62,813 bases of DNA, from the NCBI GenBank assembly GCA_943359365.1, contig CALRHG010000001.1, forward strand, positions 1 through 62,813, read 5' to 3'. The DNA comes from Candidatus Nomurabacteria bacterium. Lineage in GTDB: Bacteria; Patescibacteriota; Minisyncoccia; Phycocordibacterales; UBA9973. Positions 1 through 62,813 of this stretch are shown here, one piece after another; positions within the stretch are counted from its first letter, which is position 1, and each line of letters starts with the position of its first letter. Below the pieces are notes generated by a model. That model worked only from the letters and a program-made list of their open reading frames with translations, searched no databases and was not told the origin of the DNA. The translations under genes and the position numbers were made by a program.

Positions 1-123
1 TCCATCGAACGCGGGCTCGAAGTGATGAATGCCGACGAATATCTGGAAATTACCCCGAAATCAGTCCGTCTTCGCAAGAAATATTTAACCGAGCTTGATA
101 GAAAAAAACATTTTAGTCAATAA
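1..123 (+). CDS. typA: 3' end of translational GTPase TypA/BipA (partial, start outside window)
   Basis: Frame 1 is open from base 1 to TAA 121-123. The tail ..ADEYLEITPKSVRLRKKYL.. matches the conserved BipA C-terminus as I remember it. Confidence 0.6.
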   Translation, partial: SIERGLEVMNADEYLEITPKSVRLRKKYLTELDRKKHFSQ

Positions 124-128
124 AAATT

Positions 129-1157
129 ATGTCAACAATATCATTCAAACCGCAAAAAGTAACCAAGAGAATAACCTCGCAATTGGCTACGCGCGCGTCT
201 GATGTCATCATGAACCGCTTTGGGCTCACGACTGACGGCAAAAGGAAGACTCTCGAAGAAATCGGCAAGAAATACAACATCACAAGGGAGCGTGTTCGCC
301 AAGTTGAAGATGTGGCTCTGAATTCTATTAAAAAGTCTGATGTCTACAAGGGAGAACAGGCGGTTTTTGACGAGTTGAAAGTGTTAGTAAATAAGCTGGG
401 CTCTATTGTCGCCGAACACGAGCTTTTGGCCCACATTTCCAAAGACAAAGCGACTCAGAACCATATTCATTTTTTCTTGGTGCTGTCCGACGCTTTTAAA
501 AAGCACCGCGAGGACGATCATTTTCATGCTCGATGGAGTGTGGACGACCAGATTACCGAAAAAGTGCATGAAACTCTCAAAAAACTTTATGCCGGTTTGA
601 ATGATGAAGACCTTGTAACTGAGGCGGAAATGATCAAGAAATTTTTTGAACACATGAAGGAAGTGTCGGAGGAATACAAAAATGAAGAAATAGCGCGAAG
701 GTGGCTTTCTATGTCTAAAACTGTTTCCAAAAATCCTCTCGGCGAATGGGGCAAGGCATCGTCTCCAAATATTCGTACTCGCGGGGTCAAAGACTACGCG
801 TACCTAGTTATGAGAAAGAGCGGCTCGCCGATGCATTTCAAAGAAGTAGCAGACGCCATTTCCAAAACTTTCGATAAAAAAATTCACTATGCTACCTGCC
901 ACAACGAACTGATCAAAGATCCTAGATTCGTGCTAGTGGGCAGGGGGATGTACGCTCTCGCCGAATGGGGTTACAAGAAAGGCATCGCCCGCGAAGTTAT
1001 CGCGGACATTTTAAAGCGCGAAGGCCCGCTTTCGAAAGATGAGGTAATCAAAAGAGTTAACAAAGAAAGATATTTCAAAACTAATACTATTTTAGTTAAT
1101 CTAGTAAATCCAAAGTACTTCAAGAAAAACAAAACCGGACAATATAGTACGGTGTAG
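129..1157 (+). CDS. DNA-binding protein with a sigma-70 region-4-like HTH and a C-terminal HARE-HTH-like domain
   Basis: TLEEIGKKYNITRERVRQVEDVALNSIKK resembles sigma-70 region 4. SPMHFKEVADAI...DPRFVLVGRGMYALAEWGY resembles the HARE-HTH of RpoE-delta type proteins. Confidence 0.5.
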   Translation: MSTISFKPQKVTKRITSQLATRASDVIMNRFGLTTDGKRKTLEEIGKKYNITRERVRQVEDVALNSIKKSDVYKGEQAVFDELKVLVNKLGSIVAEHELLAHISKDKATQNHIHFFLVLSDAFKKHREDDHFHARWSVDDQITEKVHETLKKLYAGLNDEDLVTEAEMIKKFFEHMKEVSEEYKNEEIARRWLSMSKTVSKNPLGEWGKASSPNIRTRGVKDYAYLVMRKSGSPMHFKEVADAISKTFDKKIHYATCHNELIKDPRFVLVGRGMYALAEWGYKKGIAREVIADILKREGPLSKDEVIKRVNKERYFKTNTILVNLVNPKYFKKNKTGQYSTV

Positions 1158-1166
1158 CATAATTTT

Positions 1167-1250
1167 CTCCTCACCCCGTCTGCTGCTGCATCCACCCCTC
1201 TCCATAAAATTTTTATGGAGAGGGGGAAAAGGGGTGAGGGAGGGGTCTCG
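1167..1250 (+). terminator. GC-rich nested palindromic element acting as a probable intrinsic terminator
   Basis: Outer arms CCTCACCCC (1169-1177) / GGGGTGAGG (1231-1239). Inner arms CCCCTCTCCATAAAA (1195-1209) / TTTTATGGAGAGGGG (1211-1225). A T-rich tract follows. Confidence 0.6.
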
Positions 1251-1286
1251 CTTTGTTTTTTGGTGTTTTTGTATTAAAATGGAAGC

Positions 1287-2585
1287 ATGCTGGAAGATTT
1301 CATTTTTTCTATCTACAAAATTTTCATGTGGCTTTTGCCGCTTTTTGCAATCATACTTCTCGGCCGCGTTGCTTGGATCTGGTGGATTCATTATATTCAG
1401 GAGGATTTCATTTCCGGCATTGATTTCGTCTTGCTGGAAATAATCCCTCCGAGGGAAGTTTTGCGCAGTCCGAAAGCCATGGAACTTTTTATATCCAATT
1501 CCATGTATCTGCACAGCTGGAAAGGCGGACTGGAGGAATACTGGCAGGGAGCGGTCTGGTTTTGGTTTTCCTTGGAGATCGTTTCCATTGACGGACAGGT
1601 GCATTTTTATATTCGCACGCCGACTCGTGTCCGGAGCCTGATCGAGACGCAGATGTATGCGCAGTATCCGCAGTCACAAGTCAAAGCCGTGGAAGACTAC
1701 ACTTTGGCAGTCGACGAAATAACTCCAAAAAGCGATTGGAATGCCTGGGGATGTGAACTTCAATTGGATAAACATGAAGCATTTCCCTTAAAAACTTATG
1801 TTGATTTTGGACTGGATAAAGACCCGAAAGAAGAATTTAAAGTTGACCCCATTTCTCCGGTGGTGGAGCTTTTCGCTTCCATGAAAAAAGGCGAGCAAAT
1901 GTGGATGCAGATTATTATTACGCCAATGAAGCGAGAGTACCGCACCAAGGGCACTTGGTTTAAGACCCATGATTGGATAACGGAAGCGAGATTACAAATA
2001 GAGAAATTGCTTAAGCCTTATACTATCATGAGGGAAGACACCTCACATAAGGGAACATACGGTCGTGAAATCCGCGCTCCGGGATTTTTGGAAGGTACTG
2101 TCAAAGGAGTAGCCGCCAAAACCGCCAAATTGGGTTTTGATACAGGCATCAGGCTGATGTATGTCGCTAAAAAAGAAGTGTTCAACCGAAACCAAGCCCG
2201 TGATTTGCGTACCGTCTGGCGCCAATATGCGAAGCCTGACTGCAACCAGCTGGAACGTAAAAACAATACTCAAGCCGATGCTTACGGCGGAGTGTTTTTG
2301 ATTTCGCCAAAGACAGTCATGCAGTTGGCCAACAGAATGTTCCATGAATACAGAGAGCGGTCTTTTTTTCATACCACCATGCGCCGACATGTTCTTTCCA
2401 TAGATAACATTCCTTGGCCGTTCACATCAGCGTTCTATCCTTTATACAAACCTCACAAGACTTACTGTTTAAATGTGGAGGAGCTCGCAACTCTCTGGCA
2501 CTTCCCAGGTCTGATTTTGAAAGTGCCTACGCTCGAGCGCATCGAGTCCAAAGAAGCTTCTCCGCCTAATAATTTGCCGATGTAG
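1287..2585 (+). CDS. membrane-anchored protein of unknown function
   Basis: 432-aa ORF with a hydrophobic N-terminal segment (IFMWLLPLFAIILLGRVAWIWWI). I recognised no catalytic motif. Confidence 0.6.
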   Translation: MLEDFIFSIYKIFMWLLPLFAIILLGRVAWIWWIHYIQEDFISGIDFVLLEIIPPREVLRSPKAMELFISNSMYLHSWKGGLEEYWQGAVWFWFSLEIVSIDGQVHFYIRTPTRVRSLIETQMYAQYPQSQVKAVEDYTLAVDEITPKSDWNAWGCELQLDKHEAFPLKTYVDFGLDKDPKEEFKVDPISPVVELFASMKKGEQMWMQIIITPMKREYRTKGTWFKTHDWITEARLQIEKLLKPYTIMREDTSHKGTYGREIRAPGFLEGTVKGVAAKTAKLGFDTGIRLMYVAKKEVFNRNQARDLRTVWRQYAKPDCNQLERKNNTQADAYGGVFLISPKTVMQLANRMFHEYRERSFFHTTMRRHVLSIDNIPWPFTSAFYPLYKPHKTYCLNVEELATLWHFPGLILKVPTLERIESKEASPPNNLPM

Positions 2586-2589
2586 CTAT

Positions 2590-3483
2590 ATGATGCAGAA
2601 AAGAAAAATTTTTTACGCGCTTCGCATACTTACTTTTTTATTTCTTTTTTACTCTTTCTTTTTAAGTACGCCGGCAGATTTTCCCGCTGAAACTATCTTT
2701 CAGATAAAGCAGGGAGACAGCTTGCGCGGAGTATCTTTAAGGCTGAAAAATGCTCATATTATACGCTCTCGTCTGGCATTTGAGGCTTTTGTCATACTCT
2801 TTGGCAGGGAGAAAGGCGTGGTGTCGGCGGATTATTATTTTGAAAATAAGCTATCGGTCTGGAACGTCGCCAAGCGCATTTCAAAAGGCGAACATCATAT
2901 GGCGCCGATCGCAGTCACTATTCCGGAAGGTTTTGATACGCTAGAAATTGCGGACACTTTTACTTCCAAATTGATAAATTTTAATAAAAGTAAATTTTTG
3001 CTGAAGGCGTCTGATCTAGAAGGTAGCCTTTTTCCGGACACTTATTTTTTCTTTAGGACGGATACCGAAGAGAGCGTGCTTGCCTCCATGAAAGAAAATT
3101 TCAATAAGAAAATGAAAATTCTTCGTCCTCTGATTGAAGCGCAAGCCTTGACCACCAAGAGAACAGAGAAAGAAATTCTAGTTATGGCGTCGATTATTGA
3201 AAAAGAAGCAAAAGGAGATGCTGACAGAGAATTTATTTCCGGAATTTTATGGAAAAGGCGCGATATCGGCATGCCTCTTCAGGCGGACGCTGCGCCGGAG
3301 ACTTACAAAGTAAAAGGTTTGCCTAAAAGCCCGATTTGTAATCCGGGCCTGGCTGCTATAAAAGCGGCTATTCATCCGCAAAAGTCATCTTATCTTTATT
3401 ATTTGCACGACAAGAAAGGCGGCATTCATTATGCTAAAAGTTTTACTGAACACTTGCAGAATATACAAAAGTACCTAAGATAA
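2590..3483 (+). CDS. mltG: endolytic murein transglycosylase MltG (YceG family)
   Basis: N-terminal TM segment, LVMASIIEKEA motif, and a C-terminal ...KGLPKSPICNPG... region typical of YceG/MltG. Confidence 0.85.
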   Translation: MMQKRKIFYALRILTFLFLFYSFFLSTPADFPAETIFQIKQGDSLRGVSLRLKNAHIIRSRLAFEAFVILFGREKGVVSADYYFENKLSVWNVAKRISKGEHHMAPIAVTIPEGFDTLEIADTFTSKLINFNKSKFLLKASDLEGSLFPDTYFFFRTDTEESVLASMKENFNKKMKILRPLIEAQALTTKRTEKEILVMASIIEKEAKGDADREFISGILWKRRDIGMPLQADAAPETYKVKGLPKSPICNPGLAAIKAAIHPQKSSYLYYLHDKKGGIHYAKSFTEHLQNIQKYLR

Positions 3484-3487
3484 GTTT

Positions 3488-4591
3488 ATGCGAGGCAAAA
3501 TATCAAAAGTTGTATTTGTGGGTCTCTCCGGGGGCGTAGACAGCGCTGTCTCCGCGGCGTTACTTCAAAAAGCCGGCTACGACGTCGTCGGGGTTTTTAT
3601 CAAGACCTGGCATCCGGACTTTTTGGAGTGCAATGAGGAAGAAGAGCGGCATGATGCCATGCGTGTGGCCGCGCATTTGGATATCCCATTTCTTACTTTC
3701 GACCTCGAAGATGTTTACAAAAAAGAAGTGGCGGATTATATGATTCGCGAATACAAAGCGGGCCGGACGCCGAATCCGGATGTGATGTGCAACAAGGAAG
3801 TAAAGTTCGGAGCGTTCCTAAAAAAAGCTCTCGTTATGGATGCGGATTATGTCGCGACGGGACACTACACAAACCTCACCCCTAGCCCCTCTCCTCTTCA
3901 GGAGAGGGTGGCAGAAGGCCGGGTGAGGTTGAGTAAAGGCGTCGATCTCTCAAAAGATCAAACTTACTTCTTGTGGACTCTCACACAAAAACAATTAAGC
4001 AAGATTTTGTTTCCTGTCGGGCATCTGAAAAAGACTGAAGTCCGCAAGCTCGCGAAAAAATTTAATCTGCCGGTCGCGCAAAAAAAAGACAGTCAGGGTA
4101 TCTGCTTTCTGGGTGCAGTAGATTTGAAGGAATTTCTGAAGCACTATATTAAAGAAAAAAGGGGAAAAGTTTTAAATACTGAGGGAGAACAAATCGGCTA
4201 TCACTCCGGCGTGGTTTTTCACACGCTTGGGGAACGGCATGGTTTTACGATTACCAAGAAGAACCCAAATGATGGAGCTTATTATGTTGTTAAGAAAGAT
4301 TTAAAGAAAAATATTTTGATAGTGTCGCAGAATTCTCTCCCCCCTGATAAGGGGGGGTTAAGGGGGGTTGAATTAAAAAACACCAACTGGATTTCCCAAA
4401 CCCCAGATCCAAATAAAACCTACACCGCCCAAATCCGTTACCACGGGGAGTTTTTACCCTGCAAGATAAAATGTTCAACCCTCAGGGTTGCACAGGTTAT
4501 TTTTACCAAGCCTGTCGTGGTCGCCCCGGGGCAGTCTTGCGTCATATATGATAGAGACATTTGTCTCGGCGGGGGAGTTGTTGTACAATAG
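3488..4591 (+). CDS. mnmA: tRNA-specific 2-thiouridylase MnmA
   Basis: PP-loop VGLSGGVDSAVSA, plus ATGHY and KDQTYFLW motifs. Confidence 0.9.
   Translation: MRGKISKVVFVGLSGGVDSAVSAALLQKAGYDVVGVFIKTWHPDFLECNEEEERHDAMRVAAHLDIPFLTFDLEDVYKKEVADYMIREYKAGRTPNPDVMCNKEVKFGAFLKKALVMDADYVATGHYTNLTPSPSPLQERVAEGRVRLSKGVDLSKDQTYFLWTLTQKQLSKILFPVGHLKKTEVRKLAKKFNLPVAQKKDSQGICFLGAVDLKEFLKHYIKEKRGKVLNTEGEQIGYHSGVVFHTLGERHGFTITKKNPNDGAYYVVKKDLKKNILIVSQNSLPPDKGGLRGVELKNTNWISQTPDPNKTYTAQIRYHGEFLPCKIKCSTLRVAQVIFTKPVVVAPGQSCVIYDRDICLGGGVVVQ
3874..3928 (+). repeat. GC-rich nested palindromic element inserted in-frame in mnmA
   Basis: CCTCACCCC-TAG-CCCCTCTCC-TCTTCA-GGAGAGGG-...-GGGTGAGG has the same arm sequences as the intergenic element at 1167-1245. 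It is translated as LTPSPSPLQERVAEGRVR in a variable loop after ATGHY. Confidence 0.6.
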
Positions 4592-4594
4592 GGC

Positions 4595-5062
4595 ATGTCT
4601 CAATTTTTAGCGGAAAATAGCGATTTAATTTTAAAATTAATAGTGGCAGTAGGTCTTGGAATGCTAATAGGCGCGGAGAGGCTTTTTGTACACAAGGAGG
4701 CTGGTATGAAGACGCATGCGTTGGTGGCTCTTGGTTCAGCCGTTTTTGTGATTATTTCGGAAATGATAGCCGTAAAATATTCTAATATCGAAGGATTCGA
4801 TCCCACCAGAATCGCTTCGCAAGTAATCGTCGGCATCGGATTTTTGGGCGCCGGTTCGATTATGCTTCAGGGTTCTCGCCTGAAAGGGCTTTCTACAGCG
4901 GGTGGACTTTGGGTTACGGCTGGCATCGGTCTCGCCGCCGGATTTGGATTTTTTGGGCTTGCGCTCGTCGCCACTATTTTAGTACTTATGATTTTCATGC
5001 TTCTAAATATTATCGAAAAGCCAATCAGGAAAATTTCTGACCAGATAGACGGAGAGAGATAA
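4595..5062 (+). CDS. MgtC/SapB family membrane protein
   Basis: GAERLFVHKEAGMKTHALVALGSAVF motif and 4-5 hydrophobic helices. Confidence 0.75.
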   Translation: MSQFLAENSDLILKLIVAVGLGMLIGAERLFVHKEAGMKTHALVALGSAVFVIISEMIAVKYSNIEGFDPTRIASQVIVGIGFLGAGSIMLQGSRLKGLSTAGGLWVTAGIGLAAGFGFFGLALVATILVLMIFMLLNIIEKPIRKISDQIDGER

Positions 5063-5093
5063 GAGAGATAAAAATAACTAACCGAAAAAATCT

Positions 5094-6734
5094 ATGCAGT
5101 CAGACGAAATAAGATCAAGATTCTTAAAGTTTTTCGAAAAGCGGGGGCACAAGGTGATTCCTTCTTCTTCGCTTGTGCCGGGGGATCCGACGGTTTTATT
5201 TACGACCGCCGGCATGCAGCAATTCAAGCCTTACTATACTGCTCCGGACAATGCCATTCGCGATTTCGGCACAAAAAATACAACCTCTTCGCAAAAATGC
5301 GTCCGTACCGTAGACATAGACGAAGTCGGCGACTCGACGCACCTGACTTTTTTTGAGATGCTCGGAAATTTTTCTTTTGGCGGCTATGGACGGAAGGAAG
5401 CTATTACATATGCACATGAATTTATCACCAAAGAATTAGGGCTCGAAATTTCCTACGTCACTTTTTACAAAGGCGAAGGGGTTGTGCCGAGAGACGAAGC
5501 ATCTAGGGACATCTGGGCTGGGCTCGGAGTGAAAGAAATTCGAGAAGACGGACCGGATGTTTTTTGGGGACCGACGGGGGACTCGGGTCCGTGCGGTCCG
5601 ACCACGGAAATTTATTGCAAAAATGCCGCAGGGCAGGATGTGGAAATTTGGAATATAGTTTTCAATGAATATTTCTGTGAAGGCTCTCGCGAGAAGTTGG
5701 ACAAAGGCGAGGCGAAGTTGAAAAAACTCGATGTGCTGGGCATTGATACGGGAATGGGTTTGGAGCGTCTGCTCGCGACCGTGCAAAAAAAGAAAAATGT
5801 CTACGAGACGGATGTTTTTGACAATGAAGCTACAAAAGAAGAGCGCATCGTGGCTGACCATATCAAGACCTCTCTTTTTATGATTACGGACGGCGTGCTG
5901 CCGGCCAACACCGGGCGGGGGTATATCTTGCGCAGATTAATCAGGCGGGCAGTCAGATTTTCCAAGCAGCCTTTGGCAAAACAAATTGAAAAAGTAAAAA
6001 AAGTTTATAAAAATGTATACGTTCTCGATGATAAAGGAGAAATTTCGAAAGAAGAAAATAAATTCAGGCAGACTTTGGAACATGGATTGAAGGAGATGGA
6101 GAAAGGTACGGACCCGTTTGTACTTTTTACTACATACGGATTTCCGATAGAGCTTACTCTAGAACTCGCAAAAGAGAAGGGAAAGAAAATAGACCTAGAA
6201 GATTTCAATAAAAAAATGGTGGAACATCAGAAACTTTCGCAGACTTCTTCTGCCGGCATGTTCAAGGGAGGACTCGCGAATCATAATGAAAAAACTGTTC
6301 GGCTGCACACAGCGCATCACTTGTTACTTGCCGGATTACAGGCGATTGTCGATAAAAATATAAAGCAAAGAGGAAGTAATATCACTGAAGAAAGATTGCG
6401 TATAGATTTTCTTTGCGATCACAAGCTGACCGATGAAGAGAAAAAAAGAACAGAAGACTGGGTCAATGATAAAATAAAATCAGGACTCAATGTCGTGCGG
6501 AAAGAAATGCCTCTCATGGAGGCGCAGATGCTCGGCGCAGAGATGGAATTCGGCGCGAAGTATCCGGAGACGGTTTCTGTTTACTTTATCGAGGACAAAG
6601 ACAGCAACCCTATTTCTAAAGAATTCTGTGGAGGGCCGCATATTTCAAATACCAAAGAACTAGGCCAATTCAAAATCCAAAAAGAAGAAGCCGTAGCGCA
6701 GGGGATTCGACGTATCAAAGCGGTGCTTTTGTGA
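5094..6734 (+). CDS. alaS: alanine--tRNA ligase, compact form (546 aa)
   Basis: FLKFFEKRGHKVIPSSSLVP..DPTVLFTTAGMQQFKP, GMGLERL, and the editing motifs HTAHHLL and CGGPH. The ORF ends directly after the editing core. Confidence 0.9.
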   Translation: MQSDEIRSRFLKFFEKRGHKVIPSSSLVPGDPTVLFTTAGMQQFKPYYTAPDNAIRDFGTKNTTSSQKCVRTVDIDEVGDSTHLTFFEMLGNFSFGGYGRKEAITYAHEFITKELGLEISYVTFYKGEGVVPRDEASRDIWAGLGVKEIREDGPDVFWGPTGDSGPCGPTTEIYCKNAAGQDVEIWNIVFNEYFCEGSREKLDKGEAKLKKLDVLGIDTGMGLERLLATVQKKKNVYETDVFDNEATKEERIVADHIKTSLFMITDGVLPANTGRGYILRRLIRRAVRFSKQPLAKQIEKVKKVYKNVYVLDDKGEISKEENKFRQTLEHGLKEMEKGTDPFVLFTTYGFPIELTLELAKEKGKKIDLEDFNKKMVEHQKLSQTSSAGMFKGGLANHNEKTVRLHTAHHLLLAGLQAIVDKNIKQRGSNITEERLRIDFLCDHKLTDEEKKRTEDWVNDKIKSGLNVVRKEMPLMEAQMLGAEMEFGAKYPETVSVYFIEDKDSNPISKEFCGGPHISNTKELGQFKIQKEEAVAQGIRRIKAVLL

Positions 6735-6749
6735 TACAATAAATAGGTA

Positions 6750-7952
6750 ATGAGTATTTTTTCGTGGAACAAAAAGAAAGATAAACTAGTGCTGGTTTTT
6801 GACATTAAATCTTCTTCTGTCGGGGCGGCGCTTTTTTGGACACAGGCGAATGGAGTTCCTAAAATAGTTTTTTCCGTTCGCGAGCAGATAGCCGTGCCCG
6901 AAGTTATCGAAGCCAATCAATTCCTGACTGCGGCGCTCAAATCTCTAGAAGTTGTCGCCGCTAGGGCGCATCGCTCGGGTATCGGCGCTCCGTCGAAAAT
7001 CTTTTGCATTCTGTCTCCGCTCCTGTATGTTTCTCAAACTAGAATTATAGAACTTAAAAAAAATACACCTTTTTTGTTTACGAGCAAGCTGGCGGACAGC
7101 TTGATTCAAAAAGAAATAGATCTCTTCAAAGAGGAGCATTTAGAAAAATATATGCGTTCCGGGTCGCCGGTTAGATTGATTGAGTTAAAAAATATTAAGA
7201 CGATGTTGAATGGATATGAGACATCTGATCCTCTAAATCAAAAGACAGAGGAGCTGGAGATGACCATCTTTTTGTCAATGAGCGCAGAACAGATATTAGG
7301 AAAAATAGAAGAGGCGATCAGAAGGGGGCATTTTCATTCTGAAGCTATACAATTTTCTTCTTTTGCTCTGTCTTCTTTTGCAGTAGTGCGTGATATATAC
7401 ACGCACAGCGAAAGTTTTCTTTTGATTAATATTGGCGGAGAAATGACGGATATCTCGATGGTCAAGAAAAACATTTTGCGCGAGTCTGTTTCTTTTCCTC
7501 TGGGTTTTAATTTTATGATACGAGGAATAGCATCTGCTTCCCGTTCATCGCTCGGCGAAGCGAAGTCCATGATTTCTCTATTAAAAGACGGACATGCCAC
7601 AGAATCCGTGGAAAATAATCTGGGACCCGCGTTAGATAAAGTGAAAAAGGAGTGGCTTTCTAAATTTCAGGAGTCTTTATCTAATCTTTCAAATGACATT
7701 TCTGTCCCCGCAACTATTTACTTGGTTGTAGAAAAAGAAATGGAGGCTTTTTTTGCGGAAACAATTAAAACCGAACAATTTAATCAGTACACGCTGACCG
7801 AATCAAAATTCGAAATTATCTCTTTAGGGGCGGAAGTTTTTCACGGCATGGCGTCTTTTGGCGACGGCGTGGCTCGGGACCCCGGGGTAATCATTGATTC
7901 TGTTTTTATCAACCGTTTTTTGATTAATAGAACGGAAAAGAATAAAATATAA
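6750..7952 (+). CDS. actin-like ATPase fold protein (FtsA/PilM-like)
   Basis: Phosphate-1-like LVFDIKSSSVGAA and phosphate-2-like LINIGGEMTDISMV motifs at the spacing expected for FtsA/PilM proteins. Confidence 0.45.
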   Translation: MSIFSWNKKKDKLVLVFDIKSSSVGAALFWTQANGVPKIVFSVREQIAVPEVIEANQFLTAALKSLEVVAARAHRSGIGAPSKIFCILSPLLYVSQTRIIELKKNTPFLFTSKLADSLIQKEIDLFKEEHLEKYMRSGSPVRLIELKNIKTMLNGYETSDPLNQKTEELEMTIFLSMSAEQILGKIEEAIRRGHFHSEAIQFSSFALSSFAVVRDIYTHSESFLLINIGGEMTDISMVKKNILRESVSFPLGFNFMIRGIASASRSSLGEAKSMISLLKDGHATESVENNLGPALDKVKKEWLSKFQESLSNLSNDISVPATIYLVVEKEMEAFFAETIKTEQFNQYTLTESKFEIISLGAEVFHGMASFGDGVARDPGVIIDSVFINRFLINRTEKNKI

Positions 7953-7956
7953 AATT

Positions 7957-9231
7957 ATGCCGAAAAATTTATTACAAGATGTGAAAGTAATAAAACACAA
8001 ACCAGATAGAGCCTTAGACTCTATCCAGATAGAGCGTGTGCCGGAGATGCGAGAAAAAGAAACTTTTCCAAAGAGGGCGCGGCAGAGAGATCATGGCCAC
8101 CGAAGAAGATATATGCTTTGGCTGGTGGCTATTGTTGCTATCATATTTTTCCTTTTCGCTCTTTCCCATTTCTTTTTGAAAGTAGTTATTACCGTCAATC
8201 CAAAAATAGAGGCGGCGGTTCTCGATGAAAATTTGTCTGCGAGCAAGGGTGCGGAAGGAGAGGTGCCTTCTTTTGATTTAATAGTTATTTCCGGAGAAGA
8301 AAGTAAAACAGTGCAGGCTACCGAAGAAAAAGATGTGGCCGAGCGCGCGGAAGGGGTGGCAGTGATTTATAATACTTTTAGTTCAGCTTCCCAGCTGCTG
8401 TCCATTGATACTCGTCTCGAAGGCTCAAACGGCAAGATTTACAAAACCAAGAAGGCTTTAGTTGTGCCGGGAATGAAAGGCAATACTCCGGGGTCTGTCG
8501 AAGTGGGCATTTATGCGGCGGAGCCGGGTATTGAATACAATAGCATTCCGCTTGATTTTACTATTTTTGGTTTTAGGGGAACACCTAAATATTCTAAATT
8601 CTACGCAAGGTCCAAGGGTCCGATAGCCGGCGGCTTTAAAGGGAAATCTCCTTTTATTTCTGATGTTCAAAAAGCTGAGGTGTTAAATGAACTGAAAACA
8701 GCTCTGCAGTCCAAGCTCTTTAAAAAAGCTGCGGATCAGATCCCAAGCGGATTTGTTTTATTCGAAGGAGCGGTTTTTCTGAAGATGGACGATAATTCCG
8801 TTGATTTGACTTCCCCGGAAGACAAAGTACTGCCTTTTAAGCTGAAAGGTACGCTCTATGGAATTCTTTTTGATGGGAATAAGCTCGCGAAAAAAATCGC
8901 AGGAAGTAAAATTAAAGATTATGACGGCAGCCCTGTCTCCATATCGAATGTCCAAGATTTATCCTTTACGCTTGCGGGAGGAGACAACATTTCTTTCGGA
9001 GATGTAAAAAATATAAATTTCAATTTAAAAGGGAGCGCGAAAATTGTTTACACTCTGGACGAAGCAAAATTTAAATCCGATCTTTTAGGAAAATCTAAAA
9101 AAGATTTCGGTAAAATTTTACTGCAGTATCCAAACATTGATTCTGCCGACTTGGACATCAGTCCTTTTTGGAAAATGTCTTTGCCGGACAAATCGAAAGA
9201 CATAAGAGTGATTGTGAATTATCCTAAGTAG
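7957..9231 (+). CDS. bitopic membrane protein, unknown function
   Basis: Basic N-terminal tail, a single TM (YMLWLVAIVAIIFFLFALSHFF) and a large extracytoplasmic domain. It starts 5 nt after the preceding ORF. Confidence 0.5.
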   Translation: MPKNLLQDVKVIKHKPDRALDSIQIERVPEMREKETFPKRARQRDHGHRRRYMLWLVAIVAIIFFLFALSHFFLKVVITVNPKIEAAVLDENLSASKGAEGEVPSFDLIVISGEESKTVQATEEKDVAERAEGVAVIYNTFSSASQLLSIDTRLEGSNGKIYKTKKALVVPGMKGNTPGSVEVGIYAAEPGIEYNSIPLDFTIFGFRGTPKYSKFYARSKGPIAGGFKGKSPFISDVQKAEVLNELKTALQSKLFKKAADQIPSGFVLFEGAVFLKMDDNSVDLTSPEDKVLPFKLKGTLYGILFDGNKLAKKIAGSKIKDYDGSPVSISNVQDLSFTLAGGDNISFGDVKNINFNLKGSAKIVYTLDEAKFKSDLLGKSKKDFGKILLQYPNIDSADLDISPFWKMSLPDKSKDIRVIVNYPK

Positions 9232-9256
9232 TTTTCCACACTTATCGTATTTTTTT

Positions 9257-11746
9257 GTGTTTTCATCAACCAAAATAGGTTATAATAAGGAAGTGAAGAA
9301 AATATTTTTTCTCGTGCTGGTTTTGTTTACTCTCGCTTCTTTTTCTGTATCTGCGCAAATTACCACTTCCACTATCACATTAAAAGATGTTCCGCCTAAA
9401 GTTAAAATTATTTTAGAGGAATATCAAAAAGTAAAGAAAGAGACTTATTCTTGCAAGAATGGTACTCAAGATTGCCTTAACTCTGTTGGTGCTGGCGATA
9501 AGGTTTCTTCTGAAGACGATATTTCCTTTTATTATCCCTATTCAAGCAAGGATAATGTCTTCGAAACAAAGACATACACCTATACAGATAGTTTTACAGA
9601 GATTTACCGCAGGAGTGGTTGTGTTATAAATACGCGCTTTAATCAATTGGCTAAGAAAGGGCGTTCAGTAATGAAATGCAATGATCAGGAAAATCCAATT
9701 TATGATGTGGAAACTGGCATGGGTGATCCCGTTTTTGTGTACACCTCTCCTCAATTTGTAGTTGGTGGCGGGAAAACTTTGATACACAAAATCTCTGGTT
9801 ACGATGTTACGCAAGAGATGGCCGAAAGTAGTAAAACCTATCTGGTCCTTGAAGGAGGAAGGTCTGATACTTTTTATCGTATTCTCCTGACCGTATCTGC
9901 GTCGTCAATTTTGCCCGAGAACCGATTTAACGAAGCGGAAGTGGGCACGACGGCAAGAGACGGCTGGTTTTATCGTCCTATCCTGTGCAGCAAAATCAAA
10001 GTCAACGATCATGCAGTAAAAGGCAATTGCACCGTCGACCTTATTGTACGAGGACAAAGTAAAACATATATCACTCCGGTTATCGCTAATGTTCCGTATT
10101 ACACTTACGGTTTTGATATTCTTGTTAACGGAGGCAATCCCTACACGCGCTTCAAAATGGGAGAGAAGTATTTTGATGGTTTTGAACCCGCGGTGGTGCC
10201 GCTCGATAAAGTCCCTAAATCAGCGCGCGAACAAGGGTTCACTCCTTCCGTATCTGTCGCCGAACCGTACCAAGGCAACGCCGCATCTTCAGCAACACAA
10301 CCGGTAGAAATTAAAGAATGTCTACCTGGCCACTTATATAACGCTCGAACCGGCCAGCCTTGCAGCACTGCGCCAATCATTGCGCCTATCATTACTGCTG
10401 CACCAACTATATATAATCTCACCACTACGGTATCCGGCGCTGGAAGTGTCTCGGGCGACGGGGTGAGCTGTGGATATGGCGTGGGCTCTTCTTGTGTAAA
10501 AAGTTTAAACTCCGGTACGGAAGTTACGCTTTCCGCAAGTCCATATTCCGGATATACATTCAGCGGCTGGAGCGGCGCTTGTTCGGGTACGGGTTCATGT
10601 TCAATCAAGCTTGATTCCAATAAATCAGTTTCCGCGGTGTTTGCCCCGCAAGTGATAATACCAATACAGACCACAACGACTCCAATTTATTCATCCTGCG
10701 CCTCAACCACCATAAGTGGCTACTCTGTTCCTGCCAAATCAAACGGAGAGAGCGTGGGTTCCACTAAGTTAACTGCAATATCAAACGGTACTAGTTCTTA
10801 TTCCAGAACTTTTACCTGCAACAGCGGCACATTTACTGCCGGTGCTGAAACTTCAAAGATTACCTGCAATAGCGGGTACTATTCTTCGGACAGACAGTGT
10901 GTTGCAAATGCAGTTTCGGTTACTGCCGTTCCTGTTGCTTGCTCCGCAAGTAGCGTGAACGGATACTCGGTTCCCGCTAGGAACAGCGGAGAGAGCGCGT
11001 CGGTACCTAAATTAACTTCAATATCGAATGGAACCAGAAACTTCTCCGTAGTTTTCTCTTGCAGCAACGGCGCTTTTACCGCTGGTACGGAAACTGAATA
11101 TGTTGATTGCAACACCGGATATTATGCTTCGGGATCGCAGTGTCTGGCCAATCCTGTAACTCCCGCGCCACAAACTTCTTCCGGCCAAATTTCTCTTTCG
11201 AGCATCATACTTGGCGGGGGATTAATCAAAGCGTATTACTCCAATAACACCGGCTATAGCGCTCATCTGGTCAGCGAAGCGACCGGACAAATCATTGGAT
11301 CAGTTGCCTTTGGATCCCAGGGAAACAATCTGGAAGGTTCTTATCCAAGCGCGGGCGTGAATATAAAAATAGGAGATCGAGTAAAAATCTGCCACGGGAA
11401 TAACTACGGAATATGTAGTAGTGTTGTGATAGTTACCGGTTCTTCCGCAAAGCTTAATACTGGGTCGCTGACAGCGAGTGCGATAAATGCAGGAAGTACT
11501 TCTACAACTGAAAATAAAATTGTTGCAAAAAAATTCCGCTTCACAAAATTTCTAGAACAAGGCTCTTACGGAAATGAAGTCAGAGAACTTCAGAAATTCT
11601 TGAGCAACGCCGGATACTACGGCGGAGCTATCGACAGCAATTTCGGTTCAAAAACTAAGGAAGCTTTGATTAAATTTCAGTCGGACAACAAGCTAAAAGC
11701 TGACGGCATATTGGGCTACGAGGTTAGAACTTTTTTGAATAGATAA
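9257..11746 (+). CDS. secreted cell-surface repeat protein with a C-terminal peptidoglycan-binding domain
   Basis: Signal peptide KKIFFLVLVLFTLASFSVSAQ. An InlB-B-repeat-like segment (YTFSGWSGACSGTGSC), two tandem 71-aa Cys modules, and a PG_binding_1-like tail (GNEVRELQKFLSNAGYYGGAIDSNFGSKTKEALIKFQ). The start is more likely GTG 9293, preceded by TAAGGAA. Confidence 0.7.
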   Translation: MFSSTKIGYNKEVKKIFFLVLVLFTLASFSVSAQITTSTITLKDVPPKVKIILEEYQKVKKETYSCKNGTQDCLNSVGAGDKVSSEDDISFYYPYSSKDNVFETKTYTYTDSFTEIYRRSGCVINTRFNQLAKKGRSVMKCNDQENPIYDVETGMGDPVFVYTSPQFVVGGGKTLIHKISGYDVTQEMAESSKTYLVLEGGRSDTFYRILLTVSASSILPENRFNEAEVGTTARDGWFYRPILCSKIKVNDHAVKGNCTVDLIVRGQSKTYITPVIANVPYYTYGFDILVNGGNPYTRFKMGEKYFDGFEPAVVPLDKVPKSAREQGFTPSVSVAEPYQGNAASSATQPVEIKECLPGHLYNARTGQPCSTAPIIAPIITAAPTIYNLTTTVSGAGSVSGDGVSCGYGVGSSCVKSLNSGTEVTLSASPYSGYTFSGWSGACSGTGSCSIKLDSNKSVSAVFAPQVIIPIQTTTTPIYSSCASTTISGYSVPAKSNGESVGSTKLTAISNGTSSYSRTFTCNSGTFTAGAETSKITCNSGYYSSDRQCVANAVSVTAVPVACSASSVNGYSVPARNSGESASVPKLTSISNGTRNFSVVFSCSNGAFTAGTETEYVDCNTGYYASGSQCLANPVTPAPQTSSGQISLSSIILGGGLIKAYYSNNTGYSAHLVSEATGQIIGSVAFGSQGNNLEGSYPSAGVNIKIGDRVKICHGNNYGICSSVVIVTGSSAKLNTGSLTASAINAGSTSTTENKIVAKKFRFTKFLEQGSYGNEVRELQKFLSNAGYYGGAIDSNFGSKTKEALIKFQSDNKLKADGILGYEVRTFLNR

Positions 11747-11806
11747 ATTAGTCGGACAAGACATATTGCAAATTTTATTTGCGCTCAATTCGGGTTGTGA
11801 TACAAT

Positions 11807-12040
11807 GTGAGAGTGAGTACTTCATCATTAAAAAATCGAACAAAAACAATAAATTACGAGAAAAATCTCCGAAAGCTTTTGGGTTGGGAGGATTGGGAAA
11901 CTAAAGTTCTGAGAAAATCATCAGGTATACTAAAAGGCAAGTTAAAAATTTCGCCTGTAGCTTGGCAAAGGAAAATCCGTAAAGAGTGGGACGCTAGACT
12001 AAAAAGGCAATATAAAATTGGGGCACAAAAGTTGGTTTAA
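11807..12040 (+). CDS. putative VapB-like antitoxin
   Basis: Small basic ORF that abuts the PIN-domain gene. The start codon is uncertain (GTG 11807 or 11813). Confidence 0.4.
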   Translation: MRVSTSSLKNRTKTINYEKNLRKLLGWEDWETKVLRKSSGILKGKLKISPVAWQRKIRKEWDARLKRQYKIGAQKLV

Positions 12041-12421
12041 TTGAAGGTGATGTACATTTTAGATTCAAATATTTTAATAGGACATCTGAATGGCAATAAT
12101 TCTATAAAAGATTGGATAAAAGAAAAGGTAACTACAGATTCCTTGTGCATATCGACAATTAGTAAAATAGAACTTTTAAGTTTTCCAGGTCTAGAGGGAA
12201 ATGATTTGTATGAAGCAGAAAAATTTGTAAGTCTGTTTCAAGAAATAGGTATTTGGGGCAGTGTCGCTTCGCTTTCAGCAGATTTAAAAAGGAATTCAAA
12301 TTTTTCTTTAGCTGATGCAATCATTCTCGCTACTGCCATATCAAGGAGGATGACTTTAGTCACGAACGATAAGGCACTAATAACAAAAGCAAAAAATTTA
12401 GTGGAAACATTATCAATTTGA
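12041..12421 (+). CDS. vapC: PIN-domain ribonuclease toxin VapC
   Basis: YILDSNILI (first acidic residue) and DAIILATAISRRMTLVTNDKAL motifs. The start is probably ATG 12050, after GAAGGTG. Confidence 0.8.
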   Translation: MKVMYILDSNILIGHLNGNNSIKDWIKEKVTTDSLCISTISKIELLSFPGLEGNDLYEAEKFVSLFQEIGIWGSVASLSADLKRNSNFSLADAIILATAISRRMTLVTNDKALITKAKNLVETLSI

Positions 12422-12464
12422 GTTTGACTTTAGAACGTAATACTAATATAGTTGTACCATATAC

Positions 12465-12710
12465 ATGAGTGACCTCAAAAATGAAAAAATGTTGATTGTG
12501 AAGGGGGTTGTCACCGAAGCTCTGCCCTCGACCTTGTTTCGCGTGGAAATAGCGGACAAAACACCGGAAAATAGTGAAGGCAAAAAAGAAATTCTGGCAT
12601 ATCTGGGGGGAAAGATGCGCATGCATAGGATAAAAGTTTTAATCGGAGACGGGGTCGAAGTCGTGCTCGATCCCTATGGGGGAAAGGGGAGAATAGTCAA
12701 GAGGCTGTAA
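12465..12710 (+). CDS. infA: translation initiation factor IF-1
   Basis: S1-like fold sequence VKGVVTEALPSTLFRVE...ILAYLGGKMRMHRIKVLIGDGVEVVLDPY. Confidence 0.9.
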   Translation: MSDLKNEKMLIVKGVVTEALPSTLFRVEIADKTPENSEGKKEILAYLGGKMRMHRIKVLIGDGVEVVLDPYGGKGRIVKRL

Positions 12711-12842
12711 CAGCTTGTAATTTTTTCAATAATGGTGTATTATAACGCTTACAGTTCTAATGATGGTTTTTAGAAAATAATAGCTTGAAAAATAAGGGTA
12801 TTTTCCTTGTTTTTCGTTTTTATTTGTTTGCTCGAAAATTTT

Positions 12843-12953
12843 ATGAAAATCAGATCAGCCGTAAAAAAAATTTGTGATAATTGCAAAATGGTTAGACGCC
12901 AAAGGCATTTAAGAATAACTTGCTCGAATCCCAAGCATAAGCAAAAACAATAA
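12843..12953 (+). CDS. rpmJ: 50S ribosomal protein L36 (not in the ORF track, 36 aa)
   Basis: Manual translation gives [36 protein letters not shown]. It sits in the canonical position between infA and rpsM. Confidence 0.9.
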
Positions 12954-12955
12954 TT

Positions 12956-13336
12956 ATGAGAATTCTCGGTATCACGGTGCCAAATGAAAAAAGATTGGAA
13001 ATTGGGCTTACCTGCTTTTATGGTATTGGCGTTTCCAAAGCTCGTAAAATTTTAGACCAAGTTGGAATTGATCGAGGCAAGAAGGCCAAAGATTTAACTT
13101 TAGACGAAGAGAATAAAATTCGTGTCGTAGTCGAAAGTATTCCAATAGAAGGAAATCTAAAGAGAGAGATATCAGCCAACATCAAAAGAATCAAGGACAT
13201 AAAAAGTTACAGGGGCATTCGCCACACAAAGAGATTGCCGGTTCGCGGACAGAGAACGAAAACTAATTCCCGAACGGTCCGAGGCAATGTCAGAAAGACG
13301 ATGGCGTCCGGCAAGAGAAAGGAGACTAAGACATAA
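12956..13336 (+). CDS. rpsM: 30S ribosomal protein S13
   Basis: MRILGITVPNEKRLEIGLTCFYGIG..., YRGIRHTKRLPVRGQRTKTN. Confidence 0.95.
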   Translation: MRILGITVPNEKRLEIGLTCFYGIGVSKARKILDQVGIDRGKKAKDLTLDEENKIRVVVESIPIEGNLKREISANIKRIKDIKSYRGIRHTKRLPVRGQRTKTNSRTVRGNVRKTMASGKRKETKT

Positions 13337-13338
13337 AA

Positions 13339-13776
13339 ATGACGAAAGCTAAAACCACAACCGAAGAAGTGAAGAAGCCTGAAGGAGAAGAAGTCCTGAA
13401 GAAGGAAGCTCCCAAGACGCCTAAAAAGAAAGTAGTTTCCGGAATTCTTTCTATTGATGCCACTTTCAACAACACCAAAGTGCTTTTCGCGGACAAAGGA
13501 GGCAACACCTTATTTTGGTCTAGCGCGGGGAGCTTAGGATTTAGGGGTGCGAAAAAGGGAACTCCTTTTGCGGCTTCCAAGGTTGGTGATGTGATCGGGA
13601 GCAAGGCGGCGATGCTAGGAGTAAAAGACGCTGATGTAGTAGTCTTAGGAGTCGGTTCCGGTCGGGAGCCGGCGATCAGAGCATTCATGGCTCACGGGAT
13701 TGAGATCACGGGTGTTGCCGATGCGACGCCGGTGCCGCACAACGGACCGAAGGCCAAGAAGCCGCGAAGAGTTTAG
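13339..13776 (+). CDS. rpsK: 30S ribosomal protein S11
   Basis: ATFNNTKVLFADKGGNTLFWSSAGSLGFRGAKKGTPFAA; operon position. Confidence 0.95.
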   Translation: MTKAKTTTEEVKKPEGEEVLKKEAPKTPKKKVVSGILSIDATFNNTKVLFADKGGNTLFWSSAGSLGFRGAKKGTPFAASKVGDVIGSKAAMLGVKDADVVVLGVGSGREPAIRAFMAHGIEITGVADATPVPHNGPKAKKPRRV

Positions 13777-13815
13777 TAAAACTCTTCAAGATTTAAATAT
13801 TTAAATATAAAAATT

Positions 13816-14421
13816 ATGATACAAAAACCAAAATTTAAAATCTGCAGAAGGCTCGGTCCGGGAGTATATGACAAATGTCAGACTGCCAAGTTTTCGGCTA
13901 CGACAGGCAAGATGGCTCTTGCCGGAGCCCGCCGCCCGAAGGCTCCTACAGAATACGGAGCGCAGCTCATTGAAAAACAAAAAATCCGCTTCTCTTATGG
14001 CATAACTGAACGCCAACTCTCTAATTACGTCAAAAAAGCTTCTCTCGCAAAAGGCACCAACAGCGCTGAAGGCCTCTATGAAGGACTCGAGACTCGACTT
14101 GATAACGTAATCTACCGAATGGGTTTGGGTGCGAGCCGCCGAGCTTGCCGCCAAATGGTTTCTCACGGGCATTTTATCGTAAATAACAAAAGAGTCACTA
14201 TTCCTTCATACGAAGTGAAGTCCGGAGATATCATAAAGATACGCGAAGGTTCCAAGGCAAAGAAAATTTTTAATAACATAGCCGATAAGTTAAAAGAATA
14301 CAATCCGCCGGTCTGGGTAAGTTTTGACACAGGTACTCTGGAGGGGAAAATTTTAAATAAACCAAAAAATACAGAAAGCTTTATTGACCTTAACGCCGTA
14401 TTGGAGTTTTATAGTAGATAA
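13816..14421 (+). CDS. rpsD: 30S ribosomal protein S4
   Basis: CRRLG..., YGAQLIEKQKIRFSYGITERQ, and an S4 domain (RLDNVIYRMGLGASRRACRQMVSHGHFIVNNKRV). Confidence 0.95.
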   Translation: MIQKPKFKICRRLGPGVYDKCQTAKFSATTGKMALAGARRPKAPTEYGAQLIEKQKIRFSYGITERQLSNYVKKASLAKGTNSAEGLYEGLETRLDNVIYRMGLGASRRACRQMVSHGHFIVNNKRVTIPSYEVKSGDIIKIREGSKAKKIFNNIADKLKEYNPPVWVSFDTGTLEGKILNKPKNTESFIDLNAVLEFYSR

Positions 14422-14468
14422 ATAAGTTAATTTTTAATAATTGATTATTAGTATAAAAAAATATTATT

Positions 14469-15449
14469 ATGCCTGAATATAAAATTGTTATGCCTTCGAA
14501 GCCTAGAGTCGTAGTGGAAGAGGGAAATAAGGGAGTGTTTGAAATAGATGGTCTCTATCCGGGGTATGGTCATACTCTGGGAAACAGTTTGCGAAGAATT
14601 ATTCTCTCTTCGCTTCCGGGCGCCTCTATCACCTCCATAAAAATTGACGGCGTCAGCCACGAATTCCAAACTCTCGATGGAATCAAAGAAGATGTGATTG
14701 TGATGATTTTAAATTTGAAAAAGACCCGTTTCAAGATGCTCTCAGATGAGCCTCAGACAGTCACCCTTTCAGTCAAAGGTCCGAAGGAAGTTACTGCGGA
14801 AAATATAAAAACCGGCGGACAGGTGGAAATTTTGAATCCTGAGCTTCATATCGCGGAAGTTACCGGCAAAGTGAATTTAAATATTGAAATGAGGATTGAG
14901 AAAGGACTAGGCTTTATTTCCAAAGAGGCTTTTCAAAAAGAAAAAGTTGATGTCGGCACTATCGCCGTCGATGCTATTTTCACGCCTATCCGTCGAGTTT
15001 CCTACGAAGTTGAAAACATGCGTGTCGGCGACAAGACCAACCACAATCGTCTTCGCATCTCTATCGAGACAGACGGCACCCTCTCTCCGCGCGAAGCGCT
15101 TTCAAATTCTATCGCCATCATGATCAATCAGCTGAAAGCGGTGATTGATTTTAAAGAGCCGGAAGAGGAAGTGAAAGTTGAAAAAGAAAAGAAGGGCGAA
15201 GAAAAAGCTGAAGAGGCAGATGATGCCAAGAAGGGAGATGCTTTTGCAGATGTTTTGAAAACTCGAACTGACGGCCTTGATCTTTCCACGAGAACTCTCA
15301 ACGCTTTGACTGGCGCGAATATTCGCACATTGGGCGGGCTTGCACGAAAGAAGAGAGAAGATTTGCTCGAAGTCGAAGGCATCGGCGAGAAGGGAATTTC
15401 TGAAATCAAAAAAGTGTTAAGCAAGTTTGGCCTTAATTTAAAAGACTAA
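14469..15449 (+). CDS. rpoA: DNA-directed RNA polymerase alpha subunit
   Basis: GHTLGNSLRRILLSSLPGASITS and a C-terminal domain (LDLSTRTLNALTGANIRTLGGL). Confidence 0.95.
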   Translation: MPEYKIVMPSKPRVVVEEGNKGVFEIDGLYPGYGHTLGNSLRRIILSSLPGASITSIKIDGVSHEFQTLDGIKEDVIVMILNLKKTRFKMLSDEPQTVTLSVKGPKEVTAENIKTGGQVEILNPELHIAEVTGKVNLNIEMRIEKGLGFISKEAFQKEKVDVGTIAVDAIFTPIRRVSYEVENMRVGDKTNHNRLRISIETDGTLSPREALSNSIAIMINQLKAVIDFKEPEEEVKVEKEKKGEEKAEEADDAKKGDAFADVLKTRTDGLDLSTRTLNALTGANIRTLGGLARKKREDLLEVEGIGEKGISEIKKVLSKFGLNLKD

Positions 15450-15455
15450 TATTTT

Positions 15456-15809
15456 ATGAGACACGGAAATAACAAAAGAAAATTCGGCAGAGTCAGGAAA
15501 GTTCGCAAGGCGCTCATCAATATTCTCGCACTCAATTTAATCATACGCGGAAAAATCAAGACCACCGAGCCCAAAGCCAAAGAGCTTCGCCCTTTCATCG
15601 AGAAATTGGTGACCGGCGCGAAAAAGGGAGACGCGGCGACGAGGAGAAATATAATTTCCAAGCTGGCAAACCGCCGACCGGAAGTCAAAAAGCTTTTTGA
15701 TGTCATTGCTCCGAAATACAAAGACCGAAAAGGCGGATATACCCGAGTCATAAAATTGGGTTCGAGAAAATCCGACGGCGCGCCTATGGCGATAATCGAA
15801 TTTGTGTAA
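15456..15809 (+). CDS. rplQ: 50S ribosomal protein L17
   Basis: MRHGNNKRKFGR..., GGYTRVIKLGSRKSDGAPMAIIEFV. Confidence 0.95.
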   Translation: MRHGNNKRKFGRVRKVRKALINILALNLIIRGKIKTTEPKAKELRPFIEKLVTGAKKGDAATRRNIISKLANRRPEVKKLFDVIAPKYKDRKGGYTRVIKLGSRKSDGAPMAIIEFV

Positions 15810-15839
15810 TTTAGATAAATGATTTAGTATCAGAATACA

Positions 15840-16202
15840 ATGACAAAAACAGCAACAACAATTAAAACCATAGACGCAAGCGGACGAACTCTCGGCAGGG
15901 TAGCCACAGAAGTGGCAGTTTCTCTCATGGGTAAGACCAAGGCTTCTTTCGAGCGTAATCACTATTCCGGTTCTCCGGTCAAAGTCGTCAATGCTTCCAA
16001 GCTTCGCATAACGCCTAAAAAGTTGGAGCACATTTACCACACTCGATATTCAGGCATTCCAGGCGGGCTTCGCACCATCAAAGGCACAGAAACAGCCGAG
16101 AAGATGGGCTTGAAAGAGCTTATCAGGCTTTCAGTTCACCAGATGCTTCCGGGAAATAAATTGCGCCGAACAATGCTGAAGAATTTAAAAATAGAAGATT
16201 AA
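15840..16202 (+). CDS. rplM: 50S ribosomal protein L13
   Basis: DASGRTLGRVATEVAVSLMGK..., YHTRYSGIPGGLR, MLPGNKL. Confidence 0.9.
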   Translation: MTKTATTIKTIDASGRTLGRVATEVAVSLMGKTKASFERNHYSGSPVKVVNASKLRITPKKLEHIYHTRYSGIPGGLRTIKGTETAEKMGLKELIRLSVHQMLPGNKLRRTMLKNLKIED

Positions 16203-16220
16203 TTTTAAAAAGAAAACAGA

Positions 16221-16637
16221 ATGGATAAAGAAACAAAAGAAAAATACATAGAGGCTGTGGGACGAAGAAAGACTTCGACTGCGCGCGTGCGAATAACGGA
16301 GGCGAGCAAGGCGAATTTTGTCGTGAACGGCAAAGAAGCGAAAGAATATTTCAAAACAGAAGGCGAACGCCGACTGATTCTAGATCCGATGGTCAAAGGT
16401 TTGCCGACTGGCTCTACCAAAAAGTGGAGCGTGGAAGTTCATGTCATGGGCGGCGGAGTGCACAGCCAAGCCGAAGCGATCCGTCATGGTCTCTCCCGAG
16501 CGCTCGTCCTCTCCGATATAGAATTACGCGGAAGTTTGAAAACTCTAGGATTCCTAAAACGCGACCCAAGAGCGAAAGAAAGACGCAAATTCGGACTCAA
16601 AAAAGCTCGCAAGGCGCCACAATGGTCAAAGAGATAA
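16221..16637 (+). CDS. rpsI: 30S ribosomal protein S9
   Basis: GRRKTSTARVRI..., GGGVHSQAEAIRHGLSRAL, RDPRAKERRKFGLKKARKAPQWSKR. Confidence 0.95.
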   Translation: MDKETKEKYIEAVGRRKTSTARVRITEASKANFVVNGKEAKEYFKTEGERRLILDPMVKGLPTGSTKKWSVEVHVMGGGVHSQAEAIRHGLSRALVLSDIELRGSLKTLGFLKRDPRAKERRKFGLKKARKAPQWSKR

Positions 16638-16639
16638 CA

Positions 16640-16670
16640 AAAAATCCCTCTTTCAAGAGGGATTTTTTTA
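16640..16670 (+). terminator. intrinsic terminator after rpsI
   Basis: AAAAATCCCTCTT-TCAA-GAGGGATTTTTTT hairpin followed by a T-run. Confidence 0.75.
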
Positions 16671-16685
16671 TGTTAATATGAATTT

Positions 16686-17267
16686 ATGTCTGATGAAGAA
16701 ATTAAAAAAGAACCTGAAAATATAGCTTCGGAAGAGGAAGTTGTTGAATTCGAATTCAACGAAGACGGCGAGGAGGACTTGAAGAAGACTCTCAAGAAAT
16801 TGCGGGAGGATTTGAAGACGGCTAAAAAGGAGAAGGAAGAATATTTGACCGGCTGGCAGAAAGAGCGGGCGGATTTTGCTAATTACAAAAAAAATGAGGA
16901 GGACAGAAAGGCAATGGTTTCGGAAGCCATGCGCGAGCGGATACTTGCGAAATTTTTAGGAGTTATCGACAGTTTCAACATGGCTTTTGCCAACAAAGAG
17001 TCTTGGGAGAAAGTAGACGAAAATTGGCGGAAGGGTGTGGAATACATTTACGGGCAGATGAATACCATCTTCGAAGAATACGGAGTCAAAGGTGTGGGCG
17101 TTGTCGGCGAACGATTTGATCCGAATATTCACGAGCCGGTGGAAATGGTTGTGACAGACAAAAAAGAACTCGACCACACAGTCGCTAGCGTCATTCAAAA
17201 AGGCTACAAGCTCGGCGAGCGTATTCTGCGTCCGGCGAGGGTGAATGTTTACGAGCTTAAAGAGTAA
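16686..17267 (+). CDS. grpE: nucleotide exchange factor GrpE
   Basis: Acidic N-terminus, coiled-coil region (RERADFANYKK) and a C-terminal FDPNIHEPV...GYKLGERILRPARV. Confidence 0.9.
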   Translation: MSDEEIKKEPENIASEEEVVEFEFNEDGEEDLKKTLKKLREDLKTAKKEKEEYLTGWQKERADFANYKKNEEDRKAMVSEAMRERILAKFLGVIDSFNMAFANKESWEKVDENWRKGVEYIYGQMNTIFEEYGVKGVGVVGERFDPNIHEPVEMVVTDKKELDHTVASVIQKGYKLGERILRPARVNVYELKE

Positions 17268-17273
17268 AAGTCT

Positions 17274-17301
17274 ATTCTAATATTCTATAGAATTATAGAA
17301 T
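17274..17301 (+). promoter_or_regulatory. 28-bp four-hexamer palindrome (promoter/operator), copy 1
   Basis: ATTCTA-AT-ATTCTATAGAAT-TA-TAGAAT. The TAGAAT at 17288-17293 ends 6 nt before ATG 17300. Confidence 0.6.
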
Positions 17302-18976
17302 GAAAAAAGAAACCAAAAATTGTCAGAATTGCAAACAAGACTTCACAATCGAAGCTGAAGATTTCAATTTCTATGAAAAAATAAAAGTACCGGCTCCAAT
17401 CCTATGCTTTAAGTGCCGCCAGCATCGCCGATATGCTTGGCGAAACGAGCGGAATTTGTATCGGAGGAATTGCGATTTGTGCGGGAAGTCCACAGTAACT
17501 ATTTACTCTCCAAATAAGCCTTACAAAGTCTATTGTCACGATTGCTGGTGGGGCGACGGCTGGGATTTTACTTCTTACGGAAGAGATTTTGATTTTTCTA
17601 GACCGTTTTTTGAACAGTTCTCAGAGTTACAACATGAGGTTCCCCGCATGGCTCTATTAAATAAAAATAGCGTAAATTCCGAATACACAAACCACTCCGG
17701 AAATAATAAAAATGTTTATCTTTCTTTCTCCACTTTTGACGGGGAAAACATTATGTACAGTACTTGGATTATGGAAAATTCTCGGGATTGCATGGATTGC
17801 AGTTTTATTTATGAAAAAGGGGAACGTTTATATGAGGTTACTGACTCCCGAACATCCTATCAATGCCAGTACGGCATCTTTCTAAAAGATTGCTCTAATT
17901 GTTTATATTGCTACGATTGCCGCGGCTGCAACAACTGTTTTATGTCGACTAATTTGCGCAATAAAAGTTATGTTTTTAAAAATAAACAATATTCTCGAGA
18001 AGAATATCTAATTAAGATGAAAGAATACGAAATGTCTTCTTTTGCAACCCGGCAAGGCCTAGAAAAAGAATTTCAGGATATGATAGAGCAAAATGCTATC
18101 CATCGTTATGTCATAAGCGAGAGGAATGTGGATTCTCTTGGCAACCTTCTTTATGACTGCAAAAATGTAAAACAATCTTTTGAGGTTACAAGGGTAGAAG
18201 ACAGCAAGTACATATATGGAGCCATCGATGCTAAAAACTGTATGGATCTTTACCATGTGGGGCTAAATACTACTGAACTTTGCTATGAGCTGCAGGGTTG
18301 TACGAGAGTGAGCAACTGTCAATTTTGTCATCTATGTTATGACAACATGAATGTGCAATATTCCGACACCTGCCAAAACAGCCAAAATCTTTTCGGCTGT
18401 GTCTCGGTGAAAAAAGGCGAGTATCTTATTTTCAATAAAAAATATAGCAAAGCCGACTATGAATCTCTGAGGGAAAAAATTATCGAGCACATGAAAAAAA
18501 CAGGGGAGTATGGAGAATTTTTCCCTCCAGAAATCGCGCCGGTGTATTACAACGAGACGCAAGGCAATTTGTATATGCCCCTGACTAAAGAAGAAGTTTT
18601 AGCCAAAGGCTGGCATTGGGAGAATAATGTTCTGGGAACTTTTAGCAGAGAAACTATTTCTGCTGCAAAAATTCCGGACAAAATAGAAGATGTGCCGGAC
18701 TCTTATTTAAGCGAAATCTTTGCCTGCGCAAGCTGCTCCAAAAATTACAATATCACTAAGAATGAGCTATTGTTTTACAAAAAAGAAAATATTTCTCTTC
18801 CGCGAAAGTGCCCCAATTGTCGCTATAAACGCCGTTTCGACCTGCGACCAAAGAGGGAACTATGGCACAGAAAATGCATGAAGGCTGAATGCAAAAATGA
18901 ATTCGAAACTTGCTATCCGCCGGAATTCGCTGGGAAAGTTTACTGCGAGAAGTGTTATAACCAAGAAGTGTACTAA
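17300..18976 (+). CDS. Cys-rich multi-zinc-ribbon protein, family member 1
   Basis: 558-aa ORF. The N-terminal module (CQNCKQDF..FYEKIKVPAPILCFKCR..NCDLCGKS..VYCHDCWW) and the C-terminal module (CASCSKNY..LPRKCPNCR..VYCEKCYNQEVY) are related. The centre is rich in CxxC. Confidence 0.85.
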   Translation: MKKETKNCQNCKQDFTIEAEDFNFYEKIKVPAPILCFKCRQHRRYAWRNERNLYRRNCDLCGKSTVTIYSPNKPYKVYCHDCWWGDGWDFTSYGRDFDFSRPFFEQFSELQHEVPRMALLNKNSVNSEYTNHSGNNKNVYLSFSTFDGENIMYSTWIMENSRDCMDCSFIYEKGERLYEVTDSRTSYQCQYGIFLKDCSNCLYCYDCRGCNNCFMSTNLRNKSYVFKNKQYSREEYLIKMKEYEMSSFATRQGLEKEFQDMIEQNAIHRYVISERNVDSLGNLLYDCKNVKQSFEVTRVEDSKYIYGAIDAKNCMDLYHVGLNTTELCYELQGCTRVSNCQFCHLCYDNMNVQYSDTCQNSQNLFGCVSVKKGEYLIFNKKYSKADYESLREKIIEHMKKTGEYGEFFPPEIAPVYYNETQGNLYMPLTKEEVLAKGWHWENNVLGTFSRETISAAKIPDKIEDVPDSYLSEIFACASCSKNYNITKNELLFYKKENISLPRKCPNCRYKRRFDLRPKRELWHRKCMKAECKNEFETCYPPEFAGKVYCEKCYNQEVY

Positions 18977-18980
18977 GTCT

Positions 18981-19008
18981 ATTCTATAATTCTATAGAAT
19001 ATTAGAAT
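18981..19008 (+). promoter_or_regulatory. 28-bp four-hexamer palindrome, copy 2
   Basis: ATTCTA-TA-ATTCTATAGAAT-AT-TAGAAT. The TAGAAT at 19003-19008 ends 6 nt before ATG 19015. Confidence 0.6.
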
Positions 19009-19014
19009 GAAATT

Positions 19015-20706
19015 ATGAAAACCGAAATAAAAAACTGCCAAAATTGTAAAAAAGATTTCGTAATAGAACCGGACGATTTTGGATTTTACGAAAAAATCAA
19101 AGTACCTCCGCCGACTTGGTGCCCGCAATGCAGAATGCTGCGCCGGTTAAACTGGCAGGGGTACCGCATATTTTACAAAAGAAAATGTGATTTTAGCGGA
19201 GACTCAATTTTGAGTACATATCACCCGGATTCCCCGTACAAAGTCTACCGCCAGGATATATGGTGGAGCGACAAGTGGGATCCGAAAACTTACGGTAGGG
19301 ATATAGATTGGAACAAGCCTTTCTTAGAGCAATTTAGGGAATTAATGATCGAAATTCCGCACGCTTCTTTGGCTACGGAATACTCCACGATGCTTCGCAG
19401 TGACTATTGCAATGCGGCATCGGAATGCAAAGACTGTTATCTTTGTTTTCGCATTACCACAGGAGAGAATAGTGCTTATCTGAACACCGTTGTTGATGCC
19501 AAGCAATGCTTTGATTGTTCCTTTTTAAATCACTCAGAACTTTGTTATAGCTCCGTAAATATCAACAAATGCTACCAAGTATTTTTTTCACAAGACTGCA
19601 CCGAATGCCATGGTGTTTGGTTTTCGCGTGATTTAGTCGGGTGTTCGGATTGCGTAGGCTGTATCAATTTGCGAATGAAACAATACTGCATTTTCAATAA
19701 ACAGTACACAAAAGAAGAATATCAGAAAAAGTTGAAAGAATTTGATTTTGGCATACTGGCAAATGTGCAAGCTTTCAAGCTGCAGGTGGAAGAATTTATG
19801 AAGAAGGAGCCTAGAAAGCATTTTCATGGATTAAAAAATGTAAATGTTTCTGGAGAATATATTTCTAATTCCAAAAATGTACACGATTCGCACATGCTCG
19901 CAAACGGGCTAGATTTGCGTTACTGCCAATTTTTGAAAAACGGGCCTGCGTCTTCTTCGTATGATTGGACGCTGTTTGGTGATAATTCCGAGTTGATGTA
20001 CGAATGCGGCTGGTGCGGACTCGATTCGAGTAGCGTTAAATTCAGCGCGTGGAATTATTTTAATCTCAATATTGAATACTGTTTCGGTTGCCATCATTCT
20101 AGGAATTCGTTCGGCTGTACCAACCTGATAAAATCCGAATATTGTATTTTAAACAAACAATACACCAAAGAGGAATACGAGAAGCTAATTCCAAAAATAA
20201 AGCAGCACATGGTAGATATGCCTTTCAAAGACAACAAGGGAAGAATATATAAATATGGGGAAATGCTGCCGGCAGAATTTTCGCCTTGGTGTTACAACGA
20301 ATCGACAGCTTATGAATGGTTTCCGAAGACTAAAGAGGAAGCGGTTCTTCAGGGTTTGAAATGGCGCGAACAGGATTCTCATGAATACAAAGAGGCGACT
20401 ATGGAAATACCTATCCATATCAAAGATGTCAAAGACGATATTTTAAATGCGATTTTAAGATGCTCAGGTTGCGTAAAAAATTACCAAATTATACAAAAGG
20501 AGCTAGACTTTTTGCGGCAAATGAATTTGCCGATTCCGCGACAGTGCCCTTTGTGCCGAGACCGTGCGCGCCTGAAATTATTGAACCCTATTGCTGTTTA
20601 TGACAGAAAGTGTGCAAAATGTGATAAAGAAATTAAAACTTCGTATGCTCCAGACCGACCAGAAATCGTTTATTGTGAAAAGTGTTATCAACAAGAGGTT
20701 TATTGA
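19015..20706 (+). CDS. Cys-rich multi-zinc-ribbon protein, family member 2
   Basis: 563-aa paralog that ends ..IVYCEKCYQQEVY. The second N-terminal zinc knuckle is degenerate (KCDFSGDS, VYRQDIWW). Confidence 0.85.
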   Translation: MKTEIKNCQNCKKDFVIEPDDFGFYEKIKVPPPTWCPQCRMLRRLNWQGYRIFYKRKCDFSGDSILSTYHPDSPYKVYRQDIWWSDKWDPKTYGRDIDWNKPFLEQFRELMIEIPHASLATEYSTMLRSDYCNAASECKDCYLCFRITTGENSAYLNTVVDAKQCFDCSFLNHSELCYSSVNINKCYQVFFSQDCTECHGVWFSRDLVGCSDCVGCINLRMKQYCIFNKQYTKEEYQKKLKEFDFGILANVQAFKLQVEEFMKKEPRKHFHGLKNVNVSGEYISNSKNVHDSHMLANGLDLRYCQFLKNGPASSSYDWTLFGDNSELMYECGWCGLDSSSVKFSAWNYFNLNIEYCFGCHHSRNSFGCTNLIKSEYCILNKQYTKEEYEKLIPKIKQHMVDMPFKDNKGRIYKYGEMLPAEFSPWCYNESTAYEWFPKTKEEAVLQGLKWREQDSHEYKEATMEIPIHIKDVKDDILNAILRCSGCVKNYQIIQKELDFLRQMNLPIPRQCPLCRDRARLKLLNPIAVYDRKCAKCDKEIKTSYAPDRPEIVYCEKCYQQEVY

Positions 20707-20712
20707 TTGGCT

Positions 20713-20743
20713 AATTCGTACGAATGGGTAAATAGAGAAATTA
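20713..20743. repeat. conserved ~30-nt element containing the palindrome ATTCGTACGAAT, copy A
   Basis: TAATTCGTACGAATGGGTAAATAGAGAAATTA recurs almost unchanged at 51641-51671. Confidence 0.7.
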
Positions 20744-20775
20744 CCTAACTCTAACGGTCGTAAAAATTAGGTAAT

Positions 20776-21324
20776 TTACTTTCCAAAAGTCTCAAATAAA
20801 AACTTTTTCGTTTCTTCGTCTACGAATTCGGTGACTATGATCATCATCTCGGTGGTGAGACCGAGATCTTTTTTTATATTCGTGAACAGATGTTCAAAAG
20901 GGAAAGGGGAGATCCACGCGGAATTTTTCAGGCAGACGAAACCGGCTTTCTTTAGTAGGTAGCGTAGGCTCTCGCGCTCGCTTTTTCTGTTCTCCGGCAG
21001 ATCGAGCAAAATAATTCTCCAAAATCCGTCCCAAGTGGTGTTTACGAGTGTTGTATCGCTATCTAATTTTAAACTATGTACTTTTTTTCTGCCTTCTTTG
21101 GTCAGGCGGGCGTATTCATTTTGCGGAGAGGAGACATGCTCTATCAATCCTGCTTCTTTGAGGCCTTTTAGAGAGCGAGTTACGGCATATGAATTTTTGC
21201 TCCCCTCCTTGTGGAGGAGGGGGCTGGGGGTGGTGATTTGTTCTTTAATTTCCGGCAAAGAAACAGCACTTTTTTCGCCTAAAATCTTTAAAATTTTGTT
21301 CGAATAGTCTTTCCTGCTTGACAT
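20776..21324 (-). CDS. winged-helix transcriptional regulator, PaaX-like
   Basis: N-terminal wHTH (AVTRSLKGLKEAGLIEH), then WDGFWRIILLDLPENRKSERESLRYLLKKAGFVCLKNSAWISP, which resembles the PaaX middle domain. Confidence 0.55.
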   Translation of the reverse strand: MSSRKDYSNKILKILGEKSAVSLPEIKEQITTPSPLLHKEGSKNSYAVTRSLKGLKEAGLIEHVSSPQNEYARLTKEGRKKVHSLKLDSDTTLVNTTWDGFWRIILLDLPENRKSERESLRYLLKKAGFVCLKNSAWISPFPFEHLFTNIKKDLGLTTEMMIIVTEFVDEETKKFLFETFGK

Positions 21325-21411
21325 GTTTATAGGCTATCATATATACTCTAATTATACAAGTTTTTAGTGGTCACGAAATATAAGTAAATTATTAAATTAA
21401 CCAATAAACAT

Positions 21412-23331
21412 ATGGCAAAAATTATAGGTATAGACTTGGGTACGACGAATTCGGCGGTAGCTATCATTGAAGGAGGGGTTCCGAAAATTGTGGAAAATAT
21501 CGAGGGCAACCGGACCACTCCTTCGGTGGTGGCGACGGCGAAAAATGGCGACCGTATTGTCGGGCTTTTGGCTCGCAGACAAGCTATTACTAATCCGGAA
21601 AATACTATTGCGGAAATTAAAAGATTCATGGGTCATCGTTTTGATGATCCGGAAGTGCAGAAAGATCGCGGAACAGCGGCATTTAAAATCGAACAGGGCG
21701 ATGGCGGCGGAGTGAAAGTAAAAATGCTGGATAAATTTTATCGACCAGAAGAAGTTTCGGCGATGATTTTGCAGAAAATAAAAGCGGATGTGGAAGCAAA
21801 GCTTGGAGAAAAAATTACTGAGGCTGTCATCACCGTGCCGGCGTACTTCAACGACTCGCAGCGTAAAGCAACCAAGGACGCGGGAGCTATCGCGGGGCTG
21901 GATGTAAAGCGAATCATCAACGAGCCGACAGCAGCTGCGCTTGCCTACGGTTTTGATAAAAAGAAAAATGAAAAAATAGTGGTCTATGACTTCGGCGGGG
22001 GAACTTTCGACGTGTCTGTGCTGGAAATCGGCAGTGATGTTATCGAAGTGAAGTCTATAGATGGAGACAGCCACTTAGGTGGAGGCGACATAGACCGAAT
22101 AATCGTGAAGTGGATTGCAGAGCAATACAAAAAAGAGTCAGGCATAGATGTGACCAAAGACCCGCTCGCGCATCAGAGGCTTCGCGAGGCGGCAGAAAAA
22201 GCCAAGCATGAACTTTCGACGACGATGGAGGCAGAAATAAATATTCCGTTTATCACTTCCGATGCCGGCGGTCCGAAGCATTTGCTCATGAAAATGTCCC
22301 GCGCTACTTTGGAATCTTTGACTAAAGAATTAATTGATCGCTCTATTGAAATTACCAAAAGAGCTCTCGCGGCTTCGCCTTTCAAGATGAACGAAATAAA
22401 TGAAATCATCATGGTCGGCGGGCAGACCAGAATGCCGAGGATTGTGCAGGCAGTAAAGGAACTTTTTGGCAAGGAGCCGAACATGTCCATCAATCCGGAC
22501 GAAGTGGTGGCGCTCGGCGCGGCGGTGCAGGCCGGCGTGCTGGCTGGAGATGTGCGTGATGTTCTCTTGCTCGATGTTATTCCGCTTTCCTTGGGTATTG
22601 AAACTTTGGGAGGCGTTGCGACAAAATTGGTTGAAAGAAATACAACAATTCCTTCCAGTAAGTCGCAGACATTTTCTACCGCGGCTGATAATCAGACTTC
22701 AGTGGAAATTCATATTGTGCAAGGCGAGCGCCCGATGGCTTCGGACAACCGTTCCCTCGGACGATTTATCTTGGATGGCGTTCCGCCAGCTCCTCGCGGT
22801 ATGCCGCAAATTGAAGTTTCCTTCGATGTGGACGCGAACGGCATCTTGAATGTCGCGGCGAAAGATAAGGCTTCCGGCAAATCGCAGTCGATTAAAATAG
22901 AAGCAAGCTCCGGCCTGAAAGACGAAGACATCAAAAAAATGCAGCAGGACGCGGAGCTACATGCGACGGAAGACAAAAAGAAAAAAGAAGGTATAGATAT
23001 TAGAAATACCGCCGAAATGATCATTTACACCGCAGAGAAAGCATTGAAGGATAACGAAGCAAAAATTCCGGCGGAGTTAAAAGAAAGTGTTAATTTGAAA
23101 ATTGCTGCGCTTCGGGGCGCGAAAGATTTGCCAGCCGGTGCGGGTGGCAATGACATAGAAACAATCAAAAAAGCGACGGAAGAGCTTTCTGCTGAAATGT
23201 CTAAAATAGGTGAAGCGATGGCGAAAGCCGGAGCCACGCCCCAATCCCCAAAACCACCGGAAGAACAGCCAGCGGAAGTAAAAGACGCGGAATTCAAAGA
23301 GGGAGATAAGCCAAAGGACGAAACAAAATAA
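21412..23331 (+). CDS. dnaK: molecular chaperone DnaK (Hsp70)
   Basis: [28 protein letters not shown] and a C-terminal substrate-binding domain. Confidence 0.97.
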
Positions 23332-23355
23332 ATTATTAATACAAATAAAATTATT

Positions 23356-23622
23356 ATGATTGACCCAACGAAAGTAGACATGAACCAGCTGCCAAAGAAG
23401 TTTATTGACGGAGCTATTGGCGGCTATGGCAAAGAAATTTTTTCTTTTGCTCTAACCTCAGGAAACAATTTGGATTCTTTTGCGACTACTCCTCAAGTAA
23501 TGAAAAGCATCTCAACTTGGCTAAATGTACAAGTGCAAAATTACGAGAAGCAATTTGGCGCGATTGACATGACCCCGCCATCAATACAGAGCCCTCTGCA
23601 GAGATCAGATTTGGGAAAATAA
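23356..23622 (+). CDS. small conserved hypothetical protein (possibly DUF3467-like)
   Basis: 88-aa ORF. The pattern ..TTPQVMKSISTWLNVQVQNYEKQFGAI.. resembles DUF3467 as I remember it. Confidence 0.4.
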   Translation: MIDPTKVDMNQLPKKFIDGAIGGYGKEIFSFALTSGNNLDSFATTPQVMKSISTWLNVQVQNYEKQFGAIDMTPPSIQSPLQRSDLGK

Positions 23623-23664
23623 GATTATTATCCCAAAACTCCATTTTCTTGTTATAATACCCAA

Positions 23665-23955
23665 ATGAACGAACAAGACAAAAAAGAAATACACGTAGAT
23701 ATATTGAAGCATGTCGAGGGGTTATCGCAGAAAATAAACAACATGATGGCGCCGAGAACGCAGGCGGTTTTGGCTAGGTATCCCATTACCTTTGGGGTTT
23801 TGATACTTTTCGGCGTTATATCTTTGCACGAAGGCTTGAAAGGGCTCATGAAAGAGTTTGGATTTCTAGATATCAATCCTTGGTATCCATTTATAATCGG
23901 GCTAGTGATTTTGATTATTACCGGCACTTTGTATAAAAAATTGGACGATAAATAG
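23665..23955 (+). CDS. small membrane protein, unknown function
   Basis: 96 aa with two hydrophobic helices (ITFGVLILFGVISL, FIIGLVILIITGTL). Confidence 0.5.
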   Translation: MNEQDKKEIHVDILKHVEGLSQKINNMMAPRTQAVLARYPITFGVLILFGVISLHEGLKGLMKEFGFLDINPWYPFIIGLVILIITGTLYKKLDDK

Positions 23956-24031
23956 ATTTATCTTCAAAGGGCTAGTGGACTATTCTTGAGGGGCTTTTAG
24001 TTTCGGCTATTTTATTGTAAAATAGTGTTGT

Positions 24032-26179
24032 ATGGAATTACCCGAAATACCTTTCAATAAAGACCTGACATATATTGGGATTACGACATATCGGGACAAG
24101 AATCAGCTTTTTGGCATCAAGCGCAAAGACAGGCGCCAGCATGTTTACATGCTCGGAAAGTCCGGTACCGGTAAATCCGTGCTGATGTTTAATATGATTA
24201 TCCAGAACATTCGAAACGGCGACGGAGTCTGCATGGTGGACCCGCACGGAGAAAATGTCGAAGCGGTTCTCTCGGCTATTCCACCGGAACGCATCAAGGA
24301 CGTCGTTTATTTCAACCCCGCTGACGCCGAGCACCATATTGGATTCAATGTTCTCGAATTGATCGATCCTCAGTACAAGCATTTGGTGGCGTCCGGCCTC
24401 ATGGGAATTTTCACGAAAATTTGGGCGAACGCTTGGAGCGCCCGCATGGAATATATTTTGAACAATGCAATTCTCGCCCTTCTGGACACTCCGGGCACCA
24501 CACTCCTCGGCATTCCGCGCATGCTTGTGGACAAAGATTATCGCCAGAAAATAATTTCCAATTTGAAAGACCCTGTCATCAAAGCTTTCTGGGTGCACGA
24601 GTATGAAGCTTGGCAGGATAAATTCCGAAACGAAGCCATCGCGCCGATTCAAAACAAAGTCGGGCAGTTTCTCTCTACAAGCATAATTCGAAATGTCGTC
24701 GGCCAGTCGAAGAGCACGATAAATATTTTCGACATGATGAACGACGGCAAGATTTTCTTGGTAAACGTTTCCAAGGGGCGCATCGGCGAAGACAACTCTG
24801 GACTGCTCGGAGGCATGATCATCACTAAAATTCAGCTGGCGGCCATGGAGCGTGTGCGTATTCCGGAAGAACAGCGCCGAGACTTTTATCTTTTCGTCGA
24901 CGAATTCCAAAATTTCGTGACGGACGCTTTTGCTGGCATTCTTTCGGAGGCTCGTAAATACAGATTGAACCTGACGGTGGCGCACCAATATACAGCCCAG
25001 CTGGTGGTGGACAAAAGTTCGGCGGTGCGCGACGCAGTTTTCGGCAACGTGGGCACGACGATAGTTTTCAGAGTTGGCGCCGACGATGCGGAATTTTTGG
25101 AAAGTGAATTCGAGCCGGAATTTACTCCGCTAGACATATTAAACCTGCCAAACTACAAGATTTATATAAAACTAATGATAGACGGCGTGACCTCCCGCCC
25201 TTTTTCCTGTAAAACTTTGCCTCAGCTGGTAAAGTCCGGCGATAAAAAAGTTGAAGATGAAGTTATCCGCTCTTCACGCGCGCTTTATTGCCGGCCGAGG
25301 GAAGTGGTAGAAAGGGAAATCAACGACTGGAGCGGAATGTCTCTCGGTGATGACACCTCGAGCGGATCCGGAGCCCTGGAGAAATTTCCCACAGTATGCT
25401 CGCTCTGTAAAAAAGAAACGACGGTGCCGTTCAAGCCGGAGCCGGGGCGCCCAGTGTACTGTAAAGAATGCATTGCGAAAATAAAATCCGGCGAAGTAAA
25501 AGTTGAAAAGGGAAGAGAAGACCAGATCAAGTACGATGAGTCTACTTTTTTCAAACCATTGGCTGATCTGGGCATAGAATTCGAACGAAAAGATCAAGGC
25601 AAAGATGCGAAAAGCGAAACAGCAAATCGCTTTCCGGAAAGAGTAAATAAGCCTAGTATCGTCGGAGCTATTAAAAAAGTCTTCAAGTCCGCTAAACCAG
25701 CAGGTTCGCTTGGTGGTTTGGTCGTCAAGCCCGCTCCCGCGCCGATTATAGCCAAAGCAAATATCGCTACCCCTCCACCAATTCCGCCAAAAGTAGTTAT
25801 CCCTAAAAAGCCCCCAGCAAAAGACAATATAGCCTTAAGAGAAATTTTAAATGAAACACTGAAAGCCGAGGTAGAAAAGCCTATCCCGGTGCCGGAACCA
25901 AAAAAAGAAATTGTGCCGCCTGTACCCCCAGTAAAAGCGCCGGAGCCGATTTCACTTGATGCTCTCAAAAATAAAATCAAAGAACCTACGCAATCAAAAG
26001 ACCGCGCTGCGAGCCATGAGGACATGAATAAATTGAAGAATTTGATTGCGGAGAAAATCACCACTCCAGCTAAAGCCACTCCTCCTCCAAAAGGAGGGGA
26101 AGAGACTCCTGCGCCAACCCCAGTTCCTAAAAAGCCAAAAGAAGTTCCGGAAGACGTCTTAAGAAAAATTTTAGAGTAA
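24032..26179 (+). CDS. T4CP/TraD-VirD4-like P-loop ATPase with a C-terminal zinc ribbon and a Pro/Lys-rich tail
   Basis: Walker A LGKSGTGKS, Walker B FYLFVDEFQNF, ARKYRLNLTVAHQY. Zinc ribbon CSLCKKETTVPFKPEPGRPVYCKEC (25397-25471). No N-terminal TM segment. Confidence 0.75.
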   Translation: MELPEIPFNKDLTYIGITTYRDKNQLFGIKRKDRRQHVYMLGKSGTGKSVLMFNMIIQNIRNGDGVCMVDPHGENVEAVLSAIPPERIKDVVYFNPADAEHHIGFNVLELIDPQYKHLVASGLMGIFTKIWANAWSARMEYILNNAILALLDTPGTTLLGIPRMLVDKDYRQKIISNLKDPVIKAFWVHEYEAWQDKFRNEAIAPIQNKVGQFLSTSIIRNVVGQSKSTINIFDMMNDGKIFLVNVSKGRIGEDNSGLLGGMIITKIQLAAMERVRIPEEQRRDFYLFVDEFQNFVTDAFAGILSEARKYRLNLTVAHQYTAQLVVDKSSAVRDAVFGNVGTTIVFRVGADDAEFLESEFEPEFTPLDILNLPNYKIYIKLMIDGVTSRPFSCKTLPQLVKSGDKKVEDEVIRSSRALYCRPREVVEREINDWSGMSLGDDTSSGSGALEKFPTVCSLCKKETTVPFKPEPGRPVYCKECIAKIKSGEVKVEKGREDQIKYDESTFFKPLADLGIEFERKDQGKDAKSETANRFPERVNKPSIVGAIKKVFKSAKPAGSLGGLVVKPAPAPIIAKANIATPPPIPPKVVIPKKPPAKDNIALREILNETLKAEVEKPIPVPEPKKEIVPPVPPVKAPEPISLDALKNKIKEPTQSKDRAASHEDMNKLKNLIAEKITTPAKATPPPKGGEETPAPTPVPKKPKEVPEDVLRKILE

Positions 26180-26184
26180 AATCT

Positions 26185-26212
26185 ATTCTAAAATTCTATA
26201 GAATTATAGAAT
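26185..26212 (+). promoter_or_regulatory. 28-bp four-hexamer palindrome, copy 3
   Basis: ATTCTA-AA-ATTCTATAGAAT-TA-TAGAAT. The TAGAAT at 26199-26204 ends 6 nt before ATG 26211. Confidence 0.6.
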
Positions 26213-27998
26213 GAAAAAAGAAACAAAAACAAAAAACTTTTCGTGGCTGGATACGATAAAGGCCTTTTGGTATTTTTTAGATAAAGATAAGCCGAAATTT
26301 ATTTTCGCATTCTTTATTCTTTTGGTAATTTTCTTTTATGATTTTATACCAGTATTTGTTTTAGGAAAAATTTTAGATTTCTTTAATTCGTATAAAGACG
26401 GACAGTCGCTTTCAATTTTTTATTCTTATGTCATTTTTCTAAGCGTTACATACATAATAGCTTCGCTCATTCGATTAAAAAGCAAAAATATTTTAAATAG
26501 AACAGGATTTCATACTCGCACCAGAGCCAGAGTCTGGGGATTTGAGCGGTTGACTGAATTTTCTTTGGAATGGCACAACAAAGAAAATACCGGCAACAAG
26601 CTTCAGAGGATTTTTACCGGCGCGGATGGGGTACGAAATCTGCTCAAGTTGTTCAGCAAGGATTTATTAAAAACCTTTGTCAACATTGCCGGCGCAATCA
26701 TATTTTTTTTATTCACAGATATAAAATTTGTCGCGCTTATTTTGATTTACGGCGCACTCTTTTTCTATATAGAATTTACTTTTAGCAAGAAAGTTTTTGC
26801 TTTCAGCAATGAATTTAATGAGATGAATCAAAAGGCCAGCGGCGCATATATGGAAGGGGCAAGTAACATGCTTTCTATAAAAGCTCTTGGCGGGGAGGAG
26901 GCGATAGCGGGGCGTGTTCTAGATAAAGAAACTCTTTCGCGCGATATTGCAATAAAAAAGACAAATGCTACTAATTTAAAATGGCGCTTTTTTCAGATTT
27001 TAAACGGCGTCAGTCTAGGAATTTTCCTTCTTTTACTTGGTTCCTCAGTAATTTCTCACACAATAACTCTCGGAATGATGCTTGTACTGTATAGTTACTA
27101 TAATGATAAATTCCGAAAGTCACTGGAAGAGATTACTGATTTGCATTCTGATATGATAGATTTTCGGTCAGATATTAGCCAGATGATGCCCATATTCAAA
27201 GAAACTGAATTCATAAAAACAGGCAACGAAAGTTTCCCGAAAGACTGGAACAAGATTGAAATAAAAAATGCGGTGATGGATTATGGCTCAGGGCAAAAAG
27301 GCCTCAATAATTTTAATTTAATACTAAACAGAAATACTAAGACAGGTATTGCCGGAATATCCGGTTCGGGCAAATCCACGCTCGCAAAAATTATCTTGGG
27401 ATTGTATGCGCTCAAGGAAGGAGAATTTAAAATAGGGAAAGAAAATAATATGAAGAATTATTATTCAATTTCTCATAATGAAACGCTAGGCAATATTACA
27501 GTCGTTCTGCAAGAGACGGAGCTTTTCAATCTTTCTTTGCGGGAAAATATTACGATGATGCGTCCCGAAAATAAAGACCTTTTAGATATGGCAGTAAAAA
27601 TTTCTGAACTAGATAAAGTAATTAATAAACTTCCCGAAGGCCTTGACGCTCTGATAGGCGAAAAAGGATATATGCTTTCCGGCGGCGAACGCCAGCGCCT
27701 TGGGATTGCCCGCGCGATTTACAAAAATGCGCCGATTATTATTTTAGATGAAGCGACTTCCTCGCTTGATTCGGAGACTGAAGGCAAAATAATGGAGAAG
27801 CTCCTGGGCGAATACGGCAAAGATAAAACTTTCTTAATTATCGCCCACCGCTTGGGAACTTTGAAGTATACTGACAATATCGCCGTGATGGAGAGAGGAC
27901 AAGCGGTCGAAGAGGGAAGCTACGAAACGCTGATGAACGATAAAAAATCAGTTTTTTATAGATTAAATAAAGAAAAGAAAAATGAATCAAGAATGTAA
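26211..27998 (+). CDS. ABC exporter, fused permease/ATPase
   Basis: Six-helix TMD, Walker A GISGSGKST, signature LSGGERQRLGIARA, Walker B IIILDEATSSLD. Confidence 0.9.
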   Translation: MKKETKTKNFSWLDTIKAFWYFLDKDKPKFIFAFFILLVIFFYDFIPVFVLGKILDFFNSYKDGQSLSIFYSYVIFLSVTYIIASLIRLKSKNILNRTGFHTRTRARVWGFERLTEFSLEWHNKENTGNKLQRIFTGADGVRNLLKLFSKDLLKTFVNIAGAIIFFLFTDIKFVALILIYGALFFYIEFTFSKKVFAFSNEFNEMNQKASGAYMEGASNMLSIKALGGEEAIAGRVLDKETLSRDIAIKKTNATNLKWRFFQILNGVSLGIFLLLLGSSVISHTITLGMMLVLYSYYNDKFRKSLEEITDLHSDMIDFRSDISQMMPIFKETEFIKTGNESFPKDWNKIEIKNAVMDYGSGQKGLNNFNLILNRNTKTGIAGISGSGKSTLAKIILGLYALKEGEFKIGKENNMKNYYSISHNETLGNITVVLQETELFNLSLRENITMMRPENKDLLDMAVKISELDKVINKLPEGLDALIGEKGYMLSGGERQRLGIARAIYKNAPIIILDEATSSLDSETEGKIMEKLLGEYGKDKTFLIIAHRLGTLKYTDNIAVMERGQAVEEGSYETLMNDKKSVFYRLNKEKKNESRM

Positions 27999-29643
27999 AA
28001 AATGCAAACAGGGTTTCACTTTAGATAAAGACGATCTAGGTTTTTACGAAAAGATGAAAGTTCCGCCGCCCAAAGTCTGCCCGGATTGTCGCTTTAAAAT
28101 GCGCGCGATGTTTCGCAATGAAACGACGCTTTATTCCGGGCGCAAATGCGCTCTTTGTGAAAAGAGTATTGTTTCCATGTTCAACCCCAAAGCCCCTTAC
28201 ACTGTTTATTGTTACGATTGTTTTTATTCTGAAAAATGGGATCCGAAAGAATATGCTATGGATTATGACGAAAACAGACCTTTTTTAGAACAATTTGGCG
28301 AGTTATTAAAAAAGGTTCCTAAGATCACATTGTATCTCAACGCGGCGGACGGAAAAAATTTAAATAGTGAATATGTAAATATGGCTGGCGGTCTGAAAAA
28401 TTGCTATCTGGTTTTTAATACAAGCCCATCGGAAGATTTGTTATATTCGAGAGGCGTCAGGCACGGAAAAGATGCTTCGGATATATATTTCGGTACCCAT
28501 CTTGAGCGGTGCTACGAATGCGTAAATGTGCAACAGTCCGCAGGGATACTTTTTGGCAAGAATGTCACCGGCTCAGTGGATTCAGCTTTTCTTGTGAATT
28601 GCCGGGGCGTAATAAATTGTTTCGGTTGCGTTAACTTAAACACCAAGTCGTATTATTTTTTAAATCAGCCGATACCGCCGGACGAGTACAAGAAAAAAGT
28701 GAACGAAATTCTGGGGTCTTACGAAAAAATTCAGGAATTCAAAAAAGAATTTGAAAAATTTGTTCTTAATTTTCCGATGCGGGAGAACAACAACCTCAAG
28801 ACTGTCAACTCAACCGGGGATTATCTGTTTGAATGCAAGAATGTCAAGGATTCTTTTGAAGTTACAGGAGCGGAAGATTGCCGTTATCTTTTTTCTTCAA
28901 AAGAGGCCAAAGATTCTATTGGCACCATAGGTTATGGCACAAAGTCGGAGCGAATGCTCGAAGTAGTGGCTACCGGCCTTTCGAGTAATATTATAGGCAC
29001 ATACGGTGCGGAAAATTGCAGCGATATTTTGTACGGATTTTTTATCAAAAATTGCAAGAGTTGCATTGCTTGCGACGGGCTAAAGAATGCGCAATATTAT
29101 ATTTTTAACAAACAATATACAAAAGAAGAGTACGAAAGACTGCGCGCAAAAATTATCGAAGAGTTAAAAGAAAAAGACTTATACGGATTGATCATCCCGG
29201 TAGAGCTTGCCCCTTTTGCTTACAATGAAACTATTGCAGAGGACAGGTTTCCACTTGCGAAAGAAGAAGCGCTAGCACAAGGTTTTCGCTGGGAAGATGA
29301 TATACAAAAGACGGAAGGAAAGGAGACAATGACACCGGAAAATATTCCGGATAATATAAAAGATATTCAGGATTCGATTACCAGCGAAATTTTAAGGTGT
29401 ATAGATTGCAATAGGAATTATAAAATAATCGCTCAGGAACTTTTATTTTACCGCAAAATGAATATTCCAATACCGCGAAAATGTTTCTATTGCCGTCACC
29501 AAGACCGTATCCTCCGCCGAGGGCCGTATAAATTCTGGAATCGCAATTGCGCGAAGTGCAAAAAGGAGATTATAACCAATTATTCCCCAGATAGAATGGA
29601 GATCGTGTATTGTGAGAAATGTTATCAGCAGGAGGTTTATTAA
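27982..29643 (+). CDS. Cys-rich multi-zinc-ribbon protein, family member 3
   Basis: 553-aa paralog that ends ..IVYCEKCYQQEVY. It overlaps the end of the ABC gene by 17 nt. Confidence 0.85.
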   Translation: MNQECKKCKQGFTLDKDDLGFYEKMKVPPPKVCPDCRFKMRAMFRNETTLYSGRKCALCEKSIVSMFNPKAPYTVYCYDCFYSEKWDPKEYAMDYDENRPFLEQFGELLKKVPKITLYLNAADGKNLNSEYVNMAGGLKNCYLVFNTSPSEDLLYSRGVRHGKDASDIYFGTHLERCYECVNVQQSAGILFGKNVTGSVDSAFLVNCRGVINCFGCVNLNTKSYYFLNQPIPPDEYKKKVNEILGSYEKIQEFKKEFEKFVLNFPMRENNNLKTVNSTGDYLFECKNVKDSFEVTGAEDCRYLFSSKEAKDSIGTIGYGTKSERMLEVVATGLSSNIIGTYGAENCSDILYGFFIKNCKSCIACDGLKNAQYYIFNKQYTKEEYERLRAKIIEELKEKDLYGLIIPVELAPFAYNETIAEDRFPLAKEEALAQGFRWEDDIQKTEGKETMTPENIPDNIKDIQDSITSEILRCIDCNRNYKIIAQELLFYRKMNIPIPRKCFYCRHQDRILRRGPYKFWNRNCAKCKKEIITNYSPDRMEIVYCEKCYQQEVY

Positions 29644-29668
29644 CCCCAGAGGCAAGACCTATGGGGTA

Positions 29669-30364
29669 CTAAATCCCATGCACTGCTCTATAAGTTCCCA
29701 CGATCGCTGCAGTTTCGCCGCGAAGAGTAAGTGCACCTAGGGAGGCTACAGTGAAGCTGGAATCTTTCGCTAATTTTATTTCATTCTCTGTGAACCCGCC
29801 TTCCGGCCCGACAAAAATGCTGATTTCTTTAGCATTTTTGTCGGGCGCATATTCTTTTCCACCCAAGTGAAAAATAATTTTTTCGCCTTCTGCACCAAAA
29901 ATCGCATCTTTGAAATCCAAAATAGGGGAGAGTGTGGGCACAATGCTTCGCCCGCATTGCTCGCTTGCTTCTAGAATTATTTTTTCCAAGCGAGGAATAT
30001 TTAATCCGGTTTTTATCGTGCGTTCGGTAATTACCGGAATAATTTTAGATACTCCGCATTCTACAGCTTTCTGCACTGCCAGTTCAAAATTTTCCTTTTT
30101 CAGAATCGCTAAATAAAGATTGACTATTTTTCCAGCAAGGGTAGTCCTTGCTCGAAAGTTTTTAACTACTGTGCCTGTAATTTTTTCTGAAGATAAAAAT
30201 TCCAAAGTTACTTCTGCTTCTTGACCCTTCCCGTCTGAAAGTATAATTTTATCACCAATTTCTAGCCTCAAAACAGCCCGTATTTGCTTGATTGTTTTTG
30301 GGTCTATGATTTCTATCTCATTTTTCGACAAGTCGTATTTTCCAATAAATCTATTTAAGCGCAT
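29669..30364 (-). CDS. rsmE: 16S rRNA (uracil1498-N3)-methyltransferase RsmE
   Basis: MRLNRF start, PUA-like N-terminus, and IFVGPEGGFTENEI with LGALTLRGETAAI motifs. Confidence 0.85.
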   Translation of the reverse strand: MRLNRFIGKYDLSKNEIEIIDPKTIKQIRAVLRLEIGDKIILSDGKGQEAEVTLEFLSSEKITGTVVKNFRARTTLAGKIVNLYLAILKKENFELAVQKAVECGVSKIIPVITERTIKTGLNIPRLEKIILEASEQCGRSIVPTLSPILDFKDAIFGAEGEKIIFHLGGKEYAPDKNAKEISIFVGPEGGFTENEIKLAKDSSFTVASLGALTLRGETAAIVGTYRAVHGI

Positions 30365-30402
30365 GCTTTTATGATATACTTTATATACTAATTTTCAAGC
30401 AT

Positions 30403-31896
30403 ATGCCCAAGCCGAATCGAGTGCAAATAATCAAATACGGGCCTCCACCTCCGGAACTCCCGGTTTTTGGAAAGGTTAAACCGGAGGAAGTTTCTTTTAT
30501 CGGGCGGACGAATTACGTTGCTTCTCTCGAAGAAAAAAAATTCATTTTCGGCATCAAGCGCGTAGACCGCAGGCGCCACCTGTATATCATCGGAAAGTCC
30601 GGAGTCGGCAAGACAAAGCTTCTAGAATTGATGCTCCGACAAGATATTTCATACAAACACGGACTCTGTCTAATTGATCCGCACGGCGATGTCATCGAAG
30701 CGATGCTGGAATACATTCCAAAAGAGCGCATCGAAGATGTCTGTATTATTGACCCTACCGATCTTGATTTTCCGGCATCTTTCAATCCGCTCTCCAACGT
30801 CGACCCATTATTTAAATTCCAACTAACTCAGGGTCTCATCGAAGTTTTTCAAAAACAATTCGGAGCGAACTGGACGCCCCGCCTCGAACACGTCTTTCGT
30901 TTTACTTGTCTAGCGCTTCTCGACTATCCGCATGCGACCATGCGCGGCATGATCTCGATGCTGACAGACAGAAATTACAGGCAGAAAGTAGTGGAATACA
31001 TTACGGACGACATGGTGAAAAGATTCTTTGCAATCGAATTCGCTGACTGGTCGGAGAAATTCGACACCGACGCCATCATTCCGCTCGTCAACAAACTCGG
31101 GCAATTTCTCTCTGACCCGCTCTTAAGAAATATTTTCGGTCAGAAGCAAAACAAGATTGATATTAGCAAGCTCATGAACGAACAGAAAATTATTCTGATT
31201 AATCTTTCAAAGGGTCGCCTCGGCGAAGAAAATTCTTCATTCTTGGGGTCCATATTTCTCACGAAGATCAAGCAGGCGGGCATGGAGCGCGCCGCCATGC
31301 CGGAGTCAGCGCGAAAGGATTTCTATATATATGTCGACGAGTTCCAAAACGTAGTGACGCAGACTTTCGAAAACATTTTGTCGGAGGCGCGAAAATACGG
31401 TCTTAACCTCACCATGGCGCACCAATATGTCGGGCAGATTATTACCAAAGTGCATCAAGCGGTGCTCGGTAACTGCGGTAGTATTATTACCTTCCGTATC
31501 GGCGGTGAGGATGCGGTGAAATTAAAGCCGGAATTCGCTCCACTCTTCGATGTGAAAGATATGATTAACCTCGCGGTCACCGAATTTTATATCAAGATGA
31601 CGATTGACGGCGAATCTTACGATCCGTTTTCCGCCGAGACGCTCCGCGTGCTTCCGCCGAATCATCCTTCGTACCGACAAGAAATTATCGACGCTTCGCA
31701 CCGAAAATATTCCATACCAAAAGGCGACGCGCAGAAACTTATTCTCGAAGAAGAAGCGACGATTATCCGCAGTTCAGAAGAAAAAGCTATTATTGAAGGG
31801 AAGGGAAAGGGAAAAACCGGAGACGAAACAACTCCGACGCCCGAGGGGTCGGAGTCCCGACCAAAAGCGTCGGGAGAAGCTGAGCCGATGATCTAA
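30403..31896 (+). CDS. T4CP/TraD-VirD4-like P-loop ATPase, paralog 2
   Basis: Walker A IGKSGVGKT, Walker B FYIYVDEFQNV, ARKYGLNLTMAHQY. Collinear with 24032-26179 and has no TM segment. Confidence 0.75.
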   Translation: MPKPNRVQIIKYGPPPPELPVFGKVKPEEVSFIGRTNYVASLEEKKFIFGIKRVDRRRHLYIIGKSGVGKTKLLELMLRQDISYKHGLCLIDPHGDVIEAMLEYIPKERIEDVCIIDPTDLDFPASFNPLSNVDPLFKFQLTQGLIEVFQKQFGANWTPRLEHVFRFTCLALLDYPHATMRGMISMLTDRNYRQKVVEYITDDMVKRFFAIEFADWSEKFDTDAIIPLVNKLGQFLSDPLLRNIFGQKQNKIDISKLMNEQKIILINLSKGRLGEENSSFLGSIFLTKIKQAGMERAAMPESARKDFYIYVDEFQNVVTQTFENILSEARKYGLNLTMAHQYVGQIITKVHQAVLGNCGSIITFRIGGEDAVKLKPEFAPLFDVKDMINLAVTEFYIKMTIDGESYDPFSAETLRVLPPNHPSYRQEIIDASHRKYSIPKGDAQKLILEEEATIIRSSEEKAIIEGKGKGKTGDETTPTPEGSESRPKASGEAEPMI

Positions 31897-31936
31897 ATTT
31901 TTTGATTTTTTTTAAAAAATTTGATAATATAAAAAT

Positions 31937-33031
31937 ATGAGCAAAGATTACTACGAAACATTAGGAGTAAATAAAGGCGCGTCAAAAGACGAGATAAAGA
32001 AGGCTTTTTACAAGTTGGCGCACAAGTATCACCCTGACAAAAAAGAAGGCGATGAGAAGAAATTCAAGCAGGTAAACGAGGCCTATCAGGTGCTTTCAGA
32101 CGACTCTAAACGCTCAAAATATGACCAATTTGGGTCGGGTTTTGAAAACATGGGGGCTGGCGGAGGCTACGGTCAGCAGCAAGGAGGCTTTGGCGGATTC
32201 GACTTTTCTGGCTTTCAGAATGGCGGCGGTGCGGAGTTTGATTTTGGAAACTTAAATGATATTTTCAGTGATTTCTTCGGCGGCGGGGGAGGAGGCAGAA
32301 GGGAAGCACGCCGAGGCCGAGACATTTCGACAGAGATTTCCATTTCTTTCTCAGATTCCATTTTCGGTATAAATAGAAAAATTTTAATTACTAAAACTTC
32401 TAGCTGTATGACTTGCCATGGCTCCGGCGCGAAAGCGGGAACAAAAATGGAGACTTGCAAGACCTGCAACGGGCAGGGCAAAATCCGCGAATCCAAAAGA
32501 ACAATTTTTGGAAATATTGCGAGCACAAAAGTCTGCGAACACTGCCTCGGCGCGGGCGAAGTGCCGAAAGAAATTTGCGACACATGCAAAGGCAAGGGCG
32601 TAATGCGCCGAGAGGAAGAAGTCTCCATAGTCATTCCAGCTGGTATACGCGACGGCGAAATGATCCGCATGACAGGCTTTGGTGAAGCGGTGTCCAAGGG
32701 CACTACGGGGGACTTATATATAAAAATAAATGTGGCTCCGCATCCGGTTTTCAAGCGCGATGGGCATGACCTGGTGATGAATTTGAATTTGAAACTTTCT
32801 GATGCACTTCTCGGCACGGAATATCCGATAGAGACTCTTGACGGACAAATTGAAGTGACGATTCCGGAAGGCGTGGGCATAAATGAAATTCTCCGTGTAC
32901 GCGGCAAGGGCGTTCCAGTTTCTAAATCTAAACGCGGCGATCTTCTGATCAAACTCAACATCAAACTTCCATCAAAACTTTCTCGAAAATCACGCGAAAT
33001 AATAGAAGAACTCAAAAAAGAGGGGATATAA
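31937..33031 (+). CDS. dnaJ: molecular chaperone DnaJ
   Basis: J-domain with HPD (KYHPDKK), a G/F-rich region and four CxxCxGxG repeats. Confidence 0.95.
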
Positions 33032-33032
33032 T

Positions 33033-33635
33033 ATGTTGCCTGAAGAAATTGTTTTGGTGGGAGTCGCTATAAATCTATTTTATTCTATTTGGTATATTAG
33101 GACTATTTTTCGAGGCGGCACCAGGCCGAATTTAATTTCTTGGTCCATATGGACAATTGCCCCCTTTCTTGGTTTCTTTTTTATGATTCGAGCCGGAGCC
33201 GGATTAGCCGCAACTCCGATTTTTATGGCGGGGTTCGGATCTCTTTTGGTTATCATTTTTTCGATATTTAAGAGAAACGCTTTTTGGAAAATTCAGCGGT
33301 TTGATCTAGTGTGCGGTTTGTTATCATTAGTTGCGTTGATTGTTTACGTTACCAGCCAAAATTTACCAGTATCTATTTTCTTCGCGCTTGCGAGCGATTT
33401 GCTCGCTTTTATTCCAACATTTGTTAAAACATGGAAATTTCCCGAGACAGAATCAAGTACGACATATTTTGGCGGTATAGTAAACAATTTTTTGGCTTTG
33501 CTCATAATCAAAAACTGGACTTTCTCCATTTACGCATTTCCGCTTTACTTAATGCTTGCAAATTTAGCAGAAGTTTACTTGATCTACCGCAAGAAAATTT
33601 TTAAACGACACAAGGTTGACAGCATTTCTGCATAA
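33033..33635 (+). CDS. polytopic membrane protein, unknown function
   Basis: 200 aa with about 6 hydrophobic helices. It starts 1 nt after the dnaJ stop. Confidence 0.5.
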   Translation: MLPEEIVLVGVAINLFYSIWYIRTIFRGGTRPNLISWSIWTIAPFLGFFFMIRAGAGLAATPIFMAGFGSLLVIIFSIFKRNAFWKIQRFDLVCGLLSLVALIVYVTSQNLPVSIFFALASDLLAFIPTFVKTWKFPETESSTTYFGGIVNNFLALLIIKNWTFSIYAFPLYLMLANLAEVYLIYRKKIFKRHKVDSISA

Positions 33636-33829
33636 GTATATACTTAAAAGACAGTCATGAACACAAAATTTTTCAAATTTTACACAGTTTCTCCCGCACC
33701 GATGCCTAAATAGCAGTCGGGGTATATTAAATTTCTTATTCAATACATTCAAGCGGCCCCGACGAAGAAGGGGCTTTTTATTTCTTAACTAGTCTCTCAA
33801 AGCTGAATGTCTAATAAACTAATTAATAT

Positions 33830-34918
33830 ATGAAAATAATAACTGAAGAAATATTGACCGAACTAATCAAAACGCATGGAGGAATAGAAAATTATCTAAA
33901 AGATCTAATGAAAGTTTTAAAAGAAGACTTTTCCCGATGGCAGGAGTTTAACAAAATTCCTCGCCCTTCGATGCAGGTGCCGGGCGGAGTGCTGGAGCTG
34001 ATGCCAATATGCGATAGCAAGTATTACACATTCAAGTACGTAAACTGCCACCCAAAAAATCCACAAACTGGGCTCATGACCGTAGTCGCTACCGGCCAGC
34101 TTAGTCGCATAGATACCGGGTATCCATTGATGTTTTCGGAAATGACAATATTAACAGCTTTGCGCACCGCAGCGACGACGGCTTTGGCGACGGATTCAAT
34201 GGCAAAGAAGAACGCCAAAGTGCACGCAATTATAGGCACGGGCGCGCAGAGTGAGTTTTTGGTTGCCGCGCTAAAATTGGTGCGAGATATAAAAGAAGTC
34301 AGGTATTTCGACGTTGATTCTCGCGCGATGGATAAATTTGAAAAGAATATGAAAAATAGTTCTTTTAAATTGACGCGCTGTGCAGATGTCGAGGCGGCGG
34401 TTAAAGGAGCGGACATAATAACGACTTGCACGGCCTGCAAGGCGCAAGTGGATGTGCTGAAAAATGACTGGATAAAATCCGGCGTACATATCAATGCGCT
34501 CGGAGGCGATACTGTCGGCAAGACGGAACTAGAATTCTCGATATTGTCTCGAGGTAAAATAGCGGTAGAATATTTCGACCAGTGCATCATAGAGGGTGAA
34601 ATTCAGCGATTCAGTAAAAAAGAAGGCAAGAAAAAAGTGTATGCCGAGCTGCATGAACTTTTCACGGGCAAAAAAAACGGACGCGACAGCGATACAGAAA
34701 TTACCCTATATGACTCCGTCGGAGTGGCAATTGAAGATTATTCCGCTCTTCGGCTTACCTATGAATTAGCGAACAAGTATAATCTGGGGGGCGAACTAAA
34801 TTTTACCCCGGCATTGTCCGATCCTAAAAATTTAATTTCGCTGCTAGAGTCGAATTATCAAACTAAAAAAATAAAATTATATGGCAACCATCGAAGACTT
34901 TCAGAAGCTCGACATTAG
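33830..34918 (+). CDS. ornithine cyclodeaminase / mu-crystallin family protein
   Basis: Rossmann motif HAIIGTGAQSEF, and length and overall pattern typical of the OCD family. Confidence 0.65.
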   Translation: MKIITEEILTELIKTHGGIENYLKDLMKVLKEDFSRWQEFNKIPRPSMQVPGGVLELMPICDSKYYTFKYVNCHPKNPQTGLMTVVATGQLSRIDTGYPLMFSEMTILTALRTAATTALATDSMAKKNAKVHAIIGTGAQSEFLVAALKLVRDIKEVRYFDVDSRAMDKFEKNMKNSSFKLTRCADVEAAVKGADIITTCTACKAQVDVLKNDWIKSGVHINALGGDTVGKTELEFSILSRGKIAVEYFDQCIIEGEIQRFSKKEGKKKVYAELHELFTGKKNGRDSDTEITLYDSVGVAIEDYSALRLTYELANKYNLGGELNFTPALSDPKNLISLLESNYQTKKIKLYGNHRRLSEARH

Positions 34919-35216
34919 AGTAGGGAAAATAATCGAAGTGAATGATTTTCCGGAAGCGAAAAAGCCCGCGTACAAACTCAAAATAGATTTCGGATCAGAA
35001 GTCGGCATAAAAAATTCCTCCGCGCAGATAGTGGCGTTGTATCAAAAAGAAGAATTGTTGGGAAAAATAGTTCTAGGCGTGGTAAATTTCCCGCCGAGGC
35101 GGATCGGCCCGTTTGATTCCGAAGTGCTGACCCTTGGCGTACCCGATAGCGAAGGAAGAGTTATATTAATCCGGCCGGACAAAGATAGTGCTATTATAGG
35201 CGGAAAGTTATTCTAA
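34881..35216 (+). CDS. tRNA-binding domain protein (CsaA/YgjH type)
   Basis: FQKLDIRVGKIIEVNDFPEAKKPAYKLKIDFG..., an OB-fold tRNA-binding domain. Confidence 0.75.
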   Translation: MATIEDFQKLDIRVGKIIEVNDFPEAKKPAYKLKIDFGSEVGIKNSSAQIVALYQKEELLGKIVLGVVNFPPRRIGPFDSEVLTLGVPDSEGRVILIRPDKDSAIIGGKLF

Positions 35217-35217
35217 T

Positions 35218-35251
35218 TAAAAATGAGCAAGGGAGTCCTTGCTCATTTTTG
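35218..35251. terminator. bidirectional intrinsic terminator between convergent genes
   Basis: AAAAATGAGCAAGG-GAGT-CCTTGCTCATTTTT is a perfect 10-bp stem flanked by an A-run and a T-run. Confidence 0.8.
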
Positions 35252-35311
35252 TATCTAAAATTCTAGCATATGCGGAAATCTTAGATAACGATTTCTTGTG
35301 CTAGGTCTTGC

Positions 35312-36697
35312 CTAGATTTTATAAATTCTTTGTCCTTCTTCTGTGTCTTTTACTTCATAACCCAAAGTGTTGATTTTTTTTCTTAGTTCGTCAGATGTTT
35401 TAAAGTCTCTATTTTGGCGTGCGGCCTCTCGTTCTCTAGATAGTTTCTTCAATTCTTCCGGCATTTTTTCTACCTTGATATTCTCGAAGCCTAGTCCTAG
35501 CACTTTATCAAAATCCAGCACAGTGGCTTTTTTATCGGCTTTGGAAATATTTTCATCTTTGATGACATCCCACAAAAGAGCTAGCGCTCTTGGCGTGTCT
35601 AGATCATCATTTATAAAATCTTTGAATTTTTGCTGGTATTCTAGGTTTACTCTGCCTGTATCTGCGCCCAATTCTAGGTATAGATTATAAAGGCGTTTTA
35701 GGGCCGTTTCTGCGCCCTCCAGGGCTTCCAGGACGAAGTTTACGCGGGTGCGGTAGTTTGCCATAAGTAGCCAAAATCTATAGGCTACGGGGTCTATGCC
35801 TTTATCCAAGAGGTCTCTAAGGGTATAAAAATTCTTGTCTGACTTCGACATTTTTTTCTGATCCACCAGCACCCATTCGTTATGCATCCAGTATTTCACG
35901 AATTGCTTGCCGGTCGCGGCTTCGGACTGAGCTATTTCGTTTTCGTGGTGGGGGAATATGTTGTCCACGCCTCCGGTATGGATGTCTATTTGCTTGCCCA
36001 AAGTCGCCATAGACATCGCCGAACACTCTATATGCCAGCCGGGGCGTCCTTTGCCAAGTTCCGTTTCCCAAAAGACATCTCCGTCGGCTTCATCCCACGC
36101 CTTCCACAGCGCGAAGTCTTGCGCATTGTCCTTGCCGTATTCGTCTTTTTTTATTCTGCCCATTCTTCCTTGGGCATTTTCTTTTTGATTTTCCAAAATC
36201 AAGCCGGAGAGCTTGCCATAATTTTCGAATTTTTTGATATTAAAATAAACCGATCCATCATCGCTCTTGTAAGCCAAGCCTTTCTTTAAAAGTTTTTTTG
36301 TCATATCCACCATCTCGTCTACGTAGTCAGTGGCCTTGGTGAATTTCTTAGGCTCTATGATATTGAGATATTTTATATCTTTTAAAAATTCTTTGGTGTA
36401 GAACTCGGTAAAATCTTTAAGCGTCTGGTTATTTTTCTGCGAATCGCGGATTGTTTTATCATCGACATCCGTCAAGTTCATTATGTGCTTTACTTTATAG
36501 CCTTCGTATAGCAAAACCCGCTTCAAAGTGTCGGCGAAAATGTACGCGCGATAATTGCCGATGTGCGGATAGTTGTACACGGTCGGTCCGCAACTATAAA
36601 ACAAAACTTCTTTTTTGCTGATAGGGGAGAAGGTTTCTTTTTTCCGCGTGAGGGTATTATACAGTGATATTTTATTGTGTATTTTGCCTGAATTCAT
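35312..36697 (-). CDS. cysS: cysteine--tRNA ligase
   Basis: HIGN (HIGH) motif, KMSKS motif and the WHIECS zinc-site region. Confidence 0.95.
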   Translation of the reverse strand: MNSGKIHNKISLYNTLTRKKETFSPISKKEVLFYSCGPTVYNYPHIGNYRAYIFADTLKRVLLYEGYKVKHIMNLTDVDDKTIRDSQKNNQTLKDFTEFYTKEFLKDIKYLNIIEPKKFTKATDYVDEMVDMTKKLLKKGLAYKSDDGSVYFNIKKFENYGKLSGLILENQKENAQGRMGRIKKDEYGKDNAQDFALWKAWDEADGDVFWETELGKGRPGWHIECSAMSMATLGKQIDIHTGGVDNIFPHHENEIAQSEAATGKQFVKYWMHNEWVLVDQKKMSKSDKNFYTLRDLLDKGIDPVAYRFWLLMANYRTRVNFVLEALEGAETALKRLYNLYLELGADTGRVNLEYQQKFKDFINDDLDTPRALALLWDVIKDENISKADKKATVLDFDKVLGLGFENIKVEKMPEELKKLSREREAARQNRDFKTSDELRKKINTLGYEVKDTEEGQRIYKI

Positions 36698-37694
36698 TTC
36701 TGTAAATGGAGAGAAGGGTATAGAGCAAGCTTATGGCTAAAGGTCCTACCAAAACACCAACTGGGCCTAAAAGCGCAATTCCGCCGAGCACTGAAAAAAG
36801 AATCAGAAGCGAGGATATATTTATTTTTTTGCCGACGACGTAAGGACCCAGTAAATTGTCGATCATTCCCACCATAACGCCCGCCCAGATCAGGAGGCCG
36901 ACAGCAGCCCCAGTCTGTCCTGTGGCAAAAAGGAAAATAATCGCCGGAACTGAGACCAAGGAAGTTCCCAAAGTTGGTATGAGAGATGTGATAGCCGCTA
37001 CCACACCCCAAAGGGCGGCATTTTGAATACCAAACATCCATAAACCAAGCCCCATCAAGGCACCCTGAATCAGAGCTATAAAAAGGGATCCTTTAATGAC
37101 TCCGTTTACAGCTTGTGCCAGCCTATGAATTATTTTTTCGTCGTCTTTGTCTCCGAGCGGGGAAAGCGCAATAATGGCTTTTCTCCAATGTGCTCCGTCT
37201 TTTAGGACATAGAAGATTATTAAGAGCATCAGTACGAAGGAAACGAAAGCAGTGACTGTGGTGGTGAATATGCTAGCTATGTTGTTTGAAAAGTAAGAAA
37301 CAAATTCCGTCATTTTTTCATTAATGTCGAAATTTAGACCATCCGGCAAGATATTGTTTATTTGAGTTTCTATAGAACTCATGAGCGGACCGGTGCCTTT
37401 ATTATCTATGACTATCTGGTTGTAAAGATTTTGGCTTTGTTTGAAAACTATCGTACCGATGCCTAAAAGCGGACCGCAAAGTACTATTATAAAAAGAAGC
37501 ACGGTTATAAACGATGAAAGCCAGTTTGGCAAACCCTTTTTCTCGAACCATTCATATATGGGAAAGAGGACGATAGAAAAACAAGTTCCCAGCACGAGGA
37601 CTACCCAAAAAGGGCGGAAAATTAAGAAAGTGAAAACAAAGGTCGCCGCTAGCAGTCCGAAGAAAAAATACCTCTCTATGATTTTTGATTGCAT
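36672..37694 (-). CDS. AI-2E family transporter (PerM/UPF0118)
   Basis: Polytopic membrane protein with a family-typical pattern. I trimmed the start to ATG 37694 (MQSKIIERYFFFG), because the longer track ORF runs into the rplU start and a TGcTATAAT lies 6 nt upstream of 37694. Confidence 0.7.
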   Translation of the reverse strand: MQSKIIERYFFFGLLAATFVFTFLIFRPFWVVLVLGTCFSIVLFPIYEWFEKKGLPNWLSSFITVLLFIIVLCGPLLGIGTIVFKQSQNLYNQIVIDNKGTGPLMSSIETQINNILPDGLNFDINEKMTEFVSYFSNNIASIFTTTVTAFVSFVLMLLIIFYVLKDGAHWRKAIIALSPLGDKDDEKIIHRLAQAVNGVIKGSLFIALIQGALMGLGLWMFGIQNAALWGVVAAITSLIPTLGTSLVSVPAIIFLFATGQTGAAVGLLIWAGVMVGMIDNLLGPYVVGKKINISSLLILFSVLGGIALLGPVGVLVGPLAISLLYTLLSIYRNEFRQNTQ

Positions 37695-37784
37695 ATAGGT
37701 ATTATAGCAGAGACCTTGCCCCGTACCAAGCTGGCTTTGGTGCGGGGTTGCCTTTTTGTGAAATTTCATATAGTATACAACAAT

Positions 37785-38111
37785 ATGAATACAGCGGAAT
37801 TCGCAGTTATACAAACAGGCGGCAAGCAATACAAAGTCTCCGAAGGGAGCCTTGTTTCTATTGAGAAAATAACCGGAGAATATCAGAAGGGGGATAAGAT
37901 TGCTTTCGATAAAGTCCTGCTCGTCGATGACGGTAAAAACACTACTATTGGCACTCCGTATATCACTGGCGCCAAGGTGGACGCAGAAATTGTGGAAATA
38001 GGCCGCGCAAGAAAAATCCTAGTTGTAAAATACAAGCAAAAGTCTCGCTATTTGCGCCGCAACGGCCACCGCCAGCCTTTCTTTAAGGTTAAGATTACTT
38101 CTATAAAATAA
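37785..38111 (+). CDS. rplU: 50S ribosomal protein L21
   Basis: MNTAEFAVIQTGGKQYKVSEG... I trimmed the start from the track ORF (37689) to the conserved N-terminus. Confidence 0.9.
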   Translation: MNTAEFAVIQTGGKQYKVSEGSLVSIEKITGEYQKGDKIAFDKVLLVDDGKNTTIGTPYITGAKVDAEIVEIGRARKILVVKYKQKSRYLRRNGHRQPFFKVKITSIK

Positions 38112-38112
38112 A

Positions 38113-38724
38113 CTACTGCCTATTTTTTAACGCATTTTTGAGAGTGTCGTTGTCTGAATATTCGAGCTCGGTTCCGGTAGAGAGGCCTTTGCCTAGTGAG
38201 GAAATTTTTATGCTGGATTTTTCGGCTATGCTTTTTAGCTGTTCGCGGACATAGGTGTCAGTATGGTCGCCCTGCGGGCTTAGGGAAAATGCCAGGATTA
38301 TTTCTTTTAGTCCTTCTGCTTTCGATATTTTTTGTTTTAACTCCTCGATTCTAATTCTACTTTTGGTATTTTTCTCGACAATCGGCACCAGTCCACCCAG
38401 AACAAAATATTTACCGTGATATACTCGGCTTTTTTTCACCGATTCTAAATCAGAATCTTTTTCGACAATCATCAGGATGGAGGAGTCTGTGTTTGCGTTT
38501 GCGCATATGTCGCACAACTTTTCTTTTTGTCTGTCCAAAATAAAAAATCTGAAACATTCTCGGCATTGTGCTATTTCCTTTTTTAAATCAGACATCAGGC
38601 CGGACAAATTTTCCGCATACGCCGGGCTTTTGTGCATCAAAAAGTAGACGAAGCGCCGAGCCTGCCGTTCGCCAATGCCGGGAAATTCTTTAAAAACTTC
38701 TGTCAATTTGTCTATAATGTCCAT
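38113..38724 (-). CDS. recR: recombination protein RecR
   Basis: FPGIGERQARRFVYFL HhH motif, C4 zinc finger (CRECFRF...CDIC) and a Toprim domain. Confidence 0.9.
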   Translation of the reverse strand: MDIIDKLTEVFKEFPGIGERQARRFVYFLMHKSPAYAENLSGLMSDLKKEIAQCRECFRFFILDRQKEKLCDICANANTDSSILMIVEKDSDLESVKKSRVYHGKYFVLGGLVPIVEKNTKSRIRIEELKQKISKAEGLKEIILAFSLSPQGDHTDTYVREQLKSIAEKSSIKISSLGKGLSTGTELEYSDNDTLKNALKNRQ

Positions 38725-38741
38725 GCCCTCATTCTAACACA

Positions 38742-40157
38742 TTAGAATTCATCCAAATCTCCCTTGACTCTAGCTGGAGCAAAATCACTGATGTTGCTTT
38801 TCTCTAGATTTTGGAAAGTTGTAGTTTTCTCATCAAAATAAAGATCAATTTTTCCGGTCGGTCCATTGCGGTGTTTTTCAATCAAAATTTCAACAATGTT
38901 GGTTTTTTCTGATTCGTCTTTTCCTTTGTCGTCTCGGTGCAGGAACATCACCACATCCGCATCCTGCTCGATGGAGCCGGAGTCGCGCAGGTCAGAGAGT
39001 CTTGGCTTGCCGCCGCGAGATTCGACTGCGCGGGAGAGCTGGGAAAGGGCGAGCACCGGCACATCGAGCTCTTTGGCGAGACTTTTTAATGATCTGGAAA
39101 TTTCCGTCACTTGGTTGACCATCGAATCATAATTTTTAGAAGTCGTCATGAGCTGCAAGTAGTCGACGACGATCAGGTCGAGACCTTTTTCCGCTTTCAG
39201 ACGGCGAGAGAGCGCTTTCATTCTGACTATGGAATTTCCGGGCTGGTCGTCAATATAAATTTTCGCCTTGGCGAGTTTATCAAGCGAATCACGAAGCTGG
39301 GCGAATTCTTTATCCGAAGAAAGCCGGCCTGTGCGAAGGTTCCAAGCGTTCACTCGGCTTTCAGCTGAAAGCATTCTGTCCACCAATTGCTGGGAAGACA
39401 TTTCCAGGGAGAATATGACAACTGATTTATCATGAGTCGTCGCGGACATGCGAGCGATGTCGAGCGCCATGGTGGTTTTACCCATACTCGGCCTTGCCGC
39501 GAGAATAACTAAATCGGACTTTTGCAAACCGGAGAGCATGTTGTCCAAGTCTTTGAATCCCGTCGGCAGTCCGCGAAGCATGCCTTTGTTTTCGTGCAAT
39601 TTTTCTAATCGCTCATAGGCTTCCGGCAGAGCGTCCTTCAAGTTTACAAATTTTTGATTTTTTGGAGAGGATACTACGGAAAAAACTTTTTTCTCCGCCA
39701 TGTCTAAAATGTCATCCATATGATCATCACCTTCTTCAAATGCTAGTTCTGAGACGAAGTCTGCTGCCTCGATCAAGCTTCGCAGAACATATTTTTTCTG
39801 TACGATATCCGCATAGTGCTTGATGTTGGTCGAAGAGGGAACTACATTTACGATCTCCGCGAGGTACACATTGCCTCCTATGTTATCAAGTATTTTTTTC
39901 TCGCCAAGCTTGGTGGAGAGTGAAAGCATGTCTATCGGCTCGTTTTTATTTGCGAGGTCGAGCATTGCCTGAAAAATCATTTTGTGTTTTTCCACGTAAA
40001 AAGAATCCGGAGTGACCATGTCTTCAACTTCGTGCATCGCGTCCTTGCGGAGCATGATTGAGCCCAAGACCGCCTGCTCAGACTCGATGCTTTGCGGCGG
40101 GATACGCAAGTTACTTACTTTATTTTTTTTAACTACTTTTGTGTCCGGTTTTGCCAT
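38742..40157 (-). CDS. dnaB: replicative DNA helicase DnaB
   Basis: PPQSIESEQAVLGSIM, Walker A ARPSMGKTT, IVVDYLQLM. I prefer ATG 40157 (MAKPD..) because TTGACA-N15-TGcTAGAAT ends 7 nt upstream. The track start 40166 lies inside that -10 element. Confidence 0.9.
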   Translation of the reverse strand: MAKPDTKVVKKNKVSNLRIPPQSIESEQAVLGSIMLRKDAMHEVEDMVTPDSFYVEKHKMIFQAMLDLANKNEPIDMLSLSTKLGEKKILDNIGGNVYLAEIVNVVPSSTNIKHYADIVQKKYVLRSLIEAADFVSELAFEEGDDHMDDILDMAEKKVFSVVSSPKNQKFVNLKDALPEAYERLEKLHENKGMLRGLPTGFKDLDNMLSGLQKSDLVILAARPSMGKTTMALDIARMSATTHDKSVVIFSLEMSSQQLVDRMLSAESRVNAWNLRTGRLSSDKEFAQLRDSLDKLAKAKIYIDDQPGNSIVRMKALSRRLKAEKGLDLIVVDYLQLMTTSKNYDSMVNQVTEISRSLKSLAKELDVPVLALSQLSRAVESRGGKPRLSDLRDSGSIEQDADVVMFLHRDDKGKDESEKTNIVEILIEKHRNGPTGKIDLYFDEKTTTFQNLEKSNISDFAPARVKGDLDEF

Positions 40158-40250
40158 AGTGCCCATTCTAGCATAGTGAAAAAATTGTCAAACTCACTAA
40201 GTGCGTAAAACTGTTACTAAAATGGGGACAAATATGCTAATATATTCCGT

Positions 40251-41210
40251 ATGAGTAAAAAAGTAATATTGTCAGGCATCCAATCTTCCGGAAGAGCTCA
40301 TATCGGCAACTATTTTGGGGCAATGAAGCAGTTTGTTGATTTATCCGAAACCTACGATTGTTATATTTTTATAGCCGACTATCACGCATTGCATTCTCTG
40401 CAAAATCCGAAAGAAATGAAAGAAAATATTACTAACCTGCTTTTAGATTATCTTGCCGTTGGCCTTGATCCCAAAAAAGTAACCCTTTTTAAGCAGAGCG
40501 ATGTTTCAGAGCATACAGAGCTCTGCTGGATTTTTGACACTATCACAACGATGCCATATCTGATGCGGGCACACGCTTTCAAAGATGCCGAGGCAAAGAA
40601 TAAAGAAATAGTTGTGGGAACTTTCAATTACCCAATGCTTCAAGCGGCTGATATTTTATTGTATAGTCCGGATGTCGTGCCGGTGGGGCAGGATCAAAGG
40701 CAGCATGTGGAAATTTCCCGCGATACAGCGGAAAAATTTAATAGAATTTACGGCCAAGGAGGTCAGACTTTCAAAATACCAGAGCCCTTGATTATGGATG
40801 CTGTAGCAGTAGTGCCGGGAACTGACGGGCGCAAAATGAGCAAGAGCTACGGCAACACCATTCCGCTTTTCGCCGAATATGAAGAAATAAAAAAAGCGGT
40901 GATGAGTATTGTCACGGATTCTAGCGAAGGAGTCCCAAAGAATGTTTACGCGATACATAGCCTGATTCGTTCTGCGGTAGAACTCGATCCGATTTATAAA
41001 AGTAAAACAGGAAAATATAAAGAACTAAAAGAGCTTCTTATCGAAGATTTGGAAAAATTCATCGCGCCGCTGCGAGAAAAGCGAAAAGCATTCGAAAAAG
41101 ATATTCCCAAAGCGCTAGCAATACTCAAAGCTGGCGGAGAAAAAGCTAAAAAAGTCGCTTCAGCGAAAATGGCTGAAGTGCGGGAGAAAATCGGGGTTCA
41201 AGTGTACTAG
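40251..41210 (+). CDS. trpS: tryptophan--tRNA ligase
   Basis: GIQSSGRAHIGNYFG (HIGH-type motif) and KMSKS. Confidence 0.95.
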   Translation: MSKKVILSGIQSSGRAHIGNYFGAMKQFVDLSETYDCYIFIADYHALHSLQNPKEMKENITNLLLDYLAVGLDPKKVTLFKQSDVSEHTELCWIFDTITTMPYLMRAHAFKDAEAKNKEIVVGTFNYPMLQAADILLYSPDVVPVGQDQRQHVEISRDTAEKFNRIYGQGGQTFKIPEPLIMDAVAVVPGTDGRKMSKSYGNTIPLFAEYEEIKKAVMSIVTDSSEGVPKNVYAIHSLIRSAVELDPIYKSKTGKYKELKELLIEDLEKFIAPLREKRKAFEKDIPKALAILKAGGEKAKKVASAKMAEVREKIGVQVY

Positions 41211-41212
41211 CC

Positions 41213-41512
41213 ATGAAACACAAAAATAAAAAAATTCCGGAATATAAGCATGAGCTGGTAGAAATTTTCTCCAAAATTCACGGAGATAAAAATTTTATGG
41301 CGGAATTTCTAAAGGATATTCTGACTCCGGCGGAATTCGAGACTATGGCTTTGCGCTGGCAAATAGTAAAAAAGATAGATAAGGGCGAGACTCACAGGTC
41401 CATAGCAGGGGATTTAGGTCTAGGAATAAGCACAGTCACCCGCGGTTCTCGCGAACTTCGCAACAAAAACGGCGGGTTTCATCTGATGTTGAAGAAACTC
41501 GGAAATAAATAG
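41213..41512 (+). CDS. Trp-repressor-like protein (TrpR / YerC-YecD family)
   Basis: LTPAEFETMALRWQIVKKIDKGETHRSIAGDLGLGISTVTRGSRELRN. It starts 2 nt after the trpS stop. Confidence 0.7.
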   Translation: MKHKNKKIPEYKHELVEIFSKIHGDKNFMAEFLKDILTPAEFETMALRWQIVKKIDKGETHRSIAGDLGLGISTVTRGSRELRNKNGGFHLMLKKLGNK

Positions 41513-41542
41513 CAGGAAATCAAAACGAAGAGTTGTCCACAG

Positions 41543-41589
41543 ATGCAATTTGCATTATTTTTTTGTCCTGTTATCATGTACTAGTACAT
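41543..41589 (+). promoter_or_regulatory. promoter with two palindromes, including a TrpR-type operator candidate
   Basis: -35 TTGCAT (41550-41555) lies inside the palindrome ATGCAAtTTGCAT. After a 16-nt spacer comes TGt-TATCAT (41569-41577). The perfect 14-bp palindrome ATGTACTAGTACAT (41576-41589) overlaps the -10 and the start site. Confidence 0.6.
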
Positions 41590-41625
41590 AGATACAAGAG
41601 ATTTGATGTTCTTTAGAAAGGATTT

Positions 41626-41793
41626 ATGGCAGAGATTCAAGTTTCCGATGATGAAATTAGGGCTCATATAAGAAAAAGGGGTCCTGTGGGTGTGGCCGAT
41701 TGGGGGCCAAGAAGAACTCTTGACTGGGAAGTAGCTAAGAGAGAACTAATTGCGCTCAAGGCAAAGAGCGCAGAAAGAAAGGAGATAAAATAA
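41626..41793 (+). CDS. 55-aa hypothetical ORF in the trp leader region (not in the ORF track)
   Basis: Manual translation gives MAEIQVSDDEIRAHIRKRGPVGVADWGPRRTLDWEVAKRELIALKAKSAERKEIK*. A weak AAAGGA precedes it and a 9-bp hairpin (41803-41831) follows. Confidence 0.3.
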   Translation: MAEIQVSDDEIRAHIRKRGPVGVADWGPRRTLDWEVAKRELIALKAKSAERKEIK

Positions 41794-41857
41794 TTTTTTG
41801 GTGGGTGTCGATTGTTATGCAGTCGGCACCCATCCATTATTAAAATTAAACAAAACA

Positions 41858-41929
41858 ATGAAAACAAAATTTAAATTAAAAAAATCTTGGTGGAGCGCAG
41901 AAAATATAGTTCTTGCGCTGTTTTGTTGA
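41858..41929 (+). CDS. trpL: trp leader peptide candidate with tandem Trp codons (23 aa)
   Basis: Manual translation gives MKTKFKLKKSWWSAENIVLALFC*, with TGG TGG at 41888-41893. Compare E. coli TrpL, [14 protein letters not shown]. Confidence 0.6.
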   Translation: MKTKFKLKKSWWSAENIVLALFC

Positions 41930-41965
41930 TTTCTTTTTACCTATATAAATAAGGAATCTATTAAG

Positions 41966-41987
41966 AAGCGCGAGAGCGCTTTTTTTG
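41966..41987 (+). terminator. attenuator terminator (segments 3:4) upstream of the trp genes
   Basis: AAGCGC-GAGA-GCGCTT followed by seven T. Segment 3 can alternatively pair with 41910-41919. Confidence 0.65.
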
Positions 41988-42112
41988 TCTGTCATGGGCA
42001 AAAAAAGTTTGTGAAAACTCATACAAAAATTCTCAGGTGCCGGAGTCTACCTTATCTAGTGATTCTGAAATATGGTTCCTTGAAAATTAAATAGGAAGAA
42101 CGAAGGAGTAAG

Positions 42113-42679
42113 ATGTACAACGACACAATGATAATCGCTGAGGTTAAACCAAAATCACCGAATTTCGTCTCAGAAAAGAGTTGGGATGAACTTTTCGAGA
42201 TTGCAGTTTCCGTCGGCGATTGGATATCTATTCACACGCACGAATGGTGGGGAGGATCGTTTGAACTAATTGCAAAAGCCCGTTCTCGCACAAAGAAACC
42301 AATTCTAGCAAAAGGTTTTCACGAGACCGATGAAGATGTAAAACGCGCTCTTTTAATGGGCGCAGATTACGTCTTAATGGTTGGACGAATGCCGAACATT
42401 CATCAAGACAAATGTCTCATCGAACCATACACCGTAGAAGAATTACTCAAAATTCCCGATGGTCTTAAATGTGTATGGAATTCACGAGATATGCGTGCGC
42501 TTATCTCTGGCAGAAAAGAAAGTCCACGAAAATCTTTTGAAGATGTTCGAGTTCTCTGTCCTGATGTTTGGCTCTGCCAAGCGAGCAATCTCAAAACAGC
42601 ACAAGATATTAGCAAAGGGGCAGATGCGGTCTTGGTTGGCACAAACCTCGAAACATTCGCTCAGTCTCTTTGCTCTTAG
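42113..42679 (+). CDS. short, divergent indole-3-glycerol-phosphate-synthase-like protein
   Basis: IIAEVKPKSPN, ISIHTHEWWGGSFE, KPILAKGF, GADYVLMV, LIEPYT, VWNSRDM and GADAVLVGTNL align by eye with TrpC motifs. It is only 188 aa, and the SESG site reads QASN. Strong SD: GAAGGAG. Confidence 0.5.
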   Translation: MYNDTMIIAEVKPKSPNFVSEKSWDELFEIAVSVGDWISIHTHEWWGGSFELIAKARSRTKKPILAKGFHETDEDVKRALLMGADYVLMVGRMPNIHQDKCLIEPYTVEELLKIPDGLKCVWNSRDMRALISGRKESPRKSFEDVRVLCPDVWLCQASNLKTAQDISKGADAVLVGTNLETFAQSLCS

Positions 42680-42709
42680 AAATATTCTGTAAACAATGAA
42701 AGGAAAAAG

Positions 42710-44155
42710 ATGCAAAACTCAAAATTAGAAATATTCAGCAAAAACCGCGAGGCAGCAATCAAGGACAATCGCGCAGTCGCGACACTCATTAGTACTGTCT
42801 CGGGTAAAAAGCTTCCTGATCCGCTCTTGGTTTACAATGCGGTACTTCAAAAAAGTGCGCTTCCAGCCTGTTTGCTCGAAAGCGCAATTCACGACGGCAA
42901 GAAAGGACGATATTCTTTTCTCTGCCCTTACGGTCGGCCGTTTGTCACCATGCGGGAAAAAGAAAGCTTGTCTCCAGTCAAGGAAATGCTTCGAAATAAT
43001 TGCCCGCTTACGCACGAATATCTGCCATTCATTGGTGGAGCTATCGGTCCCATCAACTATGAAGTTACCAGCTTTATAGAAGATACGGTGAAGCCACATT
43101 CGATAGATCCATTCGGTTTGCCGGTCGTTGCATTGTATTTTTTTGATTGTGTCATCGTTTTTGATCATCAAGAAAATCAATTGCATTACGTTGTGAACGT
43201 TCCGACGGCGCTCAGTGCTGAGGAAGGTTACAAGAAGGGATGTTGTATTATCAAAGAGATGAAGCAGTTTGTCTCTGATTCTTCTACAATCCCTATTCCT
43301 TCTGATACAGCTGATCTTGATTCTATCAAGTCCACTCTGTCGGAAGATGAATTCAAAGAAATGGTTGTGAAAGCGAAACGACATATCCTCGCGGGGGATA
43401 TCTTCCAAGTGGTACTGTCACGTCGCCTTTCGGTTCCATTTCAAGGTAACGGGCTCTCGTTCTATAGAGCTTTGCGCAGAAACAATCCTTCGCCGTATTT
43501 ATTCCATATGCGTCTTGATGAAAATTGCAAAAACGCAGTTCTCATCGGAGCGTCTCCGGAAATTATGGTGAACATTCATCATCGAAAGATGACCATTCGG
43601 CCTCTCGCGGGGACGAAAAAACGCGGAGCAACTCCGGAAGAAGACAATCAAATCGAAAAAGCCATGCTCTGCGACGAAAAAGAAACAGCCGAACATCGCA
43701 TGCTTGTCGATCTAGCACGCAACGACATGGGTAAATTTTGTGAAGCAAATTCGATTGAGGTTACTAAGCTTATGCAGGCGGAGTATTTCAAATATATCAT
43801 GCATATCGGGTCAGAAGTTCAGGGTGAGCTTCGTCCAGAGGTCCATCCGCTTGATGCTCTTTTTGGCGTATCGCCAGCAGGGACATTATCTGGATGTCCG
43901 AAAGTTCGGGCACAGCAGATCATCTCGGAGTTTGAGTCTTCACAGAGAGGAGTGTATGGCGGGACTTTCGGTTGGTTAACCGATCAGTCGCTCTATACAT
44001 GCATCTTCATCCGAAGCGCTCTGCTTCTGGAAGATACATTGCATTGGCAAGTCGGCGCCGGAATCGTTTACGATTCTGACCCGCAGTCAGAATATCGGGA
44101 AACTGAAATCAAAGCGATGGGTATTGAAAAATCTCTTCGCGATATGAAAGGTTAA
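42710..44155 (+). CDS. trpE: anthranilate synthase component I
   Basis: LLES..GRYSF N-terminal motif, GDIFQVVLSRR, NPSPYLFH, IRPLAGTKKRG, EHRMLVDLARND, GVYGGTFGW. Confidence 0.85.
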   Translation: MQNSKLEIFSKNREAAIKDNRAVATLISTVSGKKLPDPLLVYNAVLQKSALPACLLESAIHDGKKGRYSFLCPYGRPFVTMREKESLSPVKEMLRNNCPLTHEYLPFIGGAIGPINYEVTSFIEDTVKPHSIDPFGLPVVALYFFDCVIVFDHQENQLHYVVNVPTALSAEEGYKKGCCIIKEMKQFVSDSSTIPIPSDTADLDSIKSTLSEDEFKEMVVKAKRHILAGDIFQVVLSRRLSVPFQGNGLSFYRALRRNNPSPYLFHMRLDENCKNAVLIGASPEIMVNIHHRKMTIRPLAGTKKRGATPEEDNQIEKAMLCDEKETAEHRMLVDLARNDMGKFCEANSIEVTKLMQAEYFKYIMHIGSEVQGELRPEVHPLDALFGVSPAGTLSGCPKVRAQQIISEFESSQRGVYGGTFGWLTDQSLYTCIFIRSALLLEDTLHWQVGAGIVYDSDPQSEYRETEIKAMGIEKSLRDMKG

Positions 44156-44157
44156 TT

Positions 44158-44760
44158 ATGTATAAAAGAAATCAAATGCGGGTTGTGGTGTTGGATCATT
44201 ATGATTCTTTTACTTACAACCTTGTGGTGTTCTTAGAAAAACTTGGCGCTTCAGTTATAGTTTTGAGAACTGACGCTAGTTTGGACGAGATAAAACGGTA
44301 TAACCCAACTCATATTGTCCTTTCGCCTGGACCGGGGCATCCGAAAGATGTTCCGCTCTTTCAGGAAGTGATTGAATACTTCAAGATACATATTCCCATT
44401 CTGGGAGTGTGTCTCGGACATCAAGCGATAGGGCTTAATTGTGGAGCGGAAGTTGAAAAAAGCAGCGCAATCATGCACGGCAAGGTTTCCTCGGTAACCC
44501 ATAATGGTGTGGGAATTTTTCAGGGAATCCTAAGTCCGATCAAAGTTTGCCGATATCACTCTTTGGCGATTGTGGAAAAAAGTATTCCGCGAGGAACACT
44601 TATCATAACTGCTCGGAGTGAAGACGGCACAATCATGAGTGTCGAAAGCAAAAAACACTCAAATGTTATAGGGGTGCAGTTTCATCCCGAATCACTCTTT
44701 ACTGAGCATGGTTCGGCTTTACTTCAAAACTTCCTGAAAATGGAAGTGCGTCCGGCGTAA
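44158..44760 (+). CDS. trpG: anthranilate synthase component II (glutamine amidotransferase)
   Basis: VLDHYDSFTYNLV, GVCLGHQAIG (catalytic Cys), GVQFHPES. Confidence 0.85.
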   Translation: MYKRNQMRVVVLDHYDSFTYNLVVFLEKLGASVIVLRTDASLDEIKRYNPTHIVLSPGPGHPKDVPLFQEVIEYFKIHIPILGVCLGHQAIGLNCGAEVEKSSAIMHGKVSSVTHNGVGIFQGILSPIKVCRYHSLAIVEKSIPRGTLIITARSEDGTIMSVESKKHSNVIGVQFHPESLFTEHGSALLQNFLKMEVRPA

Positions 44761-44795
44761 TCCGGCAACAGATTGGGAAATCTGATTAAATTCTC

Positions 44796-44846
44796 AAAAA
44801 CCAGCAACACCCGAAAAGGAGGAAAAAGTTGCTGGTTTTTTTATTT
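44796..44846 (+). terminator. intrinsic terminator after trpG
   Basis: AAAAACCAGCAAC ... GTTGCTGGTTTTT forms a 13-bp stem, followed by a T-run. Confidence 0.8.
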
Positions 44847-44850
44847 TCGC

Positions 44851-44878
44851 TTGCATTTTTTTGGGGCTTTGATATACT
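44851..44878 (+). promoter_or_regulatory. orphan sigma-70-type promoter
   Basis: TTGCAT (44851-44856), a 16-nt spacer ending in TGa, then TATACT (44873-44878). This is the same layout as the trp promoter. Confidence 0.55.
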
Positions 44879-44994
44879 CTTCTCGTGAATAAAAATATAC
44901 AAGCAAATAGATATTTCTTTTTCAGCTTTAGTCCAAGTCTTGGAAGGCTGATATTTGCGCTGTAAAAACTCTCGAAACAAACTTTACAACCTAA

Positions 44995-45025
44995 ACACCA
45001 GCCTTTCGAAAGACTGGTGTTTTTC
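44995..45025 (+). terminator. intrinsic terminator closing the orphan unit
   Basis: ACACCAG-CCTTTCGAAAGA-CTGGTGT followed by TTTT. Confidence 0.7.
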
Positions 45026-45326
45026 GTTAAAGGGTGTGGAAATGTTCCCAAGCAATTGTTCGTTGAAAAATTATGCCAAACCCAGACGGTACTCGTACAC
45101 CGGCGGAAGAAGCTTTCTTCCGAGATCATATGGCACAATGCCATAAAGAACATTTGGAGGTTGCTTTCAGAATCAGCCCCAGATGGAAAAAAAAGAAAGG
45201 AGTAAAAAGAAAAAAAGAAAATCAAGCAAAACTATAAACAATAACCATCAACAAATCGAAAGGAGGTGAGCGAGGTGAGACTCAGAATTAAACTTCTCAT
45301 CTCTCCCTTTCCGAAGAAGTGAGAAG

Positions 45327-45373
45327 TAGCCAGCGCGCGTTCCGAATGGGACCCGCTGGCTATTTTTATTTTT
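45327..45373 (+). terminator. terminator-like hairpin immediately upstream of aspS
   Basis: TAGCCAGCG ... CGCTGGCTA stem followed by TTTTTATTTTT. It ends 25 nt before the aspS ATG. Confidence 0.65.
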
Positions 45374-45397
45374 AATTTATGCTAGAATAAATCCACT

Positions 45398-46738
45398 ATG
45401 CGAAACAGAATATATATCAAAGATTTAAAGGATAATGTCGGAAAAGAGGTGATTATTGCCGGCTGGGTGGATGTGCGGCGGGATCAGGGGAAAATGGTTT
45501 TTTTTGATATGCGGGATATGACCGGAAAGGTGCAGTGCGTGGCTCTGCCTTCTCATGCAGATGTAATTGAAAAAGTAAAAGAAGTTCGTCTGGAATGGGT
45601 TTTGAAAATTACTGGCAAGGTGAATGCTCGTCCGCCGAAAAATGTGAAAGCGGGAGCGATGAACGGGGACATAGAGCTCGAAATTACCGGCGTGGAAGTT
45701 TTGGCGCCGGCGGAGCCTTTGCCTTTCGATATGTCTTTGGACGGATATAATTTGGAATTGACGACCGAGCTTGATAATCGCGCTCTGGTTTTGCGCCATC
45801 CGAAAGTACAGGCGGTTTTCAAAGTGCAGGAGACTATTATCGATGCTTTCCGGGAATTTATGAAGAAAAATATGTTTTTTGAATTCCAGGCGCCGTCTAT
45901 CACACCCGCAGTTGCCGAAGGGGGAAGCGAAGTTTTTCAAGTTAATTATTTTGATAAAAAAGCTTTTTTGACGCAGTCTCCTCAGCTCTACAAGCAAATA
46001 GTCATGAGCGCCTTTGAGAGAGTTTTCTCTGTGAACAAAATTTTTCGCGCAGAGCCAAGCGCGACTACGCGGCATTTGACAGAAGTCGTCTCGCTCGACG
46101 CTGAAATGGCATTCATTGACGGCTGGGAAGATGTGAAAGACATGGCGGAAGGCACGGTGAAATTTATTTTAGAAGAAGTAACAAAAAGAAACGGAGCGGA
46201 GCTTAAGCTTCTCAAAGCCGAACTTCCGGTCATGATAGAAAAAACGCCAACTTTTTCCTTGACGGAAGCGCAAGAGAAAATTTTCAAAGAATACAAGCGC
46301 GATGTGCGGGGCGAGAAAGATTTAAATCCGCAGGACGAGCGGGAACTATGCGAAATCGTCAAAAAAGAAACCGGTTCGGACTTTGTGTTCGTTTACGGCT
46401 ATCCGACGCGCAAAAAGCCTTTTTATGTATATCCAAATCCTGAAGTTCCGGAATTCAACCACGGCATGGACTTACTTTGCCGAGGTCTTGAATGGCTCTC
46501 CGGCGGCCGCAGGATAAACAAATACGACCAGCTGATGGAACATGTAAAAATCTGGAACATGGATCCGAAGAAAATAAAAATGTTCTTGGAGGCCTTCAAG
46601 TACGGGGTGCCACCCGAAGGCGGATTTGCCTTTGGCGCCGAGCGTATAACGATGCAGCTTTTGGGACTAAAAAATATTCGCGAGGCCTGCATGTTTCCTA
46701 GAGACATGGAAAGAATTGATGAAAGACTCTCTGAATAA
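45398..46738 (+). CDS. aspS: aspartate--tRNA ligase, short archaeal/eukaryal type
   Basis: OB-fold N-terminus, QSPQLYKQ, FRAEPSATTRHLTEVVSLDAEMAF, GGFAFGAERITM; 446 aa. Confidence 0.85.
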   Translation: MRNRIYIKDLKDNVGKEVIIAGWVDVRRDQGKMVFFDMRDMTGKVQCVALPSHADVIEKVKEVRLEWVLKITGKVNARPPKNVKAGAMNGDIELEITGVEVLAPAEPLPFDMSLDGYNLELTTELDNRALVLRHPKVQAVFKVQETIIDAFREFMKKNMFFEFQAPSITPAVAEGGSEVFQVNYFDKKAFLTQSPQLYKQIVMSAFERVFSVNKIFRAEPSATTRHLTEVVSLDAEMAFIDGWEDVKDMAEGTVKFILEEVTKRNGAELKLLKAELPVMIEKTPTFSLTEAQEKIFKEYKRDVRGEKDLNPQDERELCEIVKKETGSDFVFVYGYPTRKKPFYVYPNPEVPEFNHGMDLLCRGLEWLSGGRRINKYDQLMEHVKIWNMDPKKIKMFLEAFKYGVPPEGGFAFGAERITMQLLGLKNIREACMFPRDMERIDERLSE

Positions 46739-47069
46739 TTTAATTGCTGGGAAAGTAGTAAAAGGCGACGGGTACGGCAGGAAATTGGGTTTTCCGACTG
46801 TAAACTTGGAAACCGGAGGCGCAAAACTGCCTACGGCTGGGGTGTATTCCGGCACTGCAATTTTAGATAAAAAAAAATATAAATCTGGTATTCTTATCAA
46901 CCCAAGCGGCAAAGTAGAAGCGCATCTTTTGGAATACGCGGGAGACGCTTATGGGCGCGAAGTCACTCTCGAAATAAATAAATTTCTGCGAGAATATAAA
47001 AAATTCGATTCTGAAGAAGAATTAATCGCGCAGATTAAAAAAGATTTAATTATATGTTCACAGGCATAA
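46716..47069 (+). CDS. monofunctional riboflavin kinase (RibF C-terminal-type domain only)
   Basis: GKVVKGDGYGRKLGFPTVNLE, GVYSGTA, VEAHLLEYAGDAYGREVTLEINKFLREYKKFDSEEELIAQIKKD. It overlaps the aspS end by 23 nt. Confidence 0.75.
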   Translation: MMKDSLNNLIAGKVVKGDGYGRKLGFPTVNLETGGAKLPTAGVYSGTAILDKKKYKSGILINPSGKVEAHLLEYAGDAYGREVTLEINKFLREYKKFDSEEELIAQIKKDLIICSQA

Positions 47070-47632
47070 TAAAAAAAACTTCAAAAATAAAAAATATCAA
47101 GACGCAGGGCGGCAGCTTTGTGGTTGAAATTCAGAATAATTTAGGAAAAATAAAATTGGGCGAAAGCATCACGGTCAATGGTGTTTGCTCAACTGTCAAA
47201 AAAACAGGCAAAAATATTTCTTTCGAATACATTCCGGAAACATTAAAGCTCTCGAATCTGGGCTCTTTGAAGAAAGGTGATATAGTGAACTTAGAGCAGT
47301 CAATGCGAATGAATGACAAGCTCGACGGGCACATAGTTTTGGGGCATATAGACGGTAAGGGAGAAATTCTTGATATAAAAAAAGAAGGGAATTCGCGGGT
47401 GTTTAGCATTAAAATTCCCGCAAAACAGTTAATGAAACTTCTTGTTTATAAGGGTTCAGTTGCAGTAGAAGGCATCAGCTTGACTGTGGCAAAAGTTTTG
47501 CGAAATTCTTTTATCGTGAAAATTATTCCATACACACTCGCGCATACGAATTTGAAATATAAAAATAAAGGAGAAGAAGTAAATTTAGAATTTGATATAC
47601 TGGCTAAATACGCGTATGCAAATAAAAAATAA
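47054..47632 (+). CDS. ribE: riboflavin synthase
   Basis: MFTGII start and duplicated lumazine-binding repeats (SITVNGVCSTV / SVAVEGISLTV). Confidence 0.9.
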   Translation: MFTGIIKKTSKIKNIKTQGGSFVVEIQNNLGKIKLGESITVNGVCSTVKKTGKNISFEYIPETLKLSNLGSLKKGDIVNLEQSMRMNDKLDGHIVLGHIDGKGEILDIKKEGNSRVFSIKIPAKQLMKLLVYKGSVAVEGISLTVAKVLRNSFIVKIIPYTLAHTNLKYKNKGEEVNLEFDILAKYAYANKK

Positions 47633-48062
47633 AAAAATTATATATCTGAATGGATCCAGGCTCAAAGTTTGCATTGTTGTCGCAAGATGGAATGGTGAAA
47701 TCACTAGCAAGCTTTTGGAAAGCGCACTGGCGGCTTTGAAAAAATGCAAAATGCTAGATAAAAATATAAGAGTGGTTCATGTTGCTGGAGCTGTTGAAAT
47801 TCCTTTTGCGCTTCATAAATTGGCCCAGTCAGGCAAATATGATTTTCTGGTGGCGATTGGGTGCGTGATTCGCGGGGAGACTCCGCATTTTGATTATGTC
47901 TGCAAAATGGCGCAGGAAGGAGTTTTGGAAGTAATGCTCGAAGATGATATTCCCGTTGGTTTCGGTATTCTAACCATGAACAATCTCGCGCAGGCAAAAA
48001 AAAGATTTCATGTCGGCGGTGAAGCGGCGTTGGCGGCGTTAGAACTTGCTTTAATAAAGTAG
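47592..48062 (+). CDS. ribH: 6,7-dimethyl-8-ribityllumazine synthase
   Basis: [36 protein letters not shown]. The start may be ATG 47616. Confidence 0.9.
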
Positions 48063-48066
48063 AATT

Positions 48067-49305
48067 ATGAAGAAAATTAAAAAAACCGAATACAAGTTAA
48101 ATTCTATACAAGATGCTATTGCTGATATAAAATCTGGAAAAGTTGTAATTGTGGTAGACGATGCCAATCGCGAGAACGAAGGAGATTTTATCACGGCGGC
48201 ACAAAATGCGACTCCAGAGATAATAAATTTTATGGCAATCCACGGCCGCGGACTTGTGTGTGCCGCTCTTCCACCCGAGCGATGCGAAGAGCTTGAGCTT
48301 CCGATGATGTCTTCTAAAAATACTTCTCTTCAGTCCACTTCCTTTACTGTTTCGGTGGATTTGCTGGGTCATGGCTGCACCACCGGTATTTCTGCGCACG
48401 ACCGAGCGAAGACGATACAGGCCTTGATTGATCCTTCCATAAAGCCTCAAGATCTCGGACGTCCAGGGCACATTTTTCCTATTCAGGCGAAAGGCGGCGG
48501 AGTGCTCCGCAGAGCCGGGCATACTGAAGCGGCTGTTGACCTTTCAAATTTGGCGGGCATGGAACCGGCGGGGATTCTCGTAGAGATTATGAACAAAGAC
48601 GGCACGATGGCGCGGCTTCCAGAATTATTTAAAATTGCGCAAAAGTTTAAATTAAAAATAATCAGCATTGAAGATTTAATTCGCTACAGACTTCAAAAAG
48701 AGACTCTCGTAAAAAAAGAAGTGCAGGTAAAACTGCCGACCAAATGGGGAGACTTTGATTTGTATGCTTATAGTCGCAAAGACAACGGCGAAGAAAATTT
48801 GGCTTTAGTAAAAGGCAAATGGAAAAAAGACGAGCCTGTATTGGTACGCGTGCATTCTTCCTGCATTACCGGAGATGTTTTCGGATCTTTCAGGTGTGAT
48901 TGCGGACCGCAGCTCCATGTGGCTATGGAGAAAATTTCTCGTGAAGGCAAAGGCGTGATTGTATATATGAATCAGGAGGGCAGGGGAATCGGCTTGTTGA
49001 ATAAATTGAAAGCTTACAAGCTCCAAGAGCAGGGCCTCGACACCGTGGAAGCAAATTTGAAACTTGGTTTCAAGATGGACGAACGGGATTATGGCATAGG
49101 AGCGCAGATCTTGCGGGATTTGGGCGTCTCTAAGATAAGACTTTTGACGAACAATCCTAAAAAACGAGCCGGACTCGTGGGCTACGGGCTAGAAATCGTG
49201 GAAAATGTTCCGATAGAAATAAAATCAAACGAATACAACAAAGATTACCTTTTGACCAAGCGCAACAAAATGGGGCATGTGCTGCTCGATTTAGACAAGC
49301 TTTAG
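48067..49305 (+). CDS. ribBA: bifunctional 3,4-dihydroxy-2-butanone-4-phosphate synthase / GTP cyclohydrolase II
   Basis: [21 protein letters not shown], then [24 protein letters not shown] and EGRGIGL. Confidence 0.9.
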
Positions 49306-49848
49306 AACCGGCGCTTTGACGCCGTCTTTAATTTTCTTTTTTGATGTAAAGACTTGTGTTTCGTCATATAAATTATTTTTAATAAAGCTGTTTAGAAGCT
49401 CCGCTCCGCCTTCTACGAGGAGTGACTGGATATTTCTTTTGTAAAGCTCTTTCAGAATCTGCGAAAGTGTGTTTTTTTTGAAATTTATTTTTACGAATTC
49501 CAAATTTCGCTCAGAGCGTGTGCTTTTGGCGGTGAAAATTATTGTGGGCGTACTTTTATCCAGCAAATTAAAATTTTTAGGTATTTTTAAATTTCGGTCG
49601 ATGGTTATTCGAAGGGGATTTTTACCTTTTACCTCGCGCGTCGTCAGGCGCGGATTGTCGAGGAGCGCAGTATTAGTGCCTACCATGATGGCATCCACTT
49701 CGCTTCTCAATTTATGCGTCGCTATTTTGTCCTTCTTGTCGCTTATTTGCAGAGCTTTTTCCAAACTGCCGAAAACTCGTTTTCGGTCAATAAAGCCGTC
49801 AGCCGTTTGCGCCCATCTTAAAATAATATAAGGGCGTTTTTTAACCAT
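49291..49848 (-). CDS. RibD C-terminal-type reductase domain protein (no deaminase domain)
   Basis: [47 protein letters not shown]; only 185 aa. Confidence 0.7.
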
Positions 49849-50730
49849 TTAATTATTTGGAATCTCGAGGACTTCCACCTGCGTATCAAAAGATGCATCT
49901 TTGATCAGGATTGCGTTGGTGATGAAAAGTTTGTTGCAGGAATTATTTAGTATTTTATCCGCGATTCTGTGGCCGGCGAAGACTCCGTGCGTCGCTCCGA
50001 CGATTATTTTCTTCGCTCCGCGAGCTTTCAAATGGTCTATCGCGCGGACAATCGTCCCACCGGTAGAAATAATGTCGTCCAAGATGCAGACATTTTTTCC
50101 TTCAACATCTATTTCTCCTTCCATCGTGGCTATCTCGGCGTGGATTCCGGTATCTGTGCCATTTTCTTTGCTATCGCCGCGCACTTTTTTAAGTGAATGG
50201 CTCAGCTGTCCTTTGGCATTTTCCGTAAAATATGAAGAACCTTCGTCGGGCGACACTACGACAAATTCATCATTTTTTTTACCGAACCATTTTTTTGCGT
50301 AAGCGTAAAGCTCCGGTCCGGCGGATCTGTTTTCTATCGCGAGCCCTTCTCGCTCGAAATCTCCCGGCTTGGACAAGAAGTGGCAATCGTAAGTGATTAA
50401 TTTTTTCACGCCGAAAGATTTCAAAAGTCCGCAAAGCAAATCCGCGCTGACGGCTTCTCCGGCTTTTTTTTCTTTGTCTTGGCGGGCATAGGGGAGGTAA
50501 GGCGCGAAAAGCTCGATATCTTTTGTTTCTTTCTGCAGGCGAGATAAAATGAGCATTAACTCAAATATTCTCTTGTCTTGCTCAGGGTAGAGCCTGTGAT
50601 ATATTCGGACAGGTTCGCCTTTCAGCTTCTCAATCTCAGGAATTAAAACATAAGACTCATTGTCCGGAAAATGCTTGATAATAATGTTTGGTTTCCCAAA
50701 ATCCGCACAATAAGGGGTGATTAATTTCAT
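49849..50730 (-). CDS. prs: ribose-phosphate pyrophosphokinase
   Basis: ARQDK motif and PRPP-binding loop ILDDIISTGGT. I trimmed the start to ATG 50730 (MKLITPY..). Confidence 0.85.
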   Translation of the reverse strand: MKLITPYCADFGKPNIIIKHFPDNESYVLIPEIEKLKGEPVRIYHRLYPEQDKRIFELMLILSRLQKETKDIELFAPYLPYARQDKEKKAGEAVSADLLCGLLKSFGVKKLITYDCHFLSKPGDFEREGLAIENRSAGPELYAYAKKWFGKKNDEFVVVSPDEGSSYFTENAKGQLSHSLKKVRGDSKENGTDTGIHAEIATMEGEIDVEGKNVCILDDIISTGGTIVRAIDHLKARGAKKIIVGATHGVFAGHRIADKILNNSCNKLFITNAILIKDASFDTQVEVLEIPNN

Positions 50731-50831
50731 GCACAGATTGTATATTATTTTAAGGAAATTTACAAATAAAAAAGGCGGGTCGTTCTTCCGAACAAACACC
50801 GCTCTAATTTTTTGCGTTGGCAAGACGTGAT

Positions 50832-51002
50832 TCAGATTTCGTCTAGACGTTTTCCTGTGCGCCTATTTATTTCGCAGTGTTTGCAATAATCTCCGGGGAC
50901 GCATCCCCAGTCACCCCTAGGCCAAGTGATACGATCTTCTTCAACTCTTTCCCACTCGTGTTTTCCTGTGGGCGATTTTTCGCATTCAGGTTTTTCAGTC
51001 AT
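50832..51002 (-). CDS. 56-aa Cys-containing hypothetical protein (not in the ORF track)
   Basis: Manual translation gives MTEKPECEKSPTGKHEWERVEEDRITWPRGDWGCVPGDYCKHCEINRRTGKRLDEI*. GGAAGGA lies upstream. A hairpin with a GGAA loop plus a T6 run lies downstream on the minus strand (about 50774-50803). Confidence 0.45.
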   Translation of the reverse strand: MTEKPECEKSPTGKHEWERVEEDRITWPRGDWGCVPGDYCKHCEINRRTGKRLDEI

Positions 51003-51076
51003 AACTTTTTCCTTCCAAAGAACTAACTACACTCTTTTGGTGAGTGTCGGCCAAGCATTGTCTCGGTACAACGCAA

Positions 51077-51108
51077 AACCCCTTCCTAAACAAACTTAGG
51101 AAGGGGTT
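51077..51108 (-). terminator. intrinsic terminator after the second TrpR-like gene
   Basis: AACCCCTTCCTAA / TTAGGAAGGGGTT forms a 13-bp stem, followed on the minus strand by TTTTGCGTTG. Confidence 0.75.
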
Positions 51109-51131
51109 AGTTTCGAAAAATAATTAAAAAA

Positions 51132-51530
51132 TTACGAGCTCAAAAGCAACCCTTTGCTAAGTTTGGAAGAGTTACTATGATGGCTTGCTAATCTATTCAA
51201 AATCAAACGGTATCCGCCAAGCGAACCTTTGAGCCACTTAGCTATGCGGGCGATAGTGGCGGAAGAAAGACCAGTACTTTCGCTGATGGCGTTGTATTGC
51301 ACATCTTTGGAAAGGAGTGTTGCAGCTTCGAGACGATTGGCGAATTCTTTGATTTCGGCTTCGGTCATTAGGTCACGCAGAAAAAGCTTTGCCTCGTCGG
51401 GGCTTTTCAATTCTAAAATACCGGCAACAAATTGCTTGTTTATTCTCGCATTCCAGTCAATAACAGGTCCAATCTGCTGGACCATTTTGACTGTCTTTAC
51501 TCTTGTTTTGTCATTCATTCCTTTACTCAT
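51132..51530 (-). CDS. Trp-repressor-like protein (TrpR / YerC-YecD family), second copy
   Basis: FLRDLMTEAEIKEFANRLEAATLLSKDVQYNAISESTGLSSATIARIAKWLKGSLGGY. Confidence 0.65.
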   Translation of the reverse strand: MSKGMNDKTRVKTVKMVQQIGPVIDWNARINKQFVAGILELKSPDEAKLFLRDLMTEAEIKEFANRLEAATLLSKDVQYNAISESTGLSSATIARIAKWLKGSLGGYRLILNRLASHHSNSSKLSKGLLLSS

Positions 51531-51536
51531 TCCGAT

Positions 51537-51565
51537 ACTTTAGCAAACTAAAGTACTTTAGTCAA
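51537..51565 (-). promoter_or_regulatory. promoter with an embedded 14-bp palindrome for the second TrpR-like gene
   Basis: On the minus strand: TTGACT-N17-TAAAGT, then 6 nt, then ATG 51530. The spacer contains the perfect palindrome CTAAAGTACTTTAG (51548-51561). Confidence 0.55.
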
Positions 51566-51640
51566 GTAAAGTAACTGCCGAGGTGTGGATAACCCCGAAC
51601 CAGAGCAAGCTCGGTACGGGGCAGGCTTTTTCTATTGTCT

Positions 51641-51671
51641 TATTCGTACGAATGGGTAAATAGCGAAATTA
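51641..51671. repeat. conserved ~30-nt element containing the palindrome ATTCGTACGAAT, copy B
   Basis: TTATTCGTACGAATGGGTAAATAGCGAAATTA matches 20713-20743. Confidence 0.7.
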
Positions 51672-51683
51672 GGTCTAATTTAT

Positions 51684-52382
51684 TTAATATTGCGCAAGTT
51701 TAGCTCTGCCGGGAAAATTTTTTAGCTGAAATTGCGAGTTTTTATTGTCGCGTTTTAATTTTTTAAATTTGAGCACCATGCGCTCGAGTTCGGTCGAGGC
51801 TTTGTTTATGTAATTTTTCATAATTTTTTGCATCTGTTCTTTCATAAAAAGGTAATGAACTCTGTCGAGCTCTTTAAATCCCCAGTTTTCTTTATATAAA
51901 ATGTCATGCTCGATCTCCGCCCAGGCATGCTCTAATATCAGGCAAAGCTGCACTTCGCATTCCAAGCCATCAAACGCATTATACTCGGATAGTTTCAGTC
52001 TTTCTTTTCCTAAATATAAGACTGCGTGGATAGCTTGATATCCGGATACTTTTTTAGTCTTCTCTATCTTAAGCGAGTTTTTAAATTCTTTTTGCAGTCT
52101 TCCGATAAATTTTCTTCTGTCGTTTCCCGTGTAAAAGATCACTCTTACCCCGGCGATATCTTTTATGTCTTCCAGTTTTATATATATTTTCCCTTTTAAA
52201 AGTTTCCGCTCGATCTTTTCCCTCAGGCTTTCGGCTTGTTTCAGTCGGGAGTACATATAACATTTATATCCTCCCTTTTTCAGTATGTCCTCCAAAAGAA
52301 AATTTACCGCACTGGTGAATTCTTTGTATAAACCTGCTTTAGTTTTATATTCTTTCAGAATTTTTTTTGCGTGGTGGTTCAT
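51684..52382 (-). CDS. small RelA/SpoT-domain (p)ppGpp/ppApp synthetase-like protein (SAS; possible toxSAS)
   Basis: YSRLKQAESLREKIERK, DIAGVRVIFY, SGYQAIHAVL, ECEVQLCLILEHAWAEIEHDILYK. This is a synthetase-domain pattern with no hydrolase domain. Confidence 0.75.
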   Translation of the reverse strand: MNHHAKKILKEYKTKAGLYKEFTSAVNFLLEDILKKGGYKCYMYSRLKQAESLREKIERKLLKGKIYIKLEDIKDIAGVRVIFYTGNDRRKFIGRLQKEFKNSLKIEKTKKVSGYQAIHAVLYLGKERLKLSEYNAFDGLECEVQLCLILEHAWAEIEHDILYKENWGFKELDRVHYLFMKEQMQKIMKNYINKASTELERMVLKFKKLKRDNKNSQFQLKNFPGRAKLAQY

Positions 52383-52387
52383 CCGGT

Positions 52388-52579
52388 TTATATATACTCC
52401 ATGTCGTATATTGCAAGAGCTTCTTCAATACAAGCGGAGCACTGAGAGAACCGCACAGGGATCCTTTCATCCGGATCTCTATCTCGCAGATGTTCCGGCT
52501 TCTCGAAATGCCACTTGTTGTCATACTTAAACACATAACATCTCCTGCACATTTCTAATACTTCTCTTGTTTTTAACAT
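52388..52579 (-). CDS. 63-aa zinc-ribbon protein (candidate cognate antitoxin)
   Basis: CRRC ... CSAC pairs. It ends 5 nt before the SAS start codon. Confidence 0.5.
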   Translation of the reverse strand: MLKTREVLEMCRRCYVFKYDNKWHFEKPEHLRDRDPDERIPVRFSQCSACIEEALAIYDMEYI

Positions 52580-52840
52580 TTTTTATTTTATTAGTTAATT
52601 TGAGAATGTATCAAGCGACTTTGTTATAGAAATTTTCCTATAAACTTAATACAATTTTAATAATAACTTAATAATAACTTTTTTTGAATATTCTTGTCAA
52701 TATTTTTTAGCCCCTTTTATTACTTTTTTGTTAATAAACTGTGTATAACTTTTAATATAAATTTAATATATGATAATGTCATTTTAATATGGGGTAGGAG
52801 GGGCTTGAAAAAATATCAAAAAAGTATTAGTATACTAACT

Positions 52841-53509
52841 ATGAATATTTTAGTCATAGAGGACGAGCAGAAGCTCGTAGATATATTAAAAAAAGCTCTT
52901 ACGAAACAGGGCTATACTGTGGACACAGCCTTGGACGGGAAAAAGGGGCTAGAGAAAGCTCTAAAGAACAGCTACGGGCTTATTATCCTCGATCTGATGC
53001 TTCCTAAAAAAGACGGCAAGGAAGTTTGCCGAGAATTGCGCAACCGCCAGATCCATACTCCCATTATCATGCTGACAGCTTTAGGTCTTCTCGAAGACAA
53101 AATTCACGGGCTGGATGTGGGAGCGGACGACTATCTGTTGAAGCCATTCGAGATGAATGAGCTTTTTGCGCGGATTCGAGCGTTGCTCCGAAGGCCTAAA
53201 GTAACCGATACTCTTATATACAAAGTAGGAGACCTGGTTATGGATACAAAGGCGCACGAGGTCACTAGGGCAGGGAAAAGAATCGCTCTGACTCCAAAGG
53301 AGTATAGGATTCTAGACACCTTGCTGCGGCAGAAAGGGGGAGCGATAACCAGAGACGAGCTTATCCGCGAGGCCTGGGGTCAGGATTTCAAAGAAGAGAA
53401 TCATGAACTGAATGTGCATATACGCTACTTGAGAAATAAGATCGACAAAGGGCAGAAGAAGGCGCTTGTTCATACTGTGCGCGGCGTTGGGTACACTATC
53501 AAAGAATAG
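52841..53509 (+). CDS. OmpR-family response regulator
   Basis: MNILVIEDE, LIILDLMLP receiver aspartate, and a winged-helix output (LTPKEYRILDTLL, VHTVRGVGY). I trimmed the start to ATG 52841, preceded by TTGAAA-N17-TAGTAT-N7. Confidence 0.9.
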   Translation: MNILVIEDEQKLVDILKKALTKQGYTVDTALDGKKGLEKALKNSYGLIILDLMLPKKDGKEVCRELRNRQIHTPIIMLTALGLLEDKIHGLDVGADDYLLKPFEMNELFARIRALLRRPKVTDTLIYKVGDLVMDTKAHEVTRAGKRIALTPKEYRILDTLLRQKGGAITRDELIREAWGQDFKEENHELNVHIRYLRNKIDKGQKKALVHTVRGVGYTIKE

Positions 53510-53681
53510 AAACTAGCTTAAATATTAAATCTATATTAAGTTTTCCACAGGTTATACACCAAAAAGGGCTTTTCAGCTTGACTTATTTTGGGATAGGGAT
53601 TACTATAGGACTACAATATTAAATTTATATTAAAGTTTTATACAAAGGTCGATTTATTAATTTTTTAACATTTTAATTAAT

Positions 53682-53873
53682 ATGAATGAAAATCTACTAT
53701 GGAGTTTGATAATAATATTCGCTTTGCCCTTTCTTTATCTTACTTTGGGCTATGGAAATAATGTAAGGGACGTAGAGCCAAAGGTGGAGGTGAGCCAGGC
53801 GATAGATTCTAGCGCGTATCTTTATGATCCTAATAATAGGATAGTTGACAATACGGCATTAAGAGCTCATTAG
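53682..53873 (+). CDS. small membrane-anchored hypothetical protein
   Basis: 63 aa with an N-terminal hydrophobic helix (LLWSLIIIFALPFLYLTL). A promoter-like TTGACT-N17-TACTAT lies upstream. Confidence 0.4.
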   Translation: MNENLLWSLIIIFALPFLYLTLGYGNNVRDVEPKVEVSQAIDSSAYLYDPNNRIVDNTALRAH

Positions 53874-55114
53874 TTTTTTAGTCTTGGCAGCGTTACGGTG
53901 AAAGTGCTACTTTTACCAAAAACGCTCTCTGCTTCTATCGTCCCGCCGTGTATTTCGGCAGCCCATTTTGATATTGCGAGTCCCAGTCCGGAATGGTTCC
54001 CATCAGATCTGTGAGTGTGGGCCTTGTCGCCCCTGTAAAATCGATCGAATATTTTCGGCAAATCTTCTTTTGATATTCCTATGCCGTCATCAGTTATTTT
54101 TATTTTTACAGATTTTTTCTCCTGATAAAGTTCAATAGTTATATTTCCGTTCTTCTTTCCGTAGGTAATGGCGTTTTTTATAAGATTCAGGAATAATTTC
54201 TCCAGATATTTCTCTTCTCCGGCGACGAACAAATCTCTAGCTTTTTCATTCTTTAGTTTAATTTTTATGTTTTTCTCTCCCGCAATGCTTTTGAGCCTTC
54301 GAGCCAAGTCGTTCACTAGCTCCGCTATATCTATCCGCACCGGCTTTATTACATGTTCCACATTTTCGCTTGCAGCGGTCAGCAGAGCCATATCCTTCAG
54401 AATCTCTGACAAAATATTTATTTCAGTATTTACGTCTTTTAAAGTTTTTTCCGCTAATTTCAAATTTCTTTTCTCCATGAGTGCCAGGTCCACGTTGCCT
54501 TTCATGATGGCGAGCGGAGTCCGCAGCTCGTGTGTCGCGTTGGCGATGAATTCTGTTTTTAGTTTCTCTTGTGACAAAAGGATCTCCGTGGCTTTTTGTT
54601 TTTCCGCCAAGGCTAGGGACTTTTGTTCCTTTTCTATGAGCCAATTAGTATTGACGGCGCAAGACGCCATGTTTTCTATCGTTTCCGCCAAGACCAATTC
54701 TTCTTCCGTAAAATCATGCCGATTTTTATAGCACAAGACGATGCTGCCGAAGGTGTGCTCGCCGTAGCGGACGGGGATTATGATGTAACTTTTAAAATGG
54801 TTCGTGATATTTGATTCATAATTCTCATTCTTTACACTACGGTCAAACAAGATGTCTCCTCTTTTGTCTGTTGCAGAATACCCGCCCTTTTTTTGGGGCA
54901 TGAACGGATTAAAAGGAATATCCCGGCTTTGATATACGATTTCGAATTTGTTACTGCCTTTCGATTTGCCGAAAGCGAAGACGAAATCAGCATTTAAAAT
55001 CTTTACGCTTTCTTCCGCGAATTTCTTGATAATCGATGTATTGTTTTCATCCTTTAAGGCTCGCATACTGACCTCATTCAATACGGCGATTTTTTTTAAA
55101 ATTAATTTTTCCAT
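53870..55114 (-). CDS. cytoplasmic sensor histidine kinase with an N-terminal GAF-like domain
   Basis: H-box ATHELRTPLAIM, N-box LIKNAITYG, G-boxes DDGIGIS and GLGLAIS. No TM segment. Confidence 0.85.
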   Translation of the reverse strand: MEKLILKKIAVLNEVSMRALKDENNTSIIKKFAEESVKILNADFVFAFGKSKGSNKFEIVYQSRDIPFNPFMPQKKGGYSATDKRGDILFDRSVKNENYESNITNHFKSYIIIPVRYGEHTFGSIVLCYKNRHDFTEEELVLAETIENMASCAVNTNWLIEKEQKSLALAEKQKATEILLSQEKLKTEFIANATHELRTPLAIMKGNVDLALMEKRNLKLAEKTLKDVNTEINILSEILKDMALLTAASENVEHVIKPVRIDIAELVNDLARRLKSIAGEKNIKIKLKNEKARDLFVAGEEKYLEKLFLNLIKNAITYGKKNGNITIELYQEKKSVKIKITDDGIGISKEDLPKIFDRFYRGDKAHTHRSDGNHSGLGLAISKWAAEIHGGTIEAESVFGKSSTFTVTLPRLKN

Positions 55115-55677
55115 GTTCTTAAATAGCCTAAAACTTCTGGAACTTCTTTAGTTAACATGAAATTTATAATCATTTTCTTGTGCTCCTTTGGGACATTGCA
55201 CAAAAAATCATAGGATAATTTTTGAAATCCGCCGCCAGGTATTCCAATCTCTTTTTTGATTTCTTGCTCCTTGATTGGTTTTTTATATATGTATACTGAG
55301 GTGATAAAGTTGTTAATCGTGCTTCCTAGGCCGTCTCCTACGCGGTCTGAGACTTTGAATTTTTGCAGGAATATCAAGTCCGAAGGCGATACGGAAATGC
55401 CTGTTTCTTCCTTGGTTTCACGAACCGCCGCCTCCAGATACGACTCATATTTATCTACATGTCCGCCGACAGTGGCGTCTAAAAGACCGGCGGATTTTTT
55501 ATGCAGACCCATTTTTTGGAAGAAAACATTTTTATTTTCATCGAACATCCATACCTGTATTTCTCTGTGGAGCAGGCCAAGACGGTGGATTTCGACTCTG
55601 GACCTGGAGTCCACAATCTCATCATTTTCATTTACTATATCTAGAATTTTCTTTTTTTCGTAATTTAAATCGGTCAT
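55102..55677 (-). CDS. NUDIX hydrolase
   Basis: Nudix box GGHVDKYESYLEAAVRETKEETGI. It overlaps the kinase gene start by 13 nt. Confidence 0.8.
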   Translation of the reverse strand: MTDLNYEKKKILDIVNENDEIVDSRSRVEIHRLGLLHREIQVWMFDENKNVFFQKMGLHKKSAGLLDATVGGHVDKYESYLEAAVRETKEETGISVSPSDLIFLQKFKVSDRVGDGLGSTINNFITSVYIYKKPIKEQEIKKEIGIPGGGFQKLSYDFLCNVPKEHKKMIINFMLTKEVPEVLGYLRTWKN

Positions 55678-55810
55678 ATATTATTTAAGTTTTTGCTCTT
55701 TGCCTGCCCGTCCGAAGTTTCAGACGGAGGCGGGAGCTCATCAGCCAGGACGCACATCCTGGGAACTTTTGACCTACCAACCTTGATAGAATCAAGAGTT
55801 TTGTAGGTCA

Positions 55811-56500
55811 CTAAACAGCCATGGATAATTCGGACATTTCCCGTTCCGCCAAGGCTATGATTTCTTCAACACACTTTCTTGGTGTTGTGCCGTCGTTGTA
55901 CACGACGTGGTCATATTTCGTCCAGATTTCCTGTTGGTACCAGCGATTAATCTGGCGCCACTTGGCATAGAACTTTTTTCCATGCCTCCGACAGCGTTCG
56001 GCGACCCGCATCTTGATTTCAGTCAAGCCGCTCTTGATGCTGTGATGCGAGATGAAGACTAGTTTCATCTCCGGGGTATACCTTCGTATGAGGAAGGCGC
56101 TCCTTCCGAAAAAGGAGACTATCAGCTGGGTGCCCTCGGGGGGTTCCGGCCAGAAAATCTTCTTTATAATCGCCGTGAAGTGAAATTTGCCATCTTCTGA
56201 TTCCACACGGCGAATTGTCCTTTTTATAAAGAATCCCCCTTTTCTTAGTACAGCGAATTCATTTTCGCTGACGAATCTGTATTCCGGCGAGTCTTCCTCG
56301 CCGGGACGCCTCTCCCGAGTAGTGTATCTCGGGATGAAGTGAACCCTTAATCTTGATGTTAAAAGCCCTATCAGTATTTCGGTTTTTCCCACCCCTGGGA
56401 ATCCGTTGATACTGAAGTGCAAAATCTTTTTCTTTTTCACAATGTAAATGTACTCCTTGGTCGACTCGAAGAAGGGGAAGTGAGCCGATTCGCTTTGCAC
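55811..56500 (-). CDS. P-loop protein, guanylate-kinase-like
   Basis: Walker A GFPGVGKT, and IPRYTTRERRPGEEDSPEYRFVSENEF, which resembles the GK motif TTRxPRxGExxGxxYxFVS. Confidence 0.5.
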   Translation of the reverse strand: MQSESAHFPFFESTKEYIYIVKKKKILHFSINGFPGVGKTEILIGLLTSRLRVHFIPRYTTRERRPGEEDSPEYRFVSENEFAVLRKGGFFIKRTIRRVESEDGKFHFTAIIKKIFWPEPPEGTQLIVSFFGRSAFLIRRYTPEMKLVFISHHSIKSGLTEIKMRVAERCRRHGKKFYAKWRQINRWYQQEIWTKYDHVVYNDGTTPRKCVEEIIALAEREMSELSMAV

Positions 56501-56541
56501 TATATCATGAAAATTAGCTTATGGCAATAGTAAAAGGGAAA

Positions 56542-57138
56542 TTACTTATTCCCAAATTTCCCTTTAAAAATAGTCTCTTCGAGGGGTCTACGATCATTTG
56601 GCGTCTCCATTGCTCGGAGTCCTTCCGGCAAGTTTTCTACTTTGCCGGGTCTGCCGACGGCTATCATCATTTCCACGTTGTAGTCTTCGGGTACGCCAAG
56701 CAATTCCGCAGCTTTTTTGAAATCAAAGCCGGACATGCCGTGCGCCACGAGTCCAATCTTCAAAGCTTGCAGGGCAAAATTTTCCCAGGCGGCTCCCGTG
56801 TCGAAAGAGTGGGTGACGTTTGGCTTAGTTTCGCCCTTTGGGCTCACGCTGTTTTTTGCGGAAAGAGTGACGATCAAAGCTCCCGCATTCACGCACCAAG
56901 ATTTGTTGAAGTCCACAAGGCAGGAAAAAATATTTTCGAATTCCGGCGTCTCGCGCATGGCATAAACAAATCGCCAAGGCTGGATATTGTAAGCCGAAGG
57001 CGCCCATCGCGCCGCCTCAAAAAGAGTCATGAGTTCTTCCGTCGAAACTTTTTCGCCCGACATAGCCCGAGGGGAGTGCCGCTTCAAAAACATGTCATCG
57101 ATTTCGTATTTCGTTGTTCGTCCGTTTACGGTTTTCAT
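56542..57138 (-). CDS. nitroreductase family protein
   Basis: RHSPRAM..., LFEAARWAPSAYNIQPWRFVY. Confidence 0.8.
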   Translation of the reverse strand: MKTVNGRTTKYEIDDMFLKRHSPRAMSGEKVSTEELMTLFEAARWAPSAYNIQPWRFVYAMRETPEFENIFSCLVDFNKSWCVNAGALIVTLSAKNSVSPKGETKPNVTHSFDTGAAWENFALQALKIGLVAHGMSGFDFKKAAELLGVPEDYNVEMMIAVGRPGKVENLPEGLRAMETPNDRRPLEETIFKGKFGNK

Positions 57139-57146
57139 AACCTTAA

Positions 57147-59612
57147 TTATACACTATTATTTTTCAAAAACTTTTCAATTTTCTTCCCATCTCTTTTCAG
57201 CCAAGCGACATTACCTTCGAGGTGCTCAATTACTTGCTGGACCGCTCGCTTGGCTCCGGGGGCTTCGTGAGTAGTGAAGAATTTTTTATATTGTTTGAAG
57301 TGTTTTTCTTCGGCGCTACCGGCGATGGCTTTGACTAGTCTCGCGAGCGTGTGCCCGCCATCGCCATATCTCGCGACAAGGGTTTTCCAATTTTTTTGCA
57401 CAAAGGAGAGCCAGATGTCGCGGCCTAGAGGATTTGCTCCTACGGAAGAAAGTATGCCTATCGTGTCTTGCTTGCGGACATTGTGGGAAAGCGCGAATTC
57501 GCAGGTACGCTTTAATAATTCTGGACTCCGGAAATCTCCGAGCGCTACGCCGAGCCTATTTTTCTCTTCGTGTAGTTTTTCCGCTTTGTACCTCGCCATA
57601 AAGGTTCGGTATTCTTTTTCTCCGCCGTGCGTCGCCACCGTGGCATACACTGCACCCCTGATGTCCGGATTTATTTTGCCTGCTGCAAATTTTTTCTTCG
57701 CCATAGCCAAAACTTCTGCGTGTCCAGCTCGCCCGAGCTTGGAGAGGACAAGCGAACGCAGAAGGGTGTCGGAATGCAATTCGTTTCGTTTCGGGCTCCA
57801 ACCGAGTCTTGCGAAAACAGGGGAGAAGAGTTCAAGGACAAGCTCGTCTAATTCTGATTTGATTTTCTCTTTCGATAGGATTTGTTCGAGTCTTCCCAGC
57901 CCCATCGCAAGTTCTAGCCATACGCTGTAATTGTTTTCTTTTTTATATGCAGTCAAAAATTCGAGCGCGTCCGTGGTCGGGATTGTGCCCGCCTCCGCCA
58001 ATGCAAAAAGGTCTCTGATAATTCCGAGTCTGTCGCGGGCGGAAAGCGACATCTTTTCTATCGGTGTTCTTAATTTTTTGAGGAGTTCGTGAGAATAAGC
58101 AGTCCTATAAAATCCCGCTTCGCCAAAATTTACTTTATTTTTTTTGAAAGTTATTGGGATCTCCCATTTAGTTTTATCTTTTGCCGCTTTTGCCGATATC
58201 GGGCTCGCGAAGAATCTATTTTGCGAGAAATTTATTTTTCCCTTTATTAAACTCGCTTTCACGACAGGATATCCGCCTTTGCCTGTCCAGTTACGCATCA
58301 TTTTTTCTACCGGCTTTTTGGAGACTTTCTCAAACGCTTCCCAAAGGTGAAAAGTCTCGGTGTTTTTGTAACTGTGCTTTTTCAAATAGTGGCGCAAGCC
58401 GTCGCGGAAATCTTTTTCGCCCAAATAGTCCGCCAGCATGCGGATGACAGACGCGCCTTTGGAATAGGAAACTTCATCAAAAATTTCGCCGATTTCATCA
58501 GGGTGATGTACGGGGATTTCAATCGGGTGAGTATGGAGAAGGGCGTCTAAGCGCAGAGCCGTGCCGAGTTCATTTGTGGAAAACTGCGTCCAGATGTCCC
58601 ATCTTGGAAAAAGCTTGTCGACTGCGAGGTACTCTATATATGAGGCGAAGCCTTCGTTCAGCCACAGATGCGTCCACCATTCCATCGTCACTAAGTTGCC
58701 GAACCATTGGTGCGCTATCTCATGGGCGATGACCAGCGCCACCCATTGCTTGTTGCCGATCGACGAATGATCTTCGTCCACCAAGAGCGCGGACTCGCGG
58801 TAAGTGATTGCGCCCCAATTTTCCATCGCGCCAGCCGTAAAGTCCGGAATGGCGATCATATCTAAAATTGGCAGAGGGTAGGGGATGTCAAAATAATCAT
58901 CATAGAAATCCAAAGTTTTCACCGCGCAGTCGAGGGCGAATTTCGCCTGATGCTTTTTCCCCGGCGTGGTAAAGACTCTCACTTGTACGCCATGTTTCGT
59001 TTTTGATTCGATGTATTCAAAGTCTCCGATGATAAACGCGAGGAGGTAGGTGGACATTATCGGCGTGGGAGAAAATTTTACAATTTGAAATTCTGATTCA
59101 TGCTCCGCGACTGAAACCGGCAAAGTATTTGAAATAGCCGTTTTGCCCTTTGGAACAATTAGCGAGACATGAAAGACGGCTTTTTGCGCCGGCTCGTCGA
59201 AACAGGGGAAGGCTCGGCGCGCATCGGTCGCTTCGAATTGCGTGGTCGCCATGTGGTATTCTTTTTCTCCAACTGAATATTTACTTCTATAAAACCCGCG
59301 CATTTTGTCATTTAGTATTCCTTTAAAAACAAGGTTTAACCTTGTTTTGCCTTTTTGGATATTTTTTGGAAAAGCAAACGAGACAGTTTCGGATTTTTCG
59401 TTGTAAGAAACCTTACCAAACAGCTCGCCCGAGCGAACTGTTATTACTTCTATCTCTTTCGAGTGCAGAGTAAGCACTTTAGTCGGCTTCAAAATATCGA
59501 GAGTTATGGTCTCAACTCCCTCAAAAGTGAAATTATCCAAATCAGGCTTTAGCTCTATGTCATATTCTATCGGGACGACATATTTTGATAGGCGAACCCC
59601 TCTTGATTTCAT
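57147..59612 (-). CDS. pepN: M1-family aminopeptidase N
   Basis: GAMENWG exopeptidase motif, the zinc site HEIAHQWFGN-x18-LWLNEGFA, and an ERAP1-like C-terminal domain. Confidence 0.9.
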   Translation of the reverse strand: MKSRGVRLSKYVVPIEYDIELKPDLDNFTFEGVETITLDILKPTKVLTLHSKEIEVITVRSGELFGKVSYNEKSETVSFAFPKNIQKGKTRLNLVFKGILNDKMRGFYRSKYSVGEKEYHMATTQFEATDARRAFPCFDEPAQKAVFHVSLIVPKGKTAISNTLPVSVAEHESEFQIVKFSPTPIMSTYLLAFIIGDFEYIESKTKHGVQVRVFTTPGKKHQAKFALDCAVKTLDFYDDYFDIPYPLPILDMIAIPDFTAGAMENWGAITYRESALLVDEDHSSIGNKQWVALVIAHEIAHQWFGNLVTMEWWTHLWLNEGFASYIEYLAVDKLFPRWDIWTQFSTNELGTALRLDALLHTHPIEIPVHHPDEIGEIFDEVSYSKGASVIRMLADYLGEKDFRDGLRHYLKKHSYKNTETFHLWEAFEKVSKKPVEKMMRNWTGKGGYPVVKASLIKGKINFSQNRFFASPISAKAAKDKTKWEIPITFKKNKVNFGEAGFYRTAYSHELLKKLRTPIEKMSLSARDRLGIIRDLFALAEAGTIPTTDALEFLTAYKKENNYSVWLELAMGLGRLEQILSKEKIKSELDELVLELFSPVFARLGWSPKRNELHSDTLLRSLVLSKLGRAGHAEVLAMAKKKFAAGKINPDIRGAVYATVATHGGEKEYRTFMARYKAEKLHEEKNRLGVALGDFRSPELLKRTCEFALSHNVRKQDTIGILSSVGANPLGRDIWLSFVQKNWKTLVARYGDGGHTLARLVKAIAGSAEEKHFKQYKKFFTTHEAPGAKRAVQQVIEHLEGNVAWLKRDGKKIEKFLKNNSV

Positions 59613-59795
59613 ATTTTTTAGTATACCCGAACACTTAATTTATTCAAAGTTTAATGGATAGCTTTAACTTATGCTGTGTGATATAACTTTTAAAAAAGCT
59701 GCTCTTTGATTTAACTGAGTTGGAAAGATCTAACCACTTGGAACCATGGCGGTTCTAATCAAAAAGCGGCGCAACATCTGAAGAAAGAACTTACT

Positions 59796-60107
59796 ATGAA
59801 AAGTATCAGAAACATGGACGCAGTTGAAAGAGAAATTCTAATAATGCGCGGAATCCTTGTGGTTCTTGTCATTATGGGATTCACTTTCCTTCTTTCAGGA
59901 CCTTGGTGGACTGCATTAATCTTCCACGGGTTTGCGGGAGCCATCGCTGTCCTAAGTAGGTTTTTCCCTCCACAGGGAGAACACTCCGTTCGACAGGAAT
60001 CGATGACTGTCCAAGTAGCGACTCTGCTTCTAGGGCTTCTTTTTGGATTCATCTCTTTGGGGTATTTATGTCGACCCAGAGAAAAAGAAGAGATAGAAGA
60101 CGTTTAA
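59796..60107 (+). CDS. small membrane protein, unknown function
   Basis: 103 aa with three hydrophobic helices. The terminator at 60124-60155 follows. Confidence 0.5.
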   Translation: MKSIRNMDAVEREILIMRGILVVLVIMGFTFLLSGPWWTALIFHGFAGAIAVLSRFFPPQGEHSVRQESMTVQVATLLLGLLFGFISLGYLCRPREKEEIEDV

Positions 60108-60123
60108 TATCTATCTTCGACAA

Positions 60124-60155
60124 CCCCTGCTTGGCTTGCCAAGCAGGGGTTTCTT
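60124..60155 (+). terminator. intrinsic terminator
   Basis: CCCCTGCTTGG-CTTG-CCAAGCAGGGG is a perfect 11-bp stem, followed by TTTCTTCATTT. Confidence 0.8.
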
Positions 60156-60193
60156 CATTTCCAAAATCTACTACGGGGTGATAGTATATAAAG

Positions 60194-60949
60194 GTGGAAA
60201 ATAATGTTTATACTATAAAAACAACCGGTTTCGAGGGTCCGTTTGGAGTTCTTTTGGAACTGGTGGAAAAGCGCAAGCTTCATATAAATGATGTATCGCT
60301 CGCGGCGGTGACGGAAGACTATTTGAATCACATGAACAAACTCGGCGGCTTGAGCTCAGCGGAAATTGCGAGCTTTGTTCTGGTGGCTTCGACTTTGATT
60401 CTCATAAAGTCTAAATCTTTACTGCCTAATTTGAGCCTGACTTCGGAGGAAGAAGGGGATATAAAAAGCTTAGAAGAAAGATTGCGTCTATATGAATTTT
60501 TCACCAAGCTCGGAGGCAATGTGAAAAATATGTTCGGCGAAAAAATAATTTTCGCGCCACTTGAACGAAAAGCGGACACGATTGTATTTTTACCTGATGA
60601 GCAGATAACCAAAGACAGCATGATGGGTTTTGCCAAAAATGTTCTCGGCTCCATGCCCAAAAAGGTTTTCTTGCCGGAAGTCGAAGTGCGCAAGGTTATC
60701 AGCATTGAAGAAATGATAAACAACTTGACGGAGAGAATTAAAAGTTCAATCAAAATGAGCTTCAAAGATTTGCATGGCAAAATAGTCACTCGCGAAGAAA
60801 AAGTAACAGCGATAGTCGGATTTTTGGCGTTGCTGGAGCTTGTCAGACAGGGAGTTCTCGACGCTGTGCAGGAGATTGACGGGGGAGACATTATTATGGA
60901 AAAACAACAGCTTCCAGCGGTTGAACCGCTGGAAGCGACAAAAGTATGA
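60194..60949 (+). CDS. scpA: segregation and condensation protein A
   Basis: FEGPFGVLLELVEKRKLHINDVSLAAVTEDYL; GTG start. Confidence 0.85.
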   Translation: MENNVYTIKTTGFEGPFGVLLELVEKRKLHINDVSLAAVTEDYLNHMNKLGGLSSAEIASFVLVASTLILIKSKSLLPNLSLTSEEEGDIKSLEERLRLYEFFTKLGGNVKNMFGEKIIFAPLERKADTIVFLPDEQITKDSMMGFAKNVLGSMPKKVFLPEVEVRKVISIEEMINNLTERIKSSIKMSFKDLHGKIVTREEKVTAIVGFLALLELVRQGVLDAVQEIDGGDIIMEKQQLPAVEPLEATKV

Positions 60950-61497
60950 ATTTAGAATCAAAAATAGAAGCAATATTATTTTGGAAAGGAGAGCCGATGT
61001 CGCGAAAAAAACTGGCGGAAGTTTTGAAGGCGGGGGAGGAGGAAATAAATTCTGGACTGGAAAAATTAAAAGAAAATTTGAAAAGCAGGGGAATAGTGCT
61101 GATGGAAAAAGGCACAGATATAATGCTTGGCACAGCGCCAGAGCTTTCGGAATTGATTGAGAATTTACAAAAAGAAGAACTAAATAAAGAACTTTCCAAG
61201 GCAAGTCTTGAGACATTGTCCATTGTGCTGTACAAAAACGGAGCAAGCAGGGGAGAGATAGACTATATAAGAGGTGTAAATTCAAGCTTCACCTTAAGGG
61301 CGCTATCCATCCGCGGGCTGGTGGAAAAAATTACGGATCCAAAAGACAACAGGCGATATATCTACAAGCCAAGCTTTGAACTTTTATCTTACATGGGCGT
61401 AAAATCGATAGAAGAATTACCGGACTATAGCGAAGTCAGTAATTCAATAAATATCGCGGCGAAGAATTTAGAGGAGGAAAGCAAAGAGGAAAATTAA
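60946..61497 (+). CDS. scpB: segregation and condensation protein B
   Basis: IEAILFWKGEPMSRKKLAEVL and tandem winged helices. It overlaps scpA by 4 nt. Confidence 0.85.
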   Translation: MNLESKIEAILFWKGEPMSRKKLAEVLKAGEEEINSGLEKLKENLKSRGIVLMEKGTDIMLGTAPELSELIENLQKEELNKELSKASLETLSIVLYKNGASRGEIDYIRGVNSSFTLRALSIRGLVEKITDPKDNRRYIYKPSFELLSYMGVKSIEELPDYSEVSNSINIAAKNLEEESKEEN

Positions 61498-61512
61498 TTA
61501 TTTTAGTGACGC

Positions 61513-61540
61513 ATTCTACAATTCTATAGAATTATAGAAT
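61513..61540 (+). promoter_or_regulatory. 28-bp four-hexamer palindrome, copy 4
   Basis: ATTCTA-CA-ATTCTATAGAAT-TA-TAGAAT. The TAGAAT at 61535-61540 ends 8 nt before ATG 61549. Confidence 0.6.
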
Positions 61541-61548
61541 AGAAAAAT

Positions 61549-62813
61549 ATGCAAAGTGAAACTAAAAAATGCCAAAATTGTAAAAATAATTTCGTCATCG
61601 AGCCGGATGATTTTGGATTTTATGAAAAGATTAAGGTGCCGGCGCCGACTTTTTGTCCGGAATGCCGACGGCAGCGGCGGAATGCTTGGCGAAATACTTT
61701 TACTTTGTATTCCCGAAAATGCGATTCTTGCGCGAAGTCTATTGTTTCTCTTTACGCCCCAGATTCCGGCATAACTATTTACTGCAACAAATGTTGGTGG
61801 AGCGATAAATGGGACGCGAAAAGTTTCGCGGTTGACTATGATTTTTCAAAACCATTTTTTACGCAGTTTCGGGAACTAGTAGGCAAGGTGCCGGTCATGT
61901 CTGTAGTAAATGACGACGGTATTGCCAGCGTGAATTGCGAGTATACTCAAGACTGGTGGTTCGCCAAGAATTGCTATATGTGTTTTTCCGGCTGGTATGT
62001 GGAAAATGTCATGTACAGTTTTTTCATACTCGCCGGCAAGGATATGATGGACTGCATGAATATCAGGACGAAAAGCGAATGGCTTTACGAGTGTTATATC
62101 ACAAGTTCATCGTATCAAGTTAAATATGCGCGATTTTGTTTAAATTGTTTGGATTCGCAATTTGTATACGATTGCTGGGATTGTAATAATTGTTTTATGT
62201 GTATGGGGCTGCGAAATAAAAAATATCATTTCCGGAACAAAGAATATTCAAAAGAAGAATATGAGAAGATTTTAAAAAGCTATCGGCTTGATACATTTTC
62301 CGGAACAGAAAAAGCTAAAAAAGAATATGAAGATTTTATTTTAAAATATCCGCGTAAATATTTACACAATTTTCGAAACACCGACAATGTCGTCGGGGAT
62401 GTCATTTCATATTGTAAAAATGTGAAAGACTGTTTTGTCGCCAAAGCTTCTGAAAACTGCAGATATTGCGATTTTATTGCCGATGACAAAGAATGCTACG
62501 ACATCGTGATGACGGGTGAGACTTCCGAGAGCTACGAATCGGCCACTATAGATCAATCCCAGCTCAATTTTTTCGGAGTTTTTTCGGTTAAAAATCAGGA
62601 TGTCAGGTACACCCAGCACTGCCATTCTTCGAAACATCTTTTCGGATGTGTGGGATTGCGCAATGCGAGCTATTGTATTTTTAATAAGCAGTACACCAAG
62701 GAAGAATACGAAGAATTAGTGCCGAAAATTATTGAGCAGATGAACAGCATTCCTTATAAAGACAAAATGGGAAATGTTTATAAATATGGAGAATTTTATC
62801 CGATAGAACTTTC
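61549..62813 (+). CDS. Cys-rich multi-zinc-ribbon protein, family member 4 (partial, runs off the window; absent from the ORF track)
   Basis: Manual translation gives MQSETKKCQNCKNNFVIEPDDFGFYEKIKVPAPTFCPECRRQRRNAWRN...CIFNKQYTKEEYEELVPKIIEQM.... It is open to base 62813 and collinear with members 1-3. Confidence 0.85.
   Translation, partial: MQSETKKCQNCKNNFVIEPDDFGFYEKIKVPAPTFCPECRRQRRNAWRNTFTLYSRKCDSCAKSIVSLYAPDSGITIYCNKCWWSDKWDAKSFAVDYDFSKPFFTQFRELVGKVPVMSVVNDDGIASVNCEYTQDWWFAKNCYMCFSGWYVENVMYSFFILAGKDMMDCMNIRTKSEWLYECYITSSSYQVKYARFCLNCLDSQFVYDCWDCNNCFMCMGLRNKKYHFRNKEYSKEEYEKILKSYRLDTFSGTEKAKKEYEDFILKYPRKYLHNFRNTDNVVGDVISYCKNVKDCFVAKASENCRYCDFIADDKECYDIVMTGETSESYESATIDQSQLNFFGVFSVKNQDVRYTQHCHSSKHLFGCVGLRNASYCIFNKQYTKEEYEELVPKIIEQMNSIPYKDKMGNVYKYGEFYPIEL

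Follow-up and report, generated by a model that had tools for sequence, protein, structure and literature searches.

Between positions 41858 and 41987 of the window, i.e. of the whole 62,813-nucleotide stretch of DNA that we have analysed, there is most likely a ribosome-mediated, Trp-codon-dependent transcription attenuator that senses charged tRNA-Trp. This reading is based on sequence features and their conservation, on a reading frame that has been maintained, on compensatory pairing and on the thermodynamics of masked folds; the coupling of the ribosome with RNA polymerase, the binding of TrpR and the response to tryptophan are what we infer from the sequence. The attenuator belongs to a larger control region, which also includes a TrpR-family gene, a promoter-like site with a putative operator, the small gene orf55 and a conserved element located after the terminator.

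In the proposed mechanism, transcription would start at the promoter that abuts a TrpR-type operator (41549-41590), cross orf55 and enter the leader, whose 23 codons a ribosome would translate. When Trp-tRNA is scarce, the ribosome would stall at TGG TGG and cover segment 1, leaving segment 2 to pair with segment 3; this 2:3 pairing would sequester the 5' arm of the terminator, and RNA polymerase would read into a truncated trpC-like gene, trpE and trpG. When Trp-tRNA is plentiful, the ribosome would reach the TGA at 41927-41929 and cover segment 2, and the 3:4 hairpin with its U-run would form; with no translation at all, the 1:2 hairpin would form, and again 3:4 with the U-run. Formation of 3:4 with the U-run would stop transcription near 41987. 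The attenuator and the TrpR-family repressor encoded next to it would jointly amount to a dual control like that of E. coli.

The leader and its alternative folds

The elements of the attenuator are the following.

41858-41929, plus strand: leader peptide ORF, MKTKFKLKKSWWSAENIVLALFC, with its ATG at 41858, 23 codons and the TGA at 41927-41929
41888-41893, plus strand: tandem Trp codons TGG TGG, the putative regulatory codons, read from the window sequence
41894-41902, plus strand: segment 1, AGCGCAGAA, 5' arm of the anti-antiterminator, which pairs with 41910-41919
41909-41925, plus strand: segment 2, common to the 1:2 and 2:3 helices, as found by folding, with TTCTTGCGCT at 41910-41919
41928-41958, plus strand: inner hairpin between segments 2 and 3, with a 5' arm that overlaps the leader stop codon
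41962-41977, plus strand: segment 3, 3' arm of the antiterminator and 5' arm of the terminator, as found by folding and by pairing across five genomes
41963-41986, plus strand: intrinsic terminator 3:4, with its stem at 41963-41984 and its T-run at 41980-41986, also found by an independent terminator scan

The initial annotation had proposed a 23-codon ORF that carries TGG TGG at 41888-41893, and the ORF is present there. Tandem TGG occurs in six of the 592 small ATG ORFs of the window; the other five are located inside long genes, and the leader ORF is the sole intergenic one. An upstream extension of the ORF to TTG at 41798 or GTG at 41801 has been rejected, as an in-frame TAA occurs in its counterpart from the related genome L180. 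No Shine-Dalgarno motif is found in the sequence at the leader ATG of the window, and the leader is internal to the transcript, being located 65 nt past orf55 and behind a hairpin of -26.6 kcal/mol. The translation start is uncertain in this copy, which is where the proposal is weakest for the window itself, and, because the Shine-Dalgarno motif is absent from it, the translation itself is what we infer. The stop codon, rather than separating segments 1 and 2, is located 3' of segment 2.

Segment 1 pairs with segment 2, as had been claimed, in a hairpin of 6 bp and 3 bp with a one-base bulge (-8.8 kcal/mol). The pairing of segment 2 with segment 3 had been described over 10 positions; the pairing stands and its extent is larger, with a core of 11 bp (41909-41919 with 41967-41977, including two G-U pairs) and an extension of five further pairs (41921-41925 with 41962-41966). 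The complete 2:3 structure, which encloses the hairpin at 41928-41958, has a free energy of -24.9 kcal/mol; this inner hairpin had been overlooked in the initial annotation, while the four segments of its anatomy are all present. The terminator stem, AAGAAGCGC-GAGA-GCGCTTTTT (41963-41984; -11.2 kcal/mol), overlaps the beginning of a run of seven T at 41980-41986, two to five of which are able to pair within the stem; that hairpin and T-run had already been read as a 3:4 terminator, and the independent scan locates them at the same place.

The fold of 41858-41995 has a z-score of -3.57, and none of 200 shuffles is equally stable. The minimum free energy structure of 41858-41987 (-30.4 kcal/mol) is the terminated state, and the addition of 8 bases at the 3' end turns it into the antiterminated state (-34.6 kcal/mol); the default state is therefore finely balanced, both the 2:3 and the 3:4 state being found when the alternative structures are folded.

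The effect of a ribosome has been approximated by in-silico folding of five leaders, the one of the window and its four homologues, with 30 nt masked as the ribosome footprint. A footprint on either Trp codon leads to the 2:3 antiterminator in all five leaders and a footprint on the stop codon leads to the 3:4 terminator in all five, while the free RNA adopts 1:2 together with 3:4 in four of them. These modelled folds are consistent with both halves of the switch as first proposed, i.e. that a ribosome stalled at the Trp codons would free segment 2 for pairing with segment 3, and that a ribosome at the stop codon would favour 3:4.

Homologous leaders in related genomes

The TrpE protein of the window is a member of a CPR-only clade of about 25 sequences, and the DNA contexts of eleven of these have been examined. 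Homologous leaders are found in four other CPR genomes, which we refer to as L173, L180, L181 and L182. The gene order dnaB (minus strand)/trpS/TrpR/.../trpE/trpG is common to L173 and L178, and the invariant block that follows the terminator, used as the DNA query, has led to L181, to L182 and to L180, which comes from the same organism as L178. Further searches have been less productive: a scan of GTDB genomes for TrpE relatives returned only distant Firmicutes and others, an alignment-based TrpE scan was dominated by non-CPR TrpE, a profile search with the leader peptides yielded, apart from the L174 peptide that was known already, only a fragment of 20 aa with the same sequence as the L182 leader, and a pattern scan of viral contigs gave no match. 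The peptides of the four homologous leaders are the following.

L173, a Nomurabacteria MAG: leader peptide MMILEKSQMNTKGKSWWGAKASVLSAFAPVCEFLQVTST, with the core KSWWGAKA...FAPVC
L182: leader peptide MMIYIGKLQINKIDTKSNSWWSAKHFAFAPVC, with the core NSWWSAKH..FAPVC
L181: leader peptide MMILENKYREIKAGENTHEGRSTCEYDLILKSWWRVEALSLSAFASVC, with the core KSWWRVEA...FASVC
L180: leader peptide MVMLGNKNFKIGGKSWRGAKAEKTEAFAPVC, with the core KSWRGAKA..FAPVC

TGG TGG is kept in L173, L181 and L182, and L180 has TGG CGG (Trp-Arg) at this position, as well as a second, decayed copy. Conservation of the tandem codons and of the 2:3 and 3:4 alternatives in relatives had been named as a check of the proposal; the outcome is WW in three of the four homologues, WR in one, and both folds kept.

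The distances from the ATG to the WW codons are 30, 45, 45, 57 and 96 nt, all of them multiples of 3. Across the five genomes, the 101 codons of the frame that leads from the ATG to the Trp codons are free of stops, whereas the 192 codons counted in the other two frames include 29, and the chance of such an open frame at the background stop rate is about 1e-7; this conservation of the reading frame argues for translation. Upstream of WW, the peptide is variable in both sequence and length, while downstream of WW, it is constrained by RNA pairing. Both observations bear on the possibility of a TnaC-like arrest peptide, in which free tryptophan would stall the ribosome and induce the downstream genes at high Trp. 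A Trp-containing leader peptide upstream of Trp-related genes, together with the unclear metabolic role of an orphan CPR trpE-trpG pair, would suit such a peptide, but the lack of conservation before WW, the pairing constraint after it, the biosynthetic type of the downstream trpE and trpG, and the induction on starvation by the T-box-like leaders of sister lineages (described below) make it highly improbable.

In L173, L180, L181 and L182, the leader ATG is located exactly 6 nt past the -10 hexamer, and because of this short distance, the leader is probably translated from a leaderless mRNA in all four.

The conservation of pairing has been counted in one alignment of five leaders (the window, L173, L180, L181 and L182). 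In the terminated fold (1:2, inner hairpin and 3:4), 90.5% of the cells are paired and 7 pairs are changed on both sides; in the antiterminated fold (2:3 and inner hairpin), 93.4% are paired and double-sided changes affect 5 pairs, including 3 of the 2:3 helix. Taken separately, the 2:3 helix is 97.5% paired (with the same 3 pairs changed on both sides), the 3:4 helix 95.6% (2 compensated pairs), the inner hairpin 92.3%, and the 1:2 helix 88.9% (3 pairs changed on both sides). Slid controls reach 42-56% pairing, and shuffle controls are only moderately significant over these five genomes. Covariation, which had also been suggested as a check, is thus seen as compensatory changes in 1:2, 2:3 and 3:4.

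A small ORF with a W-R-W motif, located after TrpR in L169/L170, has been considered as a second leader family and rejected: its masked folds lack an antiterminator. It has not been counted as support, because the terminator wins in all of its masked folds.

The comparison of the five leaders is also where a simpler explanation has to be weighed, according to which the hairpin and T-run are the plain terminator of the TrpR/orf55 unit, the WW ORF occurs by chance, and the trp promoter is located inside the conserved element that follows. About 1% of small ORFs have tandem TGG by chance and the window leader has no Shine-Dalgarno motif, both of which this explanation accommodates. It agrees poorly, however, with the leader and terminator of L173 and L182, which directly follow a promoter, with no other gene to terminate; with the conserved frame and Trp codons; and with a segment 2 that pairs alternatively with segments 1 and 3, with compensation. 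We consider this explanation improbable, and a further point on each side of it arises with the conserved element itself.

The surrounding control region

The features that surround the attenuator are the following.

40251-41210, plus strand: trpS, encoding tryptophanyl-tRNA synthetase, at the head of the conserved block, Pfam tRNA-synt_1b
41213-41512, plus strand: TrpR-family repressor gene, 99 aa, Pfam Trp_repressor PF01371, E 7e-18
41549-41577, plus strand: sigma-70-like promoter TTTGCA-17-TATCAT, TG-extended, from a promoter scan; function putative
41577-41590, no strand assigned: putative TrpR-operator-like palindrome ATGTACTAGTACAT, read from the sequence, which abuts the -10 hexamer
41626-41793, plus strand: orf55, a conserved small protein with its own Shine-Dalgarno motif and with homologues in L178/L180 and L181
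41799-41836, plus strand: strong hairpin after orf55, -26.6 kcal/mol, without a U-tract, as found by folding
42006-42067, plus strand: conserved post-terminator element, near-identical in 5 genomes and occurring once in the window
42113-42679, plus strand: truncated gene resembling IGPS (TrpC), 188 aa, the nearest to the attenuator on its 3' side, partial match to Pfam IGPS
42710-44155, plus strand: trpE-like gene (anthranilate synthase component I), Pfam Chorismate_bind and Anth_synt_I_N
44158-44760, plus strand: trpG-like gene (glutamine amidotransferase component II), Pfam GATase

The genes dnaB and recR are located upstream, on the minus strand. The product of trpS matches NCBIfam TIGR00233 at 284.5 bits, above the cut-off, while the best NCBIfam match of the TrpR-family protein, TIGR01321 TrpR, is below its cut-off; TrpR structures of E. 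coli can be aligned with the 99-aa protein, in which the pattern LTP...R...GIsTvTRGS is retained.

Promoters homologous to the one of the window are found in L173, L180, L181 and L182 (TTGCTT-17-TAGCAT/TAGTAT/TATCAT). The core of the putative operator, GTACTAGTAC at 41578-41587, resembles the CTAG-centred trp operator of E. coli; it occurs once in the window, where 0.21 chance matches are expected at one mismatch or fewer. The homologues have ACTAG-N3-ACTAG at the same place, overlapping the -10 hexamer, with CTAG repeats 8 bp apart, a spacing that the trp operator of E. coli also has. Between this promoter and the leader, the 55-aa product of orf55 has no Pfam or NCBIfam match, and the strong hairpin that follows it corresponds in position to a hairpin of different sequence in L180.

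In the element that follows the terminator, the five genomes are near-identical, while the identity of their TrpE proteins is no more than about 47-50%. The element consists of a small hairpin, AGTTT-GTGA-AAACT at 42006-42019, followed by the invariant AAAAATTCTCAGGTG and by a hairpin of 6-7 bp (42041-42047 with 42061-42067). In the five genomes, the loop of this second hairpin, 13 nt with the sequence TACCTTATCTAGT, does not vary, and the stem of the same hairpin covaries (GGAAUC/GAUUCC, GAAAUC/GAUUUC and GGAGUC/GAUUCU). AGGUG and the UACCU of the loop, both invariant, could pair as a pseudoknot. The element has no Rfam match, and folding of the region 41988-42135 shows no gain in stability over shuffles (z = +1.21); any structure located there is therefore local or pseudoknotted. 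The genes located 3' of the element differ by genome: they are trpE, the IGPS-like gene, an ORF for a Zn-ribbon and, as judged by eye, an ORF that resembles class-IV aminotransferases. A coding function has been rejected, since the frame is not kept in L173, where the length differs by 1 nt.

So highly conserved a block after the terminator might harbour a promoter or a site for a protein, as the plain-terminator explanation would have it; the block has, though, no acceptable -10 hexamer (the best being TATCTA) and no promoter was found in it by the scan, so that we have judged a promoter to be unlikely there. Alongside the Trp-codon-dependent attenuator that we prefer, the element may modify the attenuator or add to it.

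Leaders of a different type are found in sister lineages. Within the TrpE clade, a motif scan has located the T-box motif in eight CPR organisms. In seven of them (L168, L171/172, L175, L176/177, L183, L184 and L185), it precedes trpE, and in L169/170, it precedes TrpR. Significant matches to RF00230, with E-values of 1.8e-6, 5.5e-5, 0.014 and 0.049 and scores below the gathering threshold, come from four of the sites next to trpE. Since these T-box-like leaders are located on orthologous trpE-trpG pairs, the operon would be regulated by tRNA charging across the clade. They are assigned to the same task as the leader of the window, read-through on a shortage of tRNA-Trp, with a specifier codon that is not confidently readable; a T-box binds uncharged tRNA directly, whereas the leader of the window would be of the ribosome type. 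The TrpR-linked lineage thus appears to have a leader peptide where its sister lineages have a T-box-like leader.

Such leaders also lend something to the suggestion that the hairpins are set by a factor acting in trans, be it uncharged tRNA or a protein, such as a member of the TrpR/YerC family, the product of orf55 or a TRAP-like factor. The surroundings contain a conserved small ORF and two TrpR-family genes, and the invariant loop of the post-terminator element resembles a binding site. This suggestion is nevertheless quite unlikely: neither the T-box sequence (GGTGGNACCRYG) nor an RF00230 match is found in the window, TRAP-type (G/U)AG repeats with a spacing of 2-3 nt are absent from 41796-42112, and the conserved arrangement consists of an open frame, Trp codons just 5' of segment 1 and a stop codon just 3' of segment 2. 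This arrangement is what a ribosome would need as the sensor, and a sensor made of protein or tRNA could do without it. A ribosome that reads the leader remains the preferred sensor.

Downstream, 125 nt separate the terminator from the next start codon at 42113, in agreement with the initial annotation, which had placed the unit about 125 nt upstream of trpC-like, trpE and trpG genes. The trpC-like gene is indeed present, but as a truncated paralogue of a family that is widespread in CPR and not linked to trp genes elsewhere: among 80 other loci of this IGPS-like gene, none has trpE, trpG or TrpR nearby, none has a T-box motif upstream, and none has the leader motifs. As the gene is never found beside trp genes in those 80 genomes, its presence here is explained by a local insertion. 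The best NCBIfam match of the trpE-like product is trpE_most (427 bits, below the equivalog cut-off), and the CPR clade of TrpE keeps the LLES..S and PLAGT motifs; the trpG-like product matches trpG_papA at 195 bits, above the cut-off. No trpD, trpF, trpB or trpA was found among the scanned ORFs, which are part of the ORFs of the window. The closest homologues are named as CPR/Paceibacteria, in keeping with the reduced, CPR-like genome that had been suspected from the sequence.

Comparison with known attenuators and significance

The search against Rfam places the leader of the window outside any known leader family. Trp_leader (RF00513) gives no match at the gathering threshold, nor any at E <= 10 over 41400-42300; Bacteroid-trp (RF01692) reaches 22.4 bits against a gathering threshold of 49 (E 9.2), and Phe_leader (RF01859) reaches 27.9 bits against 55 (E 0.024). 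The latter two are also leader-peptide attenuators from outside the enterobacteria, and theirs are the only Rfam similarities to the leader of the window, both of them weak. As no Rfam family matches, the leader would be a mechanistic analogue of the enterobacterial attenuator and not a member of its sequence family. The description of a complete enterobacterial-type attenuator in a CPR-like genome, and the likeness to E. coli TrpL that had been noted with it, can accordingly be kept in part: the mechanistic features appear to be in place and the likeness holds in function, while neither homology with TrpL nor membership of the Rfam family is borne out.

The trp operon of E. coli and the window have in common a short leader ORF with its pair of adjacent Trp codons, the 1:2, 2:3 and 3:4 alternatives, an intrinsic terminator, a TrpR-family repressor gene, a CTAG-containing operator (putative in the window) that overlaps the -10 region, and trpE/trpG as the first enzymes to be controlled. 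They differ in the position of the stop codon, located eleven codons after WW and past segment 2 in the window, against three codons after it in E. coli trpL; in the conserved hairpin between segments 2 and 3, which is additional to the E. coli arrangement; in the homologues, which look leaderless, unlike E. coli trpL; and in the operon itself, limited to the truncated trpC-like gene, trpE and trpG in a CPR host.

Two other systems resemble the window in single respects. The trpL of Sinorhizobium meliloti is described as a leader-peptide attenuator that controls trpE(G) only and not a whole operon (PMC6614838), so that, as in the window, essentially only anthranilate synthase would be controlled. 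It differs in that it belongs to an alphaproteobacterial sequence family and has no TrpR; its released attenuator RNA and its peptide act in trans. In mycobacteria, i.e. in Actinobacteria, leaderless polycysteine sORF attenuators sense Cys (bioRxiv 10.1101/834739), and they are a precedent for the leaders of L173, L180, L181 and L182, with which they would share a regulatory sORF at the 5' end of the transcript; their downstream mechanism is different, and the leader of the window is itself internal and not leaderless.

In the literature that we have searched, there is no paper on Trp attenuation, T-boxes or the regulation of anthranilate synthase in CPR. The leader and its homologues would thus represent a new sequence family with a well-known mechanism, which that literature does not describe in this phylum.

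A wider reading of the region is that Paceibacteria exert a three-tier control over an orphan anthranilate synthase, through TrpR and its operator, through a Trp attenuator that is mostly leaderless, and through the post-terminator element at 42025-42067; we put it forward tentatively, as a rather doubtful extension of the attenuator itself. Its third tier, an invariant element of about 40 nt with a 13-nt loop and a possible pseudoknot, might act as an RNA switch of a new kind, bound by a ligand or a protein. As the control is limited to trpE and trpG, with the truncated trpC-like gene in the window, the cell might make anthranilate within a pathway that is shared with a host.

The usual description of CPR/Patescibacteria is of cells that lack amino-acid biosynthesis and whose translation machinery is pared-down and unusual. 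A conserved leader-peptide attenuator in such organisms would imply that the charging of tRNA-Trp is monitored in CPR in order to regulate anthranilate synthase, and that transcription and translation are coupled closely enough for the ribosome to steer the folding of the RNA. The occurrence of either a T-box-like leader or a leader peptide with TrpR on orthologous trpE-trpG pairs, within one small CPR clade, would amount to a swap of the sensing device. For organisms whose growth in isolation is not yet possible, the attenuator would also offer a regulatory element that is defined and can be tested.

Conserved elements around the predicted Trp attenuator

Between the terminator of the predicted Trp leader-peptide attenuator and the first structural gene, we have observed a near-invariant element of ~40-60 nt, which is located at the following positions in the window and in the loci of four other CPR genomes that carry homologous leaders:

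window 42006-42067
L173 3905-3985
L180 1068-1140
L181, minus strand
L182, minus strand

The element contains a hairpin, the stem of which covaries while its 13-nt loop, TACCTTATCTAGT, is invariant, and the sequence AAAAATTCTCAGGTG, located 5' of the hairpin, is also invariant; the formation of a pseudoknot is possible, and no Rfam match was found for the element.

Inside the trp control region, a conserved small protein of 55 aa, orf55, is encoded with its own SD:

window 41626-41793
L180 ~745-915
L181, minus strand

This ORF, for which no match to a known family was found, precedes the leader in the window; in L180 and L181, it comes after the first leader. Additionally, L180 has a second leader copy 3' of orf55 (984-1058), MKNQLKINKLTRSWRSTNIIAFVL, which has decayed; this copy has one Trp, its inner hairpin and terminator have been deleted, and its positional equivalent in the window is the intact leader.

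The truncated IGPS/TrpC-like gene of the window (42113-42679) has relatives at loci L008-L087. Truncated proteins of this type (about 180-190 aa) are common across CPR, with 630 hits, and the family matches the IGPS profile over part of its length only; in all 80 of the other genomes (80/80), linkage of the gene to trp genes or T-boxes is absent.

GC-rich hairpin and possible terminus-like region

A GC-rich hairpin of 45 nt, CTGCCCCGTACCGAGCTTGCTCTGGTTCGGGG, is conserved; it is joined to the DnaA-box-like sequence TTATCCACA and occurs at the following sites:

window 51586-51625, minus strand
window 37716-37758, plus strand
L173 ~3625-3670
L180 ~452-497

In L173 and L180, the hairpin has TrpR on one side and the putative operator promoter on the other; in the window, the hairpin and the DnaA-box-like sequence are located upstream of a second TrpR-family gene, and GTTGTCCACA is present at 41532-41541. 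A variant of the hairpin is found upstream of rplU. The second TrpR-family gene is listed next to the gene that adjoins it:

51132-51530, minus strand, YerC/YecD type (TIGR02531, 59.7 bits, above cut-off)
51684-52382, RelA/SpoT-domain gene

Within the window, the cumulative GC skew reaches its maximum at ~48000-52000, and near 49-50 kb genes on the plus strand give way to genes on the minus strand; this would fit a convergence point resembling a replication terminus.

Zn-ribbon ORFs and T-box-like leaders in CPR

Small Cys-rich Zn-ribbon ORFs are located directly downstream of the Trp control region in two loci:

L182, minus strand, reverse-complement positions ~1960-2300
L169 3680-3937

In L182, such an ORF is the sole gene from the leader to asnS/aspS, with trpE and trpG being absent there; a loose similarity of these ORFs to anti-TRAP-type regulators may, speculatively, be drawn.

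Divergent T-box-like leaders occur in loci of the CPR TrpE clade:

L168, L171, L175, L176, L183, L184 and L185, upstream of trpE
L169/L170 ~2501, upstream of TrpR

Their scores of 26-44 bits are well below the Rfam gathering threshold of 93, but the T-box motif and terminators are present nonetheless, which suggests that standard annotation misses the T-boxes of CPR.
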